From Myxococcales bacterium (GTDB lineage: Bacteria > Myxococcota_A > Polyangia > Polyangiales > DASUME01): a stretch of 64,000 bases of DNA. Position 1 is the first letter of the stretch, and each line of letters starts with the position of its first letter. The stretch is from positions 1,024,001-1,088,000 of the forward strand of contig JASGJH010000001.1 of the NCBI GenBank assembly GCA_047601445.1. The letters run 5' to 3'. Below the pieces are notes generated by a model. It did not search any database and was not told the DNA's origin. It saw nothing but the letters and a program-made list of their open reading frames with translations. The translations under genes and the position numbers were made by a program. Below are positions 1 to 64,000 of the stretch, piece after piece.

Positions 1-59
1 GACATCCGTGTCACGACAGCGAACGGCCTGGCGGTGTGGAACGCTCGCTCCGTGATCCG

Positions 60-1454
60 TCAGCGACATGGCCAGATTGCGGACTTGTATCGGTTCAAGA
101 AGCAGGAACCGTTTTCGTAGGAGACAACCCAAGGGTCGTCCGGACAGATTCGAGCGGCGGTCGGTTTTTCCGTGAAGGTGCTGTTGCTTCCCTTGAAGAG
201 AACGCACCCGCCGCTGCCTGCGGACTGGCAGGAGGCAAAGCGATCATTGTTCGCCCACTGGATGGTGGCGACATCGCACAGCTTCACTACGGGCTGAAAG
301 AAGGGGTCCGGACTTGCTTGTCCGTCGCAGTTAAGATCGAAGCTCAAGAATCCAATCGGCGGAAAGCCGTAGCTTTGAGGAGGCGCATACGCAGGAGAGG
401 TATCATTGCAGTCGGTGTCCTTCGGGCTGGTTGCATCGGGCTTGTGGGCAGTCCAGCCGCAAGGGTCCTTGGCAGGTAGAGTGCACGCCCGCTGGCTGCT
501 GCCGTTGGCCAAGGCGTAACCATCGCCGTCGCAGTCCATGTACCAAACGGTCGCATCCACGGCGTCCGGCTCGTCGACCTCGCCGTCGCAGTCGTTGTCG
601 ACGTGATCGTTGCAGTGTTCCGCCCCGGGAACGATCTGCGGCGCATTGCACCCGAGGCTACCGTCCGTCTGGCACGCGATCTGCCCCTCCCGCCTGCAGG
701 CTCCCTTGAGCCCGTTGTTGCAGGCGTCGCCGAGATTCAGCGCGCGAGCCGCCTCAGTACAGCTGCCCCCGCAGACGTTGGTGGCGCCGTTGTCGAGCTG
801 GCCGTCGCAGTCATTGTCCACGCCGTCGCATAGCTCTGCGTGAGTGGGGGAACGTGCCGGATTGGCGTCGTCGCAGTCGTCGCCGCGGGTGGACACCGCG
901 GTGGGGGACGACGCGTCCAGGCTCCCAGCGTCCGAGCTCGCGAGGGGTATGCAACCCGACTGCAGCGCGCCCGCGCCAACGCCGTCCCCATCCTGATCGA
1001 GATAGAACCCGACCTCGGTCCCCTCGTCGACTCCTTGGTCGCAGTCGTCATCGTGCGAATTGCAGAGCTCTGCGGTGCCTTCGTCGACCTCCCCGTCGCA
1101 GTCGTCGTCCATATCGTTGCCACAGCTGTCGGGGGCGCCTGGACGGACCTGGTGGTCGTGGTCATCGCAATCTCCGACGCCCAGGCCCGCACAGACCGCA
1201 GGGGCCGTGGCAGGCGCGAAACCGTCGCCGTCCTCGTCTGCACAGTTCGGTGCGGGACCCGAGTCCATTCCCTCAGGACCGCCGTCCTCTGAAATCGCGT
1301 TTGCGGGACCCGCATCCGCGGCGCCCCGCGATTGCTCCGTAGGCTCACACGTCGTTCCATGCTTCACCGTCCCAGACGGACAAGCCGCCTCTGGAGCGCA
1401 TGCGACCATCCACAACAGCGCCAACGACGAAGCACTTCGAGCCGACGAATGCAT
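60..1454 (-). CDS. Secreted/lipoprotein with repeated Cys/Asp-rich putative metal-binding motifs (MopE-like repeats)
   Basis: N-terminal hydrophobic stretch ending LWMVAC; repeats such as CDDHDHQVRPGAPDSCGNDMDDDCDGEVDE, ELCDGVDNDCDGQLD and YMDCDGDGY; start moved to internal ATG 1454. Confidence 0.8.
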   Translation of the reverse strand: MHSSARSASSLALLWMVACAPEAACPSGTVKHGTTCEPTEQSRGAADAGPANAISEDGGPEGMDSGPAPNCADEDGDGFAPATAPAVCAGLGVGDCDDHDHQVRPGAPDSCGNDMDDDCDGEVDEGTAELCNSHDDDCDQGVDEGTEVGFYLDQDGDGVGAGALQSGCIPLASSDAGSLDASSPTAVSTRGDDCDDANPARSPTHAELCDGVDNDCDGQLDNGATNVCGGSCTEAARALNLGDACNNGLKGACRREGQIACQTDGSLGCNAPQIVPGAEHCNDHVDNDCDGEVDEPDAVDATVWYMDCDGDGYALANGSSQRACTLPAKDPCGWTAHKPDATSPKDTDCNDTSPAYAPPQSYGFPPIGFLSFDLNCDGQASPDPFFQPVVKLCDVATIQWANNDRFASCQSAGSGGCVLFKGSNSTFTEKPTAARICPDDPWVVSYENGSCFLNRYKSAIWPCR

Positions 1455-1590
1455 AACCCACCAAGCCCAGGGCAAGCGGTTCAGAGATGGACGAACGCTG
1501 GCCGCGCGGGGGAGCGCAGCAGTGAGGTCCGTTGTTGAGGCGTGTCCTGATTCAAGTCAGTCATGGCGTCAAGGCTCGAAGCGGTTTTGA

Positions 1591-3921
1591 TCATGGCTTG
1601 GTTGACCCATCCGGCAGCACGGCTGGATCCCAGGCGTCCACCGAGAGCTTCCTGCCGTCACTCGTGACGCGAACGCCTCCGACGACATCGGTACGCAGCA
1701 CGTGCTGCGATGCACTCTGCAGTCGCTCCATCACGTCCGCGTGGGGATGACCGAAGCGGTTGGCTCGCCCGGCGCTGATCACGCTGAGCCAGGGCGAAAC
1801 CCGCGCGAGAAAGGCGGGCGTACTCGATGTCCGCGAGCCGTGGTGGCCTACCTTCAGGACGTCACTCGCGAGCGCTTCCGGGGTGCGTTCAACGAGTGAC
1901 GTTTCGGTGGCGTGCTCTGCATCGCCCATCAAGAGAAACGAGCGCTCGCCGTGGGTCAGCCGAATGACCCACGAGTTGTCATTGGCATCGAGCGCCTCGT
2001 CGAAGCCAGGGCACGGCGAAAGCACCCTGAGCGCCGCGCCGCCGAGCGGGAATGCCTGGCCACAGCGCTCGGCCGGTCTCACGATGCGCACGCCGCGCTC
2101 CAAGGCTCGCTTGAGGAGTTGCGTCGCCGCCCCGCTGCCGCCTTCGGCCTCTGCTTGGCCCGTGTCCCAGAGCTCGCCCACCTCCACCGCATCGAGCACC
2201 GCGAACAGCCCGCCATAGTGATCCGGGTGAGGGTGGCTCAGGATCACGGCGTCCAAGCGGCCAATGCGCCGGGCCCTGAGCAGGGGCACCACCGACTCGC
2301 TGCCAGGGTCGGGGCCGCCTTGCACGGCACCTCCGGCGTCCACCAGGGCCGCGCTGCCGCTGCCGCTCTCGATGAGGACGGCATCGCCCTGGCCCACATC
2401 GACGAACGTCACACGGAGCTCGTCCGACGAGAGCTCGTGTCGCAAGTGCCATTCGCAGGCGACGAAGCCTAGGCAGGCCAAGACGCTTGCCAGCAGCTTG
2501 GGGCGCAGCGAGAGGCCCGTGAGCCACACGAACGACAGTCCCGCGGCCAGGAGCCCCTGAGTCAACGTGAGCGGAGGAATGGTCAGGCCAGGGTCGAGGT
2601 TCGAACACACGCGCGACGCGTGCAGGAACGCTCCGCTTGCCGTCTCGAACGCCCAGCGTGTGCCCAGCGCATCGGACGCACCGCCGGCCGCAGCAAACAG
2701 CTGCGCCACCACCAGCGGAATCAGCACACCGCCGAGCGGCAAGAGCACCACGTTCGCCACGAGGGCGATGACGGAGGTGGTCCCAAAGCACAGACCGAGA
2801 AAGGGTGCGGTGGCCAGCCAGGCCCGTACGCTCTCCTTGAACGCACCACGGATGCCGCCCGAGCCGTGGGCGGCCGTGAGCAAGGCACCGGTGGCCAACA
2901 CCGACAGCACGAAGCCTGGATGCAACGCGTCGCGCGGCTCGTAGAGCGCGTGGAGCACCACCGCGAACGCCGACACGTGGAGCGCATTCGGTCGATAGCC
3001 GAGTGCGACCAGGCCGTAGAGCAACGAGCTCGTGAATGCAGAGCGCCAAGCGCTCGGCGCCCCGCCGCACGCCATGGCCACGAGCGGCGAGAGCGCGACC
3101 CCCAGGGCCGAGGCTGCCCGCCGCGCCTCGAACCACAAACCGAGCGGCGACCACAACCAGCAGAGCCGCAGTAAGCTGACCAGGGCGCCGGCCAGCACTG
3201 TCACGTGCATGCCTGACACGGCCAGCACGTGGGACACGCCCGCGTTGCGGATGGCGTCGTTCAGCTCGCTCGAGACGGCCATGCCTTCGCCCAGCAGGAG
3301 GGCCCTCGCGATGCCCGCGTGGGGCTCCGAGAGGCTCGCCACGAAGGCCCGACGAATCGCGCCGCGCAGCCGCATGACGTGGTCTGCGAGCCACGATGCC
3401 TGGTCGATGCGGACGGCGGCCGAGGACACCGCGCGTGCGCGCAGGGATACGCGGGCATCGGGCCAGGAGGCAGAGGGCAGGGGGTTACGGAACCTCGGTT
3501 GGCTCGAGACTTTGGCGAGCAGCGTGACGTGGGCCCCCACCGGGAGCTCGTTGTCCGTGGTGAGCGCGAGCCGCGGCTGGCCTTCGGGGCAGGTGTCTGG
3601 ATCGAGAGGTTTACACGCCAGGAGTCGAGCCTCGGACCAGCAGCCCTCGCCGCAACCGGTGCGCAGCACCTCGACACTCAGCCGCGCCACTCCGGTAGCC
3701 ACCGCGGGCTCGACCACTATCGCACCTTGTGCTCCAAGGAGCGCCATCCAGGCGCTGGTGGCGAGTCCGAGCAGGAGAGGCGGAAGCCATGGTCCCTGAG
3801 CCCCATAAGCGGCAAGCACCGCCGCCGCCCCGACGCCTGCACCCCATGCGAGTTCCAGGCCGTGGGACTCCCCCCAGACCAACCCGAGGAAGGAACACAG
3901 CATGACCAAGATCACCGGCAC
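1591..3921 (-). CDS. comEC: DNA internalization competence protein ComEC/Rec2
   Basis: Competence domain (SHVLAVSGMHV), multiple TM segments, C-terminal metallo-beta-lactamase motifs DVGQGD, SHPHPDH, KVGHHGS, NRFGHP. Confidence 0.93.
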   Translation of the reverse strand: MPVILVMLCSFLGLVWGESHGLELAWGAGVGAAAVLAAYGAQGPWLPPLLLGLATSAWMALLGAQGAIVVEPAVATGVARLSVEVLRTGCGEGCWSEARLLACKPLDPDTCPEGQPRLALTTDNELPVGAHVTLLAKVSSQPRFRNPLPSASWPDARVSLRARAVSSAAVRIDQASWLADHVMRLRGAIRRAFVASLSEPHAGIARALLLGEGMAVSSELNDAIRNAGVSHVLAVSGMHVTVLAGALVSLLRLCWLWSPLGLWFEARRAASALGVALSPLVAMACGGAPSAWRSAFTSSLLYGLVALGYRPNALHVSAFAVVLHALYEPRDALHPGFVLSVLATGALLTAAHGSGGIRGAFKESVRAWLATAPFLGLCFGTTSVIALVANVVLLPLGGVLIPLVVAQLFAAAGGASDALGTRWAFETASGAFLHASRVCSNLDPGLTIPPLTLTQGLLAAGLSFVWLTGLSLRPKLLASVLACLGFVACEWHLRHELSSDELRVTFVDVGQGDAVLIESGSGSAALVDAGGAVQGGPDPGSESVVPLLRARRIGRLDAVILSHPHPDHYGGLFAVLDAVEVGELWDTGQAEAEGGSGAATQLLKRALERGVRIVRPAERCGQAFPLGGAALRVLSPCPGFDEALDANDNSWVIRLTHGERSFLLMGDAEHATETSLVERTPEALASDVLKVGHHGSRTSSTPAFLARVSPWLSVISAGRANRFGHPHADVMERLQSASQHVLRTDVVGGVRVTSDGRKLSVDAWDPAVLPDGSTKP

Positions 3922-4064
3922 GAAGCCTTTTTAGGCAACGTTGGTTCCCGGTTGTTTTTGCGTGATTTCAGCTACTTGTGACACGTGTCCGGTGGTGACC
4001 GTCACACCCCGCCGGCGACCCGCATTTGACACGCCATAAAAACGCCATACATCTGGGGAGCGGC

Positions 4065-4095
4065 ATGACCCTTACGCACGCGTTAGGGTTAGGGT
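4065..4095 (+). promoter_or_regulatory. MerR-type promoter/operator: -35 ATGACC, 19-bp spacer, -10 TAGGGT, with dyad 4068-4089
   Basis: ACCCTTACGC-AC-GCGTTAGGGT (9/10 complementary arms) lies between hexamers spaced 19 bp apart, 7 nt upstream of the merR ATG. Confidence 0.65.
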
Positions 4096-4102
4096 TGAGA
4101 AC

Positions 4103-4654
4103 ATGGCCATCACCCTTCCACTCAATAAGCAGTTCCACCCCGATCCCGAGGCAGCCTCGGATCGTTCGGAGCGGCTGAATACGTCGCTCTCGACCTTGCG
4201 AGTGGGAGACTTGGCCAAGCGCACGGGGAAAACCGTACGCGCACTGCACCTCTACGAAGAGCACGGTCTGCTCTCCCCCGCACAGCGCTCCAACGGCGGC
4301 TATCGCCTCTACAACCGCGCCTCTGAATTGCGCGTGCGCTGGATCGACAAGCTCCAGCAAATGGGCTTCTCCCTCAGCGACATCAAGCAGATCGTCAGCG
4401 ACGTCGACCGCAGCAAGAACGCGCCCGACGCCATGCAGCGGGTGCAGGACCTGTTTCGTGAAAAGCTGACTGAAACGCGCGAGCAGCTGCGCCGACTGTC
4501 TGCTCTGGAATCCGAGCTCAAGTCCAGCCTCGACTACCTCGAGGCATGCGACTCCTGCGACACCGAGGAGCTCCTCGGCGCCTGCACCGACTGTGCTCGC
4601 CACGCCTGCGAGCACAAGGCCCCCGATCTCGTGGCTGGCTTCCGCGTTCACTGA
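4103..4654 (+). CDS. MerR-family transcriptional regulator with C-terminal Cys cluster
   Basis: MerR HTH LRVGDLAKRTGKTVRALHLYEEHGLL...RSNGGYRLY, coiled coil, tail CDSC-x8-CTDC-x4-C. Confidence 0.92.
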   Translation: MAITLPLNKQFHPDPEAASDRSERLNTSLSTLRVGDLAKRTGKTVRALHLYEEHGLLSPAQRSNGGYRLYNRASELRVRWIDKLQQMGFSLSDIKQIVSDVDRSKNAPDAMQRVQDLFREKLTETREQLRRLSALESELKSSLDYLEACDSCDTEELLGACTDCARHACEHKAPDLVAGFRVH

Positions 4655-4702
4655 GAACCGCGAAGCGCCACCTCGCACCCACCCTCCGAAAGGCTCTCCG
4701 TC

Positions 4703-5929
4703 ATGGCCCTGAAGCTACCCATCTACATGGACAACCACGCGACCACGCCGGTCGATCCGCGCGTGCTCGAGGCCATGATCCCGTATTTCACGCTCGATTT
4801 CGGCAACGCAGCCAGCCGCAACCACGCATTCGGCTGGAAGGCCGAGGAGGCGGTGGACTACGCCCGCGAGCAGATCGCCAAGCTCATCAACGCGAGCAGC
4901 GACAAAGAAATCGTGCTCACCTCGGGCGCCACCGAGAGCGACAACCTGGCGATCAAGGGCGTGGCCGAGTTCTACAAGGACAAGGGCAACCACATCATCA
5001 CCACGCGCACCGAGCACAAGGCCGTGCTCGACACCTGCAAGAAGCTCGAGAAGCAGGGCTACGAGATCACCTACCTCGACGTGGGTGAAGACGGTCTGAT
5101 CAAGCCCGAGCAGGTGGAAGCGGCGATCACGCCCAAGACCATCCTGGTCTCGGTGATGCTCGCGAACAACGAAGTCGGCTCGGTGCTGCCCATCGCGGAA
5201 ATCGGGCAGATCACGCGCAAGAAGGGCGTCCTCCTCCACACCGACGCCGTGCAGGGTGTGGGCAAGGTGGAGTTCGACGTCGAGAAGATGAACGTCGACC
5301 TGGCGAGCCTGTCGGCGCACAAGATGTACGGGCCCAAGGGCGTGGGCGCGCTCTACGTGCGGCGCCAAAAACCTCGCGTGCGCATCGTGGGACAAATGGA
5401 CGGTGGCGGACACGAGCGCGGGATGCGCTCGGGCACGCTCAACGTGCCGGGCATCGTGGGCTTCGGCAGGGCCGCGGACATCGCTGTGAAGGAGTGGCGC
5501 GACGATGCCACGCGCATCTTCGGGATGCGCCAGCGCCTGCGTCAGAAGCTGTTCTCCAGCCTCGACCTGATCCACCTCAACGGCGCGGACGATCCACACC
5601 GCCTGCCGGGCAACCTGAACGTCTCCTTCTCCTTCGTGGAGGGCGAGGCGATGATGATGGCGATCCGCGACGTCGCGGTGTCCTCGGGCAGCGCCTGCAC
5701 CAGCGCCAGCCTCGAGCCGAGCTACGTGCTGCGCGCCATGGGCGTCGACGAAGAGCTCGCGCACTCGTCCATCCGCTTCGGCATCGGCAAGTTCAACACG
5801 GACGAGGAGATCGATTACGTGGCCGATCTCGTGATCAGCTCCGTGCGCCGACTGCGCGAGATGTCTCCGCTCTACGAGATGCACAAGGAAGGCATCGATA
5901 TCAAATCCATCCAGTGGGCCGCCCACTGA
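4703..5929 (+). CDS. iscS: Cysteine desulfurase IscS
   Basis: [19 protein letters not shown] (PLP Lys), SSGSACTS (catalytic Cys), C-terminal IQWAAH. Confidence 0.98.
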
Positions 5930-6007
5930 GCTACCCCCCTCGAGCCCAGAACACGTAGCAGAACACCCTCGCTCGCAGCCGCGAGAGAGCCGCAAAGGAA
6001 GACCGCC

Positions 6008-6418
6008 ATGGCTTACTCAGACAAGGTCATCGACCACTACGAAAATCCCCGCAACGTCGGCACCCTCGACAAGAGCGACGAATCGGTCGGCACCGGCTTG
6101 GTGGGAGCACCGGCGTGCGGCGACGTGATGCGCCTGCAGCTGCGCATCAACCCCGAAACCGACGTTATCGAGGACGCCAAGTTCAAGACTTTCGGTTGCG
6201 GCAGCGCCATCGCCTCTTCCTCGCTCGTCACTGAGTGGGTCAAGGGCAAGACGGTGGACGAGGCCATGAAGCTGAAGAACACCCAGATCGTGGAGGAGCT
6301 CAACCTGCCTCCCGTGAAGATCCATTGCTCCGTGTTGGCCGAGGACGCCATCAAGAGCGCCATCGCCGACTTCCGCAAGAAGCAAGCGGAGCGTAGAGCC
6401 GCCTCCGAATCAAAGTGA
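6008..6418 (+). CDS. iscU: Fe-S scaffold IscU
   Basis: MAYSDKVIDHYENPRNVG, APACGD, FGCGSA, LPPVKIHC. Confidence 0.98.
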   Translation: MAYSDKVIDHYENPRNVGTLDKSDESVGTGLVGAPACGDVMRLQLRINPETDVIEDAKFKTFGCGSAIASSSLVTEWVKGKTVDEAMKLKNTQIVEELNLPPVKIHCSVLAEDAIKSAIADFRKKQAERRAASESK

Positions 6419-6864
6419 GTGAGGTCATGTCTCAGCCAGAGCCACAGAAGGTCGAAGCGCGCGCGCCCGCGCGGGTCGAGGCCCAGGATCCGCTCGCGGG
6501 CATCGAGGCCTTGGTGCCCGAGAACGTCGAGGGCACGCCTGACATCCGCCTCACCAAGAAGGCGGTGGAGATGGCCAAGAAGTCCATCGAGCGCCGTGGT
6601 GTGCCCACGGAGGGGCTGCGGCTGGGCGTGAAGGGCGGCGGCTGTTCGGGCGTTTCCTATGCCATCGAGTTCGCGGACAAGATTCGCGGGCGCGACCACG
6701 TGTTCGAGTTTCTGGGGCTCAAGGTGGTGGTCGACCCCAAGAGCCTCATCTATCTGCGCGGTTCCATCCTCGACTACGAAGTCAAGCTCATGCAGCACGG
6801 CTTCAAGTTCCGGAACCCCAACGAGAAGGCCGGCTGCGGCTGCGGCGAGTCCTTCACCGTATAG
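6415..6864 (+). CDS. iscA: A-type Fe-S carrier IscA/HesB
   Basis: GGGCSG and CGCGESF motifs; GTG overlaps the iscU stop (alternative ATG 6427). Confidence 0.95.
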   Translation: MSEVMSQPEPQKVEARAPARVEAQDPLAGIEALVPENVEGTPDIRLTKKAVEMAKKSIERRGVPTEGLRLGVKGGGCSGVSYAIEFADKIRGRDHVFEFLGLKVVVDPKSLIYLRGSILDYEVKLMQHGFKFRNPNEKAGCGCGESFTV

Positions 6865-6972
6865 CCCGTCGAGGGCGGCACAAAGGCTGCAATCATGATC
6901 CTTCGTGAGCGCAGCGAACCTCGCGGAGGGGGTGGGGCCCGCGTGACCTCCCCGCTGAAACCAGGGGACAGC

Positions 6973-7500
6973 ATGGATGCCTTCGATGTGCTGGCGCTCA
7001 AGCCTGCCTTTGATCTCGACCCAAGCGAGCTCGAGCAGCGCTATCGCGACCTGCAGAAGCAACTCCATCCGGACAAGTTCGTGCAAGCGTCCGCGAGCGA
7101 GAAGCGCGTCAGCTTGAGTCGGGCGGTCGACGTCAACCAGGCCTACCGATCCCTGCGTGACGCGCTCAAGCGCGGTGAGATCTTGCTGACTCGTCTGTCG
7201 GGCGTTCAAGCCGGCGCGGAGACCACGGATCCGGGGCTCTTGATGGAGATCATGGAGCTGCGCGAAGGCCTGGCGGAGGCCAAGGGCGAGCGCAACGCGG
7301 CTGCCGTGAGTGCGCTCAAGGCCGACGTGCTCACACGGGAAGACGGCGCACTCGGCTCACTGAAGCAAGCCTTCCAGGTGCTCGAGCGAGGCCCGGACGG
7401 TGCGGCGCGCGCAGAAGCCCATCGCGCGCTGTCACGACTGCGCTATTACCGGCGCTTCCAGGAAGAAGTCGCGCGCTTCGAAGAGGAGACAGCGGAGTAA
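6973..7500 (+). CDS. hscB: Fe-S co-chaperone HscB
   Basis: J-domain LHPDKF, LMEIMELRE, RLRYY; ATG 6973 follows AGGGGA. Confidence 0.93.
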   Translation: MDAFDVLALKPAFDLDPSELEQRYRDLQKQLHPDKFVQASASEKRVSLSRAVDVNQAYRSLRDALKRGEILLTRLSGVQAGAETTDPGLLMEIMELREGLAEAKGERNAAAVSALKADVLTREDGALGSLKQAFQVLERGPDGAARAEAHRALSRLRYYRRFQEEVARFEEETAE

Positions 7501-7503
7501 GTC

Positions 7504-9450
7504 ATGGCCCTGCTTCAGATACACGACCCTCAGGCACAGAAGACGCCGATCGGGATCGATCTGGGCACCACCAATAGCTTGATCGCCCACGTGACCGCCA
7601 CCGGCACGCCAGCGACCATCCTCGACTGCGACAACGAGGCCCTGGTGCCGTCGGTGGTGCACTACGGGAAGGATGGCCGGGTGTTGGTGGGCAAGGACGC
7701 GCTCGCGCTGGCCGAGAGCTTCCCCGAGGACACCATCATCAGCGTGAAGCGCTTCATGGGGCGCGGCGCGGGTGATCCGGAGACGCGCAAGCTCGGCCCG
7801 TATCGCTTCGCGACCAACGAAGGTCCCGTGGTGAAGCTCGACGTAGCCAAGTCACGCGTGGTGACCCCGGTGGAGGTGAGCGCGGAGATCCTCGCGTTTC
7901 TGCGCGAGCAGGCCGAGGACTCGCTGGGCGGGGTAGGGGGCGCGGTGATCACGGTGCCCGCGTACTTCGACGATGCTCAACGCCAGGCCACCAAGGACGC
8001 CGGACGCCTGGCCGGTCTCGACGTGCTGCGCCTGCTCAACGAGCCCACGGCCGCCGCGCTCGCGTACGGCCTCCAGGAGAAGCAGAACGGCACCTTCGCC
8101 GTGTACGATCTCGGAGGCGGGACCTTCGACGTGACCATCCTGTCGCTCGAGGACGGCGTCTTTCAGGTGCGCTCCACGGGCGGCGATAGTCAGCTCGGCG
8201 GCGACGACATCGACCGCGCTTTGGCCCACGTGTTCCTCGAGCAGATGGGTTACGACAGCGAGGCAGCCCTGCCGGCCAGCTTGGTGCGACACCTGATCCA
8301 GTCCGCCAAGGCGGTGAAGCACGCGCTCACCCACGCGGACAGCGTGGAGGCCGAGATCGAGCGCCCGGACGGCTCGACCTTCGTGCGTGGCGTGACCCGC
8401 GCAGAGCTCGACGCGCTGGTGAAGCCCCTGGCGCAGCGCACGGGTACCGCCTGCCGGCGTGCCCTCAGGGACGCTGGGTTCGAGGCCAAGGACCTCGACG
8501 GTGTGATCCTGGTGGGCGGGTCCACGCGGGTCCCGTTCATTCGCAACTACGTCAAGGAGCTGTTCGGCAAGGAGCCGCTCGACTCGCTCGATCCGGATCA
8601 GGTGGTCGCCCTGGGGGCCGCCATCCAAGCGGATTTGTTGGCGGGTACGGGACCCAAGCATGAGGTCCTCCTGCTCGACGTGATCCCGCTCTCCCTCGGC
8701 ATCGAGACCATGGGCGGCGTGGCGGAGAAAATCCTACCGCGCAACTCCCCCATCCCCGCGGCCCAGGCCCAGGAATTCACCACCTACGCCGACAACCAAA
8801 CCGGTTTCGAGCTCCACGTGGTGCAGGGCGAGCGCGAGCTGGCCCAGGACTGTCGTTCGCTGGCGCGCTTCACGCTCAAGGGCATCCCGCCCATGCCCGC
8901 AGGTCTGCCGCGGCTGCGCGTGACGTTTCGCGTGGACGCGGACGGCCTGCTCAAGGTGGAAGCCGAAGAGAAGACCACGGGCACGCGCCAGGAAGTCGAA
9001 GTGAAGCCGAGCTACGGGCTCACCGACGACGAGGTCGAGCGCATGTTGCTCGATGCCTACGAGCACGGTGAAGAAGATGTGAAGCTTCGGCGCTTGCGCG
9101 AGGAGCAGGTCGACGCGCAGCGCATCCTGGCGTCGCTCGAGCAGGCCATCGAACGCGACCGCGAGTTACTCACGGACGAGGAGGAGCGAGCGGATATCGA
9201 GGGCGCCATTCGGCGGCTCAAGCGCGCGTTGGCCGGCCAGGACTACGACGAGATCCACAATCGCATCGAAGACCTCGACCAAGCCTCGAAGGCCTTCGCC
9301 GGGCGCCGCATGGACCGCAGCATCGCCCAGGCGCTGGCCGGGCGCGCGGCCTCGCAACTTGAAGACGAAACCAAGACCGCGCGCGGGATCGAGCCCCACC
9401 TGGGGCACAGTCCGTCTTCCGACGACGGGCCCAGTTCGGAGAAGCACTGA
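7504..9450 (+). CDS. hscA: Fe-S chaperone HscA (Hsp70 family)
   Basis: MALLQIHDP start, GIDLGTTNS, DLGGGTFD, KPSYGL; located in the isc operon. Confidence 0.96.
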   Translation: MALLQIHDPQAQKTPIGIDLGTTNSLIAHVTATGTPATILDCDNEALVPSVVHYGKDGRVLVGKDALALAESFPEDTIISVKRFMGRGAGDPETRKLGPYRFATNEGPVVKLDVAKSRVVTPVEVSAEILAFLREQAEDSLGGVGGAVITVPAYFDDAQRQATKDAGRLAGLDVLRLLNEPTAAALAYGLQEKQNGTFAVYDLGGGTFDVTILSLEDGVFQVRSTGGDSQLGGDDIDRALAHVFLEQMGYDSEAALPASLVRHLIQSAKAVKHALTHADSVEAEIERPDGSTFVRGVTRAELDALVKPLAQRTGTACRRALRDAGFEAKDLDGVILVGGSTRVPFIRNYVKELFGKEPLDSLDPDQVVALGAAIQADLLAGTGPKHEVLLLDVIPLSLGIETMGGVAEKILPRNSPIPAAQAQEFTTYADNQTGFELHVVQGERELAQDCRSLARFTLKGIPPMPAGLPRLRVTFRVDADGLLKVEAEEKTTGTRQEVEVKPSYGLTDDEVERMLLDAYEHGEEDVKLRRLREEQVDAQRILASLEQAIERDRELLTDEEERADIEGAIRRLKRALAGQDYDEIHNRIEDLDQASKAFAGRRMDRSIAQALAGRAASQLEDETKTARGIEPHLGHSPSSDDGPSSEKH

Positions 9451-9815
9451 TGCCGAAAGTACGTTTCCTGCGGGAGAATCTCGAGGTCGAGATCGAACCT
9501 GGCCAAACCATCCTCGAAGCCGCCAAGAAGGCCGGCGCACCCGAGGGCGACCGCTGCGGTGGTGTTTGCGCTTGCTCCACCTGCCACGTCTACGTGACCA
9601 AGGGCTTCGACTCGCTCTCGGAGATCGAAGACGAAGAGTTCGACATCCTCGACAAGGCCTTCGATGTTCGCAGCACGAGCCGCCTCGGCTGTCAGGCCAA
9701 GGTGGAGGGCGACGGGGACATCGAGGTGGAAATCAGCGGCGAGAGTTTCCAGGCCTTCGTGGACGAGCACCCGGACCAGAAGGCCCGCGCTCTGGCCATG
9801 CGGCCCCCCAAGTGA
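9450..9815 (+). CDS. fdx: ISC-type [2Fe-2S] ferredoxin
   Basis: CGGVCACSTCH...SRLGCQ; ATG overlaps the hscA stop. Confidence 0.95.
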   Translation: MPKVRFLRENLEVEIEPGQTILEAAKKAGAPEGDRCGGVCACSTCHVYVTKGFDSLSEIEDEEFDILDKAFDVRSTSRLGCQAKVEGDGDIEVEISGESFQAFVDEHPDQKARALAMRPPK

Positions 9816-10027
9816 GCGTTGGGCACCTAGCGGGGACTCGCGGCGCGCACGCCGAGCCCCGAACGTCCCGGGACTGAGGGCTGGCGGCGGGACGGTTTCG
9901 GCTCCGGGCTGCCGCTGCAGCGCTCCCCGGGCCCCACGGGGCTGTCGAGAATGACGAGGATTTTCAGAGATCTAACCCGGCCGGGCTGGAACCTACGGCC
10001 AGTCCGCTCGATAAGCGCGACGACGAC

Positions 10028-10056
10028 TTGAACTTTCCGAGTCCATCCCGTAACTT
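10028..10056 (+). promoter_or_regulatory. Sigma70-like promoter of the tRNA unit
   Basis: TTGAAC-N17-TAACTT ending 11 nt before the tRNA 5' end. Confidence 0.65.
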
Positions 10057-10067
10057 CCGCCGCCCAA

Positions 10068-10144
10068 GGGCGGTTAGCTCAGCTGGATAGAGCATCGGCC
10101 TCCGGAGCCGAGGGTCACAGGTTCGAATCTTGTACCGCCCGCCA
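10068..10144 (+). tRNA. tRNA-Arg (anticodon CCG)
   Basis: Acceptor stem GGGCGGT/ACCGCCC, D arm GCTC/GAGC, anticodon arm TCGGC-CTCCGGA-GCCGA, T loop TTCGAAT, encoded CCA. Confidence 0.97.
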
Positions 10145-10214
10145 GTCTTTTGAAGTTCGAAGCACGCGCTCCGGCGCGTGAGCAACACGAGGAACCCGCA
10201 ACATGTACCTGCAT

Positions 10215-10331
10215 ATGCCCCGCAGCCAGAAGCGTGACCGCAAGGTCTCCAACCGTTACAGCGCCAAGCTCAAGGCGAAGAACCGCCGCCGGGTCAACCG
10301 TATGCAGGGCCGCCGCCTCTCCAAGGCCTGA
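10215..10331 (+). CDS. Small Lys/Arg-rich protein, 38 aa (42 aa from in-frame ATG 10203); not in the ORF track
   Basis: MPRSQKRDRKVSNRYSAKLKAKNRRRVNRMQGRRLSKA; all sense codons end in G/C except three CGT; GAGG at 10189-10192; terminator downstream. Confidence 0.75.
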   Translation: MPRSQKRDRKVSNRYSAKLKAKNRRRVNRMQGRRLSKA

Positions 10332-10339
10332 GCAACGCT

Positions 10340-10361
10340 CCTCGCAAATGCGCGAGGTTTT
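10340..10361 (+). terminator. Probable intrinsic terminator
   Basis: CCTCGC-AAATGC-GCGAGG followed by TTTT. Confidence 0.6.
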
Positions 10362-10440
10362 CGTGGTTTAGCTCCCCTAAGTACGGGCTGACATCCCGCA
10401 ATCCTTGGGCCCTCGAGTCCATGGCGGTAGAGTCAGTGGG

Positions 10441-11283
10441 GTGAGCGAGAAATCCATCTTCGTCGTCAGCGACTCGACCGGTGAGACTGCCGAGCGAGTC
10501 GTGCGCGCTGCCTTGGTGCAGTTTCCGAGTCACCGCGCCCGTGTGCGGCTGTTCACGCGGATTCGCGACCGTGAGGCGGTCACCGACGTGGTGAAGCGGG
10601 CCGCCGAGGCCAAGGCCATGGTGGTGTACACCTTGGTGGGCAGCGAGCTCCGTCAGTACTGCTACGACCTGGCGTTGCAGCATGATGTCGAGGCGGTGGA
10701 CGTCATTGGGGCTTTGATCGGCAAGGTGAGCACCTTCCTGGGTGAGCTGCCACTGGGCGCCCCCACGCTCACGCAACCGCTCTCGGAGGAGTACTTCCGG
10801 CGCGTGGAGGCCATCGAGTTCGCCGTCAAAAGCGACGATGGCAAGGAGCCCCGCAACCTGCGGAAGTGCGACCTGGTGTTGGTCGGCGTGAGTCGCACCA
10901 GCAAGACGCCCCTCTCCACCTACCTGGCCGGGCGCGGACTCAAGGTGGCCAACGTGCCGCTCGTGCTGGGCGTGCCGCCGCCCGAAGAGCTACTCGAGGT
11001 GCACAGGGACCGGGTCGTCGGTCTTACCATCGAGATCGAACAGTTGATGGAGATCCGGATGGCCCGGCTACGCCAGCTAGGGATGCCCACGGACACCAAC
11101 TACGGGGCGCGTGCCCACATCCAGGAAGAGCTGGATTTTGCCCAGAAGATCTACGACGAACGCGGCTGGTTCGAGGTGGACGTGAGCGGGCGCGCCATCG
11201 AGGAGACGGCCACCATCATCCTCGAGCATTACAAGGAGCTCGACGAGGTGCGCGCAGGGGCCAACGCCTTGCTGCGAGCCTGA
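10441..11283 (+). CDS. PEP synthase/PPDK regulatory kinase/pyrophosphorylase (DUF299 family)
   Basis: VSDSTGETA, YFRRVEAIEFA, DDGK, GVSRTSKTPLSTYLA, AIEETA; start uncertain (GTG 10441). Confidence 0.93.
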   Translation: MSEKSIFVVSDSTGETAERVVRAALVQFPSHRARVRLFTRIRDREAVTDVVKRAAEAKAMVVYTLVGSELRQYCYDLALQHDVEAVDVIGALIGKVSTFLGELPLGAPTLTQPLSEEYFRRVEAIEFAVKSDDGKEPRNLRKCDLVLVGVSRTSKTPLSTYLAGRGLKVANVPLVLGVPPPEELLEVHRDRVVGLTIEIEQLMEIRMARLRQLGMPTDTNYGARAHIQEELDFAQKIYDERGWFEVDVSGRAIEETATIILEHYKELDEVRAGANALLRA

Positions 11284-11307
11284 GGCTCGCGGTCCCATCC
11301 GGGAGCG

Positions 11308-11820
11308 TTAGGGGCGGGGTGCGTTCTTGCCGTACTGCTCGTGCATCGCGACGTAGAACTGGGCGAGGATGCCATCTGCCACACGCAAGCGTCGCCCGAG
11401 CTCCCGCGAGATGTTCATCAGCAGTAGGGCGTAGTCCTTGAGGTCGCGCCGGTAGAGCAGTCGTTCGACCTGCTCGGCGCCCATGCTGAGCAGCAGGCTG
11501 GGCGCCAGGGAACGCACGCTGGCCGAGCGAGGATGGACGTTGAGGATGGCCATCTCACCAAACCAGTCGCCCGGGCCGAGCATAGCCACGCGCACGTGGG
11601 TCTCGTCTTCGGCGTGCTTGATGACCTCGAGCTCGCCGTGAATCACGACGAACATCTCGGTGGAGGTCTCGCCCTCCCGGACGATCAGCGCTCCGGGTTC
11701 CACGCGTAGATGCGGCAGCTCTTTGGCGAGCACTTCGAGTCCGGCATCGGACACGCCGCCGAAGAGCCCGATGTCGCGGAGGGTGGCTGGAGTGATGGAA
11801 GGTCGGACAGTGTCTGCCAT
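11308..11820 (-). CDS. Stand-alone cyclic nucleotide-binding domain protein
   Basis: IVREGE, FGEMAIL...PRSASV phosphate-binding cassette; no HTH. Confidence 0.88.
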   Translation of the reverse strand: MADTVRPSITPATLRDIGLFGGVSDAGLEVLAKELPHLRVEPGALIVREGETSTEMFVVIHGELEVIKHAEDETHVRVAMLGPGDWFGEMAILNVHPRSASVRSLAPSLLLSMGAEQVERLLYRRDLKDYALLLMNISRELGRRLRVADGILAQFYVAMHEQYGKNAPRP

Positions 11821-12058
11821 AAGACCTCGCGGTGATCGCTGCGCTGAACAGAGGCGGCGGCACTCACACGAGCACGATGCAGGCGTGGGTGTTGGCGCAA
11901 GCATGACAAAAGCTGCGCGTCAGGAACACAAAGAAGAGGCTCGGGACAACCGTGTGCAACACCCCGCAAGCAGGGGACAACGGCACGGGTTGGGTCTTAC
12001 CAGATTGTGAGAGACGGGCTACTATCCCAACAGGCATGCGCAGGCACGTCAGGTAGGA

Positions 12059-14362
12059 ATGGAGCTCCCTCGCGCATTCGGTCCATACACGCTGTTGAAG
12101 CGCCTCGCAGTCGGAGGCATGGCCGAGATCTACGTGGCCAAAACGGCGGGACTCGGAGGCTTCGAGAAGCTGGTCGCGCTCAAGCTAGTGCACCCCCATC
12201 TCTCGGCGGATCCGCACTTCGTTCGCATGCTCGTCGACGAGGCGAAGATCCTCGTTCTGCTCACCCACGCCAACGTGGCGCAGGTGTTCGACCTCGGCTG
12301 CATCGAGGGCACGTACTTCATCTCGATGGAGTACGTGGAGGGTCTGGATGTCCACGGTCTGCAGAAGGCGGCTGCCAAGGCGGCCGAGGAGCTGCCCATC
12401 CCCGTCTGCTGCTTCCTGGTGGCGGAGATGCTCAACGGCCTGGACTACGCCCACCGCAAGCGCGACGCCTCGGGTCGGCCGCTCAACATCGTCCATCGCG
12501 ACGTCTCGCCCCAGAACGTTCTGATCAGCAACGCCGGTGAGGTGAAGCTGGTCGATTTCGGTATCGCTAAGACCAGCCTGCGCGTCGAGGGCACCGAAGT
12601 CGGCGTGATCAAGGGGAAGTACTACTACATGTCCCCGGAGCAGGCGTGGGCCGACTCCATCGACCGGCGCAGCGACGTGTTCTCCACCGGCATCGTGCTC
12701 TACGAGATGCTGACCGGACGCATGTTGTACAACGCGCGCTCCATCCCCGAGCTCATCGGCAAGGTGCGTACGGCGGAGATCGCGCCTCCCACCAGCCTGC
12801 GGCCGGACATCCCGGAGGCCCTCTCCAAGATCGTGATGAAGGCCCTCGAGCGGGACGCCAACGCTCGCTACCAGAACGCGATCGATTTCTCCGAGGCGCT
12901 GCGCGACTACCTCTACGAGACCGCGCCGGCCTTCAACGCGAGTCGCCTCGCCCAGTACATGACCGGGTTGGTGGAGAAGGCGAGCCGCATCGAAGGAGCC
13001 GGAGCAGGGAAGGCTGATGCGACCGGTAAGCTGCGTGCCCTGACGCGCGAGGAGGTGCGCACCGAGAACAGCGTCATCTTCGCGCTCCAGCAGCCTGGGG
13101 GCGATACTCAGGTGGGCAGCTCCCGAGACGGGAAAGCGAGCGCCAACGGCCGCGCCGCCAACGGGCGGGTCCCGGCACCGCCACCGCGCATCTCAGCCTG
13201 GCCCCTGGAGGACACCGACGGTGGCAGCGAGCCGCTCACGGAGCGCGTGCGGGGCCCCCTGATCGCACGGGCTGCGGCCCACGTGTCGGCGGCGCCTCAG
13301 GTTCCCGCCGCGGTCGTAAGTCGAATCCCGCCGCCACCTGCCGCGTCCAGCATGTCGCCGCCAGCCGTCGGGAAGCTCCCGTCGTTTTCGGTGCCTCCAC
13401 CGCGGCCGGGGATCTCGATCCCGCCGCCACCCGTGCCGGGTGCTGCGGGCCTGTCGCTGCGTCCAGCTGCTCCGGCGGTGCCTTCGTTGCGTCCTCCGGT
13501 GCCCTCGCTGAGCGCTGCGCCGCGGTTGCCGCTGCCGCCTCCGCCGCGCATGGAGGAGGCCGCCGAACCCACGGGGCAGTATCGCCCGCGCCACCTGGTC
13601 GCAATGGCCTCGGTGCAGGCCGCGCCGAGCGTCGATGCTCTGCCTGGGGCGGTGCTTCCGGGGCGTTCGTCGACCGGGCCTTCCACGTTCAATCGCGTCG
13701 GCCCACCGCCTCCGATGCCTGCCCTCATGCCGCCTCCCGGCGACGAAGAGCAGCCCATCACGCCCATCCCGCCGTCGCCGCCCATCCCGGACTTCAGCGC
13801 CGACCACGGCTTTCAGCCCAACCGCTTCGGCCGCCGCACCTTTCAGGTGGTGGTCGGCGTGGCGGTGATGTTGTGCTGTTTGCTGGCTTTCAAGCTGGCC
13901 GGCGGAGCCCCTCGGCCTCCGCAGCTCGAGGTGGTATCGGTGCCCCAGGGCGCGCGCGTGCGGGTCGACGGCGCCGTGCAGACCGGGTTCACGCCGCTAC
14001 GTATCACCGGGCTCGAAGAGGGGCGGCACTACGCGCTGCGCGTGGAGCTACCTGGATACCTCCCCTGGGAAGCCAGCTACCAGGCCACGCCCGGGGCGGT
14101 GCAGCATATCGCGGTCCTGCAGCCGATCACGGGGGAGCTGCACGTCCTGTCCACCCCGCAAGGGGCCACCGTGTACCTGGATGACGCGGTCATCGGAAAG
14201 ACGCCGCTCACGATCTCCTCCTTGGCCGTGGGGCGCCGGGTGCGCCTGCGAGTGGCACACCCGGGTTACGCGGAAGCCAAGCGCGAGGTCTCCGTCACGG
14301 AGGCACAGCTCAAGCTCGTGGAGCGCTTCACGCTGACCCAGCCGCTCCACCCACGTCGCTGA
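12059..14362 (+). CDS. Ser/Thr protein kinase with Pro-rich linker, TM segment and two PEGA-like domains
   Basis: GGMAEIY, VALK, HRDVSPQN, DFG, YMSPE; TM VVVGVAVMLCCLLAF; repeats SVPQGARVRVDG and STPQGATVYLD. Confidence 0.93.
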   Translation: MELPRAFGPYTLLKRLAVGGMAEIYVAKTAGLGGFEKLVALKLVHPHLSADPHFVRMLVDEAKILVLLTHANVAQVFDLGCIEGTYFISMEYVEGLDVHGLQKAAAKAAEELPIPVCCFLVAEMLNGLDYAHRKRDASGRPLNIVHRDVSPQNVLISNAGEVKLVDFGIAKTSLRVEGTEVGVIKGKYYYMSPEQAWADSIDRRSDVFSTGIVLYEMLTGRMLYNARSIPELIGKVRTAEIAPPTSLRPDIPEALSKIVMKALERDANARYQNAIDFSEALRDYLYETAPAFNASRLAQYMTGLVEKASRIEGAGAGKADATGKLRALTREEVRTENSVIFALQQPGGDTQVGSSRDGKASANGRAANGRVPAPPPRISAWPLEDTDGGSEPLTERVRGPLIARAAAHVSAAPQVPAAVVSRIPPPPAASSMSPPAVGKLPSFSVPPPRPGISIPPPPVPGAAGLSLRPAAPAVPSLRPPVPSLSAAPRLPLPPPPRMEEAAEPTGQYRPRHLVAMASVQAAPSVDALPGAVLPGRSSTGPSTFNRVGPPPPMPALMPPPGDEEQPITPIPPSPPIPDFSADHGFQPNRFGRRTFQVVVGVAVMLCCLLAFKLAGGAPRPPQLEVVSVPQGARVRVDGAVQTGFTPLRITGLEEGRHYALRVELPGYLPWEASYQATPGAVQHIAVLQPITGELHVLSTPQGATVYLDDAVIGKTPLTISSLAVGRRVRLRVAHPGYAEAKREVSVTEAQLKLVERFTLTQPLHPRR

Positions 14363-14408
14363 GCGGGGCTCGGATCGCGGGCCGCGAAAAGTCACGACGG
14401 TCGGTCAC

Positions 14409-15269
14409 TCACGGGCGCGGGTCGTGACCGAGCTCGAGGTTGTCGATGAGCCGCGTGGCGCCTAGTCGCGCCGCCACCAGGATCACCTGCTGGTCGCGGC
14501 CTGTCTCGAGCGGCTCGAGGGTGTCGGGGTCGGCGGCCTCGATATAGTCGATGGAGTCGAAGGCCTTGGCTACCTGGTCACGTACCAGGCCGGCCAGCGT
14601 GTGCGGGGAGCGCTCTCCGCTGGCGTAGGCATCGTGGGCGGCACGCAGTCCTACCGCGATCGCCGCCGCGCGGGTGCGCAGCGCCGGCTCCAGGTAGCGG
14701 TTGCGCGAGGACATCGCGAGCCCGTCGGGTTCACGCACGATGGGCGCGCCGACCACGTCCACCGGCAAGTTCAGATCATTGGCCAGGCGCACCAGCAGTT
14801 TCCATTGCTGGTAGTCCTTGCGACCGAACACGGCCACGCAGGGCCCGACGGCCGTGAACAACTTGGTGACCACGGTGGCCACGCCGCGAAAGTGGGTGGG
14901 CCGAAACACGCCGTCGAAACGGGCACTCAGCTCCGGAACCTCGACCTGAGTCTGAAATCCCTTGGGGTACATCGCCTCGGGCGTGGGCGCGTACACGATG
15001 TCGACCCCGCGGGCCTGGCAGCGTTCGAGGTCGGCGTCGAAGGTGCGTGGGTAACGAGCCAAGTCTTCGGTCGGCCCGAACTGCAGCGGGTTCACGAAGA
15101 TGCTCATCACGCGCAGGTTCGCGCCACGACGTGTGCACTCGTCGACGAGGGACATATGACCGTCGTGGAGCGCGCCCATGGTGGGCACGAACCCAACCGT
15201 GGCACCGCGCTTGCGCTCGGTCTCGCAACGCGCGAACAGTGCACGCGGATCACGAATGATGTCGGTCAT
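14409..15269 (-). CDS. panC: Pantoate-beta-alanine ligase
   Basis: VPTMGALHDGH, FVNPLQF, FGRKDYQQ, GLAMSSRN, RLIDN. Confidence 0.97.
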   Translation of the reverse strand: MTDIIRDPRALFARCETERKRGATVGFVPTMGALHDGHMSLVDECTRRGANLRVMSIFVNPLQFGPTEDLARYPRTFDADLERCQARGVDIVYAPTPEAMYPKGFQTQVEVPELSARFDGVFRPTHFRGVATVVTKLFTAVGPCVAVFGRKDYQQWKLLVRLANDLNLPVDVVGAPIVREPDGLAMSSRNRYLEPALRTRAAAIAVGLRAAHDAYASGERSPHTLAGLVRDQVAKAFDSIDYIEAADPDTLEPLETGRDQQVILVAARLGATRLIDNLELGHDPRP

Positions 15270-15285
15270 AGGGGCAGTCGCTCGA

Positions 15286-16200
15286 TCAGTGCGTCGGCCC
15301 GTAGCCGGTGGGAGCGTTCACGGCGCTGGGGCGCGCGGCCTCCGGGTGGCGCTGCACGGTGCCGAAACTGTGCTCTTCGGCGGGGAACGCGCTGCTCTTG
15401 ACCTCTTCGCAGAAGGTCTGTGCAGCGGCTTTGCCCTGAGCATAAAACTCGGCGTAGCGCTTCACGAACTTGGGCCGCAGGTTGGGCGTGAGGCCCAGCA
15501 GATCGTAGCAAACCAAGACCTGGCCATCACAGTTGATGCCGGCGCCGATGCCGATGGTGGGAATCTCGAGTTCCGCCGTGATGCGGGCCGCGAGGTCCGA
15601 AGGAATGCCCTCCAGCACCAGAGCGAAGGCTCCCGCGTCGGCCACGGCGCGCGCATCGTCGAGCACGCGCTGCGCATCCTCGAGCGTCTTGCCCTGCACC
15701 CTGAAGCCACCCATCGCGTGAACGCTCTGGGGCAACAGGCCCACGTGGCCCATCACGGGAATGCCGATGCTCACCAGCTTGCGGATGGTCTCTGCGGCTT
15801 CGACGCCACCTTCGAGCTTCACCGCCTGCGCGCCGCCTTCGCTCAAGAAGCGCCCGGCGCTGCGCATGGCCTGCTCGAGTGACGGCTGCCAGCTCATGAA
15901 CGGCAGGTCGCCGACCACCATGGCGCGCCGCGCTCCGCGGGCGACCGATCGACAGTGATAGACCATCTCGTCGAGCGTGACCGGCAAGGTCGAATCCAGG
16001 CCCTGTACCACCATGCCCAGGGAGTCGCCCACCAGGAGCACGTCAGCCCCGCCCTCGTCCAGCATCTGGGCGAAGGTGGCGTCGTAGGCGGTGATCATGG
16101 CGATGCGTTCACCCCGCGTCTTCATCGCGCGAATGACGGGCACGGTGACGCGGGTCGGCTTGCTGGGGCGAGGCGGCTCGCCGCTCTGCTCGTGGGCCAT
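15286..16200 (-). CDS. panB: 3-methyl-2-oxobutanoate hydroxymethyltransferase
   Basis: MITAYD, LVGDSLG, VKLEGG, GHVGLLPQ, GIGAG, DGQVLV. Confidence 0.97.
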   Translation of the reverse strand: MAHEQSGEPPRPSKPTRVTVPVIRAMKTRGERIAMITAYDATFAQMLDEGGADVLLVGDSLGMVVQGLDSTLPVTLDEMVYHCRSVARGARRAMVVGDLPFMSWQPSLEQAMRSAGRFLSEGGAQAVKLEGGVEAAETIRKLVSIGIPVMGHVGLLPQSVHAMGGFRVQGKTLEDAQRVLDDARAVADAGAFALVLEGIPSDLAARITAELEIPTIGIGAGINCDGQVLVCYDLLGLTPNLRPKFVKRYAEFYAQGKAAAQTFCEEVKSSAFPAEEHSFGTVQRHPEAARPSAVNAPTGYGPTH

Positions 16201-16328
16201 GTTGATCTCGGCTGCTTCCGTCGCGGCCGGGGCAACTCCCGGTCCACGCTTCCACGCACGGGACAATCTAGCGCACTCGAAGGCCCGCGAACAGCGCGCC
16301 GCCCAAGCTTTGCGCTAGCTCGAACGGC

Positions 16329-17540
16329 TCATTCTCGCGGCGTCAGGCCCTCCGCGCGGGTGCGCATGCGCTGGGCCTCGTCGGCGAGTCCGAGGGCGTC
16401 TAAAAGGCGTGCTGCTTCGCGGTGATAGGAGGCGTGATTGGCGTTGTCCGAGCCCTGACACAGCGCACGGTACAGGTCGGCCGCGCGGGTCAGGTTGGCC
16501 GCCTCCTCGTGGAGTTTTGCGAGGGCTGTTACAGCCTGCGGCGGGAAGTCCGTGTGTCCCCGCGCCCCTAGCTGATCCAACACGGCCTCCAGCGCCGCGA
16601 TGCCGCGCTCGCTCTCGCCCGCGTCCGCACAGGCCAGGCCCAGCTCCATCGTCACCGGCCACTCCACCGCCTTGTCCTCGAAGGTTCCGGCGCACATTTC
16701 GAGCACCTCGATGGCGTCGCGCGGGCGCTTGATGAGCCTCAGATAGTTCCCGAGGTCGAGCAGCGGACGGGGATCGTCTTCGAGCGCCGCGGCGGACGCC
16801 TCGAGTTCCGCGATGGCGGCCTCATGATCTCCGGCTTCGTGGGCGATGCGGGCCAGTTCGCGGTGGGCCACGAGGCGGGCGGCGCCGCCTTCTTCGGGAC
16901 CGATGCGGGCCAGGAAGGTGCGCAGGGCCTCGCGCGCGCCCGGATCATCGTTAAGGGCCAGACGTGCTCGGCCGAGCTCGAGCCATAGGTAACTCGGCTC
17001 CTTGGCGGTCTGGAGCAGGCGCTCCAGCAGCGGTAGGGCTTGCGCCGCGCGGTCATCCTCGAGGGCCAGCGCGGCTTGCAACAAGGGCTCACCGTAGGAC
17101 TCGAGTTCCTTGGCTTGCAAGGCCTCCCAGCTGCCCGTGATCAACGTGAGCCGCTCCTCTTCGCTCAGGGCAGCGGCCGGGCGGGCTTGTTCCTGAGCGT
17201 CCAGCTGCTCGAGCAAGCGCTGGGCCGCCGCCACGCGCTCTCGCACCTGGGGCGAGCGGGCGGTGTCGAGGGCATGTCGCAGCTCCTCCTCGGCCAGCTC
17301 GAGGTGACCGCCGTTGGCGAGGTTCTCGGCCTCCTTGATGCGCTTCTCAGCGATGCGGTCGCAGCTCGTGCTGGCTTTGGCGGCGGCCTGCTCGGCCAGT
17401 TCCCCCTGGCCATCCTTGCGGGCACGTTCCTCGGCGCGATCGAAGGCCAGCTTGGCTTCTCCAAAATCTCCGGCGGCGAACAGGGCCTCGGCGTCGGCCA
17501 ACAGTTCGCGTGCCTCCTTTTTGCGGAACATTCCGAACAT
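16329..17540 (-). CDS. TPR-repeat protein
   Basis: Ala/Glu/Leu-rich helical repeats (LWLELGRARLAL, LLDLGNYL); ATG 17540 just after the upstream stop. Confidence 0.7.
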   Translation of the reverse strand: MFGMFRKKEARELLADAEALFAAGDFGEAKLAFDRAEERARKDGQGELAEQAAAKASTSCDRIAEKRIKEAENLANGGHLELAEEELRHALDTARSPQVRERVAAAQRLLEQLDAQEQARPAAALSEEERLTLITGSWEALQAKELESYGEPLLQAALALEDDRAAQALPLLERLLQTAKEPSYLWLELGRARLALNDDPGAREALRTFLARIGPEEGGAARLVAHRELARIAHEAGDHEAAIAELEASAAALEDDPRPLLDLGNYLRLIKRPRDAIEVLEMCAGTFEDKAVEWPVTMELGLACADAGESERGIAALEAVLDQLGARGHTDFPPQAVTALAKLHEEAANLTRAADLYRALCQGSDNANHASYHREAARLLDALGLADEAQRMRTRAEGLTPRE

Positions 17541-17544
17541 AAGG

Positions 17545-18678
17545 TCAGTTGCCCTTTTCTTTCTTCTCTTTCGCCGCCAAGCGTTGCAGCGCCGCGGACT
17601 TGAGCGGCTGCGACACGTTGCGGCTGCGCGAGAGTGTCCTGAGCTCGTCGTCGCGCAAATGACCGATGAAGCGCAACGAGATCCCGACGGGGGTCTTGGG
17701 GTTGAACACCAAGCCGTTCTTGATCTCGTGGTTCTTGGTCCACTCACGCTTGTTTCCGGCGTAGCGAAGGATGTCCTCACCGACCTCCTTGCTGCGCACG
17801 ATGGGGACGACCTCGGTCTCCTGGATCGCAGGCGAAGAGATGGCGGCGTAGGCGACGGCTTTGTCCTTGTCGCGTACCAGGAACGCACGCGCCGAGGCGT
17901 TGCCGACCATGGCAAGGCGCAGCTTCTCGGCACTGCTCATGCCGCGGATCTTCATCATGAGCGGCAGGTAGCGTTCGCTGACCTCGTCGTTTTCCGCCTC
18001 TTCGTCCTCGCCGGCCTGCACGGCCTCGGGGTTGTCGTCGTCCTCCGCGAGAGCCTGGGCGAAATCGAGATCGGAGGGCAGGGGCTCCTCGGTGGCCTCC
18101 GGGATCAGCTGTCCCTTGATGGCCTCCACATGGGCCTGATACGTCGGAATATCGAGCACCACATGGTTGCGCGCCGCCAGCTCGATCAAGCGGTCGGCCG
18201 TCGACATGCGCGTGTTCTTGTTACGATACAGGGCTTCGATGATCTTGGGCGCCGCCAGCAGGCGCTGCTCGTTCACCGCGATGCGCTCGCTCACCTTCTC
18301 GGAGCAACGCAGGGCCAACCACTCCACCGTGCCCACGCTCGTCGCCGTGTTGGCAGCCACGCGCTCGGCCACGCTCTCGCGTTCACGAAAGTGCTCGGCC
18401 ATGCGGTCCAAGAACGACTCGGGCAGGGCTGCTTCGCTGGCCGGCAAGAGCACGTTGTCGGGCAGCCCGTCGAGCGTACCGCGCGCGCTCTTGGCCAGGG
18501 CTTCGTCCGGATCGACCGAGAGCTGAAGCAGCAGCATCACCTGGTCTTCGCCCTTCACGGGCACCATGCCGCGCGCTGCCATCATGCGCGCCGGGCCAGG
18601 CGCCCCCGGGTCGCAGAAGCGCTTGATAGACGGAGGCAGCTGGTCGGCTGGAAGCGGGAGTGGGGCAGGGCGAGCCAT
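17545..18678 (-). CDS. Hypothetical all-helical protein
   Basis: Long ORF with host codon usage; acidic linker, then EKLRLAMVGNASARAFLVRD...NPKTP; no catalytic motif recognised. Confidence 0.75.
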   Translation of the reverse strand: MARPAPLPLPADQLPPSIKRFCDPGAPGPARMMAARGMVPVKGEDQVMLLLQLSVDPDEALAKSARGTLDGLPDNVLLPASEAALPESFLDRMAEHFRERESVAERVAANTATSVGTVEWLALRCSEKVSERIAVNEQRLLAAPKIIEALYRNKNTRMSTADRLIELAARNHVVLDIPTYQAHVEAIKGQLIPEATEEPLPSDLDFAQALAEDDDNPEAVQAGEDEEAENDEVSERYLPLMMKIRGMSSAEKLRLAMVGNASARAFLVRDKDKAVAYAAISSPAIQETEVVPIVRSKEVGEDILRYAGNKREWTKNHEIKNGLVFNPKTPVGISLRFIGHLRDDELRTLSRSRNVSQPLKSAALQRLAAKEKKEKGN

Positions 18679-18717
18679 GGGCGGCGGCTATTGTAGCGAG
18701 CCGTGGGCCGGCCATGG

Positions 18718-18814
18718 CGAACAGAGTGAGCCTACTACCGGAACCGAACAGAGTGAGCCTACCACCGGAACCGAACAGAGTGAGCCTACTACCGGAACCG
18801 AACAGAGTGAGCCT
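18718..18814. repeat. 27-bp tandem repeat, about 3.6 copies
   Basis: Unit CGAACAGAGTGAGCCTACYACCGGAAC at 18718, 18745 and 18772, plus a 16-nt partial copy at 18799; intergenic. Confidence 0.95.
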
Positions 18815-18855
18815 GCGCGCGGAACCCGCGTGAACCGCGGGCCCGCAGCCGCGGC

Positions 18856-20169
<1,314 letters not shown>

Positions 20170-20330
20170 TGGCGAAGTCCTTTGATGGCCGCGGCGTAGC
20201 AAACCGTTGCCAGCAGGGCAAAACAACGATTCGCGCTTTAATTAGTCTGTGCTCAAGAGCCACACTAAGCGAGCGCAATGCGCACACCGGTGATGCTCAA
20301 ACAACACAGATCTGGGCCAAAAAGGGGGAC

Positions 20331-21302
20331 TTAGAGCCCTAGCCAGGGACGCGCGTCCTCGGTCTTGGTGCCGCGCCGGACCTCGAAGTAGATCGACCCC
20401 GTACCGGAAGTCCCAAGCCGAGCACTCTTGGAGACCTCGTCCCCAACTTGCACATCGACGCCGGCGAAGCCCCCGTACACCGTGTAGTAGCGGTCCCCGT
20501 GGTCCAGGATCACGAGCTGGCCATAGGAACCGTAACGATCCGAGAAGGCCACCCGACCTCCGGCTGCGGCCCGGACTGCGGCCCCGCGTTGGGTCGAGAA
20601 CTCGAGGCCAGGACCCCCGCTCTCGGCGCGCGTAGCCTCCTGGATGGCGGATGGGCCCGAGACCGGGAGCGCGAGCGCACCGCGCTGGTCCGCAAACCGA
20701 GGGCGCTCGGCCTCCCTGGTACCTACCACCGAGAGTCCGTAGTTCATGTGGTCTCCCTGTGGCGGCTCGGGTGCGCGCCGTGCGGGGGCGGCCGCGCCGA
20801 GCAGGTTCTGCTCGATCTGCTGCTGGATGGCGGCTGCTTGAGCACGCTCGAGGCTCGCCACGTCGCCGTCACGCTGGGCTACTTCGAGGGCCAGGGCCTG
20901 CTTCTCGCCACGTAGGCGGGTCAGTTCATGCTGAAGGCTCGCCACCCCCTCGAGGTCCGCGTGCACCATGCGCTCGAGGCGCTGCATGCGCGAGGCATGC
21001 CCCAACAGCCCTTCGAGTCCCCCGGTGATGGGCAGCATCCCGTTGCGTCCGAGTCGGTACAGTGCGCGCCCGTCGGCCGTGAGCCGCGCCTTGAGGGCGG
21101 GTTCCTTGGCTTCGAACTGCGTGAGTCGTGTGTCGACCTCTTCGGCGCGCGAGCGAGCCATGTCGGCCCGGGTTCGTGCCGTGCTCAGGCGGTCGCCCGT
21201 GATCAACGGCGCACTGTCTGCAACCGCCAGCGAGCTCACCGTCACCAGGGCCAACATCGAGAGGGTCGAGCCGGGAATATGTTTGGCGCGCGTCTGGGTC
21301 AC
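20331..21302 (-). CDS. envC: EnvC-like murein hydrolase activator (coiled coil plus LytM/M23)
   Basis: Coiled coil, then LPVSG, YGQLVILDHG, IYFEVR; GTG overlaps the ftsX stop; canonical M23 Zn ligands not evident. Confidence 0.8.
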   Translation of the reverse strand: MTQTRAKHIPGSTLSMLALVTVSSLAVADSAPLITGDRLSTARTRADMARSRAEEVDTRLTQFEAKEPALKARLTADGRALYRLGRNGMLPITGGLEGLLGHASRMQRLERMVHADLEGVASLQHELTRLRGEKQALALEVAQRDGDVASLERAQAAAIQQQIEQNLLGAAAPARRAPEPPQGDHMNYGLSVVGTREAERPRFADQRGALALPVSGPSAIQEATRAESGGPGLEFSTQRGAAVRAAAGGRVAFSDRYGSYGQLVILDHGDRYYTVYGGFAGVDVQVGDEVSKSARLGTSGTGSIYFEVRRGTKTEDARPWLGL

Positions 21303-22183
21303 ACCGACATGTACCTGCGGATGGAGAGGGCACTTCCGAGGGCTCCCGTCAGGGCCCCCGACACCAATACGCTCACCACCACGACGGGCGACAGGAAGCT
21401 CAGGCGCATCCCCAGCATGGGCACCAGGGCCGCGTTGATTTGCCCGCGCAACAGCAGGTAAGCGGTCAGCAGGAGCACCACCGAGACGAGGGCCGAGAGG
21501 AAGCCTTGCAGGGCACCCTCCACCACGAAGGGACCGCGCACGAAGCTGTCGGTCGCTCCGCACATCTTGAGCATCTCGATCTCGTCGCGTCGGCTGGCCA
21601 AGGCCAGGCGGATGGTGTTGGAGACCACCGCGAACACGCAGATCAGCACCAGGAGCCCCACGACCAGGGCGGCCGCGCGACCCGTGGTGAGCAAGCTGCT
21701 CAGCCGCTCGAACCAGCTGCGATAGGTGTCCACGTCGGCCACGGCCGTCTTGAACGCCGAGACTTGCGCAGCGACCTCCTGGATGCGGGCGTCGCTGGCG
21801 TCGGTCGCGAACTCCACCTCGAGCGAGGCTGGAAACACGTCGGCCGGGAGTCCTGTGAGGTCCGCGGCGTTCAAGCTCTCACGCAAGAAGCTCTCGCGTG
21901 CGGCAGCGGCGGAGAGGTGCTCGACCTGGGCCACCCCCGGCAGCGCCGAGAGCACGAGGCGCAGGCGATCGACGTCGGCGTTCTGGGCGTCGTCTCGGAG
22001 GTACACGCTCATGCGGTGCGTACGTCCCCAGCGCTCCGCGAAGCTACCCAGGTTCACCACCGCGAGGAGCAACGTCGACAAGCAGAGAAACGCCACCGTC
22101 AAACTCGAGATGGCCACTCCGTAGAGCTTGGCGTCCTCGCGCAGCCCGCGCTTTGCGCGTCGAAGCAACGACTTGAATTCCAT
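21299..22183 (-). CDS. ftsX: Cell division permease FtsX
   Basis: Four TM segments, NTIRL...RRDEIEMLKMCGAT..FVRGPF..EG. Confidence 0.93.
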   Translation of the reverse strand: MEFKSLLRRAKRGLREDAKLYGVAISSLTVAFLCLSTLLLAVVNLGSFAERWGRTHRMSVYLRDDAQNADVDRLRLVLSALPGVAQVEHLSAAAARESFLRESLNAADLTGLPADVFPASLEVEFATDASDARIQEVAAQVSAFKTAVADVDTYRSWFERLSSLLTTGRAAALVVGLLVLICVFAVVSNTIRLALASRRDEIEMLKMCGATDSFVRGPFVVEGALQGFLSALVSVVLLLTAYLLLRGQINAALVPMLGMRLSFLSPVVVVSVLVSGALTGALGSALSIRRYMSV

Positions 22184-22200
22184 CTCGCGTCGTCTCCCGC

Positions 22201-23013
22201 TCAGGCACTCACGCGCTTCACGCGCGCAGACCAGCCATTCAAGCCCTCGCGCGCCTCGGTCAGGCGACCGTCCTCCAGCACCAGGAGGCGATGGGGGCGG
22301 GTGGCGAGCAAAGTGTGATCGTGGGTCGCGAACAACACCGTCGTGCCGCTGCGGTTGATCTCTTCGAACAGCGTGAGGATGTCGAGGGCCAGGGTAGGGT
22401 CCAGGTTGCCCGTCGGTTCATCCGCGATGAGCAGCGCCGGCTCGCTCACGATGGCGCGAGCGATGGCCACGCGCTGTTGCTCTCCGCCCGACAGGTTGCC
22501 TGCGCGCTCTTCCCCGCGCCCGGCCAGGCCCACGCGCTCGAGGGCCTCCGCCACGCGCGAACGCACCAGGCGGGTCGGCAGCTCGAGGATCTCCAGGGCG
22601 ATCGCGACGTTCTCGAACACCGACCAGTGCGCGATGATCTTGAAGTCCTGGAACACCACGCCCATGTTGCGGCGCAGGTAGGGGATGGAGTCCTTGGTCA
22701 GGCGCGCGATGTCGCGCCCGCAGAAGTAGATGTGGCCCTCATCCACGGAGATCTTGCGGAAAATCAGCTGTAGCAGCGTGCTCTTGCCCGAGCCGCTGGG
22801 ACCCGTGATGAACACGAACTCGCCGCGCTCGATGGTGAGGTCGATGCCGCGCAAAGTGGGCGTCTCGCGCTGGAAGTACTTGTAGACGTCCTCCAGCACG
22901 AGGATCGGCTTGTCGACCGAGCTCGGGTCTGGACGCGCGCCAGCCCGGAAGAAGGCGAAAGGACGTACGACGCGCCGCGCCCCGCTGTCATCGCTTCTAC
23001 TCCTAGGAGCCAT
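22201..23013 (-). CDS. ftsE: Cell division ATPase FtsE
   Basis: GPSGSGKST, IPYLRR..GVVFQDF, LSGGEQQR, ADEPTGNLD. Confidence 0.93.
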   Translation of the reverse strand: MAPRSRSDDSGARRVVRPFAFFRAGARPDPSSVDKPILVLEDVYKYFQRETPTLRGIDLTIERGEFVFITGPSGSGKSTLLQLIFRKISVDEGHIYFCGRDIARLTKDSIPYLRRNMGVVFQDFKIIAHWSVFENVAIALEILELPTRLVRSRVAEALERVGLAGRGEERAGNLSGGEQQRVAIARAIVSEPALLIADEPTGNLDPTLALDILTLFEEINRSGTTVLFATHDHTLLATRPHRLLVLEDGRLTEAREGLNGWSARVKRVSA

Positions 23014-23086
23014 GGCGCCCACGGTGGCAGTGAACCCGTGTCCAGATCGAGAATTCGGCCCTTTTACGGGCCAGGATGCCCTGAAG

Positions 23087-24223
23087 CTAAGGTCGAGACA
23101 GTCCCAGGTGGGGGGTGGAGTCGGCCGCCCAGCTCCAGCGGAACACCTGGGAGAGCATGGGTTCGGCGAGTTTGCCGTGCGGGGAAAAGCCCCAGATGTC
23201 CTCCTGGGACACGTCATCGAGGTCCGCGTAGTAGCGCCACAGGAAAAAGCCGGCGAACCAGGGCTCGGGCAAGAACGTCTCGAACAGCGCCGAGAGGGCG
23301 CGCGCCTGCTCGTGTTCGTCGATGACGACGTTGGTCATCACGTCGGGCCAGATCCAGGGCTGAACGGCCGCGTTCTGGCGCGTGGTGTACCCAATCTCCA
23401 CGAACAGCACGGGCATCTGCAGACGCTCTGCGAAGCCGTGGATCTCCTCGCGGGCACGCGCGGCGCCGGCCAGGTAGTCCGTGTAGGTGGCGTTGTCGTG
23501 ATAGGCGAGGGGATAGAAGGCGTTGACTCCGATCAAGTCCAGCTGATCCCAGAACACCACGTTGTCGACTTCGTCCCAGTTGGCGCTGTAGGTGAGAAAG
23601 CCCGGAAAGCGCTGGCGCACGTCGCGGATGAGCCGGCTCCAGTACTCGGCGAAGCGGCCGCTCCACGACTTGCACTCGACTCCGATGGAGAAGCCATCCG
23701 CCCCGGCCTCGGCGGCGAGCTCCGCCCAACTCAGCACGAAGGCCCGGTAGGAAGCCTGATATGCGCGCCAGCCCTCCTCGGAGCCCGGGTCCATCTCGCC
23801 GCGCCAGCCCCCGGTCTCGACCCACAGATGAGGGATCAAGAGCACGCCCATGCCGCGGGCCTTGGCCTGGCGGATCATGCGTGCGACCGCAGCGCGGTTC
23901 TCCAGGTAGGGCGCTTCGAAGTCCATCAGAATGTCCGTGCTGGTCAGGCTCCACACGCGCCCGAAGGGCGTCACGCTGACCCAGGTCGAGCCCATGCGTT
24001 GAAGCTCGTCGAGCAGCGCTTCGCTCGAGGCGCTGCCATAGCCGCGACCCGGCCACTGGGAGCTCTCGATGGGCCCCACGGTGATGCCTCGAATGCCGCT
24101 TCGTCCACTGGCTCGCCAGCCCTCCGTACCCGGCGGCAAGGTGTGCCAGGCGGACGCGTGGGAGGCGCCCAGCAGGAAAGCCAGCCAGAGCGCGACGCCA
24201 GCGAACCTCAGACCCAACTGCAT
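23087..24223 (-). CDS. Secreted GH113-like TIM-barrel glycoside hydrolase
   Basis: Signal peptide; IGVE, LTYSANWD, IGVNAFYPL, LFVEIGY motifs. Confidence 0.75.
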   Translation of the reverse strand: MQLGLRFAGVALWLAFLLGASHASAWHTLPPGTEGWRASGRSGIRGITVGPIESSQWPGRGYGSASSEALLDELQRMGSTWVSVTPFGRVWSLTSTDILMDFEAPYLENRAAVARMIRQAKARGMGVLLIPHLWVETGGWRGEMDPGSEEGWRAYQASYRAFVLSWAELAAEAGADGFSIGVECKSWSGRFAEYWSRLIRDVRQRFPGFLTYSANWDEVDNVVFWDQLDLIGVNAFYPLAYHDNATYTDYLAGAARAREEIHGFAERLQMPVLFVEIGYTTRQNAAVQPWIWPDVMTNVVIDEHEQARALSALFETFLPEPWFAGFFLWRYYADLDDVSQEDIWGFSPHGKLAEPMLSQVFRWSWAADSTPHLGLSRP

Positions 24224-24233
24224 GGCCGCAGGT

Positions 24234-24656
24234 TTACTGCGCGCGCGGCAAGTCGACATCAATTTGCACGGTCTTGTCGTCCAGAAAGACGCTCACCGTG
24301 CGTGCCAGGTAGCCTTGCTTGGTGGCCTCGATGCGGCCGTTCACCGAGCGGGAGGTCACCGTGATGTCGTACTCGCCGTCGTCGTCCGTGTGACCATCGG
24401 CCGTCTCGAGCGTGTCGGACGTGAAAATCACATGGGCATTCTTGAGCCGGGCACCCGTGGCCTCGTCTCGGACGATTCCGCTGATCTTGCCGGCTTCCCC
24501 AACGTCTTCATTGTCTGCGCCGCACGAGCTCGTGAGCAGGAGCCCCGCCAGCGCGCCGAAGCGCAGGCCGGCGCCGAGTGGCCCGCGCGTGAGGAGCATC
24601 CAGGTGGGGCTCGGGCGCGCGAGAGAGCGTGCCGCCTCCAGCCTGGCGCGGCCCAT
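24234..24656 (-). CDS. Lipoprotein with carboxypeptidase-regulatory-like (Ig) domain
   Basis: Lipobox-like LLTSSC; ISGIVRD...TDDDGEY...KQGY; start uncertain. Confidence 0.7.
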   Translation of the reverse strand: MGRARLEAARSLARPSPTWMLLTRGPLGAGLRFGALAGLLLTSSCGADNEDVGEAGKISGIVRDEATGARLKNAHVIFTSDTLETADGHTDDDGEYDITVTSRSVNGRIEATKQGYLARTVSVFLDDKTVQIDVDLPRAQ

Positions 24657-25246
24657 CAGGTGGTGCCCTTCTTCAGGGCGGAGAGCACAAGCTTGGCCAC
24701 CGACTTCAGCGTGTCGAATACGCCGACGCCCGTGGACGCCACGCCCTCGAACTCGGGCACGTTGGTGGGGTTCAGGAGCGACCGAAGCTCCTCCACCGGA
24801 GCGATGCCGGGCATGTCGCGCTTGTTGTACTGGATGACGTAGGGGAGCTTGTCGAGCGAGTAGCCCTGCTCGGCCAGGTTGGTGCGCAGGTTCTCGAGGG
24901 ACTCCACGTTGGCTTCCATGCGGGCAATCTGCGAGTCCGCCACGAAGACCACGCCGTCCACGCCCTTGAGGATGAGCTTGCGGCTAGCGTCGTAGAACAC
25001 CTGGCCGGGGACGGTATAGAGATGGAAGCGCGTCTTGAAACCCCGGATTTCGCCCAGCGCGAGCGGCAGGAAATCGAAGAACAGCGTGCGCTCGGTCTCG
25101 GTCGCGAGGGAGATCATCTTGCCCTTCGCGTCCGGATTCGTCTTGTTGTAGATGTACTGCAAGTTCGTGGTTTTCCCGCACAAGCCGGGACCGTAGTACA
25201 CGATCTTGCAGTTGATCTCGCGGGAGAGATAGTTGATGAAAGACAT
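24656..25246 (-). CDS. mglA: Ras-like motility/polarity GTPase MglA
   Basis: [45 protein letters not shown]. Confidence 0.97.
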
Positions 25247-25275
25247 CGCTGCCCTGGCTCCTTAAAGTCCCGCGA

Positions 25276-25758
25276 TCAGTCGTTGAAAAGGTTGTCGATG
25301 TCGTCGTCGGTGATTTCGGCGAAGGGCGTCTGTCGAGCCGGATCATCGGCCTTCTTGATCAACGCTTCGAAAATACCGTTGAGCTGCTCGCAGGCCTTCT
25401 TCACGCGCAAGCGCACCAGGCCAAGGCTCGTCTTGTTGTCGAAGATCACCACCAGGATCACGCGATTGCCGACCAGCTGGATGTGAATGTTCGCCTTTTC
25501 GCCCTCGTGGAACTGCGTCGCGAATTCGTTCTCGCGCAGCAGCTTCGCGATGCCACCGGTGGCGGCGATGTTGCCGGCCGTGAGCGATGCGAGCGAGGTC
25601 GTGTCGATGTGCTCGGTTTCACCTGAGGCAGCGATCAGCTGCCCATTCTTGTCGATGATGAACACCACTTTGGAGTTCGCCGCCTGAACCAGAGCGTCGA
25701 CGATGCCCTGGATCTGGTTGAACTCCTCTTCGTACATCACCATCTGCGGATTGCTCAT
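25276..25758 (-). CDS. mglB: Roadblock/LC7 GAP MglB
   Basis: VMYEEEF, DKNGQLI, SLASLTAGNIAATGG, LGLVRLRV, PFAEITDDDIDNLF. Confidence 0.97.
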   Translation of the reverse strand: MSNPQMVMYEEEFNQIQGIVDALVQAANSKVVFIIDKNGQLIAASGETEHIDTTSLASLTAGNIAATGGIAKLLRENEFATQFHEGEKANIHIQLVGNRVILVVIFDNKTSLGLVRLRVKKACEQLNGIFEALIKKADDPARQTPFAEITDDDIDNLFND

Positions 25759-26114
25759 CGCCTCCTCCGGGCGGGTCGTCTGCCGAGCTCATTTCGCGTG
25801 CGGCGCGCACCTGTCATATGCGCGTCGCGCGCGGGCCGCGCTCTACTGCCAAGGTCCATCGAATGCACTCGGCACACATACCTTGGGCTGCTCTTCGCAC
25901 CCTCTGCGAAGGCAGCGCGCATTCTAGCTTTGCTATCAAAGCTCGCGTGCGCCGTAAAGTGATTGACGGTTCGAGCACTTACGAGTGAATCGTCAGAACG
26001 CCCCACACATCGAACGATAGCGCGACGCGTTGGGTCCGTGAACGGGGATCTGTACTTTTCGCTTCAGAAGGTCGCGCCGGGCGAAGGAGGCGGTTTCGCG
26101 ATAGCCTCGCGGGC

Positions 26115-27809
26115 GTGCGCTTTCTGCTCCGCCTCGCATACAACCTCCTGCGTCTGATCACCTGGCCCGTCTGGGGCTTGTTTCCACGGTTTCGCCGCAA
26201 GACGAGCGCCTGGGTGAGCCTGCGCATCCAGGGGGAGATCCAGGAACTCCCCCATTCCCGGGGACGCCTGCTGGAGCGTCTGACCAGTCGCCTGCGGCCC
26301 GCCCACCTCAGCGTCTTCGAGGTCCGGAAGCTAGCCCGCGCGATCGTCGAGGACCCAAACGCCCGGGGCTTGATCCTGACGTTGACGTCGGTCCGGGGCG
26401 GTTGGGCGACACTGGAGTCGCTGCGCCAGGTGCTGGTCGAGGTGCCGCGGGCTGGCAAACGGCTTGTGGTGGCGTTGCCCCAGGGGGCCGATCAGCGGGA
26501 GCTCTGGTTGGCTAGCGCGGGTGATCATGTGTGCGCCAGCGAGCCGGCCGCGTTCAGCGCGCTGGGACCGGTGGCGCAGCGTCCTTACTTGGCCGGTCTG
26601 CTCTCCAAGCTGGGCGTGCAGGTCCAGGTGTTCGCGCAGGGTGACTACAAGACGGCGGCCGAGTCCCTGGCCCGCGAGACGATGAGCGCGCCCGAGCGTG
26701 AGCAGCTCGGGGCGCTCTTGGCGACGATTCAGGGGCGCTGGCTGCGGGACATCGGGTCGCGGACGGGGGCCGAGCGGGCGGAGCAAGTCCTGCAGCAGGC
26801 CATGTTCGGTCCCCATGAGGCACTGCGCTTCGGCCTGGTGGACCGGGTCTGTTACGCGGACGAACTCGAGGCCGAACTCGAGCTCGACAAGGTTCCCGCC
26901 CGGGCTTTCCGGCCTTACCTGCGCGCCCAGGCACGCACGCTCTTCGTGCCGCTGACCCGCCCGCGCAAGCTGGTGGCGCTGGTGCGGCTGCACGGGGCCA
27001 TCGGTGCGACCCCGAATCCGCGCGGGATCTCCCTGGCCGCGACCCGGGGCTTGCTGCGCAAGCTGAGCGAGGATCCACGCGTGGTCGGCGTCGTGCTCCA
27101 TATCGACTCACCTGGTGGGTCGGCCGTGGTGAGTGATCTGTTGCACCGGGAAATCGTGCGGCTCGACGCGCGCAAGCCCGTGGTGGCCTGGATGGGCGAC
27201 GTCGCAGCCAGCGGGGGCTACTACTTGGCGGCAGCCGCGCGCTTCATCGTGGCGCGGCCAACCACCATTACAGGCTCCATCGGCGTCATCTCGGCGCGCC
27301 CGGTGGCCAGCGAGCTGATGGCGCGCTGGGGCGTTCGCAGTGAGGTCGTCAAGCTGGCCCCACACGCCGACCTACACAGTCTACGCGCGGCGGACGAGCG
27401 CGAGACCGCCATGATCCAGGCGGAGACCCGACGCTACTACGAGCGCTTCCTGGCCGTGGTGGCGGAGGGGCGAAAGCGCCCGCTCGCGGAGATCGAGGGC
27501 CTGGCGGGAGGGCGCATTTGGTCCGGGGCGGACGCCTTGGCCAACGGCTTGGTCGACCAGCTAGGTGGTTATGCCGAAGCCCGCGCCAAGCTCGACGAGC
27601 TGCTGGGAGAACAGGCCAAGCAGCTGCCGGAGCAGCCCGAGTTTTACGAGCCCCAGGTGCAACCCACGGGCTCCGACCAGATTGCCATTGAAGTGGAGCG
27701 CCTGCTCGGAGCCGCGCATGGGGCTGCGCCCAACCTGCTCTCACTGAGGGCGCTGCTTGAAGACGGGGAGCGCGTGCTCGCCTGGACTCCGCCGCTCGAC
27801 ATTTCCTGA
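26115..27809 (+). CDS. sppA: Signal peptide peptidase SppA (S49, two-domain)
   Basis: GDYKTAAE, IDSPGGS, AASGGYY, TGSIGV, GRIWSG. Confidence 0.9.
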   Translation: MRFLLRLAYNLLRLITWPVWGLFPRFRRKTSAWVSLRIQGEIQELPHSRGRLLERLTSRLRPAHLSVFEVRKLARAIVEDPNARGLILTLTSVRGGWATLESLRQVLVEVPRAGKRLVVALPQGADQRELWLASAGDHVCASEPAAFSALGPVAQRPYLAGLLSKLGVQVQVFAQGDYKTAAESLARETMSAPEREQLGALLATIQGRWLRDIGSRTGAERAEQVLQQAMFGPHEALRFGLVDRVCYADELEAELELDKVPARAFRPYLRAQARTLFVPLTRPRKLVALVRLHGAIGATPNPRGISLAATRGLLRKLSEDPRVVGVVLHIDSPGGSAVVSDLLHREIVRLDARKPVVAWMGDVAASGGYYLAAAARFIVARPTTITGSIGVISARPVASELMARWGVRSEVVKLAPHADLHSLRAADERETAMIQAETRRYYERFLAVVAEGRKRPLAEIEGLAGGRIWSGADALANGLVDQLGGYAEARAKLDELLGEQAKQLPEQPEFYEPQVQPTGSDQIAIEVERLLGAAHGAAPNLLSLRALLEDGERVLAWTPPLDIS

Positions 27810-27839
27810 GCGGCGGCTGGGTGGCGCCCCGGAAACGCC

Positions 27840-28397
27840 TCAGAGGTCGCCGAGGTCGTCGGTTCCGCCGCCGCCGCTGTTGTCGGAGTCGTCCGAGCTC
27901 TCGTCGCTCGAACCACCGCTGCTACCGCTGGACCCGTCGTCGCCATCGAGGTCGGGCTTGCGGTTGCGGGCGCGAATCGCCGTCCAGGGACCGCCATTGG
28001 TCTCCGAGTCGTCGGAGCCCCAGCGCCCGTCGATCTTCCAGGCCTTTTCAGCCTCGTCGTAGCTGACGCGGAAGTAGCCGTGGCCCTTGGACTCGGTCGG
28101 GCGGCCGACGATCAACTCGCGCTTCTGGGTCCATTCGAAGCGCATCAGGTCGCCATCCACGGTGCCCTGAACGCGCCCGGTCTTCTCTTCCTTGGCGTAC
28201 TTGCCAATGACCGTGGCCCCGTTCTGAACCATGTGCATCTCGCCGTACTGGGGCGAGAACCACACGCCCGAGAAGCTGCCGCCCTCCGGCATCGGCCCGG
28301 CGCGCAGCCCAGGGGCGCCGCCACCGCAGGCCGCCAAGAGCACGGCGTACAACAGACCGACGAGCGAAACACTGAGACGAGCTCGCATCCTGATCAT
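27840..28397 (-). CDS. Hypothetical lipoprotein (beta-rich, acidic Ser/Gly tail)
   Basis: Lipobox LLAAC; FSGVWFSPQYG; start uncertain. Confidence 0.75.
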   Translation of the reverse strand: MIRMRARLSVSLVGLLYAVLLAACGGGAPGLRAGPMPEGGSFSGVWFSPQYGEMHMVQNGATVIGKYAKEEKTGRVQGTVDGDLMRFEWTQKRELIVGRPTESKGHGYFRVSYDEAEKAWKIDGRWGSDDSETNGGPWTAIRARNRKPDLDGDDGSSGSSGGSSDESSDDSDNSGGGGTDDLGDL

Positions 28398-28576
28398 TCC
28401 TCCGGCCGGGACCATAAACGAACGGGGCCCAAGGCAGCAATGCTCCTGAAGAGGACGACGTTGTACGGAGGGCACCCTCGATGCCCTTCAATGACGCCTT
28501 CCAGACCAGCAGCTCCCCATGTGACATCGCCAACCTGGAATGCTTGGCGCGCAGACACCCATGATAGGCTCGCTGC

Positions 28577-29947
28577 GTGGCGCAGGTTAACCCGCTCACT
28601 CGCGAAGTCCTGATCAAGCTCGTTTATTACGGCCCTGGTCTGTGTGGAAAAACAACGTCGCTGCAGAAGATCCACGCAGCTTCACCGCCGGAGACGCGCG
28701 GCAAGATCGTCTCGCTGGCGACGCCGGTGGATCGCACCCTGTACTTCGACTTCATGCCGCTGCGCGTGGGGCCGGTGCATGGGTACCCTGTGCGGCTCCA
28801 GCTTTTCACCGTGCCCGGGCAGGTCTACTTCAACGCGACCCGCAAGTTGGTGCTCACCAACGCCGACGGCGTCGTGTTCGTGGCCGACAGCCAGCGGGAG
28901 CGCCAGGACGCGAACCTGGAGAGCCTGCAGAACCTGGCGGCCAACCTGGCCGAGCAGGAGCGTTCGCTCGACGCCGTTCCGCACGTCCTCCAGTACAACA
29001 AGCGCGACCTCTCCAACATCCTCAGCGTGGCCGAGCTCGACGAGGGGCTCAACGAGTTCCGCGTGCCCTCCTTCGAGAGCTCCGCGGCGCGTGGCTTGGG
29101 CGTGCTCGACCCGCTCGACGAGCTGGTGCGCCTGGTCCTGCTCGACCTCGAAAAGCGTGCCGTATTCGGCGGCGATTCGAGCGGTTCGGAGACTCCGCGC
29201 TTCGAACAAGCGCAGGACGTACTGAGCGAGTCGGTCTCTCGCGCCAGCGAAGAGTGGCACATGTCGTCGGCGGAGCAGCAGCCCCTGCGCGCGGCGAGCG
29301 GCCTGCCCAGTCTGCCCCCCGTGCGCATGCGTGAACCCGAGCACGAGCGAGTCACCGAGGTGGACCTCGTCCACAACGTCCAGGAGCGCGCACGCGAGAC
29401 CCACGTGGTCGAACGCAGCCTGATGCCCCCGCGCAACTCCGCGCTTCCACGTCCCATCGCTTCCCACACCATTCCCGCACCCGCTCCGGTGCCGCTTCCC
29501 ACGCTTCGCACCCCGGCGCCCGCGCGTTTGCAGAGCCTCGAACCCCCGCGTCCGCCGCAGTTCGATGCGGTCTCCCACGTGCCACCCAAGTCGACGGGTC
29601 TTACCTGGTCGTTGCTCTTCGCGCGCCACCAGGGCCCGCAGGTTGCCCAGCTCGAGTCGGACCTCGAAATCGGGGATTTTCGCTCGGCCATCATGCGCTG
29701 CGACGCGCTCGCCGCCGAGATCCTGGCGGACGCCGCAGAGCTGCACGGGCTCGAGCAGGAGGAGCGCAAGCCGCTGCTCGTCGCCCTCAGTTTGGGTCTG
29801 CCCGCTGAGCGCTGGCGTTCGTTGAGAGCGGTGGTGCAGCGCGCACGTCAGGGGGCCGAGCTGAGCGAACTCGAAGCGCTCGAAGCTTACACGACCCTGA
29901 TCGAGATCAATCGCCTGCACCGAAGCGCGAGTCCGTCGCTGGATTGA
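28577..29947 (+). CDS. MglA-like small GTPase with long C-terminal extension
   Basis: [26 protein letters not shown], then a Pro-rich linker and a helical domain. Confidence 0.88.
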   Translation: MAQVNPLTREVLIKLVYYGPGLCGKTTSLQKIHAASPPETRGKIVSLATPVDRTLYFDFMPLRVGPVHGYPVRLQLFTVPGQVYFNATRKLVLTNADGVVFVADSQRERQDANLESLQNLAANLAEQERSLDAVPHVLQYNKRDLSNILSVAELDEGLNEFRVPSFESSAARGLGVLDPLDELVRLVLLDLEKRAVFGGDSSGSETPRFEQAQDVLSESVSRASEEWHMSSAEQQPLRAASGLPSLPPVRMREPEHERVTEVDLVHNVQERARETHVVERSLMPPRNSALPRPIASHTIPAPAPVPLPTLRTPAPARLQSLEPPRPPQFDAVSHVPPKSTGLTWSLLFARHQGPQVAQLESDLEIGDFRSAIMRCDALAAEILADAAELHGLEQEERKPLLVALSLGLPAERWRSLRAVVQRARQGAELSELEALEAYTTLIEINRLHRSASPSLD

Positions 29948-29956
29948 GCCCGAAGG

Positions 29957-31021
29957 TCACGGCTCGTCTTCGGGGAAGGGGCGTTCCTTGCGCTGGAGGT
30001 AGGCCAGCATGGCCAGGAACAGCGCCGCGGCGAACGTGAGCTTGACCCAGTAGGGGATCAAGGGAGCGTGCATTTGGCTGAGGGTCCCCTCGACGAGCCC
30101 TGCCACCACCAGCATCGGCATCCCTCCCAGGACCAGACGCACGGCCGTGCGAGCCTCCCGCGTGAGTGCAGCCTGCCGCGACCATGGTCCCGGCAACCAA
30201 AGGCCGCGCGAGAGCACGAATCCCGCGGCGCCTGCGATCATCACCACGGTCAGCTCGACCACCCCGTGCGGGAGGATCCAGGCCCAGAAGAAGAGCGCCT
30301 CGTGGCTACGGTGATATTGCGCGGCGAGGGCACCGATGGGGATGCCGTTCCAGAACAACACCCCTGCCGTACCCAGGCCGAACGTGACCCCGAGCGCGAA
30401 CACGAGGAACGTCACCTGGATGTTGTGGGTGAACAGAAAGCTCGAGAACACTGCGGAACGCCCCGCATCGTGCTCGCCTGCGATGCGCTCCCCTTCGATG
30501 CGTTCCGTCGGGGTCTGGTCCAGGTGCATGTCCGGAACCACCACGGCCAGCGCGTCGTTGTCGGTGGCCACCACCAGAGCGCCAACGAGGGCTCCGAGCG
30601 TCATCAGGGCCGCCGCCAACGCCACGAATCGCCACTCTCTGCGGACCAGCGCGGGGAACTCGTCCCACACGAAGTGCCAGGCCCGCCGCAGAGACTGGGA
30701 GCGCTCGGCGTATACCTGGCTGTACGCGCGGGCGACGAGGGTGTCGAGGTAGTCTGCTAGCGCAGCGTCCATCAGCTCCCCGCGCGCCACCAACAAGTCC
30801 GCGCACGTCGCGCGGTAGAGTCTGCCGAGCTCACGCACTTCGTGGAGCTTCAGCTCACGGGGACCATGGGCCTCATTGCGGGAGAGCAGTTCGCCGAGTC
30901 GCTTCCAGTCCTCGCTGCGCTTCTCCACGAAGCGGTCGACGTCACTGGATCCCAACGAGCCGCTGCCTGCGGCGGGAGGCATGGACTGCGCGGATGATGG
31001 GAAAGAGGAGGGGGGGCGCAT
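29957..31021 (-). CDS. SpoIIM/DUF95-family membrane protein
   Basis: LYRATCADL, FLFTHNIQV, ILPHGVVEL, AGLVEG. Confidence 0.88.
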   Translation of the reverse strand: MRPPSSFPSSAQSMPPAAGSGSLGSSDVDRFVEKRSEDWKRLGELLSRNEAHGPRELKLHEVRELGRLYRATCADLLVARGELMDAALADYLDTLVARAYSQVYAERSQSLRRAWHFVWDEFPALVRREWRFVALAAALMTLGALVGALVVATDNDALAVVVPDMHLDQTPTERIEGERIAGEHDAGRSAVFSSFLFTHNIQVTFLVFALGVTFGLGTAGVLFWNGIPIGALAAQYHRSHEALFFWAWILPHGVVELTVVMIAGAAGFVLSRGLWLPGPWSRQAALTREARTAVRLVLGGMPMLVVAGLVEGTLSQMHAPLIPYWVKLTFAAALFLAMLAYLQRKERPFPEDEP

Positions 31022-31029
31022 CGGTTCAC

Positions 31030-31803
31030 GTGGTAAGAGAGGACGTGGGCTCAGCCGCAGTCTACGAGATTGAGACGCCCGAGAACGTTCGCTTCCGCGT
31101 GGAGCGCGCCGGGCTCGCCTCGCGCGCGTTGGCCTGGGTCATCGACGTGGCGATGATGGCGGGCTTGCTCCAGGTGTCCTCGATGTTGCTCGCGCCACTC
31201 CAGTGGTTCTCCGGCAACGCGGCCTCCGCCCTGATCCTCGTGGCGAGCTTCCTCGTGCAATGGTGGTACAGCGCGGTCTGCGAGTGGAAGTTTGCCGGCC
31301 GCACCTGCGGTAAGTGGCTGGTCGGCATCGCCACCCGAGATCAAACGGGGCTCCGCATCACCTTCCTCCAGAGCCTGGTGCGCAACCTGCTCAGAATCGT
31401 GGACCTGTTGCCGGGCCTCTACGGTGTCGGTGCATTGGCTACCCTCGTCGACCCCCAGGGGCGACGACTTGGAGACCTCGCCGCGGGTACGGTCGTGGTC
31501 CGCGAGCGCCGGCTGCGTTTGCCTGCCCAACGTCTGCTCGACCTACTGTTGCCGGACCTACGTCTCTACCCCGAGCTGGCAGAAATCTCCCAGCGCCTGA
31601 ACCCGTACGAGCGGGAGGCCGTGCTCGCCCTGGCGGCCCAGCGAGACAGGTTGCCCCTGACGGTGCGCATCGAGCTCTTCGAGCGCCTGGCACAGCACTT
31701 GGGGCAGCGCTTCGGCTTCGAGCGGCCCTCGCACTTGAGCCCGGAAAAAGTCGTTCTCTACGTGTTTGCGGGACTGGCTCGGGGACGAACTCAGGAGTCG
31801 TAG
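31030..31803 (+). CDS. RDD-family membrane protein
   Basis: IETPENV...AGLASRALAWVID, GRTCGK, RNLLRIVD, RRLGDLAAGTVVV; start uncertain (30994-31045). Confidence 0.88.
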   Translation: MVREDVGSAAVYEIETPENVRFRVERAGLASRALAWVIDVAMMAGLLQVSSMLLAPLQWFSGNAASALILVASFLVQWWYSAVCEWKFAGRTCGKWLVGIATRDQTGLRITFLQSLVRNLLRIVDLLPGLYGVGALATLVDPQGRRLGDLAAGTVVVRERRLRLPAQRLLDLLLPDLRLYPELAEISQRLNPYEREAVLALAAQRDRLPLTVRIELFERLAQHLGQRFGFERPSHLSPEKVVLYVFAGLARGRTQES

Positions 31804-32075
31804 TCGCAGAACACGATCGCACAGTTGCGGCGCTGGGAGGAGCGCACCCGCTGACACAGCTCGGCAAGGTCGTCGTCGACGTCCACCACCTCGCCTTCGG
31901 TGGCGCGTCCGGTGGCTTCGTCATACTTGCAGGCGTCGAGGGCAACCCATCGGCCGCGGAACTCATCCACGCACCGAATCTGCTCCCAAGACATCCTCTC
32001 GCCTAGCGGCGCGCCCGCGGAGGTCGTCGAGCGCGCCCGCCGCTGTGGCGGTATGGATTCAGAACGTACTGGCAT
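31791..32075 (-). CDS. Small hypothetical protein (DUF5678-like GxWVAL motif)
   Basis: FRGRWVALD...GEVVDVDDDLAELC; alternative start ATG 31994. Confidence 0.6.
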   Translation of the reverse strand: MPVRSESIPPQRRARSTTSAGAPLGERMSWEQIRCVDEFRGRWVALDACKYDEATGRATEGEVVDVDDDLAELCQRVRSSQRRNCAIVFCDYDS

Positions 32076-32533
32076 TGCTGGAATCTCGCCGTGGGGCCTT
32101 GAATCGGCCGTCAGGGTTCTCGTCCTGGAATGCGTCGAAGCGCGCGGGTTCGCCCGCGAGCCCTACTAAGAATCGCACTGCAGTCACGTGGTCCCCGCCT
32201 CCGGGCGTCATGGCATTGGTGTAACCGAGCTGCGCGCTCGGCGCCACTTCTGGCACGTTCCGTTGGCTGGAGCGCGCCCTTCGGCACGCTAACTACAAGA
32301 GACATCACACTGGGCTGGAGAGCCGGCTCGTGGGCTTGCCGACCCGGGGCGGGGCGGGAGCTACTCACCTGGCTGGCAACACGATCAGGAAGGCTCAGGA
32401 CCCGTCACCTCTTGCGGAACTCCGTAACGCTTCGGGTACCGCAACGACCGTCAATTTCCCCCGCGTTCGTGCGATAGGCAAGCGAAAACGCTCCTAGCTG
32501 TGGGACCCTGTACGTGTACGTAGCTTAGGACGG

Positions 32534-34339
<1,806 letters not shown>

Positions 34340-34519
34340 CGGCCCACCCTCTGCCCCTACAACCAAGCTGAGCGGCGACTATATGCCGCTGGAGCCGATT
34401 TGGTACACCGACCCAAACGTCTCGGCAGTCTGCAGTCACCCCTGCGGCCTTAACGGCGACAGGCCGCCCCGTGGGACGGCCTGCCAGCGCGTGAATGCTG
34501 CTCCGAGACGAACGCCGCC

Positions 34520-35789
<1,270 letters not shown>

Positions 35790-35886
35790 CGTTCGACAGA
35801 CACCAAAAATCAGAAACCAGCAATCAGTCTACCGTCCGCGATCTGCTGTCGCAATAACGGGTAGCTATCCCCCAAATATCCCGAAG

Positions 35887-36516
35887 TTACTTCCCGGACT
35901 TCGAGGCTCGGGGATAGATAACGTCGTCGATAAGCCCGTATTCCTTGGCCTCGGGGGCGGACAGGTATCGATCACGCTCCGTGTCGTCCTTAATGCGCTC
36001 CACGCTTTGGCCGGTGTGGGACGCCATAATCTCATTCAGGCGTTGGCGCACAGCCAGGATTTCCTTGGCGTGAATCTCGATGTCTGTGGCCTGACCACGG
36101 AACCCACCCAGGGGCTGGTGGATCATGACGCGGCTGTTCGGGAGTGCGCGGCGGCGACCCGCAGCACCTGCTGCAAGCAGCACGGCGCCCATGGAGGCTG
36201 CCTGGCCGAGCACGACCGTGGCCACCGGGCACCGCACGTACTGCATGGTGTCGTAGATGGCCATGCCCGCCGTGATCACACCGCCAGGGCTGTTGATGTA
36301 GAGCGTGATTTCCTTGTCGGGGTCTTCACTCTCCAAGAACAGCAGCTGGGCAATGATGAGATTCGCGACGGTGTCGTTGACCTCGGTGCCGAGGAATACG
36401 ATGCGGTCCTTGAGGAGCCGGCTGTAAACATCCCAGGTGCGCTCACCTCGGTGGGTGGTCTCGACCACAACCGGATTCGGAATATAGAGACTGGGAGCAA
36501 TCTTCTCGTCGGCCAC
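35887..36516 (-). CDS. clpP: Clp protease proteolytic subunit
   Basis: [29 protein letters not shown]. Confidence 0.97.
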
Positions 36517-36574
36517 GCGCTTCCCCCTTGGAACCCGGCGGCGCACCCCCTCTACAAGCGACGTGCGCGCGCGA

Positions 36575-37843
36575 TCAGGTTGCAGATTCAGTGATGGTAG
36601 CCCGACCGAGGAGATACTCAAGCAGCTTCTCTTCGAGGATCTGTGACTCCATCATCTCGCGCTGTTCGCCCTGCATTTCGGCGCGCAGCTTGGCGACGTG
36701 CTTGCCGCTGCGTTCGGCCATCTCGGCCAGCTTCTTGTCGACGTCCGCGCCTTCGACCTTGATGCCGTTGAGGCGCGCGATGGCTCCCAACAAGAGGGCC
36801 GCGCGCACACGACGCTCGGCGTTCTCCTTGGTGGTGCTCATGAGATCTTCACCGAGGTCCATGCGCTGACCGGTCATGCGGATCATCCGCACGTACTCCT
36901 GAAGCATGGCCTGTTGCTGCTGCGCCACGAGGGAAGGGGGCACATCGATGGGGTTCTTTTCGAGCACCTTGTCCACGACCTGCTCGCGCAGCGCGTTCTC
37001 GGCGTTCTGCTTGGCGCTGTCCTCGAGGCGGCCGCGAGTCTTCTGCTTGAGCTCATCCAGCGAGGCGTGTTCCAGATCCTTGGCGAACTCGTCGTCGAGC
37101 GCGGGCAGAACCTTCTCCTTGATCTCCTTGATCTCGAGATCGAAGGCGCCGGCCTTGCCGGCGAACTCACCGCCCTGATCAGCCGGGAACGTGACTTCGG
37201 CGCGCGCCTTGTCGCCGACGTTCTTGCCGATGAGCGCGGTCTTCAGCTCGGGCAGGAGGCCGCCTGCCAGGTCGATGGGGCGATCGTTGGCCGCCAGCTC
37301 GGGCCGATCGTTGCCTTCGATGGACACGCGGTAGCTGCAGGTGAGGATGTCGCCCTCTTGGCTCGCACGCGCGGGCTCGGGCGCCTTGAGCTCGGAGTTC
37401 TGCTGACGCAGGCGCTCGATGGCTTCGTCGACCTGCGCTTCGCTGACGTCGCTCTTCTCGCGCACCAGGGCCAGGCCATCGATGTCGACCTTGTCGATCT
37501 TGGGGCGCACCTCGATCTTGGCCGTGAAGTTCAGGGGCTCGCCGGCCTTGAGCTCGGGCAGGCTCTCCATGGGGGGCACCGCCACCACGGTGAGCTGGTG
37601 CTGCTCCACGGCCTTGCCGAGTCCGGCCTCGATCAGGTTGTTCACGACCTCGCGCTTCACGCGCGGCCCGAACAGTTGCTTCAGGACGTTGCGCGGCACC
37701 TTGCCAGGGCGGAAGCCCTTGACCTTGGCAGTCCGACCGAGCTCGGAATAGCTGCCTTCCATGGCTTTCTCTACATCGGTCCACGGAACTTCCACGCTGA
37801 CCTGGACCATGACCGAGCTGATTTCGCTGATTTGCGATTGCAT
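36575..37843 (-). CDS. tig: Trigger factor
   Basis: [10 protein letters not shown] signature; tig-clpP-clpX order. Confidence 0.95.
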
Positions 37844-38012
37844 CGCGCGACGCCTCTACTTTTTCGGAGAAAAGAGGGCGGTTGAATAGTGTCCGGACCC
37901 CCGCATGGCAAGCCGGCGTCTGGAGAGGGCGCGCCCATTTGGGCCTTGATCGGCCGAAGCGTGCGGGGACGCGCGTGAGCGGGATGGAGGCGCGGCGGGT
38001 GAGCCAGGTCGG

Positions 38013-38438
38013 CTACTGTAAGTGCACGAGTTCCATGTTCAGCTCGGCGGCCACCTCGAAGATGCGCGCGTCACGGTAGAACTCCCCGTAGACCACCCGC
38101 TGCAGGCCCGCGTTGGCGATCATCTTGAAGCAGCTCCAGCAGGGGGAGGCGGTCACGTAGATGGACGCGCCCTCGATGCGGGTGCCATGGGTGGCGGCCT
38201 GGATCACGGCGTTGGCCTCGGCGTGGATGGTGCGCACGCAGTGGCCGTCCTCCATCATGTGGTCGGACTCGTCGCAGTGCGGCATGCCGCGGATGCTCCC
38301 GTTGTAGCCGGTCGAGAGGATGACCTTGTCGCGTACGATGAGCGCGCCGACGTGCTTACGGCTGCAGGTTGAGCGGGTGGCGACTTCACGGGCGATGTTC
38401 ATGAAGTACTGATCCCAAGAGACGCGGGCCTGGCTCAT
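38013..38438 (-). CDS. dCMP deaminase family protein (ComEB-like)
   Basis: WDQYFM, RSTC, TGYNG, HAEANA, PCWSC. Confidence 0.92.
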   Translation of the reverse strand: MSQARVSWDQYFMNIAREVATRSTCSRKHVGALIVRDKVILSTGYNGSIRGMPHCDESDHMMEDGHCVRTIHAEANAVIQAATHGTRIEGASIYVTASPCWSCFKMIANAGLQRVVYGEFYRDARIFEVAAELNMELVHLQ

Positions 38439-38510
38439 GGGCGGCGATATAGACGCGCACGCCGATTGCGTCCACGAGGGGCAGGGCCGCCGCGGGGCGC
38501 CCGGTTGGGC

Positions 38511-39905
38511 TCAGGGGACGTCGGCGGCGCGCTCTTTGGCGAAGCGGGCGAAGAGCTCTTCGGTGGCCGCAGCGGGCAGACCGCGCGCGACGATCAGGGT
38601 GGCGCCAACCTGGAGCGCGCGGCGGTCCAGGCCGTAGGTGTCGCGAAGCTGACCGAGACGGGAGTGCGCGCCGCGAGCGTCCTTGGCGGAGCCGAAGCGG
38701 AGGCACCATACGCTGGCGTCCCCTCCGAGACCGTCTCCCTGGAGGGGTTCCAGCACGGCGTAGCGGTCGCCTCGCCAGGCTCGCGTGAGCGCCGCGACGG
38801 CCGGCTCGGGGAGGCCGAGTGCCACGCCAAACTCGAGGCTGCCGAGCACGTCCTGGTCCACCTGGCGATAGCCGTGGGCCTCGAGCCAGGAGAGGTCCGG
38901 GAGCTCGACTCTGGGCTCGCGGGCAGGGCTCTGGGCGGGCTGAAAGTAGCGCGGTTCGATCACGGAGAGCGTCGCCCCGGGGACGTTGGCGTGGGCTTGA
39001 TTCACCGCCTCCCACTCGCCTCGCAGAAACAGGCTGGCAGCGAAGAGGGCGCCGCTGCGATAGCGGAAGAGCAAGGGCTCGCGCACGATGGCTGGGGCCG
39101 CCTTGAGCGCGCCCGTGATGCGGTCGGGGGAGGCGCCGAGACTGTTCTGGAGCTGCAAGCGGTCGCGCACCACTTCCTGCAGCGTGACCCCCGCTTTGCC
39201 AGCCACGTATCCCAGCATGGCCAGGGTGGCATCGCCCTCGACCAGGGCTCCGAAGGCGTTGTCGCCGTCGGTGGTGCGCTCCACGTCCATGGCTGCTCCC
39301 AGACCGAGGTGTTGATCTTGGAGGGCGTGCACGAGCTCATGAACCACGGTGGCGCGCCACTCGAGATCGTTGGCCGAGCTCACCTTGCCGAGGGCCCGCG
39401 CCACGTCGTCGCGGACCGCGAGCAGGCGCTCCTTGGGGTCGTAGTAGCCGATCAGTTCCTCTTCCATGAGGCTTTCCAGGAGGTCTCGCACGTCGAGCTT
39501 CGGGTCCAGCAGACCGAGGGCCACGTAGCGGCGCCGACCGCGCACCAGATCCTCCTGTTCGATGGCGCGGCTCACGTACCCGCGCATCGCGGTGCGATTC
39601 TGGATCCGCACCTGGACCGGCTCCTTGAAGCGCAGCTTGCGAATGCGTTCGGTTTCTCCGACGAGCTCGGAGATCAAGTGCGCTTCGTTGGGCGTGGGGA
39701 GCCGCGACAGTCCCGCGCTGGGGGCCGGCATTTGCGCGGCAGGTGGAGGAGGCGGCGCGGCCGGTGACGCCGACCGAGGGGGCGGAGTCGGTGCGGGGAG
39801 GCTGGAGCCGCAGCCCGATTGCACGAGTGCGTAGGCGACGAGCAGGGCGGCGAAGAGTTGGTTCGCCACCGAACGACCAGGGCACTTCGTGGGGACCGAA
39901 CTCAA
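38511..39905 (-). CDS. Lipoprotein, putative zinc metallopeptidase (HExxH)
   Basis: Lipobox VQSGC; GYYDP, VVHELVHALQDQH, ALVEGDAT. Confidence 0.7.
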   Translation of the reverse strand: MSSVPTKCPGRSVANQLFAALLVAYALVQSGCGSSLPAPTPPPRSASPAAPPPPPAAQMPAPSAGLSRLPTPNEAHLISELVGETERIRKLRFKEPVQVRIQNRTAMRGYVSRAIEQEDLVRGRRRYVALGLLDPKLDVRDLLESLMEEELIGYYDPKERLLAVRDDVARALGKVSSANDLEWRATVVHELVHALQDQHLGLGAAMDVERTTDGDNAFGALVEGDATLAMLGYVAGKAGVTLQEVVRDRLQLQNSLGASPDRITGALKAAPAIVREPLLFRYRSGALFAASLFLRGEWEAVNQAHANVPGATLSVIEPRYFQPAQSPAREPRVELPDLSWLEAHGYRQVDQDVLGSLEFGVALGLPEPAVAALTRAWRGDRYAVLEPLQGDGLGGDASVWCLRFGSAKDARGAHSRLGQLRDTYGLDRRALQVGATLIVARGLPAAATEELFARFAKERAADVP

Positions 39906-41554
39906 TGTTTCACGACGTGCACAAGGACCATGCAGACCGCTCGCTGTCCGATGCTCTCGAGGAAGAAACGCGTCATGCGCCGACGGACATGTTCCCTCAA
40001 TGCGTCCAGGTCGTTCAACAGGGAGTCGTCGACCGCCTGCCGAAACGCGCGCTTGGCCGCCAAACGGGCCTGGCTCACGAACTCGCGCGGCTCGGGCCCC
40101 AGCAGCACGCCACGGGTGCTGAGGTCGGGTTGGGTCACGAAGTTGCCGCGCACGTCCACCACGAAGGAGACCGCGATGGTTCCCAGCTCGGCCAGGCGCG
40201 AGCGGTCGGCCAGCACCTCGTCGGGCACGTCCTGTCCCCGCATGACATGGACTCGCCCGCTCGTGACCCGGTCGACCACCCGCAGCGACCGCGCGTCGAG
40301 CTCGACCACGTCGCCGTTTTGGGCCAGCGTGGTGTGGCGGACGCCCATTTCACGCGCGAGTTCCGCGTGTCGACTCAAGTGATGAAAGGTGCCGTGCACC
40401 GGCATGAAAAACTCGGGCCGCGTGAGCTCGAGCATGGTGCGCTGCTCCTGTCGATGCGCGTGCCCGCTCACGTGAACGGCGCGATTGGTGCGCCGCTCCA
40501 CCACTTCGACGCCTTGGAGTAGGAGGCGGTCGATGACGTCGATGACGGGGCGATCGTTGCCCGGAATGATGCGCGACGAGAGGATCACGGTGTCCCCAGG
40601 TTCGAGCGCAATCTGCGGATGCACCCGGCGTGCGATACGGGCCAGGGCGCTGGCCGGCTCGGCCTGAGAACCTGTGGCCGCGAACAGCACGCGCTGTCTG
40701 GGCAGCTCCATGGCCTGCTGGGGCGTGATGAGGATGTCGTCGGAGCGATCGAGGTAGCCCGTGCTCTGGGCCACGCGCGAGTGGGTCTGCACCGAGCGTC
40801 CGAGCCAGCAAAGCTTGCGGCGGGTGCGGCGCGCGATGTCGAGGGCGGCGCGCAGGCGGTGGGTATTGGAGGCGAACAGCGTGATGAGCACGCGGCCCGT
40901 GGCGGCTTCGACCAGCTCCTCCAGCATGCTGGCCACCGGTTGCTCGCTGCCTGCGCTGCCTTCGGTGTCCACGTTGGTGGAGTCGCTCAAGAGCAGACGC
41001 ACGCCCGCATCGCCGAGGGCGCGGAAACGCTCCGCGTCGAAACGCTCGTGATCAGGCGGCGTGGGATCGATCTTGAAGTCGCCCGTGTGGATGATGGTGC
41101 CCACGGGCGTGCTCAGTGCCAGCGCCGTGGCATCGGCGATGGAGTGGGTGACCCGCACCGGCTCGGCGTCGAAAGGGCCAAATTGGAAGCGCTGACCGGG
41201 CGCGATGGGAAAGAGCTCCGGGCTGCGCCGCAGGGCGTGCTCGGACAGGCGCTCTTTGATCAGGGCCAGCGCATAGGGCGGGCCGTAGACGGGCATCGGG
41301 TGTTCGCGCAGCAAATACGGAATCGCGCCGATGTGGTCTTCGTGGCCGTGGGTGACCCAGAGGGCCGTGCGCGCACGCGGTTCTTCCTTGAGGAAGGAGA
41401 AGTCGGGCCGAATCACGTCGGTGCCGAAGGGATGATCGGGAAAGGTCACGCCGCAGTCGATCAGCAGACGCTGATCACCGCATTCGACCGACATGCAGTT
41501 CATGCCGATTTCGCCGAGCCCACCCAAAGGAACCAGTCGAACACGCTCTGTCAC
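39902..41554 (-). CDS. rnj: Ribonuclease J
   Basis: PLGGLGEIGMN, THGHEDHIGA, HTGDFK, SDSTN, HVSGH. Confidence 0.96.
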   Translation of the reverse strand: MTERVRLVPLGGLGEIGMNCMSVECGDQRLLIDCGVTFPDHPFGTDVIRPDFSFLKEEPRARTALWVTHGHEDHIGAIPYLLREHPMPVYGPPYALALIKERLSEHALRRSPELFPIAPGQRFQFGPFDAEPVRVTHSIADATALALSTPVGTIIHTGDFKIDPTPPDHERFDAERFRALGDAGVRLLLSDSTNVDTEGSAGSEQPVASMLEELVEAATGRVLITLFASNTHRLRAALDIARRTRRKLCWLGRSVQTHSRVAQSTGYLDRSDDILITPQQAMELPRQRVLFAATGSQAEPASALARIARRVHPQIALEPGDTVILSSRIIPGNDRPVIDVIDRLLLQGVEVVERRTNRAVHVSGHAHRQEQRTMLELTRPEFFMPVHGTFHHLSRHAELAREMGVRHTTLAQNGDVVELDARSLRVVDRVTSGRVHVMRGQDVPDEVLADRSRLAELGTIAVSFVVDVRGNFVTQPDLSTRGVLLGPEPREFVSQARLAAKRAFRQAVDDSLLNDLDALREHVRRRMTRFFLESIGQRAVCMVLVHVVKH

Positions 41555-41696
41555 AGCACCCCGCCGGCTGAATCTTAGTCGGGGACCTCGGGGCGTCACG
41601 CGGGGAGCGGTTTCAAGCTGCGGGTATCACTGGTAGTTTGAGGCGGACCCGAGATTGACCGTGCGTTTGCGGGCGTGCTACGAGCGGCCCACGCCT

Positions 41697-43757
41697 ATGC
41701 GCAGACGCCTGCTCATCACCAGCCTAATCGCGCTGGCCGCGCCCTTTGGCCTCTCTCCTCGCGGCGCCGTCGCACAGGAACCGCCGCCGGCCGAGCCCGC
41801 TCCGAGTGAGCCTCCGCAGTCTGCCCCGGGTGAGCCTGCGCCAGAACCCATCGAGGAACCTGCGGCCGCCGAACCGAGCGCCGAACCCGCGCCTGCGCCG
41901 GCCCCGCTCCCCGCGGTGGAGCTGCCCAGTGTGGGCCCGGCCCTGCCCGACCCGAACGACGCCGCTGCCAAGTTGGAACAGGCTGCGCCTCCGGCCCCCG
42001 TGGAGAGGAAATGGTGGCGGGCGCCCGAGACCATGTTCCACCTGCACGGCTACTTCCGCCTACGCGCCAACCTGCTCAAGAGCGGCGACCTTGGCCACTC
42101 GGGAGCCTACGACCGCCTGCCAGGCGTCGTCTCCGACGCCCCGCGCCAGAATTACGACCCCTTCATCTACTTCGCTCCGGCGGACTCCACCCGCGTGTAC
42201 TCGGTCGACAACCAGAATATGTCGACGGGCAATGGTGGGGGCACTGGCGCCCTGGCGCCGGCCCCCGTGGGGGGTGGCTGCGGCGATTCCCCCTCGGCCG
42301 CGGGGGAGGGCCTCTGCGACAAGAAGACGCAGGTGTCCGGCGACATGCGCCTGCGCTTGAAGCCCGAAGTCCACCTGAGCGACGACGTGCGCGTGAAGGC
42401 CTGGATCGACGTGCTCGACAACGTCGGCCTCGGCACCATGGGCTACGGGCCCAACAACTTCGACGAGAAGAACGTGATCCGGGTGCGCCGCGTGTGGGGC
42501 GAGGCGCGCAACCGCGACATCGGTGAGCTCCGCTTCGGTCGCATGGGCGCCGACTGGGGTCTCGGCATTCTCGACAACGGCGGTGATCGCAACGGCATCG
42601 ACTCGGACTTCTCGTCCGACGTGGATCGTATTATGGCGATCACGAATCTGGCCGGGTTCTACATGTTCGCGGCCTACGACTTCGCGAGCCAGAACTACGT
42701 GTCTCCAGGCAGCGCCACGCCGTCGGGGGTTCCCGTCGATCGCGCGCAGAAGGACGACTATCGCGTCGTGACCCTGTCGGCCGCGCACAAGCTCGAGCCC
42801 GAGCTGCAGCAGAGCGCTCTTCTGCGCGGTGAGAGCGTGTTCAACTATGGCGCCTACTTCGTCTGGCGCGATCAGTTCCTCAAGTTCAACAAGCCCTACG
42901 CCGATGAGCAGTCTCATACGGTCATGCAGGGCGCGAACGACAATCACCTGTTCTCGCGCTTCAACCAGAAGACGTACATCCCCGACCTCTGGTTGCAGTT
43001 CTTGTGGGAAGGTTTGCGCATCGAGCTCGAAGCGGCGTTCGTCGCCGGCTCCCTCGAGGGCGGCTGCCCCAAGCTCATCGAGTCCTCGGGCACCCAGGGG
43101 CCGTTCCGAAACGCCCAGGAGGCCACCGAGGCCTACGGTTCGGCGACCCTCAAGCGTGCCACCGGCGGGCAGTGCAAGTTCCGGCAGCTCGGCGTCGCGC
43201 TCGAGAGCGAGTACCGGTTGTTCGATGATCGCCTGGGCATCTACTTCATGTCCGGTCTGGCCACCGGTGACAGTCAGTCCTACGGCTTGGCCCAAACCAA
43301 CGACCCATCGCTGCAGCGCGTGACCGACTCCCAGGACGTCGGTAACCGCACCATCTCGACGTACCAGTTCCACCCGGACTACCGCGTGGACTTGATCCTC
43401 TGGCGCACGATCATGCGTCGCGTCGCAGGTGGCTACTACTTCAAGCCCGGCATCAGCTACGACTTCATCCACGACTCCTATGGGCAGCGTGCGGGTGGCC
43501 GGTTGGACATCATCTACAGCCGCGCGACCAACCCCCAGCAGGCTTACGGCGCGAGCGGCAACCTCGGCCTCGAAGCGGACCTCTCGCTCTACTACCGCAG
43601 CCAGGACGGCCCCGACCCCTTCGACGGCTTCTACGGCATGCTGCAGGCCGGCGTGCTGTTCCCCTTCCAGGGCCTCGACTACGTCAAGGGCATCCAGGGC
43701 GCCCCGAGCACCGAGACGGCGTTCATGATGCGCATGGTGGCCGGCATCGCGTTCTGA
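41697..43757 (+). CDS. Outer-membrane beta-barrel protein, TIGR04551-like
   Basis: Signal peptide, Pro/Glu linker, LHGYFRLR, FGRMGADWGLG, FHPDYRVDLILWR, C-terminal Phe; family name recalled, not searched. Confidence 0.75.
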   Translation: MRRRLLITSLIALAAPFGLSPRGAVAQEPPPAEPAPSEPPQSAPGEPAPEPIEEPAAAEPSAEPAPAPAPLPAVELPSVGPALPDPNDAAAKLEQAAPPAPVERKWWRAPETMFHLHGYFRLRANLLKSGDLGHSGAYDRLPGVVSDAPRQNYDPFIYFAPADSTRVYSVDNQNMSTGNGGGTGALAPAPVGGGCGDSPSAAGEGLCDKKTQVSGDMRLRLKPEVHLSDDVRVKAWIDVLDNVGLGTMGYGPNNFDEKNVIRVRRVWGEARNRDIGELRFGRMGADWGLGILDNGGDRNGIDSDFSSDVDRIMAITNLAGFYMFAAYDFASQNYVSPGSATPSGVPVDRAQKDDYRVVTLSAAHKLEPELQQSALLRGESVFNYGAYFVWRDQFLKFNKPYADEQSHTVMQGANDNHLFSRFNQKTYIPDLWLQFLWEGLRIELEAAFVAGSLEGGCPKLIESSGTQGPFRNAQEATEAYGSATLKRATGGQCKFRQLGVALESEYRLFDDRLGIYFMSGLATGDSQSYGLAQTNDPSLQRVTDSQDVGNRTISTYQFHPDYRVDLILWRTIMRRVAGGYYFKPGISYDFIHDSYGQRAGGRLDIIYSRATNPQQAYGASGNLGLEADLSLYYRSQDGPDPFDGFYGMLQAGVLFPFQGLDYVKGIQGAPSTETAFMMRMVAGIAF

Positions 43758-43814
43758 ACCGCGCGGCGTTTTGCGCGCAACCGCGGCGGCAGTTGGGCCG
43801 ATACTGAACGCACC

Positions 43815-45224
43815 ATGGCCAAGTTGAAGACGGTCTATGTCTGCGCTGAGTGCGGCCAGAGCGCCCCGCGCTGGCTGGGGCGGTGTCCCAGCTGCAACGC
43901 CTGGGGCAGCCTGGCAGAGGAGCGCGAACGCAGTCCTGCCACGGCCACACGCCTGAGCGGTCACAGCGGAGGGGCGGGAGGCGCCGACGTCGACGCCAGC
44001 CGGGGCAAGCCTGTGAAGCTCTCCGAGGTCCAGCCCGACGGCGCCCGGCGCATGCCCACGGGCATCGCGGAGCTCGACCGTGTGTTGGGGGGCGGCCTGG
44101 TCGGGGGAGGCGTGGTGCTGGTGGGGGGCGACCCGGGCATTGGCAAGTCCACGCTGCTCTTGCAGGCTCTCGCCGGGCTCGCGGCCAACGGTCAGCGTGC
44201 GCTCTACGTCACCGGTGAAGAGTCCGGGGCCCAGGTGGCGCTGCGCGCTGCGCGCCTCGAGTGCGAGGGCGTGCACAGCGTGGAGGTGCTAGCGACCACC
44301 GAGCTCGAGCAAATCGAGGACGCCATGGCGAAGGCGCGCCCGTCGGCCATGGTGGTGGACAGCATCCAGACCATGCGCTGCGCCCAGCTCGAGTCGAGCG
44401 CGGGCACTGTGAGCCAGCTGCGTGAGGTCACCGCGCGCTTGGTGGACAACGCCAAGGCCCACGGCATCGGCGTGTTCTTGATCGGACACGTGACCAAGGA
44501 GGGCGCCATCGCCGGCCCCAAGGTGCTGGAGCACCTCGTGGACACGGTGCTGGCCTTCGAGGGCGATGCCACCTTGAGCTACCGCATCGTACGCACCACC
44601 AAGAACCGCTTCGGTGCCGCCCAGGAACTCGGCGTGTTCGAGATGGTGCGCGAGGGATTGCGCGAGGTACAGGACCCGAGTCGCCTGTTTCTCTCGGAGC
44701 GCCCTCAGCACGCCGCGGGGTCAGTGGTGGTTCCAACCGCGCAAGGGCAGCGTCCCCTGCTGGTGGAGGTCCAAGCGCTGGTGGCTCCGGCCGCGTACGG
44801 CGCGTCGCGCAGAGTGGCCACCGGCCTCGATGGCAATCGCCTGGCCATCCTGCTCGCGGTGCTCGAGCGCAAGGCGCATGTGCAGGTGCTGGATCAGGAC
44901 GTGTTCGTGAGCGTGGTGGGTGGAGCGCGCGTGGATGAGCCCGCAGTCGACCTCGCGCTCGCCGCCGCGATTGCTTCGAGCTTGCGCGACCGCCCGGTGC
45001 GTCATGACACCGTGTTGTTCGGGGAAGTGGGACTCACGGGGGAGGTCCGCTCCGTACCGCGTGCGGGCCAGCGCCTCGCCGAGGCGCGGAAACTGGGCTT
45101 TTCGCGGGCTATTTTGCCCGAGAGCTCGCTCGAGCGCCTACGCGCGGAAGAGCGCACCGGGCTCGATCTGGTGGGTGTGCGGACGCTCGCGGAGGCCTTG
45201 CAAGCCGTGTTCGGAGCGCGCTGA
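43815..45224 (+). CDS. radA: DNA repair protein RadA/Sms
   Basis: CAECG...CPSC, GGDPGIGKST, KNRFG, GEVGLTGE. Confidence 0.97.
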   Translation: MAKLKTVYVCAECGQSAPRWLGRCPSCNAWGSLAEERERSPATATRLSGHSGGAGGADVDASRGKPVKLSEVQPDGARRMPTGIAELDRVLGGGLVGGGVVLVGGDPGIGKSTLLLQALAGLAANGQRALYVTGEESGAQVALRAARLECEGVHSVEVLATTELEQIEDAMAKARPSAMVVDSIQTMRCAQLESSAGTVSQLREVTARLVDNAKAHGIGVFLIGHVTKEGAIAGPKVLEHLVDTVLAFEGDATLSYRIVRTTKNRFGAAQELGVFEMVREGLREVQDPSRLFLSERPQHAAGSVVVPTAQGQRPLLVEVQALVAPAAYGASRRVATGLDGNRLAILLAVLERKAHVQVLDQDVFVSVVGGARVDEPAVDLALAAAIASSLRDRPVRHDTVLFGEVGLTGEVRSVPRAGQRLAEARKLGFSRAILPESSLERLRAEERTGLDLVGVRTLAEALQAVFGAR

Positions 45225-45233
45225 CCGAGGGCG

Positions 45234-46775
45234 CTATTCACGCGGCTTGAGGAGCACGGGGTAGGCACCCGGGCCGCTACGCCGACGCGCCTTGGCGCAC
45301 TCTTCGTCGCTCAGTCGTTTGGGCCCCGTGACGCGTCCCTGACGTGCATCGGCATCCATCAACAGCCACGGCCGATCGACCCCGAGGTTGTCCGGATGGA
45401 ACGCTTCGTCGAGCAGCACGTGACCGAGTTCGTGGGCTTGAACCCAGGCCTGGCGCTCGTAGCGCACCGCGTTGCGATCGAAGATCAAGGTGTTGGCCAG
45501 GCTGCTGCCATCCGCCTCGATGAAGGCCTCGCCTTGGCGGTCCCGGTTCACGAAGCGATTGATCAGGAAGACGTCGATGGTGGTCGGGTCGGAGTCTCCG
45601 AGCAGTTTGATCAGCGTGCGCTCTTCGAGGGTGCCCGTGGCCGCCAGGGTGTTGTCGAATTCATCGATGCCATCGGCCAGATCCACGTGACCCACGGCCA
45701 CTCGCTGCTGCGGGTCGCTGCTCAAGGGCACACCGGGCTCCTCGCTCACGCGCGCGAGCAAGCCATGACGGTCGCGCATCACGATGTCGGCGCTGGAGCC
45801 GGCGCCGAGCTCGGCGCGCGGGTTCACGGTGACCTCGGCGCGGAAGCCCGCTGCGCGCACTGCGCGCGCAATGGCCAGCGCAGTCTGCTCGGGATTCGCG
45901 CCCGGGCGCGTGGTCACCGGCGCGATGCGGGTGCCGTTCACGCGGAAGCTCACGGTTCCGCCGCCCTGGGCCGGCAGGCCATCGAGCTCTCCCACCGAGA
46001 GCAGCGCGGGCGGAGGCGGATCGACCACCCGCACCTCTGCCTGCATGGGGTCACCGAACTCGATGAAGCACTGAGCCCAGATCTCGTTCGCGATCTCCAC
46101 TTGGCTGCGCGCCAGTTCGGCGGCCTCGCTCTCGCGGTCCCCGACCACCGGAGGTCCCCCACGGTGCAGTCGCAGCACCGTGACGCGCAGGGTGCCCTTG
46201 AGCACCTGCCGCGAGCTGTCGCTGCTGTCCGAGACACCCACCGGCAGCGCCGCGCTCAACGTATGGTTTCCACGCTCGACCACGGCACGGATGGTTCCAC
46301 GCAGTCGCGCGCGCAGGAGCTGGCCCCCGATGTCGGGAGCCGAGGCGTCGGTCGCGTCCGTGACGAGACGGATGAAGGGCGAGCGGAAGCGCGGCTGGTC
46401 CCCCACACGCACGAGCGGTACGTGGCGCAGTACGCCGTCGATGCTTCCGTCGGGACCCAGCGATTCGATGCGCGCGTAGACGACGCGGGCGCGCTCGTCG
46501 GCGTCGAGGAGCTCGAGGCGGAAGTTCTCCGGATCGGCGCTCTGCTCCTCCGCACGCGCCGAGCGCGACAGCGTGCTGTCATGGGTGATGTGTCGCGAGA
46601 TGCCCAGGGCCTGCTTGGGAGCGAAGACCCGGTTGTGCGCATCGAGCATCTGCACGCTCGCCGACGAGGTGGGCGCGGCAGCAGGCGCGCTCTGCGCATG
46701 AGCGGGCAGGGCAGAGCACACAGCTCCCACCCAGAGCGCACCGAGTCCCAGCCAAGACTCAGCGCGCCGCTTCAC
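45234..46775 (-). CDS. Secreted protein with C-terminal metzincin-like motif
   Basis: Signal peptide (AHA-Q); QAHELGHVLLDEAFH followed by WLLMD. Confidence 0.65.
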   Translation of the reverse strand: MKRRAESWLGLGALWVGAVCSALPAHAQSAPAAAPTSSASVQMLDAHNRVFAPKQALGISRHITHDSTLSRSARAEEQSADPENFRLELLDADERARVVYARIESLGPDGSIDGVLRHVPLVRVGDQPRFRSPFIRLVTDATDASAPDIGGQLLRARLRGTIRAVVERGNHTLSAALPVGVSDSSDSSRQVLKGTLRVTVLRLHRGGPPVVGDRESEAAELARSQVEIANEIWAQCFIEFGDPMQAEVRVVDPPPPALLSVGELDGLPAQGGGTVSFRVNGTRIAPVTTRPGANPEQTALAIARAVRAAGFRAEVTVNPRAELGAGSSADIVMRDRHGLLARVSEEPGVPLSSDPQQRVAVGHVDLADGIDEFDNTLAATGTLEERTLIKLLGDSDPTTIDVFLINRFVNRDRQGEAFIEADGSSLANTLIFDRNAVRYERQAWVQAHELGHVLLDEAFHPDNLGVDRPWLLMDADARQGRVTGPKRLSDEECAKARRRSGPGAYPVLLKPRE

Positions 46776-47425
46776 AACACCTTGAAGGGCCAGGCCCCCA
46801 CGGAGCCGTCACGCAGCAGGCGTTCGGCCGAGGGCGCCACACGCGATGTGCGCGAAGCTTCGGCGTACACCACGCTGCGTAGGCGGTCGCTGGCCTTGGC
46901 GTAATCATCGTTCACGATGACGTAGTCAGCCAATCGATAGTGCTCGATCTCCACGCGTGCCTTGGCGAAGCGACGCTGGATGGTGGCCTCGTCATCCGTC
47001 GCGCGGCCACGCAGGCGCCGAGCGAGTTCGTCGAGCGACGGAGGCAGGATGAAGACCCCGACGGCTTGCGGGAGCTTGCTCTTGATCTGGCGAGCTCCCT
47101 GGTAGTCCACATCGAACACCACGCCCACCTTGCCCTCGGCACGGGCGCGATCGAGCTCTGCAACGCTGGTGCCGTAGTAGTTGCCGTGCACCTCGGCCCA
47201 CTCCACGAACTTCCCCAGCTCCACGCGGCGCTGGAACTCCTCGCGGTCGATGAAGAAGTAGTCGCGACCGTCGACCTCCGTGGAGCGCGGCTTGCGCGTG
47301 GTGCAAGACACCGAGAACGTGAAGTCCTTGAAGTGTCGCAGCAGATCGCGCGTGAGCGTGGTCTTGCCGGCCCCGGAGGGCGAGCAGATGATCAGCAAGA
47401 GCAAGTCTGAACCTGGATCATCCAT
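46772..47425 (-). CDS. gmk: Guanylate kinase
   Basis: SPSGAGKTT, SCTTRKPR..EVDGRDYFF, EWAEVHGNYYGT. Confidence 0.96.
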   Translation of the reverse strand: MDDPGSDLLLLIICSPSGAGKTTLTRDLLRHFKDFTFSVSCTTRKPRSTEVDGRDYFFIDREEFQRRVELGKFVEWAEVHGNYYGTSVAELDRARAEGKVGVVFDVDYQGARQIKSKLPQAVGVFILPPSLDELARRLRGRATDDEATIQRRFAKARVEIEHYRLADYVIVNDDYAKASDRLRSVVYAEASRTSRVAPSAERLLRDGSVGAWPFKVL

Positions 47426-47573
47426 CGCAACTACATCTCCAGCGGCGGGCCGCCGCGTGCTCCAGTTGTGGCGCAAACGATAGCCGCCCAGCGTAGCGCA
47501 CTTCAATAGGCGCCGTCGGTCGAAGCGGCAGGGACCGCCCGCGAGCCAACAGGCCGCCGGTTCGCAGGCTAGG

Positions 47574-48476
47574 TCACAGGAGGTTTTGGACCTGCTCCCG
47601 AATACGCTCGAGCTCGGCCTTCATCTCGACCACCCGATGGGCGATCCCGGCGTCGTTGGCCTTGGAGCCGATGGTGTTCACCTCGCGCCCCAGCTCCTGC
47701 ACCAGGAAATCCAGCTTCTTTCCCACGCCGTCCGAGCCCCCGCTCAAGCTGCGCTCGAACTCGGCCAGATGGCTGTGCAGCCGCGTGAGCTCCTCGGCGA
47801 TGTCGGAGCGTTCGGCGAACCAGGCTACTTCTTGGGCGAGCTTGCCAGGGTCAGGCTCGAGACCACTCCCTTCGAGCAGCTTCTCGATGCGCTTCAACAT
47901 GCGCTGCCGTGCGCCGTCCAACAGCGCCGCGCGCTGCGTCGCGATTTCGGTTGCCAGGCTCCCGAGTAAGCTCAGACGACTGCGCAGGTCGGCGACCAAC
48001 GCCTTGCCCTCGCGAGCACGCATGCCGTGCAGCTCGCTACATGCCCGCAGCGTGGTGGCACGCAATACGGACTCTGCCTCGCTGAGGTCGAGGCGGGCCC
48101 GCGTCGCGAAGATGCCCGGCATCGAGAGTAAACTACCGAACGCCAGCGGCTCTCCGGGCGCGACCTCATCTCGCAGCGCCGCGAGCTGTGCGTACACCGC
48201 GGCAACGCGCTTGGTGTCGATGCTGGCGGGGGCGAGGGTAGGCGTATCCCAGCGCACCACGGCCTCGACCCGCCCGCGACTCGCGTGGGCACGAATGGTC
48301 TCTTCCACCACGCCCGCGTAGTCGAGCAGCTCGGTGGGTGTGCGGACACGAACGTCGAGATGGCGGTGATTCACCGCGCGCAGTTCCACACGCAACGCGC
48401 CTTCAGCCAGCTTGCCTTCGGCCGCGCCGAAGCCAGTCATGCTCAGCACCGAGCTGGTCGTTGCGTCACTTTTCAT
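47574..48476 (-). CDS. yicC: YicC/YloC-family endoribonuclease
   Basis: SMTGFG, VNHRHLD, DIAEELTRL, GKKLDFLVQE..REVNTIGSK, REQVQN. Confidence 0.93.
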   Translation of the reverse strand: MKSDATTSSVLSMTGFGAAEGKLAEGALRVELRAVNHRHLDVRVRTPTELLDYAGVVEETIRAHASRGRVEAVVRWDTPTLAPASIDTKRVAAVYAQLAALRDEVAPGEPLAFGSLLSMPGIFATRARLDLSEAESVLRATTLRACSELHGMRAREGKALVADLRSRLSLLGSLATEIATQRAALLDGARQRMLKRIEKLLEGSGLEPDPGKLAQEVAWFAERSDIAEELTRLHSHLAEFERSLSGGSDGVGKKLDFLVQELGREVNTIGSKANDAGIAHRVVEMKAELERIREQVQNLL

Positions 48477-48522
48477 TTTTACAACGTCTCTCGAGGCCGC
48501 CGGCAAGGTGCCTTGCAGATTC

Positions 48523-49035
48523 TCAGGTGAGCCCCTTCTTGCGCTTCAAATCACCCATGATGCGCTGGTACTCAATCTCGAATGTGGCCGTGCCTTCCTC
48601 GAGGTTTTTGATCTTCGAGCGCACTTCTTCGTCGAGTTCTCCGCCGACTTCCATGTGCTTCTTCAAGATCGGCGCGATCTTTTTCCGTAGTTCGGTGTCG
48701 TCAGCGTAGATTTCGTCGACATTCTTGCTGTGAAAGAGGATGTTCATGATCTGTTCCAGCAAGTAGGGCAGGATGTCGTCGCTCTGGGGGGCGGCCTTCT
48801 CCTTGGCGACTTGGTTGCGCAGCTTGCTGAGCTGGGCGTAGGGCAGGCCACGTGCTTCGAGCCGGTTCTTGGCCTCATCGGCGATGGTCCGCTCGAACCG
48901 GAGGTACTCCTTGAGCACCGATTCCACATCCAGCACGACCTCGTTGGGCTGCTCTGTCTCGACGTCCCCCTCGGAGGTCAGGACGCGAACGATCTCCTCT
49001 GAAATCGTGGGGATCTTGCCGCTAAAAAGACGCAT
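48523..49035 (-). CDS. DUF507-family protein
   Basis: MRLFSGKI, DEIYADD..LRKKI, EEVRSKIKNLEEGT, C-terminal KRKKGL. Confidence 0.75.
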   Translation of the reverse strand: MRLFSGKIPTISEEIVRVLTSEGDVETEQPNEVVLDVESVLKEYLRFERTIADEAKNRLEARGLPYAQLSKLRNQVAKEKAAPQSDDILPYLLEQIMNILFHSKNVDEIYADDTELRKKIAPILKKHMEVGGELDEEVRSKIKNLEEGTATFEIEYQRIMGDLKRKKGLT

Positions 49036-49343
49036 GGCCGCTCATCCTGGTTCTTCCGGTACGCGTGAATGCGCCCTTCGAATGTCGCTCTTTCAAGGCT
49101 CTTTCCGAGTCTTTACCAGCACGGACCGATGCGAAATGCCCCAGCCCCATGCTGGCGGGGAAGGTACCCGCCTGGTTCCAGGGCGTCAATGTATGGTGCT
49201 CTGTACCTTACGGAATTCTTTGGAGTATGTCGGGCGCAGAAGGGCGCAGCATTTGCGCTAACGATCACGAAACATCCTTGACCTTCGTTCTCATAAAACC
49301 GCACCATAACTGTGTAGTTGTAAATTCAGAAGTTGGGGGCTGT

Positions 49344-50090
49344 ATGGACCATCGCGATCAACCTGTGTACCGCGACTATCTGGGCGCGGCGCGCGCTGCA
49401 TCCGATCAGGAGATGCGCAAGCGGCACATCATCGGCCGCTGTTCTTTGTTCAATGGACTGGATGCGGACGCCGTCGATGAGGCCGTCCGCCAGAGTGCGG
49501 TTGTAAAGGTCGCACGCCGCCGGCCGATCCACTCCCAGGGTGAGGCTGGTAACTTCCTGTACATCGTGGGAAGTGGTCGAGCACTCGTGGTGCGGCGCGC
49601 CGACGGTGAACGTGAGTTCACGGTGGCCTACCGCGGCGTGGGCGACGTCGTGGGCGAGACCCCGCTTGCCGTGGGTGGAGCCCACCGCGACGGAGCCATC
49701 GCCATCGACCAGCTCGAGGTGTTGCGCTTGCCCATGCGCCTCATCACGGACCTGATGGAGCGTCACCCGCGCCTCAGCTTCTCCATGATGCGCATGATGG
49801 GCGAGCGCCGGATGGAAGCCGAGCGTCGCATCGAGGCCCTGCTCTCGCGCACCGTCGAGTCGCGCGTGGCGGACTTCCTGCTCCGCGCGGCCGAGTCCCA
49901 CGGTATCCCCGAGAGTCGCGGTCGGTTGATCGGTGTGAAGTTCACGCACCAGGAGATTGCGAACTACGTGGGTTCCACGCGTGAGACCGTGACCCTGACC
50001 CTTGGCGACATGAAGCGCCGCGGCTTGATCCTCTTCGATCACCGTCGTGTGGTGGTCCAGGATGAGGAGGCACTTCGGAAGCTCGCGTGA
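49344..50090 (+). CDS. Crp/Fnr-family transcriptional regulator
   Basis: cNMP-like domain (GDVVGE), VESRVADFL, HTH THQEIANYVGSTRETVT; ATG follows GGGGG. Confidence 0.92.
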   Translation: MDHRDQPVYRDYLGAARAASDQEMRKRHIIGRCSLFNGLDADAVDEAVRQSAVVKVARRRPIHSQGEAGNFLYIVGSGRALVVRRADGEREFTVAYRGVGDVVGETPLAVGGAHRDGAIAIDQLEVLRLPMRLITDLMERHPRLSFSMMRMMGERRMEAERRIEALLSRTVESRVADFLLRAAESHGIPESRGRLIGVKFTHQEIANYVGSTRETVTLTLGDMKRRGLILFDHRRVVVQDEEALRKLA

Positions 50091-50125
50091 TCTGATACGT
50101 TCGCACCCCCAACTGAGAACGAGGG

Positions 50126-50158
50126 AAGCCCACCGGAAGGTCGTCCGGTGGGCTTTTT
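50126..50158 (+). terminator. Intrinsic terminator
   Basis: AAGCCCACCGGA-AGGTCG-TCCGGTGGGCTT followed by TTT. Confidence 0.85.
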
Positions 50159-50264
50159 GCGTTGTGGCCCTGGCTAGCTCGAGCTGCCCGCCGCTTCATG
50201 CCTCGCGCGAAACCGACGACCAGGTCAGCATCGCAGAGCTGATCGCGGCCCAGCGGCCCCGAAA

Positions 50265-53200
50265 CTACTCCGCCGCGAACTCGTCGAAGGCGTCGGTATC
50301 GTGCTCGGGCGTCTCGAGCAGGGCGCCATCTTCGGCGTCACGGCGAACCACGAAGGTCTGCCGGGTCACCACGTCCTGGTTTTCGCGGGCGAACACGCTG
50401 ACATAGTTGATACCAGGCTCGAGCGGCACCTCGGTGGCGAACTCGAGGGACTTCGTGTCGGCTCCGGGGTTGCTCTGGTAGAAGACCTTGCGGGCCCCCA
50501 CGAAGATGTAGAGGTCGCGGATGCGCGCGTCGTCGTTGGCCTTGCCGGTGAGCTTGAGCGTCTTGGATCGCGTCACCGGATTCTGGCCGTAGTCGACCGT
50601 GAGCCGCGGCGGCATCTTCGAGCGCTCGAACACCAGCTTGCCCCCCGCGGCGCCGCCTGCTGCCACCACTGCGCTGGCGGGGACCCAGCCCGGGCGACCG
50701 TCGCCTAGAGCGACTCGGACGTAGTCGTTGAGCGTTGCTTCCGAGGGCAGGCTGAGGTTCCCTCCGGAGGCCTTGGCGATGGCACGCGATCCCTGCGCAG
50801 GGGCGGCGTAGATCGAGGTGCCGTCCTTGATGAGCACCGGTCCGGTCTTGGCGGTGAGGGCATCGGCGGACTTGGCCTCGATCGGGATGCGGAGCTTCTC
50901 GGAGGCGTACTCACGCAGCGAGGTATCGGCCACGGAGATCTCGATCTCGGCGTGGTCGCCCTCGAAGTCGGGCAGGACGTCGAACGTGAAGGCGACCCGA
51001 CGCGACTCGCCCGCGGGCAGCTCCTTGAGCTCGAAGCGACCATCGCGCAGCAGGACACCCGGTCCGCCCAGGTTACGCAGGTTCGCCGTGACCTTGAGAG
51101 CCTTGCCGCGGCCGGTGTTTTCGACGTCGAAGAACACCGTCGCGCTCTCACCGCGCTCGATGCGACCGTCGCCGTCACCCGCTGGATCGGCCACCTGGTA
51201 CTCGTAGGAGAACTGGGGGCGCGGCAACGAGCTGACCTTGGTGCGGATCTCCGCGGCGGCAGGCGGGTGACCGTGTGCCTCGTCGAATTTGATGCGGATG
51301 CCATCGGCGCGGTCACTGGCGTCTTCCGGCAGGATGCACTTGCGCTTCTTGTCGGGCTCCGTGGTGCACAGGCCGAGGGTGGTGGACCACTCACGGGTCT
51401 CGCCGGGAGCCAGCTTGCCGAACACGAGCTCGCGCCCCGAAAACAGCTGGTAGTCGCTCTTGGTCTCCGCGCGCAGACGATAGAGCGTGCTCTTGCCCTT
51501 GTTGGTCACGCGCACCTTGAGGTCGAACGGCTGCCCGGCCACGCCCGAGGCGGCCGAGGTGCTGGGCACGATCTCGAGCTCCGCGGGGCCCGAGTCGGTG
51601 CCCACGGACCAGTCCACCCCGAGTCGCTTGAGCTCGGCGATGGCGCGATTGAGTTCCTTCTCACTGGCCTCGTTAATGACGGGCGTGGCGTCCGCGAGCA
51701 GCTCCTTGCGGCTGGCATGGGTGGCGCGGGCGAGAAGGTCGCGCGAGAAGCTGGTCAGGAACTCGTCCTCCTGCGCGTTCTCCGGATTGTCCTCGGGGGC
51801 GGCCGACCGGATGGCCTCGCGCGTGGCGGGCGGCAGGTAGTAGCGCATCACCACCGTGGATTTGCGCTCCTCGGCCGCGCGGTCGTTCGTCAGGTGGCGA
51901 CGCAGGTCGCTCTCCCGCGTGTACACGTCGTCGACGGCCAGGTCCATGTCCTCGCTATCAACGGTCATGGGGTCGATCGCGATATCGGGGACGATACCGA
52001 CGCCCTGGATGGAGACATCGCCAGGGGTCAGGTACTGGGCGATCGTGAGTTTCAAGGCTGAGCCGTCGTCCGGGAAGTCGTAGAGCAGCTGGACGGATCC
52101 CTTGCCGAAGGTGGTCTGCCCCACCACGAGGGCACGGTCGTGGTTCTGGAGGGCGCCGGCCACGATTCTCACTGGCCGAGGCGCTGCCGCCGTTCACGAG
52201 CACCACCATGGGGTAGTTCGGCTCCGTGCCTTCACGGGTGGCGAACTTCTCGTCGCGCTGACTCGGGTCGTTGGACGAGGTGGTGACGATGGTGCCGCTG
52301 GTGAGGAAGGCGTCCGCGATGCGCACGGCCTGTTCGAGCAGACCGCCCGGGTTGTCGCGCAGGTCGAGCACCAGGCCCTTCATGGGCTGGCGGTGCAGCT
52401 CTGCGAGCGCGCGCTCCATGTCTTCGTGGGTGTTGCCCTGGAAGGAGCTGATCTTGATGTAGCCGATGCCGCCCGAGAGCATCTTGGACTCCACCGAGTC
52501 GAGGTGGATGATGGCGCGGGTCAGCTTGTACTTCTTGGGCTTGGCGTTGGCGCCGCCGGCGGACTCCCTGCGCACCCACACGTCCACGCTCGAACCCGGG
52601 GTGCCACGCAGGCGCTTGACCGCCTCGTCCAGGGGCATGTTGAGGGTCGACTCTTCGTCGATCTTCACGATGCGATCGTTCTTGAGCAGGCCGGCCCGCT
52701 CGGCCGGGGTGCCGGGCAGCGGGCGGATGATGGTGAGGAGGCCCTCCCGCAGGGCGATGACGATGCCGAGGCCTCCGAACTGGCCGCGCGTACTCGTGCG
52801 CATCTCGTTGTAGACGTCCGGGGTGAGCAGCACCGAGTGTGGGTCCAGGGTGCGCAGCATGCCGTTGGCGGCCGCGTACTCGACGTCGCGCAGCTCGAGG
52901 TCCTCTTCGCGCAAGTTGTCCTGCAGGAACCCGAAGATCTCGCGAAAGCGTTCGGTGAGCTTCCAGGGGGCCGTCACGTCGTCGACGCGGAACTCGGCCG
53001 TCTTGTCGTAGAGCTTGATTTGAACCTTGGGGTCGCCCTCGTGGTAGTGGACGAGCACCGGGGCCACGGCGCGCTGGATGGCGTTGAGGCCACCGAGCAG
53101 CATGCGCCGCGAGTCCACGCGGTCGGGTTCGACGTAGGACTCTTTGACCTTGAGCACCACACGACTCAGCACACGCAGGCGGCGCAGGTCGTAGGACTCC

Positions 53201-53346
53201 TGCTCTTTGGCGGCCTGGGCACGCGGGGAGCCATCGATATTGAAATCGAGGGCGTTGTCACGGGGCCAAACGAAGGTGACCCCAAAGGCAACGAGCACGG
53301 CGGCGAGTGCGAGCAGGGGCCTGTAAGAGCGGAAGAATCGGCGCAT
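50265..53346 (-). pseudogene. Large S41 carboxyl-terminal protease with PDZ and C-terminal Ig-like domains (MXAN_5808-like), split by one extra base at about 52166 (probable sequence error)
   Basis: LDPHS, FGGLGI (PDZ), DLRDNPGG and SASASE in one frame; IVAGALQ and TFGKGSVQ in the other; removing one base gives 1026 aa. Confidence 0.88.
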
Positions 53347-53395
53347 GAACTAGGGCTTCTGCGGGTCTATGCCGTGAGGCCGCCGCGATTCCGGG

Positions 53396-53404
53396 AGTAT
53401 AGCA
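53396..53404 (-). promoter_or_regulatory. Extended -10 element for the S41 protease gene
   Basis: TGCTATACT on the minus strand about 50 nt upstream of ATG 53346. Confidence 0.45.
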
Positions 53405-53548
53405 TTGGGATGAGAGCTCCCGACACGATGCTACGCTCGGCACCCGGCCGACGCGGTTGGCTCGACCCGCACCACATATGGGCGGGCGGCCCCCAGCACG
53501 ACCAACCTTGAAGCGTTCATCAGGAGCGCTCCCTGTCCCGAGGCTTGA

Positions 53549-54829
53549 GTGATCGAACGCCTGCGCCCCAGCGATATTCCGAATGCCGTATCCGAGCTGT
53601 GTCGTGAGCTGGAGAAGCGAGGACACAAGGCCTGGATCGTAGGTGGATGTCTGCGCGACCTCTTGCGCGGCAGGCCCGCCGCCGACTGGGACCTCGCGAC
53701 CAGCGCGCGCCCGGAGCAGGTCCAGGCCACATTCCCACGCGTGTTTCCCACGGGCATTCAGCATGGCACCGTGACGGTGCGGCACCGCGGGCAGAACTAC
53801 GAGGTCACGACCCTGCGCGGGGAGGGCGCCTATAGCGACGGGCGACGTCCGGATTCGGTAGAGTTCGTGGAGAGTATCGAGGCCGACCTCGCGCGCCGGG
53901 ACTTCACCATCAACGCCATGGCCTACGACCCGGTGACAGACAGCCTGGCCGATCCGTTCGGGGGGCTGGTCGATCTCCGCGCGGGCACCATTCGCGCCGT
54001 GGGCCGTGCCGAAGAGCGCTTTTCGGAAGACGGGTTGCGGGTGCTGCGCGCGGCGCGCTTTGCGGCGAGCCTGGAGTTCGAGCTGGCGCCCGACACCGAG
54101 TCCGCGATTCGTCCCACCCTCGAGACGTTTCGCAAGGTCTCCCCGGAGCGCGTGCGCGAGGAGTGGCTCAAGGCGTTCAAGGCCCAAGCGCCCTCGCGGG
54201 CGTTTGCGATCATGGAGCGCACGGGGATCCTGGCGATCACGTTTCCGGCGCTGGCTGCGCTGCCCGCAGCGAGCTGGGGCTGGGCGCTGCACGCGCTGGA
54301 TGCTGCCCCACCTGAGCCCATGATGCGCCTGGCCGCACTGCTGGCGCCGTTGTGGGAGCGGCGTGAGCTGGTCTCGGAATGGCTGCTCGCCTACCGCTTC
54401 TCGAACCAGGAGCGCGAGCGTGTGCTGCGCATGCTGTCCTTTGCGTTCATGGACACCGATCACCTGAGCGACGCCGATGTGCGACGACTGGCGCGCAGTA
54501 TTGGCCGCGAAGCCCTGCACGAGGTAACCGCGCTACACGGGGTGGTAACGGCCGCCCGCGACGGCGAGCATTCCGGGTCCGCCGCGGCCGCCGGCAGGTT
54601 GCAGGAGCGACTTCGCACACTGATCACCGATGAGACGCCGTTGCTGGCCAAGGAGCTGGCGCTGGGCGGCCGCGATCTGATGCAGGGCCTGGGACTCGCG
54701 CCCGGCCCCCAGATCGGCCGCATCATCGAGCATCTGATGGAGCTGGTGCTGGAGGACCCGAGCGCCAACACCAAGGCGTGCCTGTTGGAGCGGGCGCGCA
54801 GCTACGCGGCGCAGCAGGCGGGGGCGTGA
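53549..54829 (+). CDS. cca: CCA tRNA nucleotidyltransferase (class II)
   Basis: VGGCLRD, DWDLAT, EVTTLR..YSDGRRPD loop, DLARRDFTINAM, EDGLR. Confidence 0.88.
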   Translation: MIERLRPSDIPNAVSELCRELEKRGHKAWIVGGCLRDLLRGRPAADWDLATSARPEQVQATFPRVFPTGIQHGTVTVRHRGQNYEVTTLRGEGAYSDGRRPDSVEFVESIEADLARRDFTINAMAYDPVTDSLADPFGGLVDLRAGTIRAVGRAEERFSEDGLRVLRAARFAASLEFELAPDTESAIRPTLETFRKVSPERVREEWLKAFKAQAPSRAFAIMERTGILAITFPALAALPAASWGWALHALDAAPPEPMMRLAALLAPLWERRELVSEWLLAYRFSNQERERVLRMLSFAFMDTDHLSDADVRRLARSIGREALHEVTALHGVVTAARDGEHSGSAAAAGRLQERLRTLITDETPLLAKELALGGRDLMQGLGLAPGPQIGRIIEHLMELVLEDPSANTKACLLERARSYAAQQAGA

Positions 54830-54830
54830 C

Positions 54831-55556
54831 GTGAGCGGCTTTATCGATCTGCACCTGCACATCGTGCCCAGCGTCGACGACGGCGTCCGCTCGCTCGACG
54901 AGTCGCTCGCGGTTTGTCGCGGGCTCAAGCAGCTCGGTTTCGATCATCTGGTGACCACCCCGCACATTCGCAGCGGCATGTTCGAGAACCGCAAGGCGAG
55001 CCTCACCCAGGCCTTTCAGGAGTTCCTCGCGCATGCGGCCGGGCAACCCGGCATGCCGGCCCTGAGCCTCTCGGCCGAACACCACTGCGACGCGCTCTTT
55101 CTCGAGCTTTTTCAGCGTGGCGAGCTCCTGCCTTACCCCGGAGGACGCGCGCTGCTGCTGGAGTTCGCCAACGAGTCACTTCCGCTCGGGATCCAGGACT
55201 TGGCCTTCAAGCTGCGTCTCAAGGGGCTCACTCCGGTGGTGGCCCATCCCGAGCGCTACGTGCCCCTGTTCAAACGCACGGATCCCATCGACGCTTTGCT
55301 CGAGCAAGACGTGGCCTTTCAGCTCGACCTGATGGCCCTGGTGGGGAAGTATGGTCGGCACGCGCGAAACGCGGCCGAGCGCATGTTGGAAGAGGGCGTC
55401 TACGCGATCGCAGCGAGCGACTGCCATCGCCCGGACGATCTAGCCCGGACTCAAGAGGCCCTCGAGCGCCTGGTGCAGCTGGTGGGGAAGAACGAGGCGC
55501 AGCTTCTGTTGGCCGACAACCCGGCCCGCTTGTTGGCAGGCAAGGCTGTGCAGTGA
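54831..55556 (+). CDS. PHP-family tyrosine-protein phosphatase (CpsB/YwqE-like)
   Basis: DLHLHIVPSVDDG, TTPH, AHPERY, ASDCH. Confidence 0.9.
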   Translation: MSGFIDLHLHIVPSVDDGVRSLDESLAVCRGLKQLGFDHLVTTPHIRSGMFENRKASLTQAFQEFLAHAAGQPGMPALSLSAEHHCDALFLELFQRGELLPYPGGRALLLEFANESLPLGIQDLAFKLRLKGLTPVVAHPERYVPLFKRTDPIDALLEQDVAFQLDLMALVGKYGRHARNAAERMLEEGVYAIAASDCHRPDDLARTQEALERLVQLVGKNEAQLLLADNPARLLAGKAVQ

Positions 55557-56602
55557 GCGCCACGAATTCCGCAGCTCCTCGCGCTCCGAGCGTGCTGCCC
55601 AAACTGCTCGTGTCGTTGCTGCTGGGCGGCGTGTTCGCTTGGATCGCCGAGCGTGGCGGTGTCCCGATCGTTCCCCATGCCGAGAGCTTTCGCGGGGTCG
55701 ACTGGGGGCTCGTGGCGGGGGCGACGCTCTTGTTGTTCGTGCTGACGCTGCTGCGGGCCACACGCTGGCGCTTCTTGATCGCCCCGGTGAAGCGACTGCC
55801 CTTGCGGGAAGTCATCCTGGTGAACTGGGTGGGGTTCTTCGCGATCTTCGCGCTGCCGTTGCGGCTCGGAGAGTTCGTGCGACCGGGCTTGAGCAAGCTG
55901 CGCAGCGGGATTCCCGTCTCCGTGGGTCTCGGGACGGTGGCGGTCGAACGCGTGCTCGATGGCACCATCACGAGCTTGTGCGTTGCCTGGGCGCTGTGGG
56001 CGCTGCCGAGGATTCCCACCACGGATCCCGTCGCCCGCGCCGTTCCCTACTACACGGGAGCCGTCCTCGCGGTGTTCGCGTGCGCGATGACGGCCTTGCT
56101 GGCGTTCCTGTGGCAGCGCGATCTGGCCGTGCGCCTGACCGAGCGCATGGTGGGGCTGGTCTCGCCTCGGCTCGGACAGCTGCTGGCGGCCAAGGTGGAC
56201 GGCGTTGCGCACGGCATCCGCTCGTTGGGAGACGCGCGCCTGACGGCGGCGTTTACGGCCGAGAGCCTGGCCTACTGGGGTATCAACGCCTGTTTCATGT
56301 GGGTGCTCGGGATCGCCTCGGGCTTGCCCATGCAGCTGGGCCACGCGGTCGCGGTGATGGGGGTGCTGGCTCTGGGCATCCTGCTGCCGAGCGGTCCAGG
56401 CCTGTTCGGAAGCTTTCAGGTGGCGGTATCCGCGGCGCTGAAGCTTTATTTCCCGGCGGAGCTGGTGAGCCGTCAGGGCTCGGTGTTCGTGTTCCTGCTG
56501 TATGTGCTCAACGCTCTCATGATGGTGGCCATCGGCGTGGTGCCTCTTTTGCGCATGAAACTGCGGTTCGCCGACCTCATCCGGCAGGGCGAGGACCTCT
56601 AG
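55553..56602 (+). CDS. Flippase-like membrane protein (lysylphosphatidylglycerol synthase TM/UPF0104)
   Basis: LRATRWRFL, LPLRLGE..R, VERVLD, PSGPG..G; GTG overlaps the upstream stop. Confidence 0.85.
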   Translation: MSATNSAAPRAPSVLPKLLVSLLLGGVFAWIAERGGVPIVPHAESFRGVDWGLVAGATLLLFVLTLLRATRWRFLIAPVKRLPLREVILVNWVGFFAIFALPLRLGEFVRPGLSKLRSGIPVSVGLGTVAVERVLDGTITSLCVAWALWALPRIPTTDPVARAVPYYTGAVLAVFACAMTALLAFLWQRDLAVRLTERMVGLVSPRLGQLLAAKVDGVAHGIRSLGDARLTAAFTAESLAYWGINACFMWVLGIASGLPMQLGHAVAVMGVLALGILLPSGPGLFGSFQVAVSAALKLYFPAELVSRQGSVFVFLLYVLNALMMVAIGVVPLLRMKLRFADLIRQGEDL

Positions 56603-56662
56603 AGGTCCTCTAAGGGACGTCGGTTTCTGGATTCGCGCGGGCTGCTTGGATAGGGTCCGGCT

Positions 56663-57139
56663 GTGCAGAAGCGTTGGCTCGGAGCGCTGGTGTGCGCACT
56701 CCTCGTGTTCCCCGTGGGCGCCCAGGCGCGCAAGCAGGGCGAGCTCATCTACGGCTTCGATCAGGTCTGGAACGCAGCGCTGCGCATGGTCCGCGTGGAC
56801 CTACGGTTGCCGGTGACCGACCGCGACCAGGACGCGGGCTATCTGCTGTTCGACTATGTCGACCACGGCAAGCGCTACGCTGGCAGTATCGAGCTGGTGC
56901 GTGCCGAGCGAGATCGGCGTCCCGCCACGAAGGCCGTGGTGCAGGTGCAGGGCATGCCCGCTTACGTGGAGCAAATGCTGCTCGAGCGCCTAGGTCGCAA
57001 GCTGCGCGAGGAATACGGCGAGCCGCTGCAGCCGACCAAGCCGGACGAGAAGCCCCCGGCGGAGAAGCCTCCGGCCAAGGAGCCGGGCACCGGTGATGAG
57101 GCTCCCGCCGAGCCGAGTACCGATTTTTCGGGCAACTGA
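56663..57139 (+). CDS. Hypothetical exported protein
   Basis: Signal peptide (AQA-R), host codon usage, Pro/Glu tail. Confidence 0.7.
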   Translation: MQKRWLGALVCALLVFPVGAQARKQGELIYGFDQVWNAALRMVRVDLRLPVTDRDQDAGYLLFDYVDHGKRYAGSIELVRAERDRRPATKAVVQVQGMPAYVEQMLLERLGRKLREEYGEPLQPTKPDEKPPAEKPPAKEPGTGDEAPAEPSTDFSGN

Positions 57140-57174
57140 CGCAACCTCCGCGAGCGCTGGCCGATAGAGCACGG

Positions 57175-57639
57175 GTGCAGCTGAGTGCTCGGGCAAAAAA
57201 CGCGCTGGTGGCATGGGTGGCCCTGATCGCTGCGGTGACCCTGGCTCGACGCGAGCCCACCTTGGCCCGTGAACGGGCTGCGCCGCCGAAGGTGGCTGTG
57301 CTTCCGGGCGCGCAAGCGGCAGCGCTCCGCGACGGACAGGGCATCGACCCCAATCGCGCCACCGCGGCAGAGTTCGAGCTTTTGCCAGGGGTGGGCCCGA
57401 GCCTCGCGCGACGTTTGGTCGAGGCACGTACGGCCCAGGGGCCCTTCCGCTCGGCCCAGGATCTGCGGCGGGTGAAGGGCGTCGGCGTGAAGACCTTGGC
57501 CCGCTTCGAGCGTTTTCTGCGCTTCGGATCAGAACAGGTCGAACATCCGACTGCACCGCAGCTGGGCCTCGTTGGCGCTGGCCACGTTCCCGGGCTCGAG
57601 GATGATCCCAATGCGGACGTCGAGGCCCACGCTCCATGA
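57175..57639 (+). CDS. comEA: ComEA-like helix-hairpin-helix DNA-binding protein
   Basis: IDPNRATAAEFELLPGVGPSLA...GPFRS..DLRRVKGVG; N-terminal TM segment. Confidence 0.85.
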   Translation: MQLSARAKNALVAWVALIAAVTLARREPTLARERAAPPKVAVLPGAQAAALRDGQGIDPNRATAAEFELLPGVGPSLARRLVEARTAQGPFRSAQDLRRVKGVGVKTLARFERFLRFGSEQVEHPTAPQLGLVGAGHVPGLEDDPNADVEAHAP

Positions 57640-58074
57640 GCGCGACCATAGATAGTCCAGGCCCAGCAAAATGTGGGCGCCGGGGCGGGCCTCGAAGGCA
57701 TCGTCGAGCTTGCTGCGGTACAGCCACAGGTTCGCGCCGACGCCGAAGAAGGGCACCACTCGCAGCACGTCGAGCAGGTAAGCAGCTTCTAGCCGCACGC
57801 GACCGACCTGCTGGGCTTTTCCGTCCCCGAACAAGGGGAGATAGCCGCCCTGGGCCCGCAAGAAGAAGAGATCCGACAGTCCCAGCGCACCCCCCGCGCT
57901 CACCTCGGGACCGCCCCTGGCCAGGGTCTCCGCGCCGGCCGTGAGCGCTCCTCCCACGGCCAAGTCGAGACTCGCCTGGTCCTCGTAGGCGCGCGCGGAG
58001 CCTGACCAGGCACAGCACCAAAGCGCCACTACGAGCGCGGAGCCGATTCGGAAAGCCTTGCAATGGCGGGCCAT
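57529..58074 (-). CDS. Small outer-membrane beta-barrel protein
   Basis: Signal peptide (ARA-Y), amphipathic strands (YLLDVLRVVPFFGVG, LGLDYL), C-terminal Phe. Confidence 0.7.
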   Translation of the reverse strand: MARHCKAFRIGSALVVALWCCAWSGSARAYEDQASLDLAVGGALTAGAETLARGGPEVSAGGALGLSDLFFLRAQGGYLPLFGDGKAQQVGRVRLEAAYLLDVLRVVPFFGVGANLWLYRSKLDDAFEARPGAHILLGLDYLWSRSWSVGLDVRIGIILEPGNVASANEAQLRCSRMFDLF

Positions 58075-58115
58075 TGGAGCTCGATAACACGCTCGTTTCG
58101 GCGCGCCAACCGGCG

Positions 58116-58143
58116 TTGACTCGGGGGGCCGCGAAGGTATATT
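58116..58143 (+). promoter_or_regulatory. Sigma70-like promoter
   Basis: TTGACT-N16-TATATT about 60 nt upstream of ATG 58203. Confidence 0.55.
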
Positions 58144-58202
58144 CGACCCCCTTTTCCCGGCGCATTTCAGAGCGCCCCTAACACCTGGTAGCGAGCAGCA
58201 GC

Positions 58203-59324
58203 ATGGGCGAAGACAACAACCTGGAGCCCGAGCGTACCGAGCCCGAGCGCAATACCCCGGAGCCGGAACCCGAAGAAGCCTCTGCGAGCGCCGGCGAATC
58301 GGGCGCGCCGAGTCCGGCCGCACCCGCGTCGAGTGGGAGCGCGAAGGGCATGACGCCGGGACAGCGTTTGGCGGCGAAGAAGGCCCAGAAGGCCGTCGAG
58401 AAGCGCGAGTTCAAGGACGAGCTCAAGCGCAAGGAAGAGGAGACGCGGGCCGAGGAGCAGGCCGAAGCAGAACGCTTCCTGGCTCCGCCGCGCGAACCCG
58501 CGCTGCCTGATGAGGTCCAGAAGGTCGCTGGCGACTTCACTGACTTCGTGCAGCACAACCGCGGGCGCATCACGGGTGGCATCGCCGCCGTGGTCATCGG
58601 CGCCCTGGCGTTCATCGGCATCCGCGCGCAGCTGCGTACGGGATCTGCCGAACAGGCGGGCCTCTTGGCCGCGGCGCTCGAGACCGGTAGCGCCCAGATC
58701 GACGCCGAAGACACCGACGGCAAGACCGACGATGGCAAGCCCGTCTTCAAGTCGCGCGAGGACCGCGAGAAGAAGGCTGCCGAAGCCTTCGCCGTGGCCG
58801 CCAAGAACAGCCCGGACAGCCTGGCTGCGGCCTGGGCGCAGCTTGGAGAGGCAGCGCAGCAAGTGGCGGGCGGTGAAGCCGCCAAGGCGGAGCCGCTCTA
58901 CAAGAACGTCTATCAGAACCACGCCGATCAGCCGCTGCTGAAGGCCCGCGCGCTCGAAGGCCTCGCGCTGACTGCCGAGGCTCAGGGCAAGCCCGATGAA
59001 GCGCTCAAGCGCTACGAGGAGCTCAAGGCGGCCGACAAGGACTTTGCCGAGTATCACATCGCCCGCCTCAAGCTCGAGAAGGGGGACCGTGAGGGCGCCA
59101 AGACCTTGCTCAAGGGCGTCTACGATCGCCTGAGCGATCGCACCGATGGGGCACCGCCGAGTCGCTTCCTCAAGGGAGAGGTGGAGGTTCGCCTGGCCGA
59201 GCTCGACAGCTCGCTGGTGGACAAGGGCACGAGCGGAGAGGGCGGGCAGCAGTTCTCGCCGGAAGAGTTGCAGCGCCTGCTCGAGCAACTTCGCCAGCAA
59301 GGCGGAGCCGGCGGCGCCGAATGA
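58203..59324 (+). CDS. YfgM-like single-TM TPR protein
   Basis: Charged N-terminus, TM GIAAVVIGALAFIGI, TPR-like helices; upstream of a BamB-like gene. Confidence 0.75.
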   Translation: MGEDNNLEPERTEPERNTPEPEPEEASASAGESGAPSPAAPASSGSAKGMTPGQRLAAKKAQKAVEKREFKDELKRKEEETRAEEQAEAERFLAPPREPALPDEVQKVAGDFTDFVQHNRGRITGGIAAVVIGALAFIGIRAQLRTGSAEQAGLLAAALETGSAQIDAEDTDGKTDDGKPVFKSREDREKKAAEAFAVAAKNSPDSLAAAWAQLGEAAQQVAGGEAAKAEPLYKNVYQNHADQPLLKARALEGLALTAEAQGKPDEALKRYEELKAADKDFAEYHIARLKLEKGDREGAKTLLKGVYDRLSDRTDGAPPSRFLKGEVEVRLAELDSSLVDKGTSGEGGQQFSPEELQRLLEQLRQQGGAGGAE

Positions 59325-60571
59325 GGCGGCAGGCCCTTGGTTTGCTGGCAGCCGCACACCTGGCGGGGCTTTGCGCCTGTGGGTCGGGTGCCAGCATCGG
59401 CAAGGGCAACTACGGCTGGGTCGGCGTCGGCAACCAGGGTTCCGTGCCGGAGGGTAAGGGAGCCCTGCGGGTCCACTGGACGCGCCAGCTCACCCAGCCA
59501 GCGCGCGGCGCGTACCGCCCGGTGGAGAACGCGGTCGCGGCCATCGACAACCAGCATGCACGCATCTACGTGGGCGCCGAGTCGGGCAACTTGCATGCGA
59601 TGGGCTTCGACGGACGAGCCCTCTACCGCTTCGAGCTGCACGAGCCCATCGAGTGCGAGCCTGCGCTCGATCCCGTGAAGCAGGAGCTCTACGTCGGCAC
59701 CGAGCGCGGCGAGTTCTACGCCATCGCTGCGGAGAAGGGCGGGATCCTCTGGAAGAAGGAGGGCGACGCAGCCATCCGTCAGCGGCCCGTATTGCTGCCC
59801 GACGCGGTGATCGTGATCACCGAGGAAGACGCCATCGAGGCCTATGCGCGGGCCGACGGGAAGATGCTGTGGCGCTACGCCCGTGAGCCCCAGGAGGGCT
59901 TCTTGGTGGCGGGGCATTCAGGGATGACCCTCACCGAAGACAATCGTCTGTTGGCAGGGTTCAACGACGGCCTGGTGGTGTCGCTCGACGCGCTCGATGG
60001 CACGGTGAAATGGGAGCGCAATACCTCGCTCGAGGTCCCAGAGACCGAGCCGGGTCGTCCGCGCTACATCGATGTGGACACCACTCCTGCCATTATCGGC
60101 GAGCAAGTATTCGTGGCGTCCTTCGGCGGCGGCCTATACGCGCTCGACCTCAACAACGGCAGCGTGCTGTGGCGTGAGCCCGATTGGACGGGCATCACGA
60201 GCTTGGTCGCCACTCCCGACGACGCGCTGATCCTCGTCTCGGCCGATCGCGGCGTCGTGCGCTTCGACGTGAATCAGCGCGCGGCTGTCTGGCAGAAGTC
60301 CTTGGAGCGCGGCTCCTTTGGCGTGCCAGAGCTGTTCCAGGGCATGGTGCTGATCGGCGACAGTCGCGGCTCTCTGGTAGCCCTCGACACACTCACGGGA
60401 GACGAATTGGGGCGCATCGACTCGGGGCACGGCTTCGTGGCGCGCGCGAACTTGCAGGAAGACGGTCGTGGGTTCGTGGTGACCAACGGTGGCGTGCTGC
60501 TCGGGATGCGCGTGGTGAACCCGATCGGCACGCCCGTGCCGGACCCGGTCGCCTCGTCCGTGCCGGACTAG
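59321..60571 (+). CDS. BamB-like PQQ beta-propeller lipoprotein
   Basis: Lipobox LCAC; repeated ALD..G..LW motifs; DVDTTP. Confidence 0.82.
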   Translation: MRRQALGLLAAAHLAGLCACGSGASIGKGNYGWVGVGNQGSVPEGKGALRVHWTRQLTQPARGAYRPVENAVAAIDNQHARIYVGAESGNLHAMGFDGRALYRFELHEPIECEPALDPVKQELYVGTERGEFYAIAAEKGGILWKKEGDAAIRQRPVLLPDAVIVITEEDAIEAYARADGKMLWRYAREPQEGFLVAGHSGMTLTEDNRLLAGFNDGLVVSLDALDGTVKWERNTSLEVPETEPGRPRYIDVDTTPAIIGEQVFVASFGGGLYALDLNNGSVLWREPDWTGITSLVATPDDALILVSADRGVVRFDVNQRAAVWQKSLERGSFGVPELFQGMVLIGDSRGSLVALDTLTGDELGRIDSGHGFVARANLQEDGRGFVVTNGGVLLGMRVVNPIGTPVPDPVASSVPD

Positions 60572-60575
60572 CGAG

Positions 60576-61208
60576 CTAGAAGCGCGAGTTGCGCAGCGGA
60601 AACGAACGCCCGCAGGTTGGACATACGAGCGCGGCCTGACTCTCGAGCTCGCGGAAGAAGTCCGGCTTGGCCTTGCAGTGTGGACAGGCGGACTGAGCAG
60701 GGATGAAACACGGCTCGTTGCGCGTGCAGGCGGGTGGAACCGCCCAGACCCCGTAGCTCGGGGCTGGCATCGCCACGTGGGGGCCGCGCACCGGCGGCGC
60801 CTCGCGCACGTAGAGCTCCACTTCGCGTTCATTCGGGACGATCCAGATGGCGCGCTCCTCGTGCTCGGGAAACGGAGAGCCGAGGCCTGCACGCTGAATC
60901 AGGCCGACTTGGGCGCCGACTGCACGGGTGGCACCCATCAGCCGCATGAGGTGGTGCACGACCGGCGCCGCCAAGCCGAATGGGTATTCGTGGTGACGAC
61001 AGCGCGCGAGGTGCCAGAGCTCGAACCGCCCCGGTCTCAGTCGTACGTCGCAGGGCTGAAGCGCGATGTGCGCCACGAGCTTGGCGGCGCGGGCGTCGTG
61101 AGGGGGGCGCATGCCGCCGTTCAGGACCGCTTGCAGCTGGGGCCAGGCCTGCTCGGGAGCTGCCGCGTCAATCGTGTCGCCGACGACGTTAGAGAGCCGA
61201 GTCGACAC
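60576..61208 (-). CDS. Hypothetical protein with C-terminal zinc ribbon
   Basis: CPHC-x15-CPTCGRS at the C-terminus. Confidence 0.55.
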   Translation of the reverse strand: MSTRLSNVVGDTIDAAAPEQAWPQLQAVLNGGMRPPHDARAAKLVAHIALQPCDVRLRPGRFELWHLARCRHHEYPFGLAAPVVHHLMRLMGATRAVGAQVGLIQRAGLGSPFPEHEERAIWIVPNEREVELYVREAPPVRGPHVAMPAPSYGVWAVPPACTRNEPCFIPAQSACPHCKAKPDFFRELESQAALVCPTCGRSFPLRNSRF

Positions 61209-61369
61209 CGCGAGCCTCCGACGCTTGGACCGAGAACCATCAGGTTGTGCGCCCGTGCGCTTTCGGAGTCAACTCGTCGCGAGACTCGAAGAGCGCGTGG
61301 CGGCGCGTTGCTTCGTCGCACGAAACCCTGGTTTTCGCCGGCGTGTCGAAGACTTGTCCGCGCTGCAAC

Positions 61370-62488
61370 TCAGCGCCGCGCAGCGAGCAGCGTGGGCGTG
61401 CGCTCGCAGGGATCGGCGCTCGCTGCAGTGGGCAAAAGCCCGTGCTCCTCGAGGTAGCGCCTGACGTAGCCCACCATGCGTTCTTCGGAGCAATACTCAC
61501 GCGCGAAGGCGAAGGCTTTTCGGCTGAGCACCGCGCAGAAGATGGCGTCCTCCCATAGCTGCAGCACCGCGTTCGCCATGCTCACGGGATCGCGGGGTGC
61601 CACGCGCAGCGCGGTCTCGCCGTGCACGGTGTAGTCATGGATGCCGGTGGAGTCCGTGATGATGAGCGGCTTCTTGAGATGCATGGCGTTGACCAGGCTC
61701 ACGTGTCCGCAGGGCACCTCGGCGGAAGCGAGCGGACACACCATGAACCTGGAGCCGAACAGGATGTCCAGGGCACGCTGGCCACCGACATTGCATTCGA
61801 TGTGCACGTTTGGAGGGGGCTTGAGCCCGAGCATGTTTTCTGGCCGCACCACGCAGACGTAGGGCACGTGCGGCGTCATCGCTGCAGCGCGCATCAGCGT
61901 GGCGTAGTCCCGGCCGTTGCCTCCGATAGCGCAGACGTAGGCTTGCTCGCCGCGCGCCACGGCCTCGGGCGAGGGCGTCGGAGCCCGCACCGCCCAGTGC
62001 ACCATGTCGATGCGCTCGAGGGGAATCTCGAAATACTCGGAGTAGAGCGCGCGTTCGACCGTCGAGTGGACCACGAACCTGTCGACGTGTCGGAAGGCGC
62101 GGCGCATGGCCAGGGCGCGCGGGCCACGGGGCAAGCTGACGAGGTTGAACGCGAACGCAAGATGCCGCGCGCTCGGGCGCGTGACGCGCGCAGCCTCTTC
62201 GAACCACCAAGTCAGAAGCGGGCCGTGGGTGACCACGAGATCGGCGCGCTGACGGGCGGCGTGCCAGGCGACACGCGAGGCCTCCACGTAGCGGCGCACG
62301 CGAGGCTTCGCGAGCCGGCCGAGCCATCCCCGAGGTCGCGTGTAGAAGAACGTCCAGTCGAGCGCGTCGGGTGCGAGCTCGTCCCGATACCAGTGCCAAC
62401 CCTCGTTGGGTTCCTCGGAGTAGTTCAAGATCCGGGGCCTCTCGCGTTCCGGGTTGGCGTGCGAGAAGCGACGTGCGGGTGAGCTCAC
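61370..62488 (-). CDS. Glycosyltransferase, GT4-like
   Basis: FVVHS..E, AIGGNGRDY, AMHLKKPLII, DYTVHGETA. Confidence 0.8.
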   Translation of the reverse strand: MSSPARRFSHANPERERPRILNYSEEPNEGWHWYRDELAPDALDWTFFYTRPRGWLGRLAKPRVRRYVEASRVAWHAARQRADLVVTHGPLLTWWFEEAARVTRPSARHLAFAFNLVSLPRGPRALAMRRAFRHVDRFVVHSTVERALYSEYFEIPLERIDMVHWAVRAPTPSPEAVARGEQAYVCAIGGNGRDYATLMRAAAMTPHVPYVCVVRPENMLGLKPPPNVHIECNVGGQRALDILFGSRFMVCPLASAEVPCGHVSLVNAMHLKKPLIITDSTGIHDYTVHGETALRVAPRDPVSMANAVLQLWEDAIFCAVLSRKAFAFAREYCSEERMVGYVRRYLEEHGLLPTAASADPCERTPTLLAARR

Positions 62489-62802
62489 GGGCGTCCTTTC
62501 GGAGGCACTGCCGAGCTAGTTCACGCGCTGGCGAGCGTCCCCGTCAACCTCGTTATCCACGTGGCACCGCGCACATTCCAAGCCGGGAGCCCCCGCGGAG
62601 GCCCGTCGCCGTTGTGAACGCGAGGCGTTCTCACGAATCGAGCGGCGTATGCGCTGGGGCGATGCGCGAAAACACACGCCCCGGCAAGCGCTGCTGCGTC
62701 CCAGGTTGCGGCGCGCAAATCGGCTTCGAAATAAAGGTGGGCGGGCGAGCACACCATGAGGCGATGGGCGCGGCGCGCTGCGGAGGTTCCGTGACCTCCG
62801 CG

Positions 62803-64000
62803 TCAACTGCGCGCGGCCAGGAAGTTTCCGTGGAACCCGAGCGGCAAGCACGCATCGACGTGGGCCCGCGCCACGGGCTCGAGCGTGGTCGCGTCGAGCA
62901 CGGCCAAGGTTGCGCGCTCCTGTTCAGCATGGCTTCCCAGACACAGGATGACTCCGTCATCGCTGCGTGTGGCGCCGGGGCGCGCCACGAACAGCGGCTC
63001 CCCGTAGGTGACGTGAGGCTCGGTGAAGGTCGCGACCTCGCCGCGACCGATCTCTACGCGCACCACTTCGCTGTCGACGTCGCTCTGCGCTCCCTGTGCC
63101 AGGCGCGTGCCCCAGATGGACGAGTAGGCGTGGCCATTGTCCGTTCGATACGCGATGCTCGGAAACTCGAAGCCCTGCTGCGACAACGGCTCGAGCTCCA
63201 CGTCGCGGCGCCCGGGCTTGAGACGGGCGCGCACGAAGCGCGGCGCGATGGCGGGGACGGACCGGTCCAGCGACTCGGTCTTCAGCAGCTGCACGATGTC
63301 CGGATTGTCGTAGGCCACGAAGTCGAGCACCACGTCGTCGCCGTCGTCGAAGCAGTTGGCGGTATGGAAGCAGAAGAGCGGTTCAGTGTGGTACGCGGAC
63401 CAGCGCCCGCTCGCGCGGTCCAGCTTCCACAGCTTGGTGCCGCGGGAGGGCTCCCATTCGAACGGATCGATGAAGGCCCGGTTGCTGAACAGGAGCTTCA
63501 GCGGGTTCACCTTGTACGGATGATCGATGATGACCGCGTGACGCGGTGAGAGCCCGAACGAGTGCAGGTAGGGCACGCGCTTGAACACCAGCTCCCCTTC
63601 GACCTTGCGCGTACGACTGTCGCTCGCCTGGCTGTACACGCGCAGGACGTTCTTCGGGCCGAAACTGCTCGCGACGTTGACCAGAGCCTTGCGCCCGAAG
63701 TCGAAGTGCGGGTGCGCCGAGAGCGTGGCCACCGGCAACTTGTCCTCGTAGCGATAGAGCCCGCGCGTGGCCAACGATTGACCATCGATGAGGTGCTGGT
63801 GAGGACTCTCGGTCATGGCGAGCCAGGCGCCCTGCCAGGGCACCACGTTCACGTTGGCATTGTCGGTGATCTGGGCGATCGGCTTGATCACGCGCTGCCA
63901 CCATGAGCGCCGGGTGGGCGTGCTGAAGCTCGCCACCTGGAAGCGCTCGCCCTGGGCATCGCGCAGGGCTTCCGACGCGAGCAGACGCTGCTTGAAGGAC
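62803..64000 (-). CDS. Carotenoid oxygenase (RPE65-family), 5' part beyond the window edge
   Basis: DNANVNV; four His ligands in SAHPH, YLHSFG, FHTAN and GFHGNF; YGEPLFV; frame open to 64000. Confidence 0.9.
   Translation of the reverse strand, partial: SFKQRLLASEALRDAQGERFQVASFSTPTRRSWWQRVIKPIAQITDNANVNVVPWQGAWLAMTESPHQHLIDGQSLATRGLYRYEDKLPVATLSAHPHFDFGRKALVNVASSFGPKNVLRVYSQASDSRTRKVEGELVFKRVPYLHSFGLSPRHAVIIDHPYKVNPLKLLFSNRAFIDPFEWEPSRGTKLWKLDRASGRWSAYHTEPLFCFHTANCFDDGDDVVLDFVAYDNPDIVQLLKTESLDRSVPAIAPRFVRARLKPGRRDVELEPLSQQGFEFPSIAYRTDNGHAYSSIWGTRLAQGAQSDVDSEVVRVEIGRGEVATFTEPHVTYGEPLFVARPGATRSDDGVILCLGSHAEQERATLAVLDATTLEPVARAHVDACLPLGFHGNFLAARS

Follow-up and report, generated by a model that had tools for sequence, protein, structure and literature searches.

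The ribosomal protein bTHX is a very small basic peptide buried in rRNA. Another peptide of this sort is eL41, and bS22 and bL38, both previously unannotated, were found by cryo-EM together with their pockets (PMC10618245). For bS22 (33 aa, pI 12.75) and bL37 (24 aa, pI 12.02), no growth defect on deletion is reported (PMC10081302). The bL38 protein of Bacteroidia and Borrelia, which is about 5.6 kDa and ubiquitous in a class, was also found by cryo-EM, is made of a beta-hairpin and a helix, and is encoded in a ribosomal operon behind bL28 and bL33 (PMC11851116).

Here we analyzed a microprotein gene of a Myxococcales bacterium, located in a window of 64,000 nucleotides (the whole stretch of DNA that was analyzed). 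The finding is broader than first noted, in that the gene belongs to a core microprotein family of Myxococcota and its link to a tRNA is local. Our literature search, covering few subscription journals, found no description of this family, members of which may be listed in supplementary catalogues, and within the same coverage it found no myxobacterial ribosome structure, ribosome study or proteome.

Organisation of the locus and coding evidence

As shown in Table 1, the tRNA-ORF unit is flanked by an isc operon, whose last gene encodes a ferredoxin, and by a PpsR gene. The tRNA-Arg(CCG) gene proposed by the earlier note was called by both ARAGORN and Rfam, and Rfam returned this tRNA only, with sRNA-Xcc1 lying under the gathering score at an E of 0.16. 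The GAGG seen before the ORF is part of a GAGGAA motif, and the ORF end, the 16 Lys/Arg residues and the one acidic residue were all confirmed in the sequence. The proposed length of 38 aa, however, is replaced by 42 aa, because the start at 10203 lies 8 nt after the Shine-Dalgarno (SD) motif and in the register M/V-[YF]-[LIV] that is common to 20 of 20 loci found with the 38-aa query. SD-like motifs were present in 92 of 134 distinct homologue upstream regions.

Table 1. Coordinates of the features discussed (window positions, or contig C1 of the window genome, G000, where marked)
Feature	Coordinates	Strand	Support
iscU-iscA-hscB-hscA-fdx iron-sulfur cluster operon (upstream context)	6008..9815	+	Pfam
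Putative sigma70-type promoter of the tRNA-ORF unit: TTGAAC 10028-10033, 17 nt, TAACTT 10051-10056	10028..10063	+	
Discriminator: 7 nt, all G+C, after the -10 hexamer TAACTT	within 10028..10063	+	
tRNA-Arg(CCG), CCA end encoded	10068..10144	+	ARAGORN; Rfam RF00005, 64.2 bits
tRNA-ORF spacer hairpin: 6-bp, G+C-rich, UCCG loop	10164..10179	+	RNAfold
Shine-Dalgarno GAGGAA, 8 nt from ATG 10203	10189..10194	+	
Microprotein ORF, 42 aa	10203..10331	+	Homologues, dN/dS, AlphaFold2
Possible intrinsic terminator, weak: 6-bp stem (hairpin 10340-10357) and T-rich tail	10340..10367	+	
PpsR/PDRP kinase-pyrophosphorylase gene (downstream context)	10441..11283	+	PF03618, E 3.8e-91
Small basic ORF L341	G000:C1:1582398-1582511	-	
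Small basic ORF L342	G000:C1:6038911-6039006	-	
Small basic ORF L343	G000:C1:3020320-3020454	+	
Histone-H1-like protein L344	G000:C1:2739275-2739427	-	
Histone-H1-like protein L345	G000:C1:3774708-3774920	-	

Both hexamers of the promoter TTGAAC-N17-TAACTT are present, but they match the consensus at 7 of 12 bases, which is below the promoter-scanner threshold. The hairpin and T-run after the ORF also exist, but as a terminator they are no better than chance, with one site found against 1.1 expected and a z of -1.02 against shuffles; terminator-like sites follow only 18 of 137 homologue genes. The hairpin in the spacer may shield part of the mRNA once the tRNA has been processed, and it is not a feature of the family, since the spacer differs across the genus both in length (24–58 nt) and in sequence.

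The ORF is a genuine protein-coding gene under purifying selection, far beyond chance. Its nearest relative differs from it by 13 synonymous and two non-synonymous changes, the pooled dN/dS over 22 non-overlapping pairs is 0.12, and mismatches within the genus fall at codon positions 1, 2 and 3 in the proportion 303/232/655. The homologue search and dN/dS check that the earlier note had suggested thus returned in-frame homologues in Myxococcota under purifying selection. The codon usage, described there as strongly host-biased, is only modestly so: GC3 is 0.90 against 0.85, and in the window genome the ribosomal-like codon score, referred to 26 ribosomal-protein genes, stands at the 95.6th percentile, with an amino-acid-matched test giving P=0.024 against the genome average and P=0.34 against the ribosomal set. 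Among the homologues the codon signal is weak: at 58 of 99 loci the gene scored above its neighbours, with the table of the window genome as reference.

Distribution and anatomy of the family

The single 38-aa query gave matches in 29 of 41 related genomes, including nine of nine from the genus, and in a set of 48 further Polyangiales genomes profile A1 matched 47 and profile A2 all 48. Exactly one match to the family profile was obtained in each of 111 Polyangiales genomes ranging from 1.8 to 12 Mb in size, all at least 95% complete and 53 of them (G331–G383) absent from profile building. The family is therefore an unnamed core gene, single-copy and universal in the Polyangiales genomes examined, and this count and the dN/dS strongly support the claim that the microprotein is real, conserved and basic. 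With outward iteration (profiles A3–A5) and an E limit of 0.001, homologues were found in 161 genomes of the 300 sampled from the phylum, 157 of them counted first and four added by later profile searches. The two extremes of the family remain alignable with each other (hhalign 95%). Most of the weak phylum matches were inspected by reading and proved to be short ORFs that have a start and carry the family core; eight with no start or no core motif were dropped (L159, L160, L274, L276, L278, L280, L299 and L300), one genome with an internal stop (G143) was excluded from the union, and six loci whose start could not be placed or which were cut by a contig end (L154, L166, L219, L250, L254 and L269) were excluded from the family statistics.

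Across the phylum, presence is mostly all-or-none by taxonomic family. No match at E up to 0.001 was found in the families f33 (26 genomes), f36 (22), f43 (13) and f65 (10), nor in 10 genomes from other orders of the same class, and in total these profiles did not find the family in about 139 of the 300 phylum genomes, which does not prove its absence there. No relative was found in viral contigs, phages or plasmids. In the protein database, A2 retrieved 1550 sequences at E up to 1; the 120 matches listed are unnamed or called 'hypothetical protein', and many database versions bear N-terminal extensions owing to a wrong start. One genome (G306) holds two near-identical copies on separate contigs (L172 and L085), the sole duplicate confirmed by reading and possibly a result of bin contamination. 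Another (G125) is a strongly reduced myxobacterial genome, a single contig of 1.8 Mb that is 96% complete and belongs to Polyangiales; it keeps the gene (L122) beside queD, with about 48% G+C at the locus.

The microprotein of the window has a mass of 5.2 kDa and a pI of about 12, with Lys/Arg making up 38% of the residues and one Asp as its only acidic residue. The 227 distinct members have a median length of 43 aa (35–63), 43% Lys+Arg and a mean of 0.7 acidic residues, and share a basic helix core, R-x-x-A-K-L-K-A-K, between variable, clade-specific tails. Conservation across these members reaches 77% at R13, 95% at R18, 96% at A21, 86% at K22, 81% at L23, 89% at K24, 88% at A25, 99% at K26 and 88% at R33. 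AlphaFold2 models the window microprotein as one helix (residues 17–32) with extended tails at a mean pLDDT of 82.5, and a member of a distant clade is predicted to have the same helix and a short C-terminal hairpin. On a helical wheel R18, A21, A25 and R28 fall inside 80 degrees, and near-invariant Ala, Arg and Lys are predicted to lie on one side of the core helix; small residues with flanking arginines on one face would suit packing into an RNA groove, as this arrangement suggests.

Database comparisons gave no name to the family. Neither Pfam nor NCBIfam gave a significant match to the ORF or to alignments A1–A5, the PDB sequence search had no match for the ORF or A2 and otherwise gave a non-significant one to USP16 (E 0.27), and Foldseek found no match for the model. 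VIA-align gave a best Z of 2.9, and as the model is one small helix, fold search is uninformative. Each of two ESM Atlas queries returned 30 near clusters with no Pfam family, the named leads scoring 0.79 or below.

Two other roles for a basic helical peptide may be weighed against this anatomy. A DNA-binding peptide, whether nucleoid-compacting in the manner of protamine or histone H1 or associated with RNA polymerase, would share the high Lys+Arg content, the single acidic residue and the pI, and weak matches to Tlp, a small acid-soluble spore protein, occurred in 4 of 55 members (best E 0.026) and in 1 of 55 (E 0.011). However, the Tlp matches are not significant, the conservation is position-specific (fixed Ala, Leu and Asn/His) with no low-complexity repeat, and the window genome has two separate histone-H1-like proteins, so we regard such a role as rather unlikely; the protamine-like reading offered by the earlier note fits less well because the conservation is not compositional. 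Those two proteins are Lys/Ala-repeat proteins of 51 and 71 aa with no Pfam match (Table 1). A predatory function, as an antimicrobial or membrane-active cationic peptide, would suit the short, cationic and helical microprotein, but it is most improbable here, given strong purifying selection, a strict single copy with no expansion, retention in genomes of 1.8–3 Mb, and the finding that none of the sequences read has a signal peptide or a hydrophobic segment.

Transcription and gene neighbourhood

The tRNA-Arg(CCG) gene lies 24–58 nt upstream in seven genomes of the genus by ARAGORN and in an eighth where it is cut by a contig end, making eight of ten, while the other two lack it; beyond the genus it is found directly upstream at only one locus (L048), at a distance of 135 nt. 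The idea of one unit with the tRNA therefore fits the genus, where contigs from RNA libraries also join the two genes, but does not hold for the family as a whole. Among the 57 ARAGORN calls of the window genome, tRNA-Arg is represented by two CCG genes and one each of TCG, ACG, CCT and TCT.

Of 17 RNA libraries, none of which reached a share of 0.1, four were examined. In three studies the tRNA and the ORF are joined on short contigs from relatives: a record of 308 nt (X8, record 24) spans 10067–10345, a second (X5, record 23) spans 10111–10307, and a third (X3, record 9) contains the tRNA, an 18-nt spacer and the ORF and continues into ppsR, while a fourth (X10, record 7) holds the ORF alone. 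The X3 and X8 contigs both end at 10067, adjoining the 5′ end of the tRNA. These contigs come from other strains, are strandless and may derive from DNA, so they agree with a tRNA-ORF transcript and are no demonstration of it. Zero RNA depth at 9840–10047 was set aside, since the intergenic DNA of relatives would not align.

The neighbours differ by clade, the sets being ppsR, a cNMP protein and panC; mglAB, RNase E/G, recX and queD; tgt, an acyl-CoA dehydrogenase and purM; and malQ and dacA. The isc operon is upstream in part of the family only, and none of 86 neighbour proteins scanned is ribosomal. A cis-acting leader peptide, sensing Arg/Lys charging or ribosome stalling and controlling the gene behind it (ppsR in the window), could be suspected from an Arg-rich ORF following an Arg tRNA, from the hairpin past the stop codon, and from ppsR directly following the gene at 33 of 103 loci. 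Nevertheless, 42 of the 103 loci have their next gene on the other strand, this gene varies by clade while the core stays fixed, and the ORF has a single CGG codon, the one that tRNA-Arg(CCG) reads, leaving this role very unlikely.

The putative promoter of the tRNA-ORF unit gains support from the closest relative (L021), where it is nearly identical, and from the recurrence of its pattern at 14 of the 57 tRNA genes of the genome. Among 135 loci, 20 have the strict pattern TTG-N19-21-TANNNT upstream, where shuffled sequences gave 3.0 and the opposite strand one. With the tRNA loci removed, 27 of 224 carry it, compared with 249 of 5088 genes of the window genome; kin are not independent in these counts, so that P values make the difference look stronger than it is. 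Only one of five upstream regions of ribosomal-protein genes examined in that genome has the strict pattern. Discriminator G+C is 0.80 at the non-tRNA loci, against 0.68 for genes of the window genome and 0.87 for its tRNA promoters. A TA between positions -18 and -14 relative to the start codon was observed in 26 of 36 homologues lacking an SD and in 7 of 98 with one, and as this position equals the spacing of leaderless transcripts, it supports the start assignment independently. Loci lacking an SD whose -35/-10 elements are set for a start at or just before the ATG include L046, L051, L053, L054, L080–L083, L091, L097, L099, L103, L105, L107, L115, L116, L118, L119, L121, L161 and L174. Read from these upstream sequences, the mRNA would often be leaderless in Polyangiaceae-like and other Myxococcota genomes, and outside the genus the gene appears to stand mostly alone behind its own sigma70-type promoter, with either SD-led or leaderless translation.

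The same observations bear on the possibility of a non-stoichiometric factor that associates with ribosomes or RNA (in assembly, in hibernation, or as a tRNA or mRNA chaperone), using the same helix and forming no permanent part of a subunit. Such a factor could show the same sequence features and universal retention, its co-transcription with a tRNA in the genus agrees with the RNA contigs, and RNase E/G or tgt genes are adjacent in some clades. Under stringent control, a G+C-rich discriminator marks growth-linked synthesis. The housekeeping promoter, with a discriminator G+C-rich like those of tRNA promoters, would thus point away from stationary-phase synthesis, and no match to the factor families of Pfam or NCBIfam was found; we consider this role unlikely.

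Comparison with small ribosomal proteins

The family resembles bS22/mS38/COX24 (PF08213, DUF1713) in being small, Lys/Arg-rich, helical and often unannotated (PMC10618245, PMC10081302). However, no member scanned matched the bS22 profile, and hhalign gave 3.4% and 0.3%. Canonical bS22 was detected clade-wise in 70 of 301 phylum genomes, with none found in the window genome or in 48 Polyangiales genomes, and 52 of the 70 also carry the microprotein, a co-occurrence that rules out an orthologue or replacement of bS22 and disfavours the bS22 pocket (h27/h44/h45 of 16S rRNA) for the microprotein.

The actinobacterial bL37 (NF047428) is likewise a tiny, helical, lineage-restricted ribosomal protein with a pI of about 12 (PMC10081302), but its 24 aa contrast with the family median of 43, the microprotein has no NCBIfam match, and the bL37 model found nothing in the window genome or 80 phylum genomes. 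Its pocket lies at 23S H39-H42/H89 next to uL30. In 26 loci read, uL30 has no N-terminal extension, and a bL37-type pocket beside it may be free, a suggestion drawn from uL30 sequences that says nothing on occupancy. uL30 itself had no match in 3 of 30 genomes, namely both f36 genomes in the set (G048 and G134) and its one f43 genome (G059), from families that also gave no microprotein match.

In contrast to bL38, the microprotein is not in a ribosomal operon and has no rpmB-rpmG neighbour among the genes scanned. The fold of bL38 combines a beta-hairpin with a helix; for the microprotein one helix is predicted in Polyangiales, with a C-terminal hairpin predicted only in the distant clade, and fold searches with so small a model say little on this point. 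bL34 and bL35 are similar in size and charge and superficially resemble the core helix. A divergent bL34 was ruled out, as the window genome has its own bL34 (hhalign 0.9%), and so was bL35, for which the genome again has its own copy (0.5%); a match to plant mitochondrial bL35m in the PDB (19–20 residues, E 0.003–0.05) was dropped after the latter comparison. Canonical genes elsewhere in the genome also exclude identity with, or replacement of, bL36, bS21 and uS14. For bTHX (PF17070), the microprotein gave no profile match, none was found in the window genome, and 0 of 80 phylum genomes passed the cut-off; eL41 (PF05162) gave no Pfam match and only an Atlas lead at 0.77. The distributions of bL37, bTHX and an extended uL30 say nothing about complementarity with the family, as all are absent on both sides. 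In the S10-spc-alpha cluster of the window genome (C1, 6626778–6645622) no uL3 ORF separates uS10 from uL4, and uL5 and uS8 have no uS14 between them; uS14 stands alone at 8598771–8598932.

The earlier note had likened the protein to lineage-specific small ribosomal proteins, naming bS22, bTHX and bL37 for HMM comparison. Membership of any of the three is not borne out, while the general likeness is the reading that we favour: at a probability of roughly 0.6, the microprotein is an undescribed lineage-specific small ribosomal protein that binds rRNA. This reading fits best because the protein is strictly single-copy and clade-universal, is modelled as a basic helix of about 5 kDa conserved position by position, and has a promoter of the stable-RNA type and no genes of a pathway beside it. 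With small ribosomal proteins it shares a length under 60 aa, strong basicity and a helical or extended form, as well as single copy across the clade (111/111) and purifying selection (dN/dS 0.12). Also in favour are its retention even in the 1.8-Mb genome, the all-or-none pattern by family across the phylum, the finding of no relatives in viral contigs, phages or plasmids, the ribosomal-like codon usage in the window genome, the promoter pattern and G+C-rich discriminator at loci lacking the tRNA, a size and charge like those given for bS22 and bL37 (PMC10081302), and the precedent of unannotated small ribosomal proteins that only cryo-EM brought to light (PMC10618245). Against it count the location outside any ribosomal operon with neighbours that shift by clade, unlike bL38 (PMC11851116), the lack of significant similarity to solved ribosomal proteins, the nearly half of phylum genomes in which the family was not found, the weak codon signal in homologues, and the strict promoter pattern at only one of five ribosomal-protein upstream regions; moreover, nucleic-acid binders of other kinds are likewise small, basic and conserved. 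A rough prior comes from the 11 best-coding small basic ORFs of the window genome, of which four are ribosomal (bL33, bL34, bL35 and bL36) and two are Lys/Ala repeats. Three more small basic ORFs of this genome (L341–L343; 38, 32 and 45 aa) have good coding scores and no Pfam match, two of them with a clear SD, and are further candidates of the same kind.

As a ribosomal protein, the microprotein would dock its helix in an rRNA pocket, where the small Ala residues would permit close packing and Lys/Arg would neutralise phosphates, and its variable tails would thread along the RNA as in bS22, bL37 and eL41. Its synthesis, from a promoter of the stable-RNA type, would go along with that of the translation machinery; in the genus, the gene behind tRNA-Arg(CCG) would use the tRNA promoter, and tRNA processing would release the mRNA. 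More tentatively, at somewhat short of an even chance, it is a new ribosomal protein ancestral to much of Myxococcota, lost in some lineages and occupying a pocket distinct from those of bS22, bL37, bL38 and bTHX.

Whatever its function, the family is an unnamed core gene, recorded at most as 'hypothetical protein' and often with a wrong start, and encodes a housekeeping microprotein found in much of Myxococcota. It also presents one gene whose expression alternates among SD-led, leaderless and tRNA-cotranscribed modes. Most lineage-specific small ribosomal proteins were discovered by chance in cryo-EM density, as in the reports on bS22, bL37 and bL38 (PMC10618245, PMC10081302, PMC11851116); this family provides a candidate defined from sequence, for a phylum in which we found no ribosome study. 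If the more tentative reading is true, the universal retention in Polyangiales would mean that their ribosomes rely on a part that no bacterial ribosome solved so far contains.
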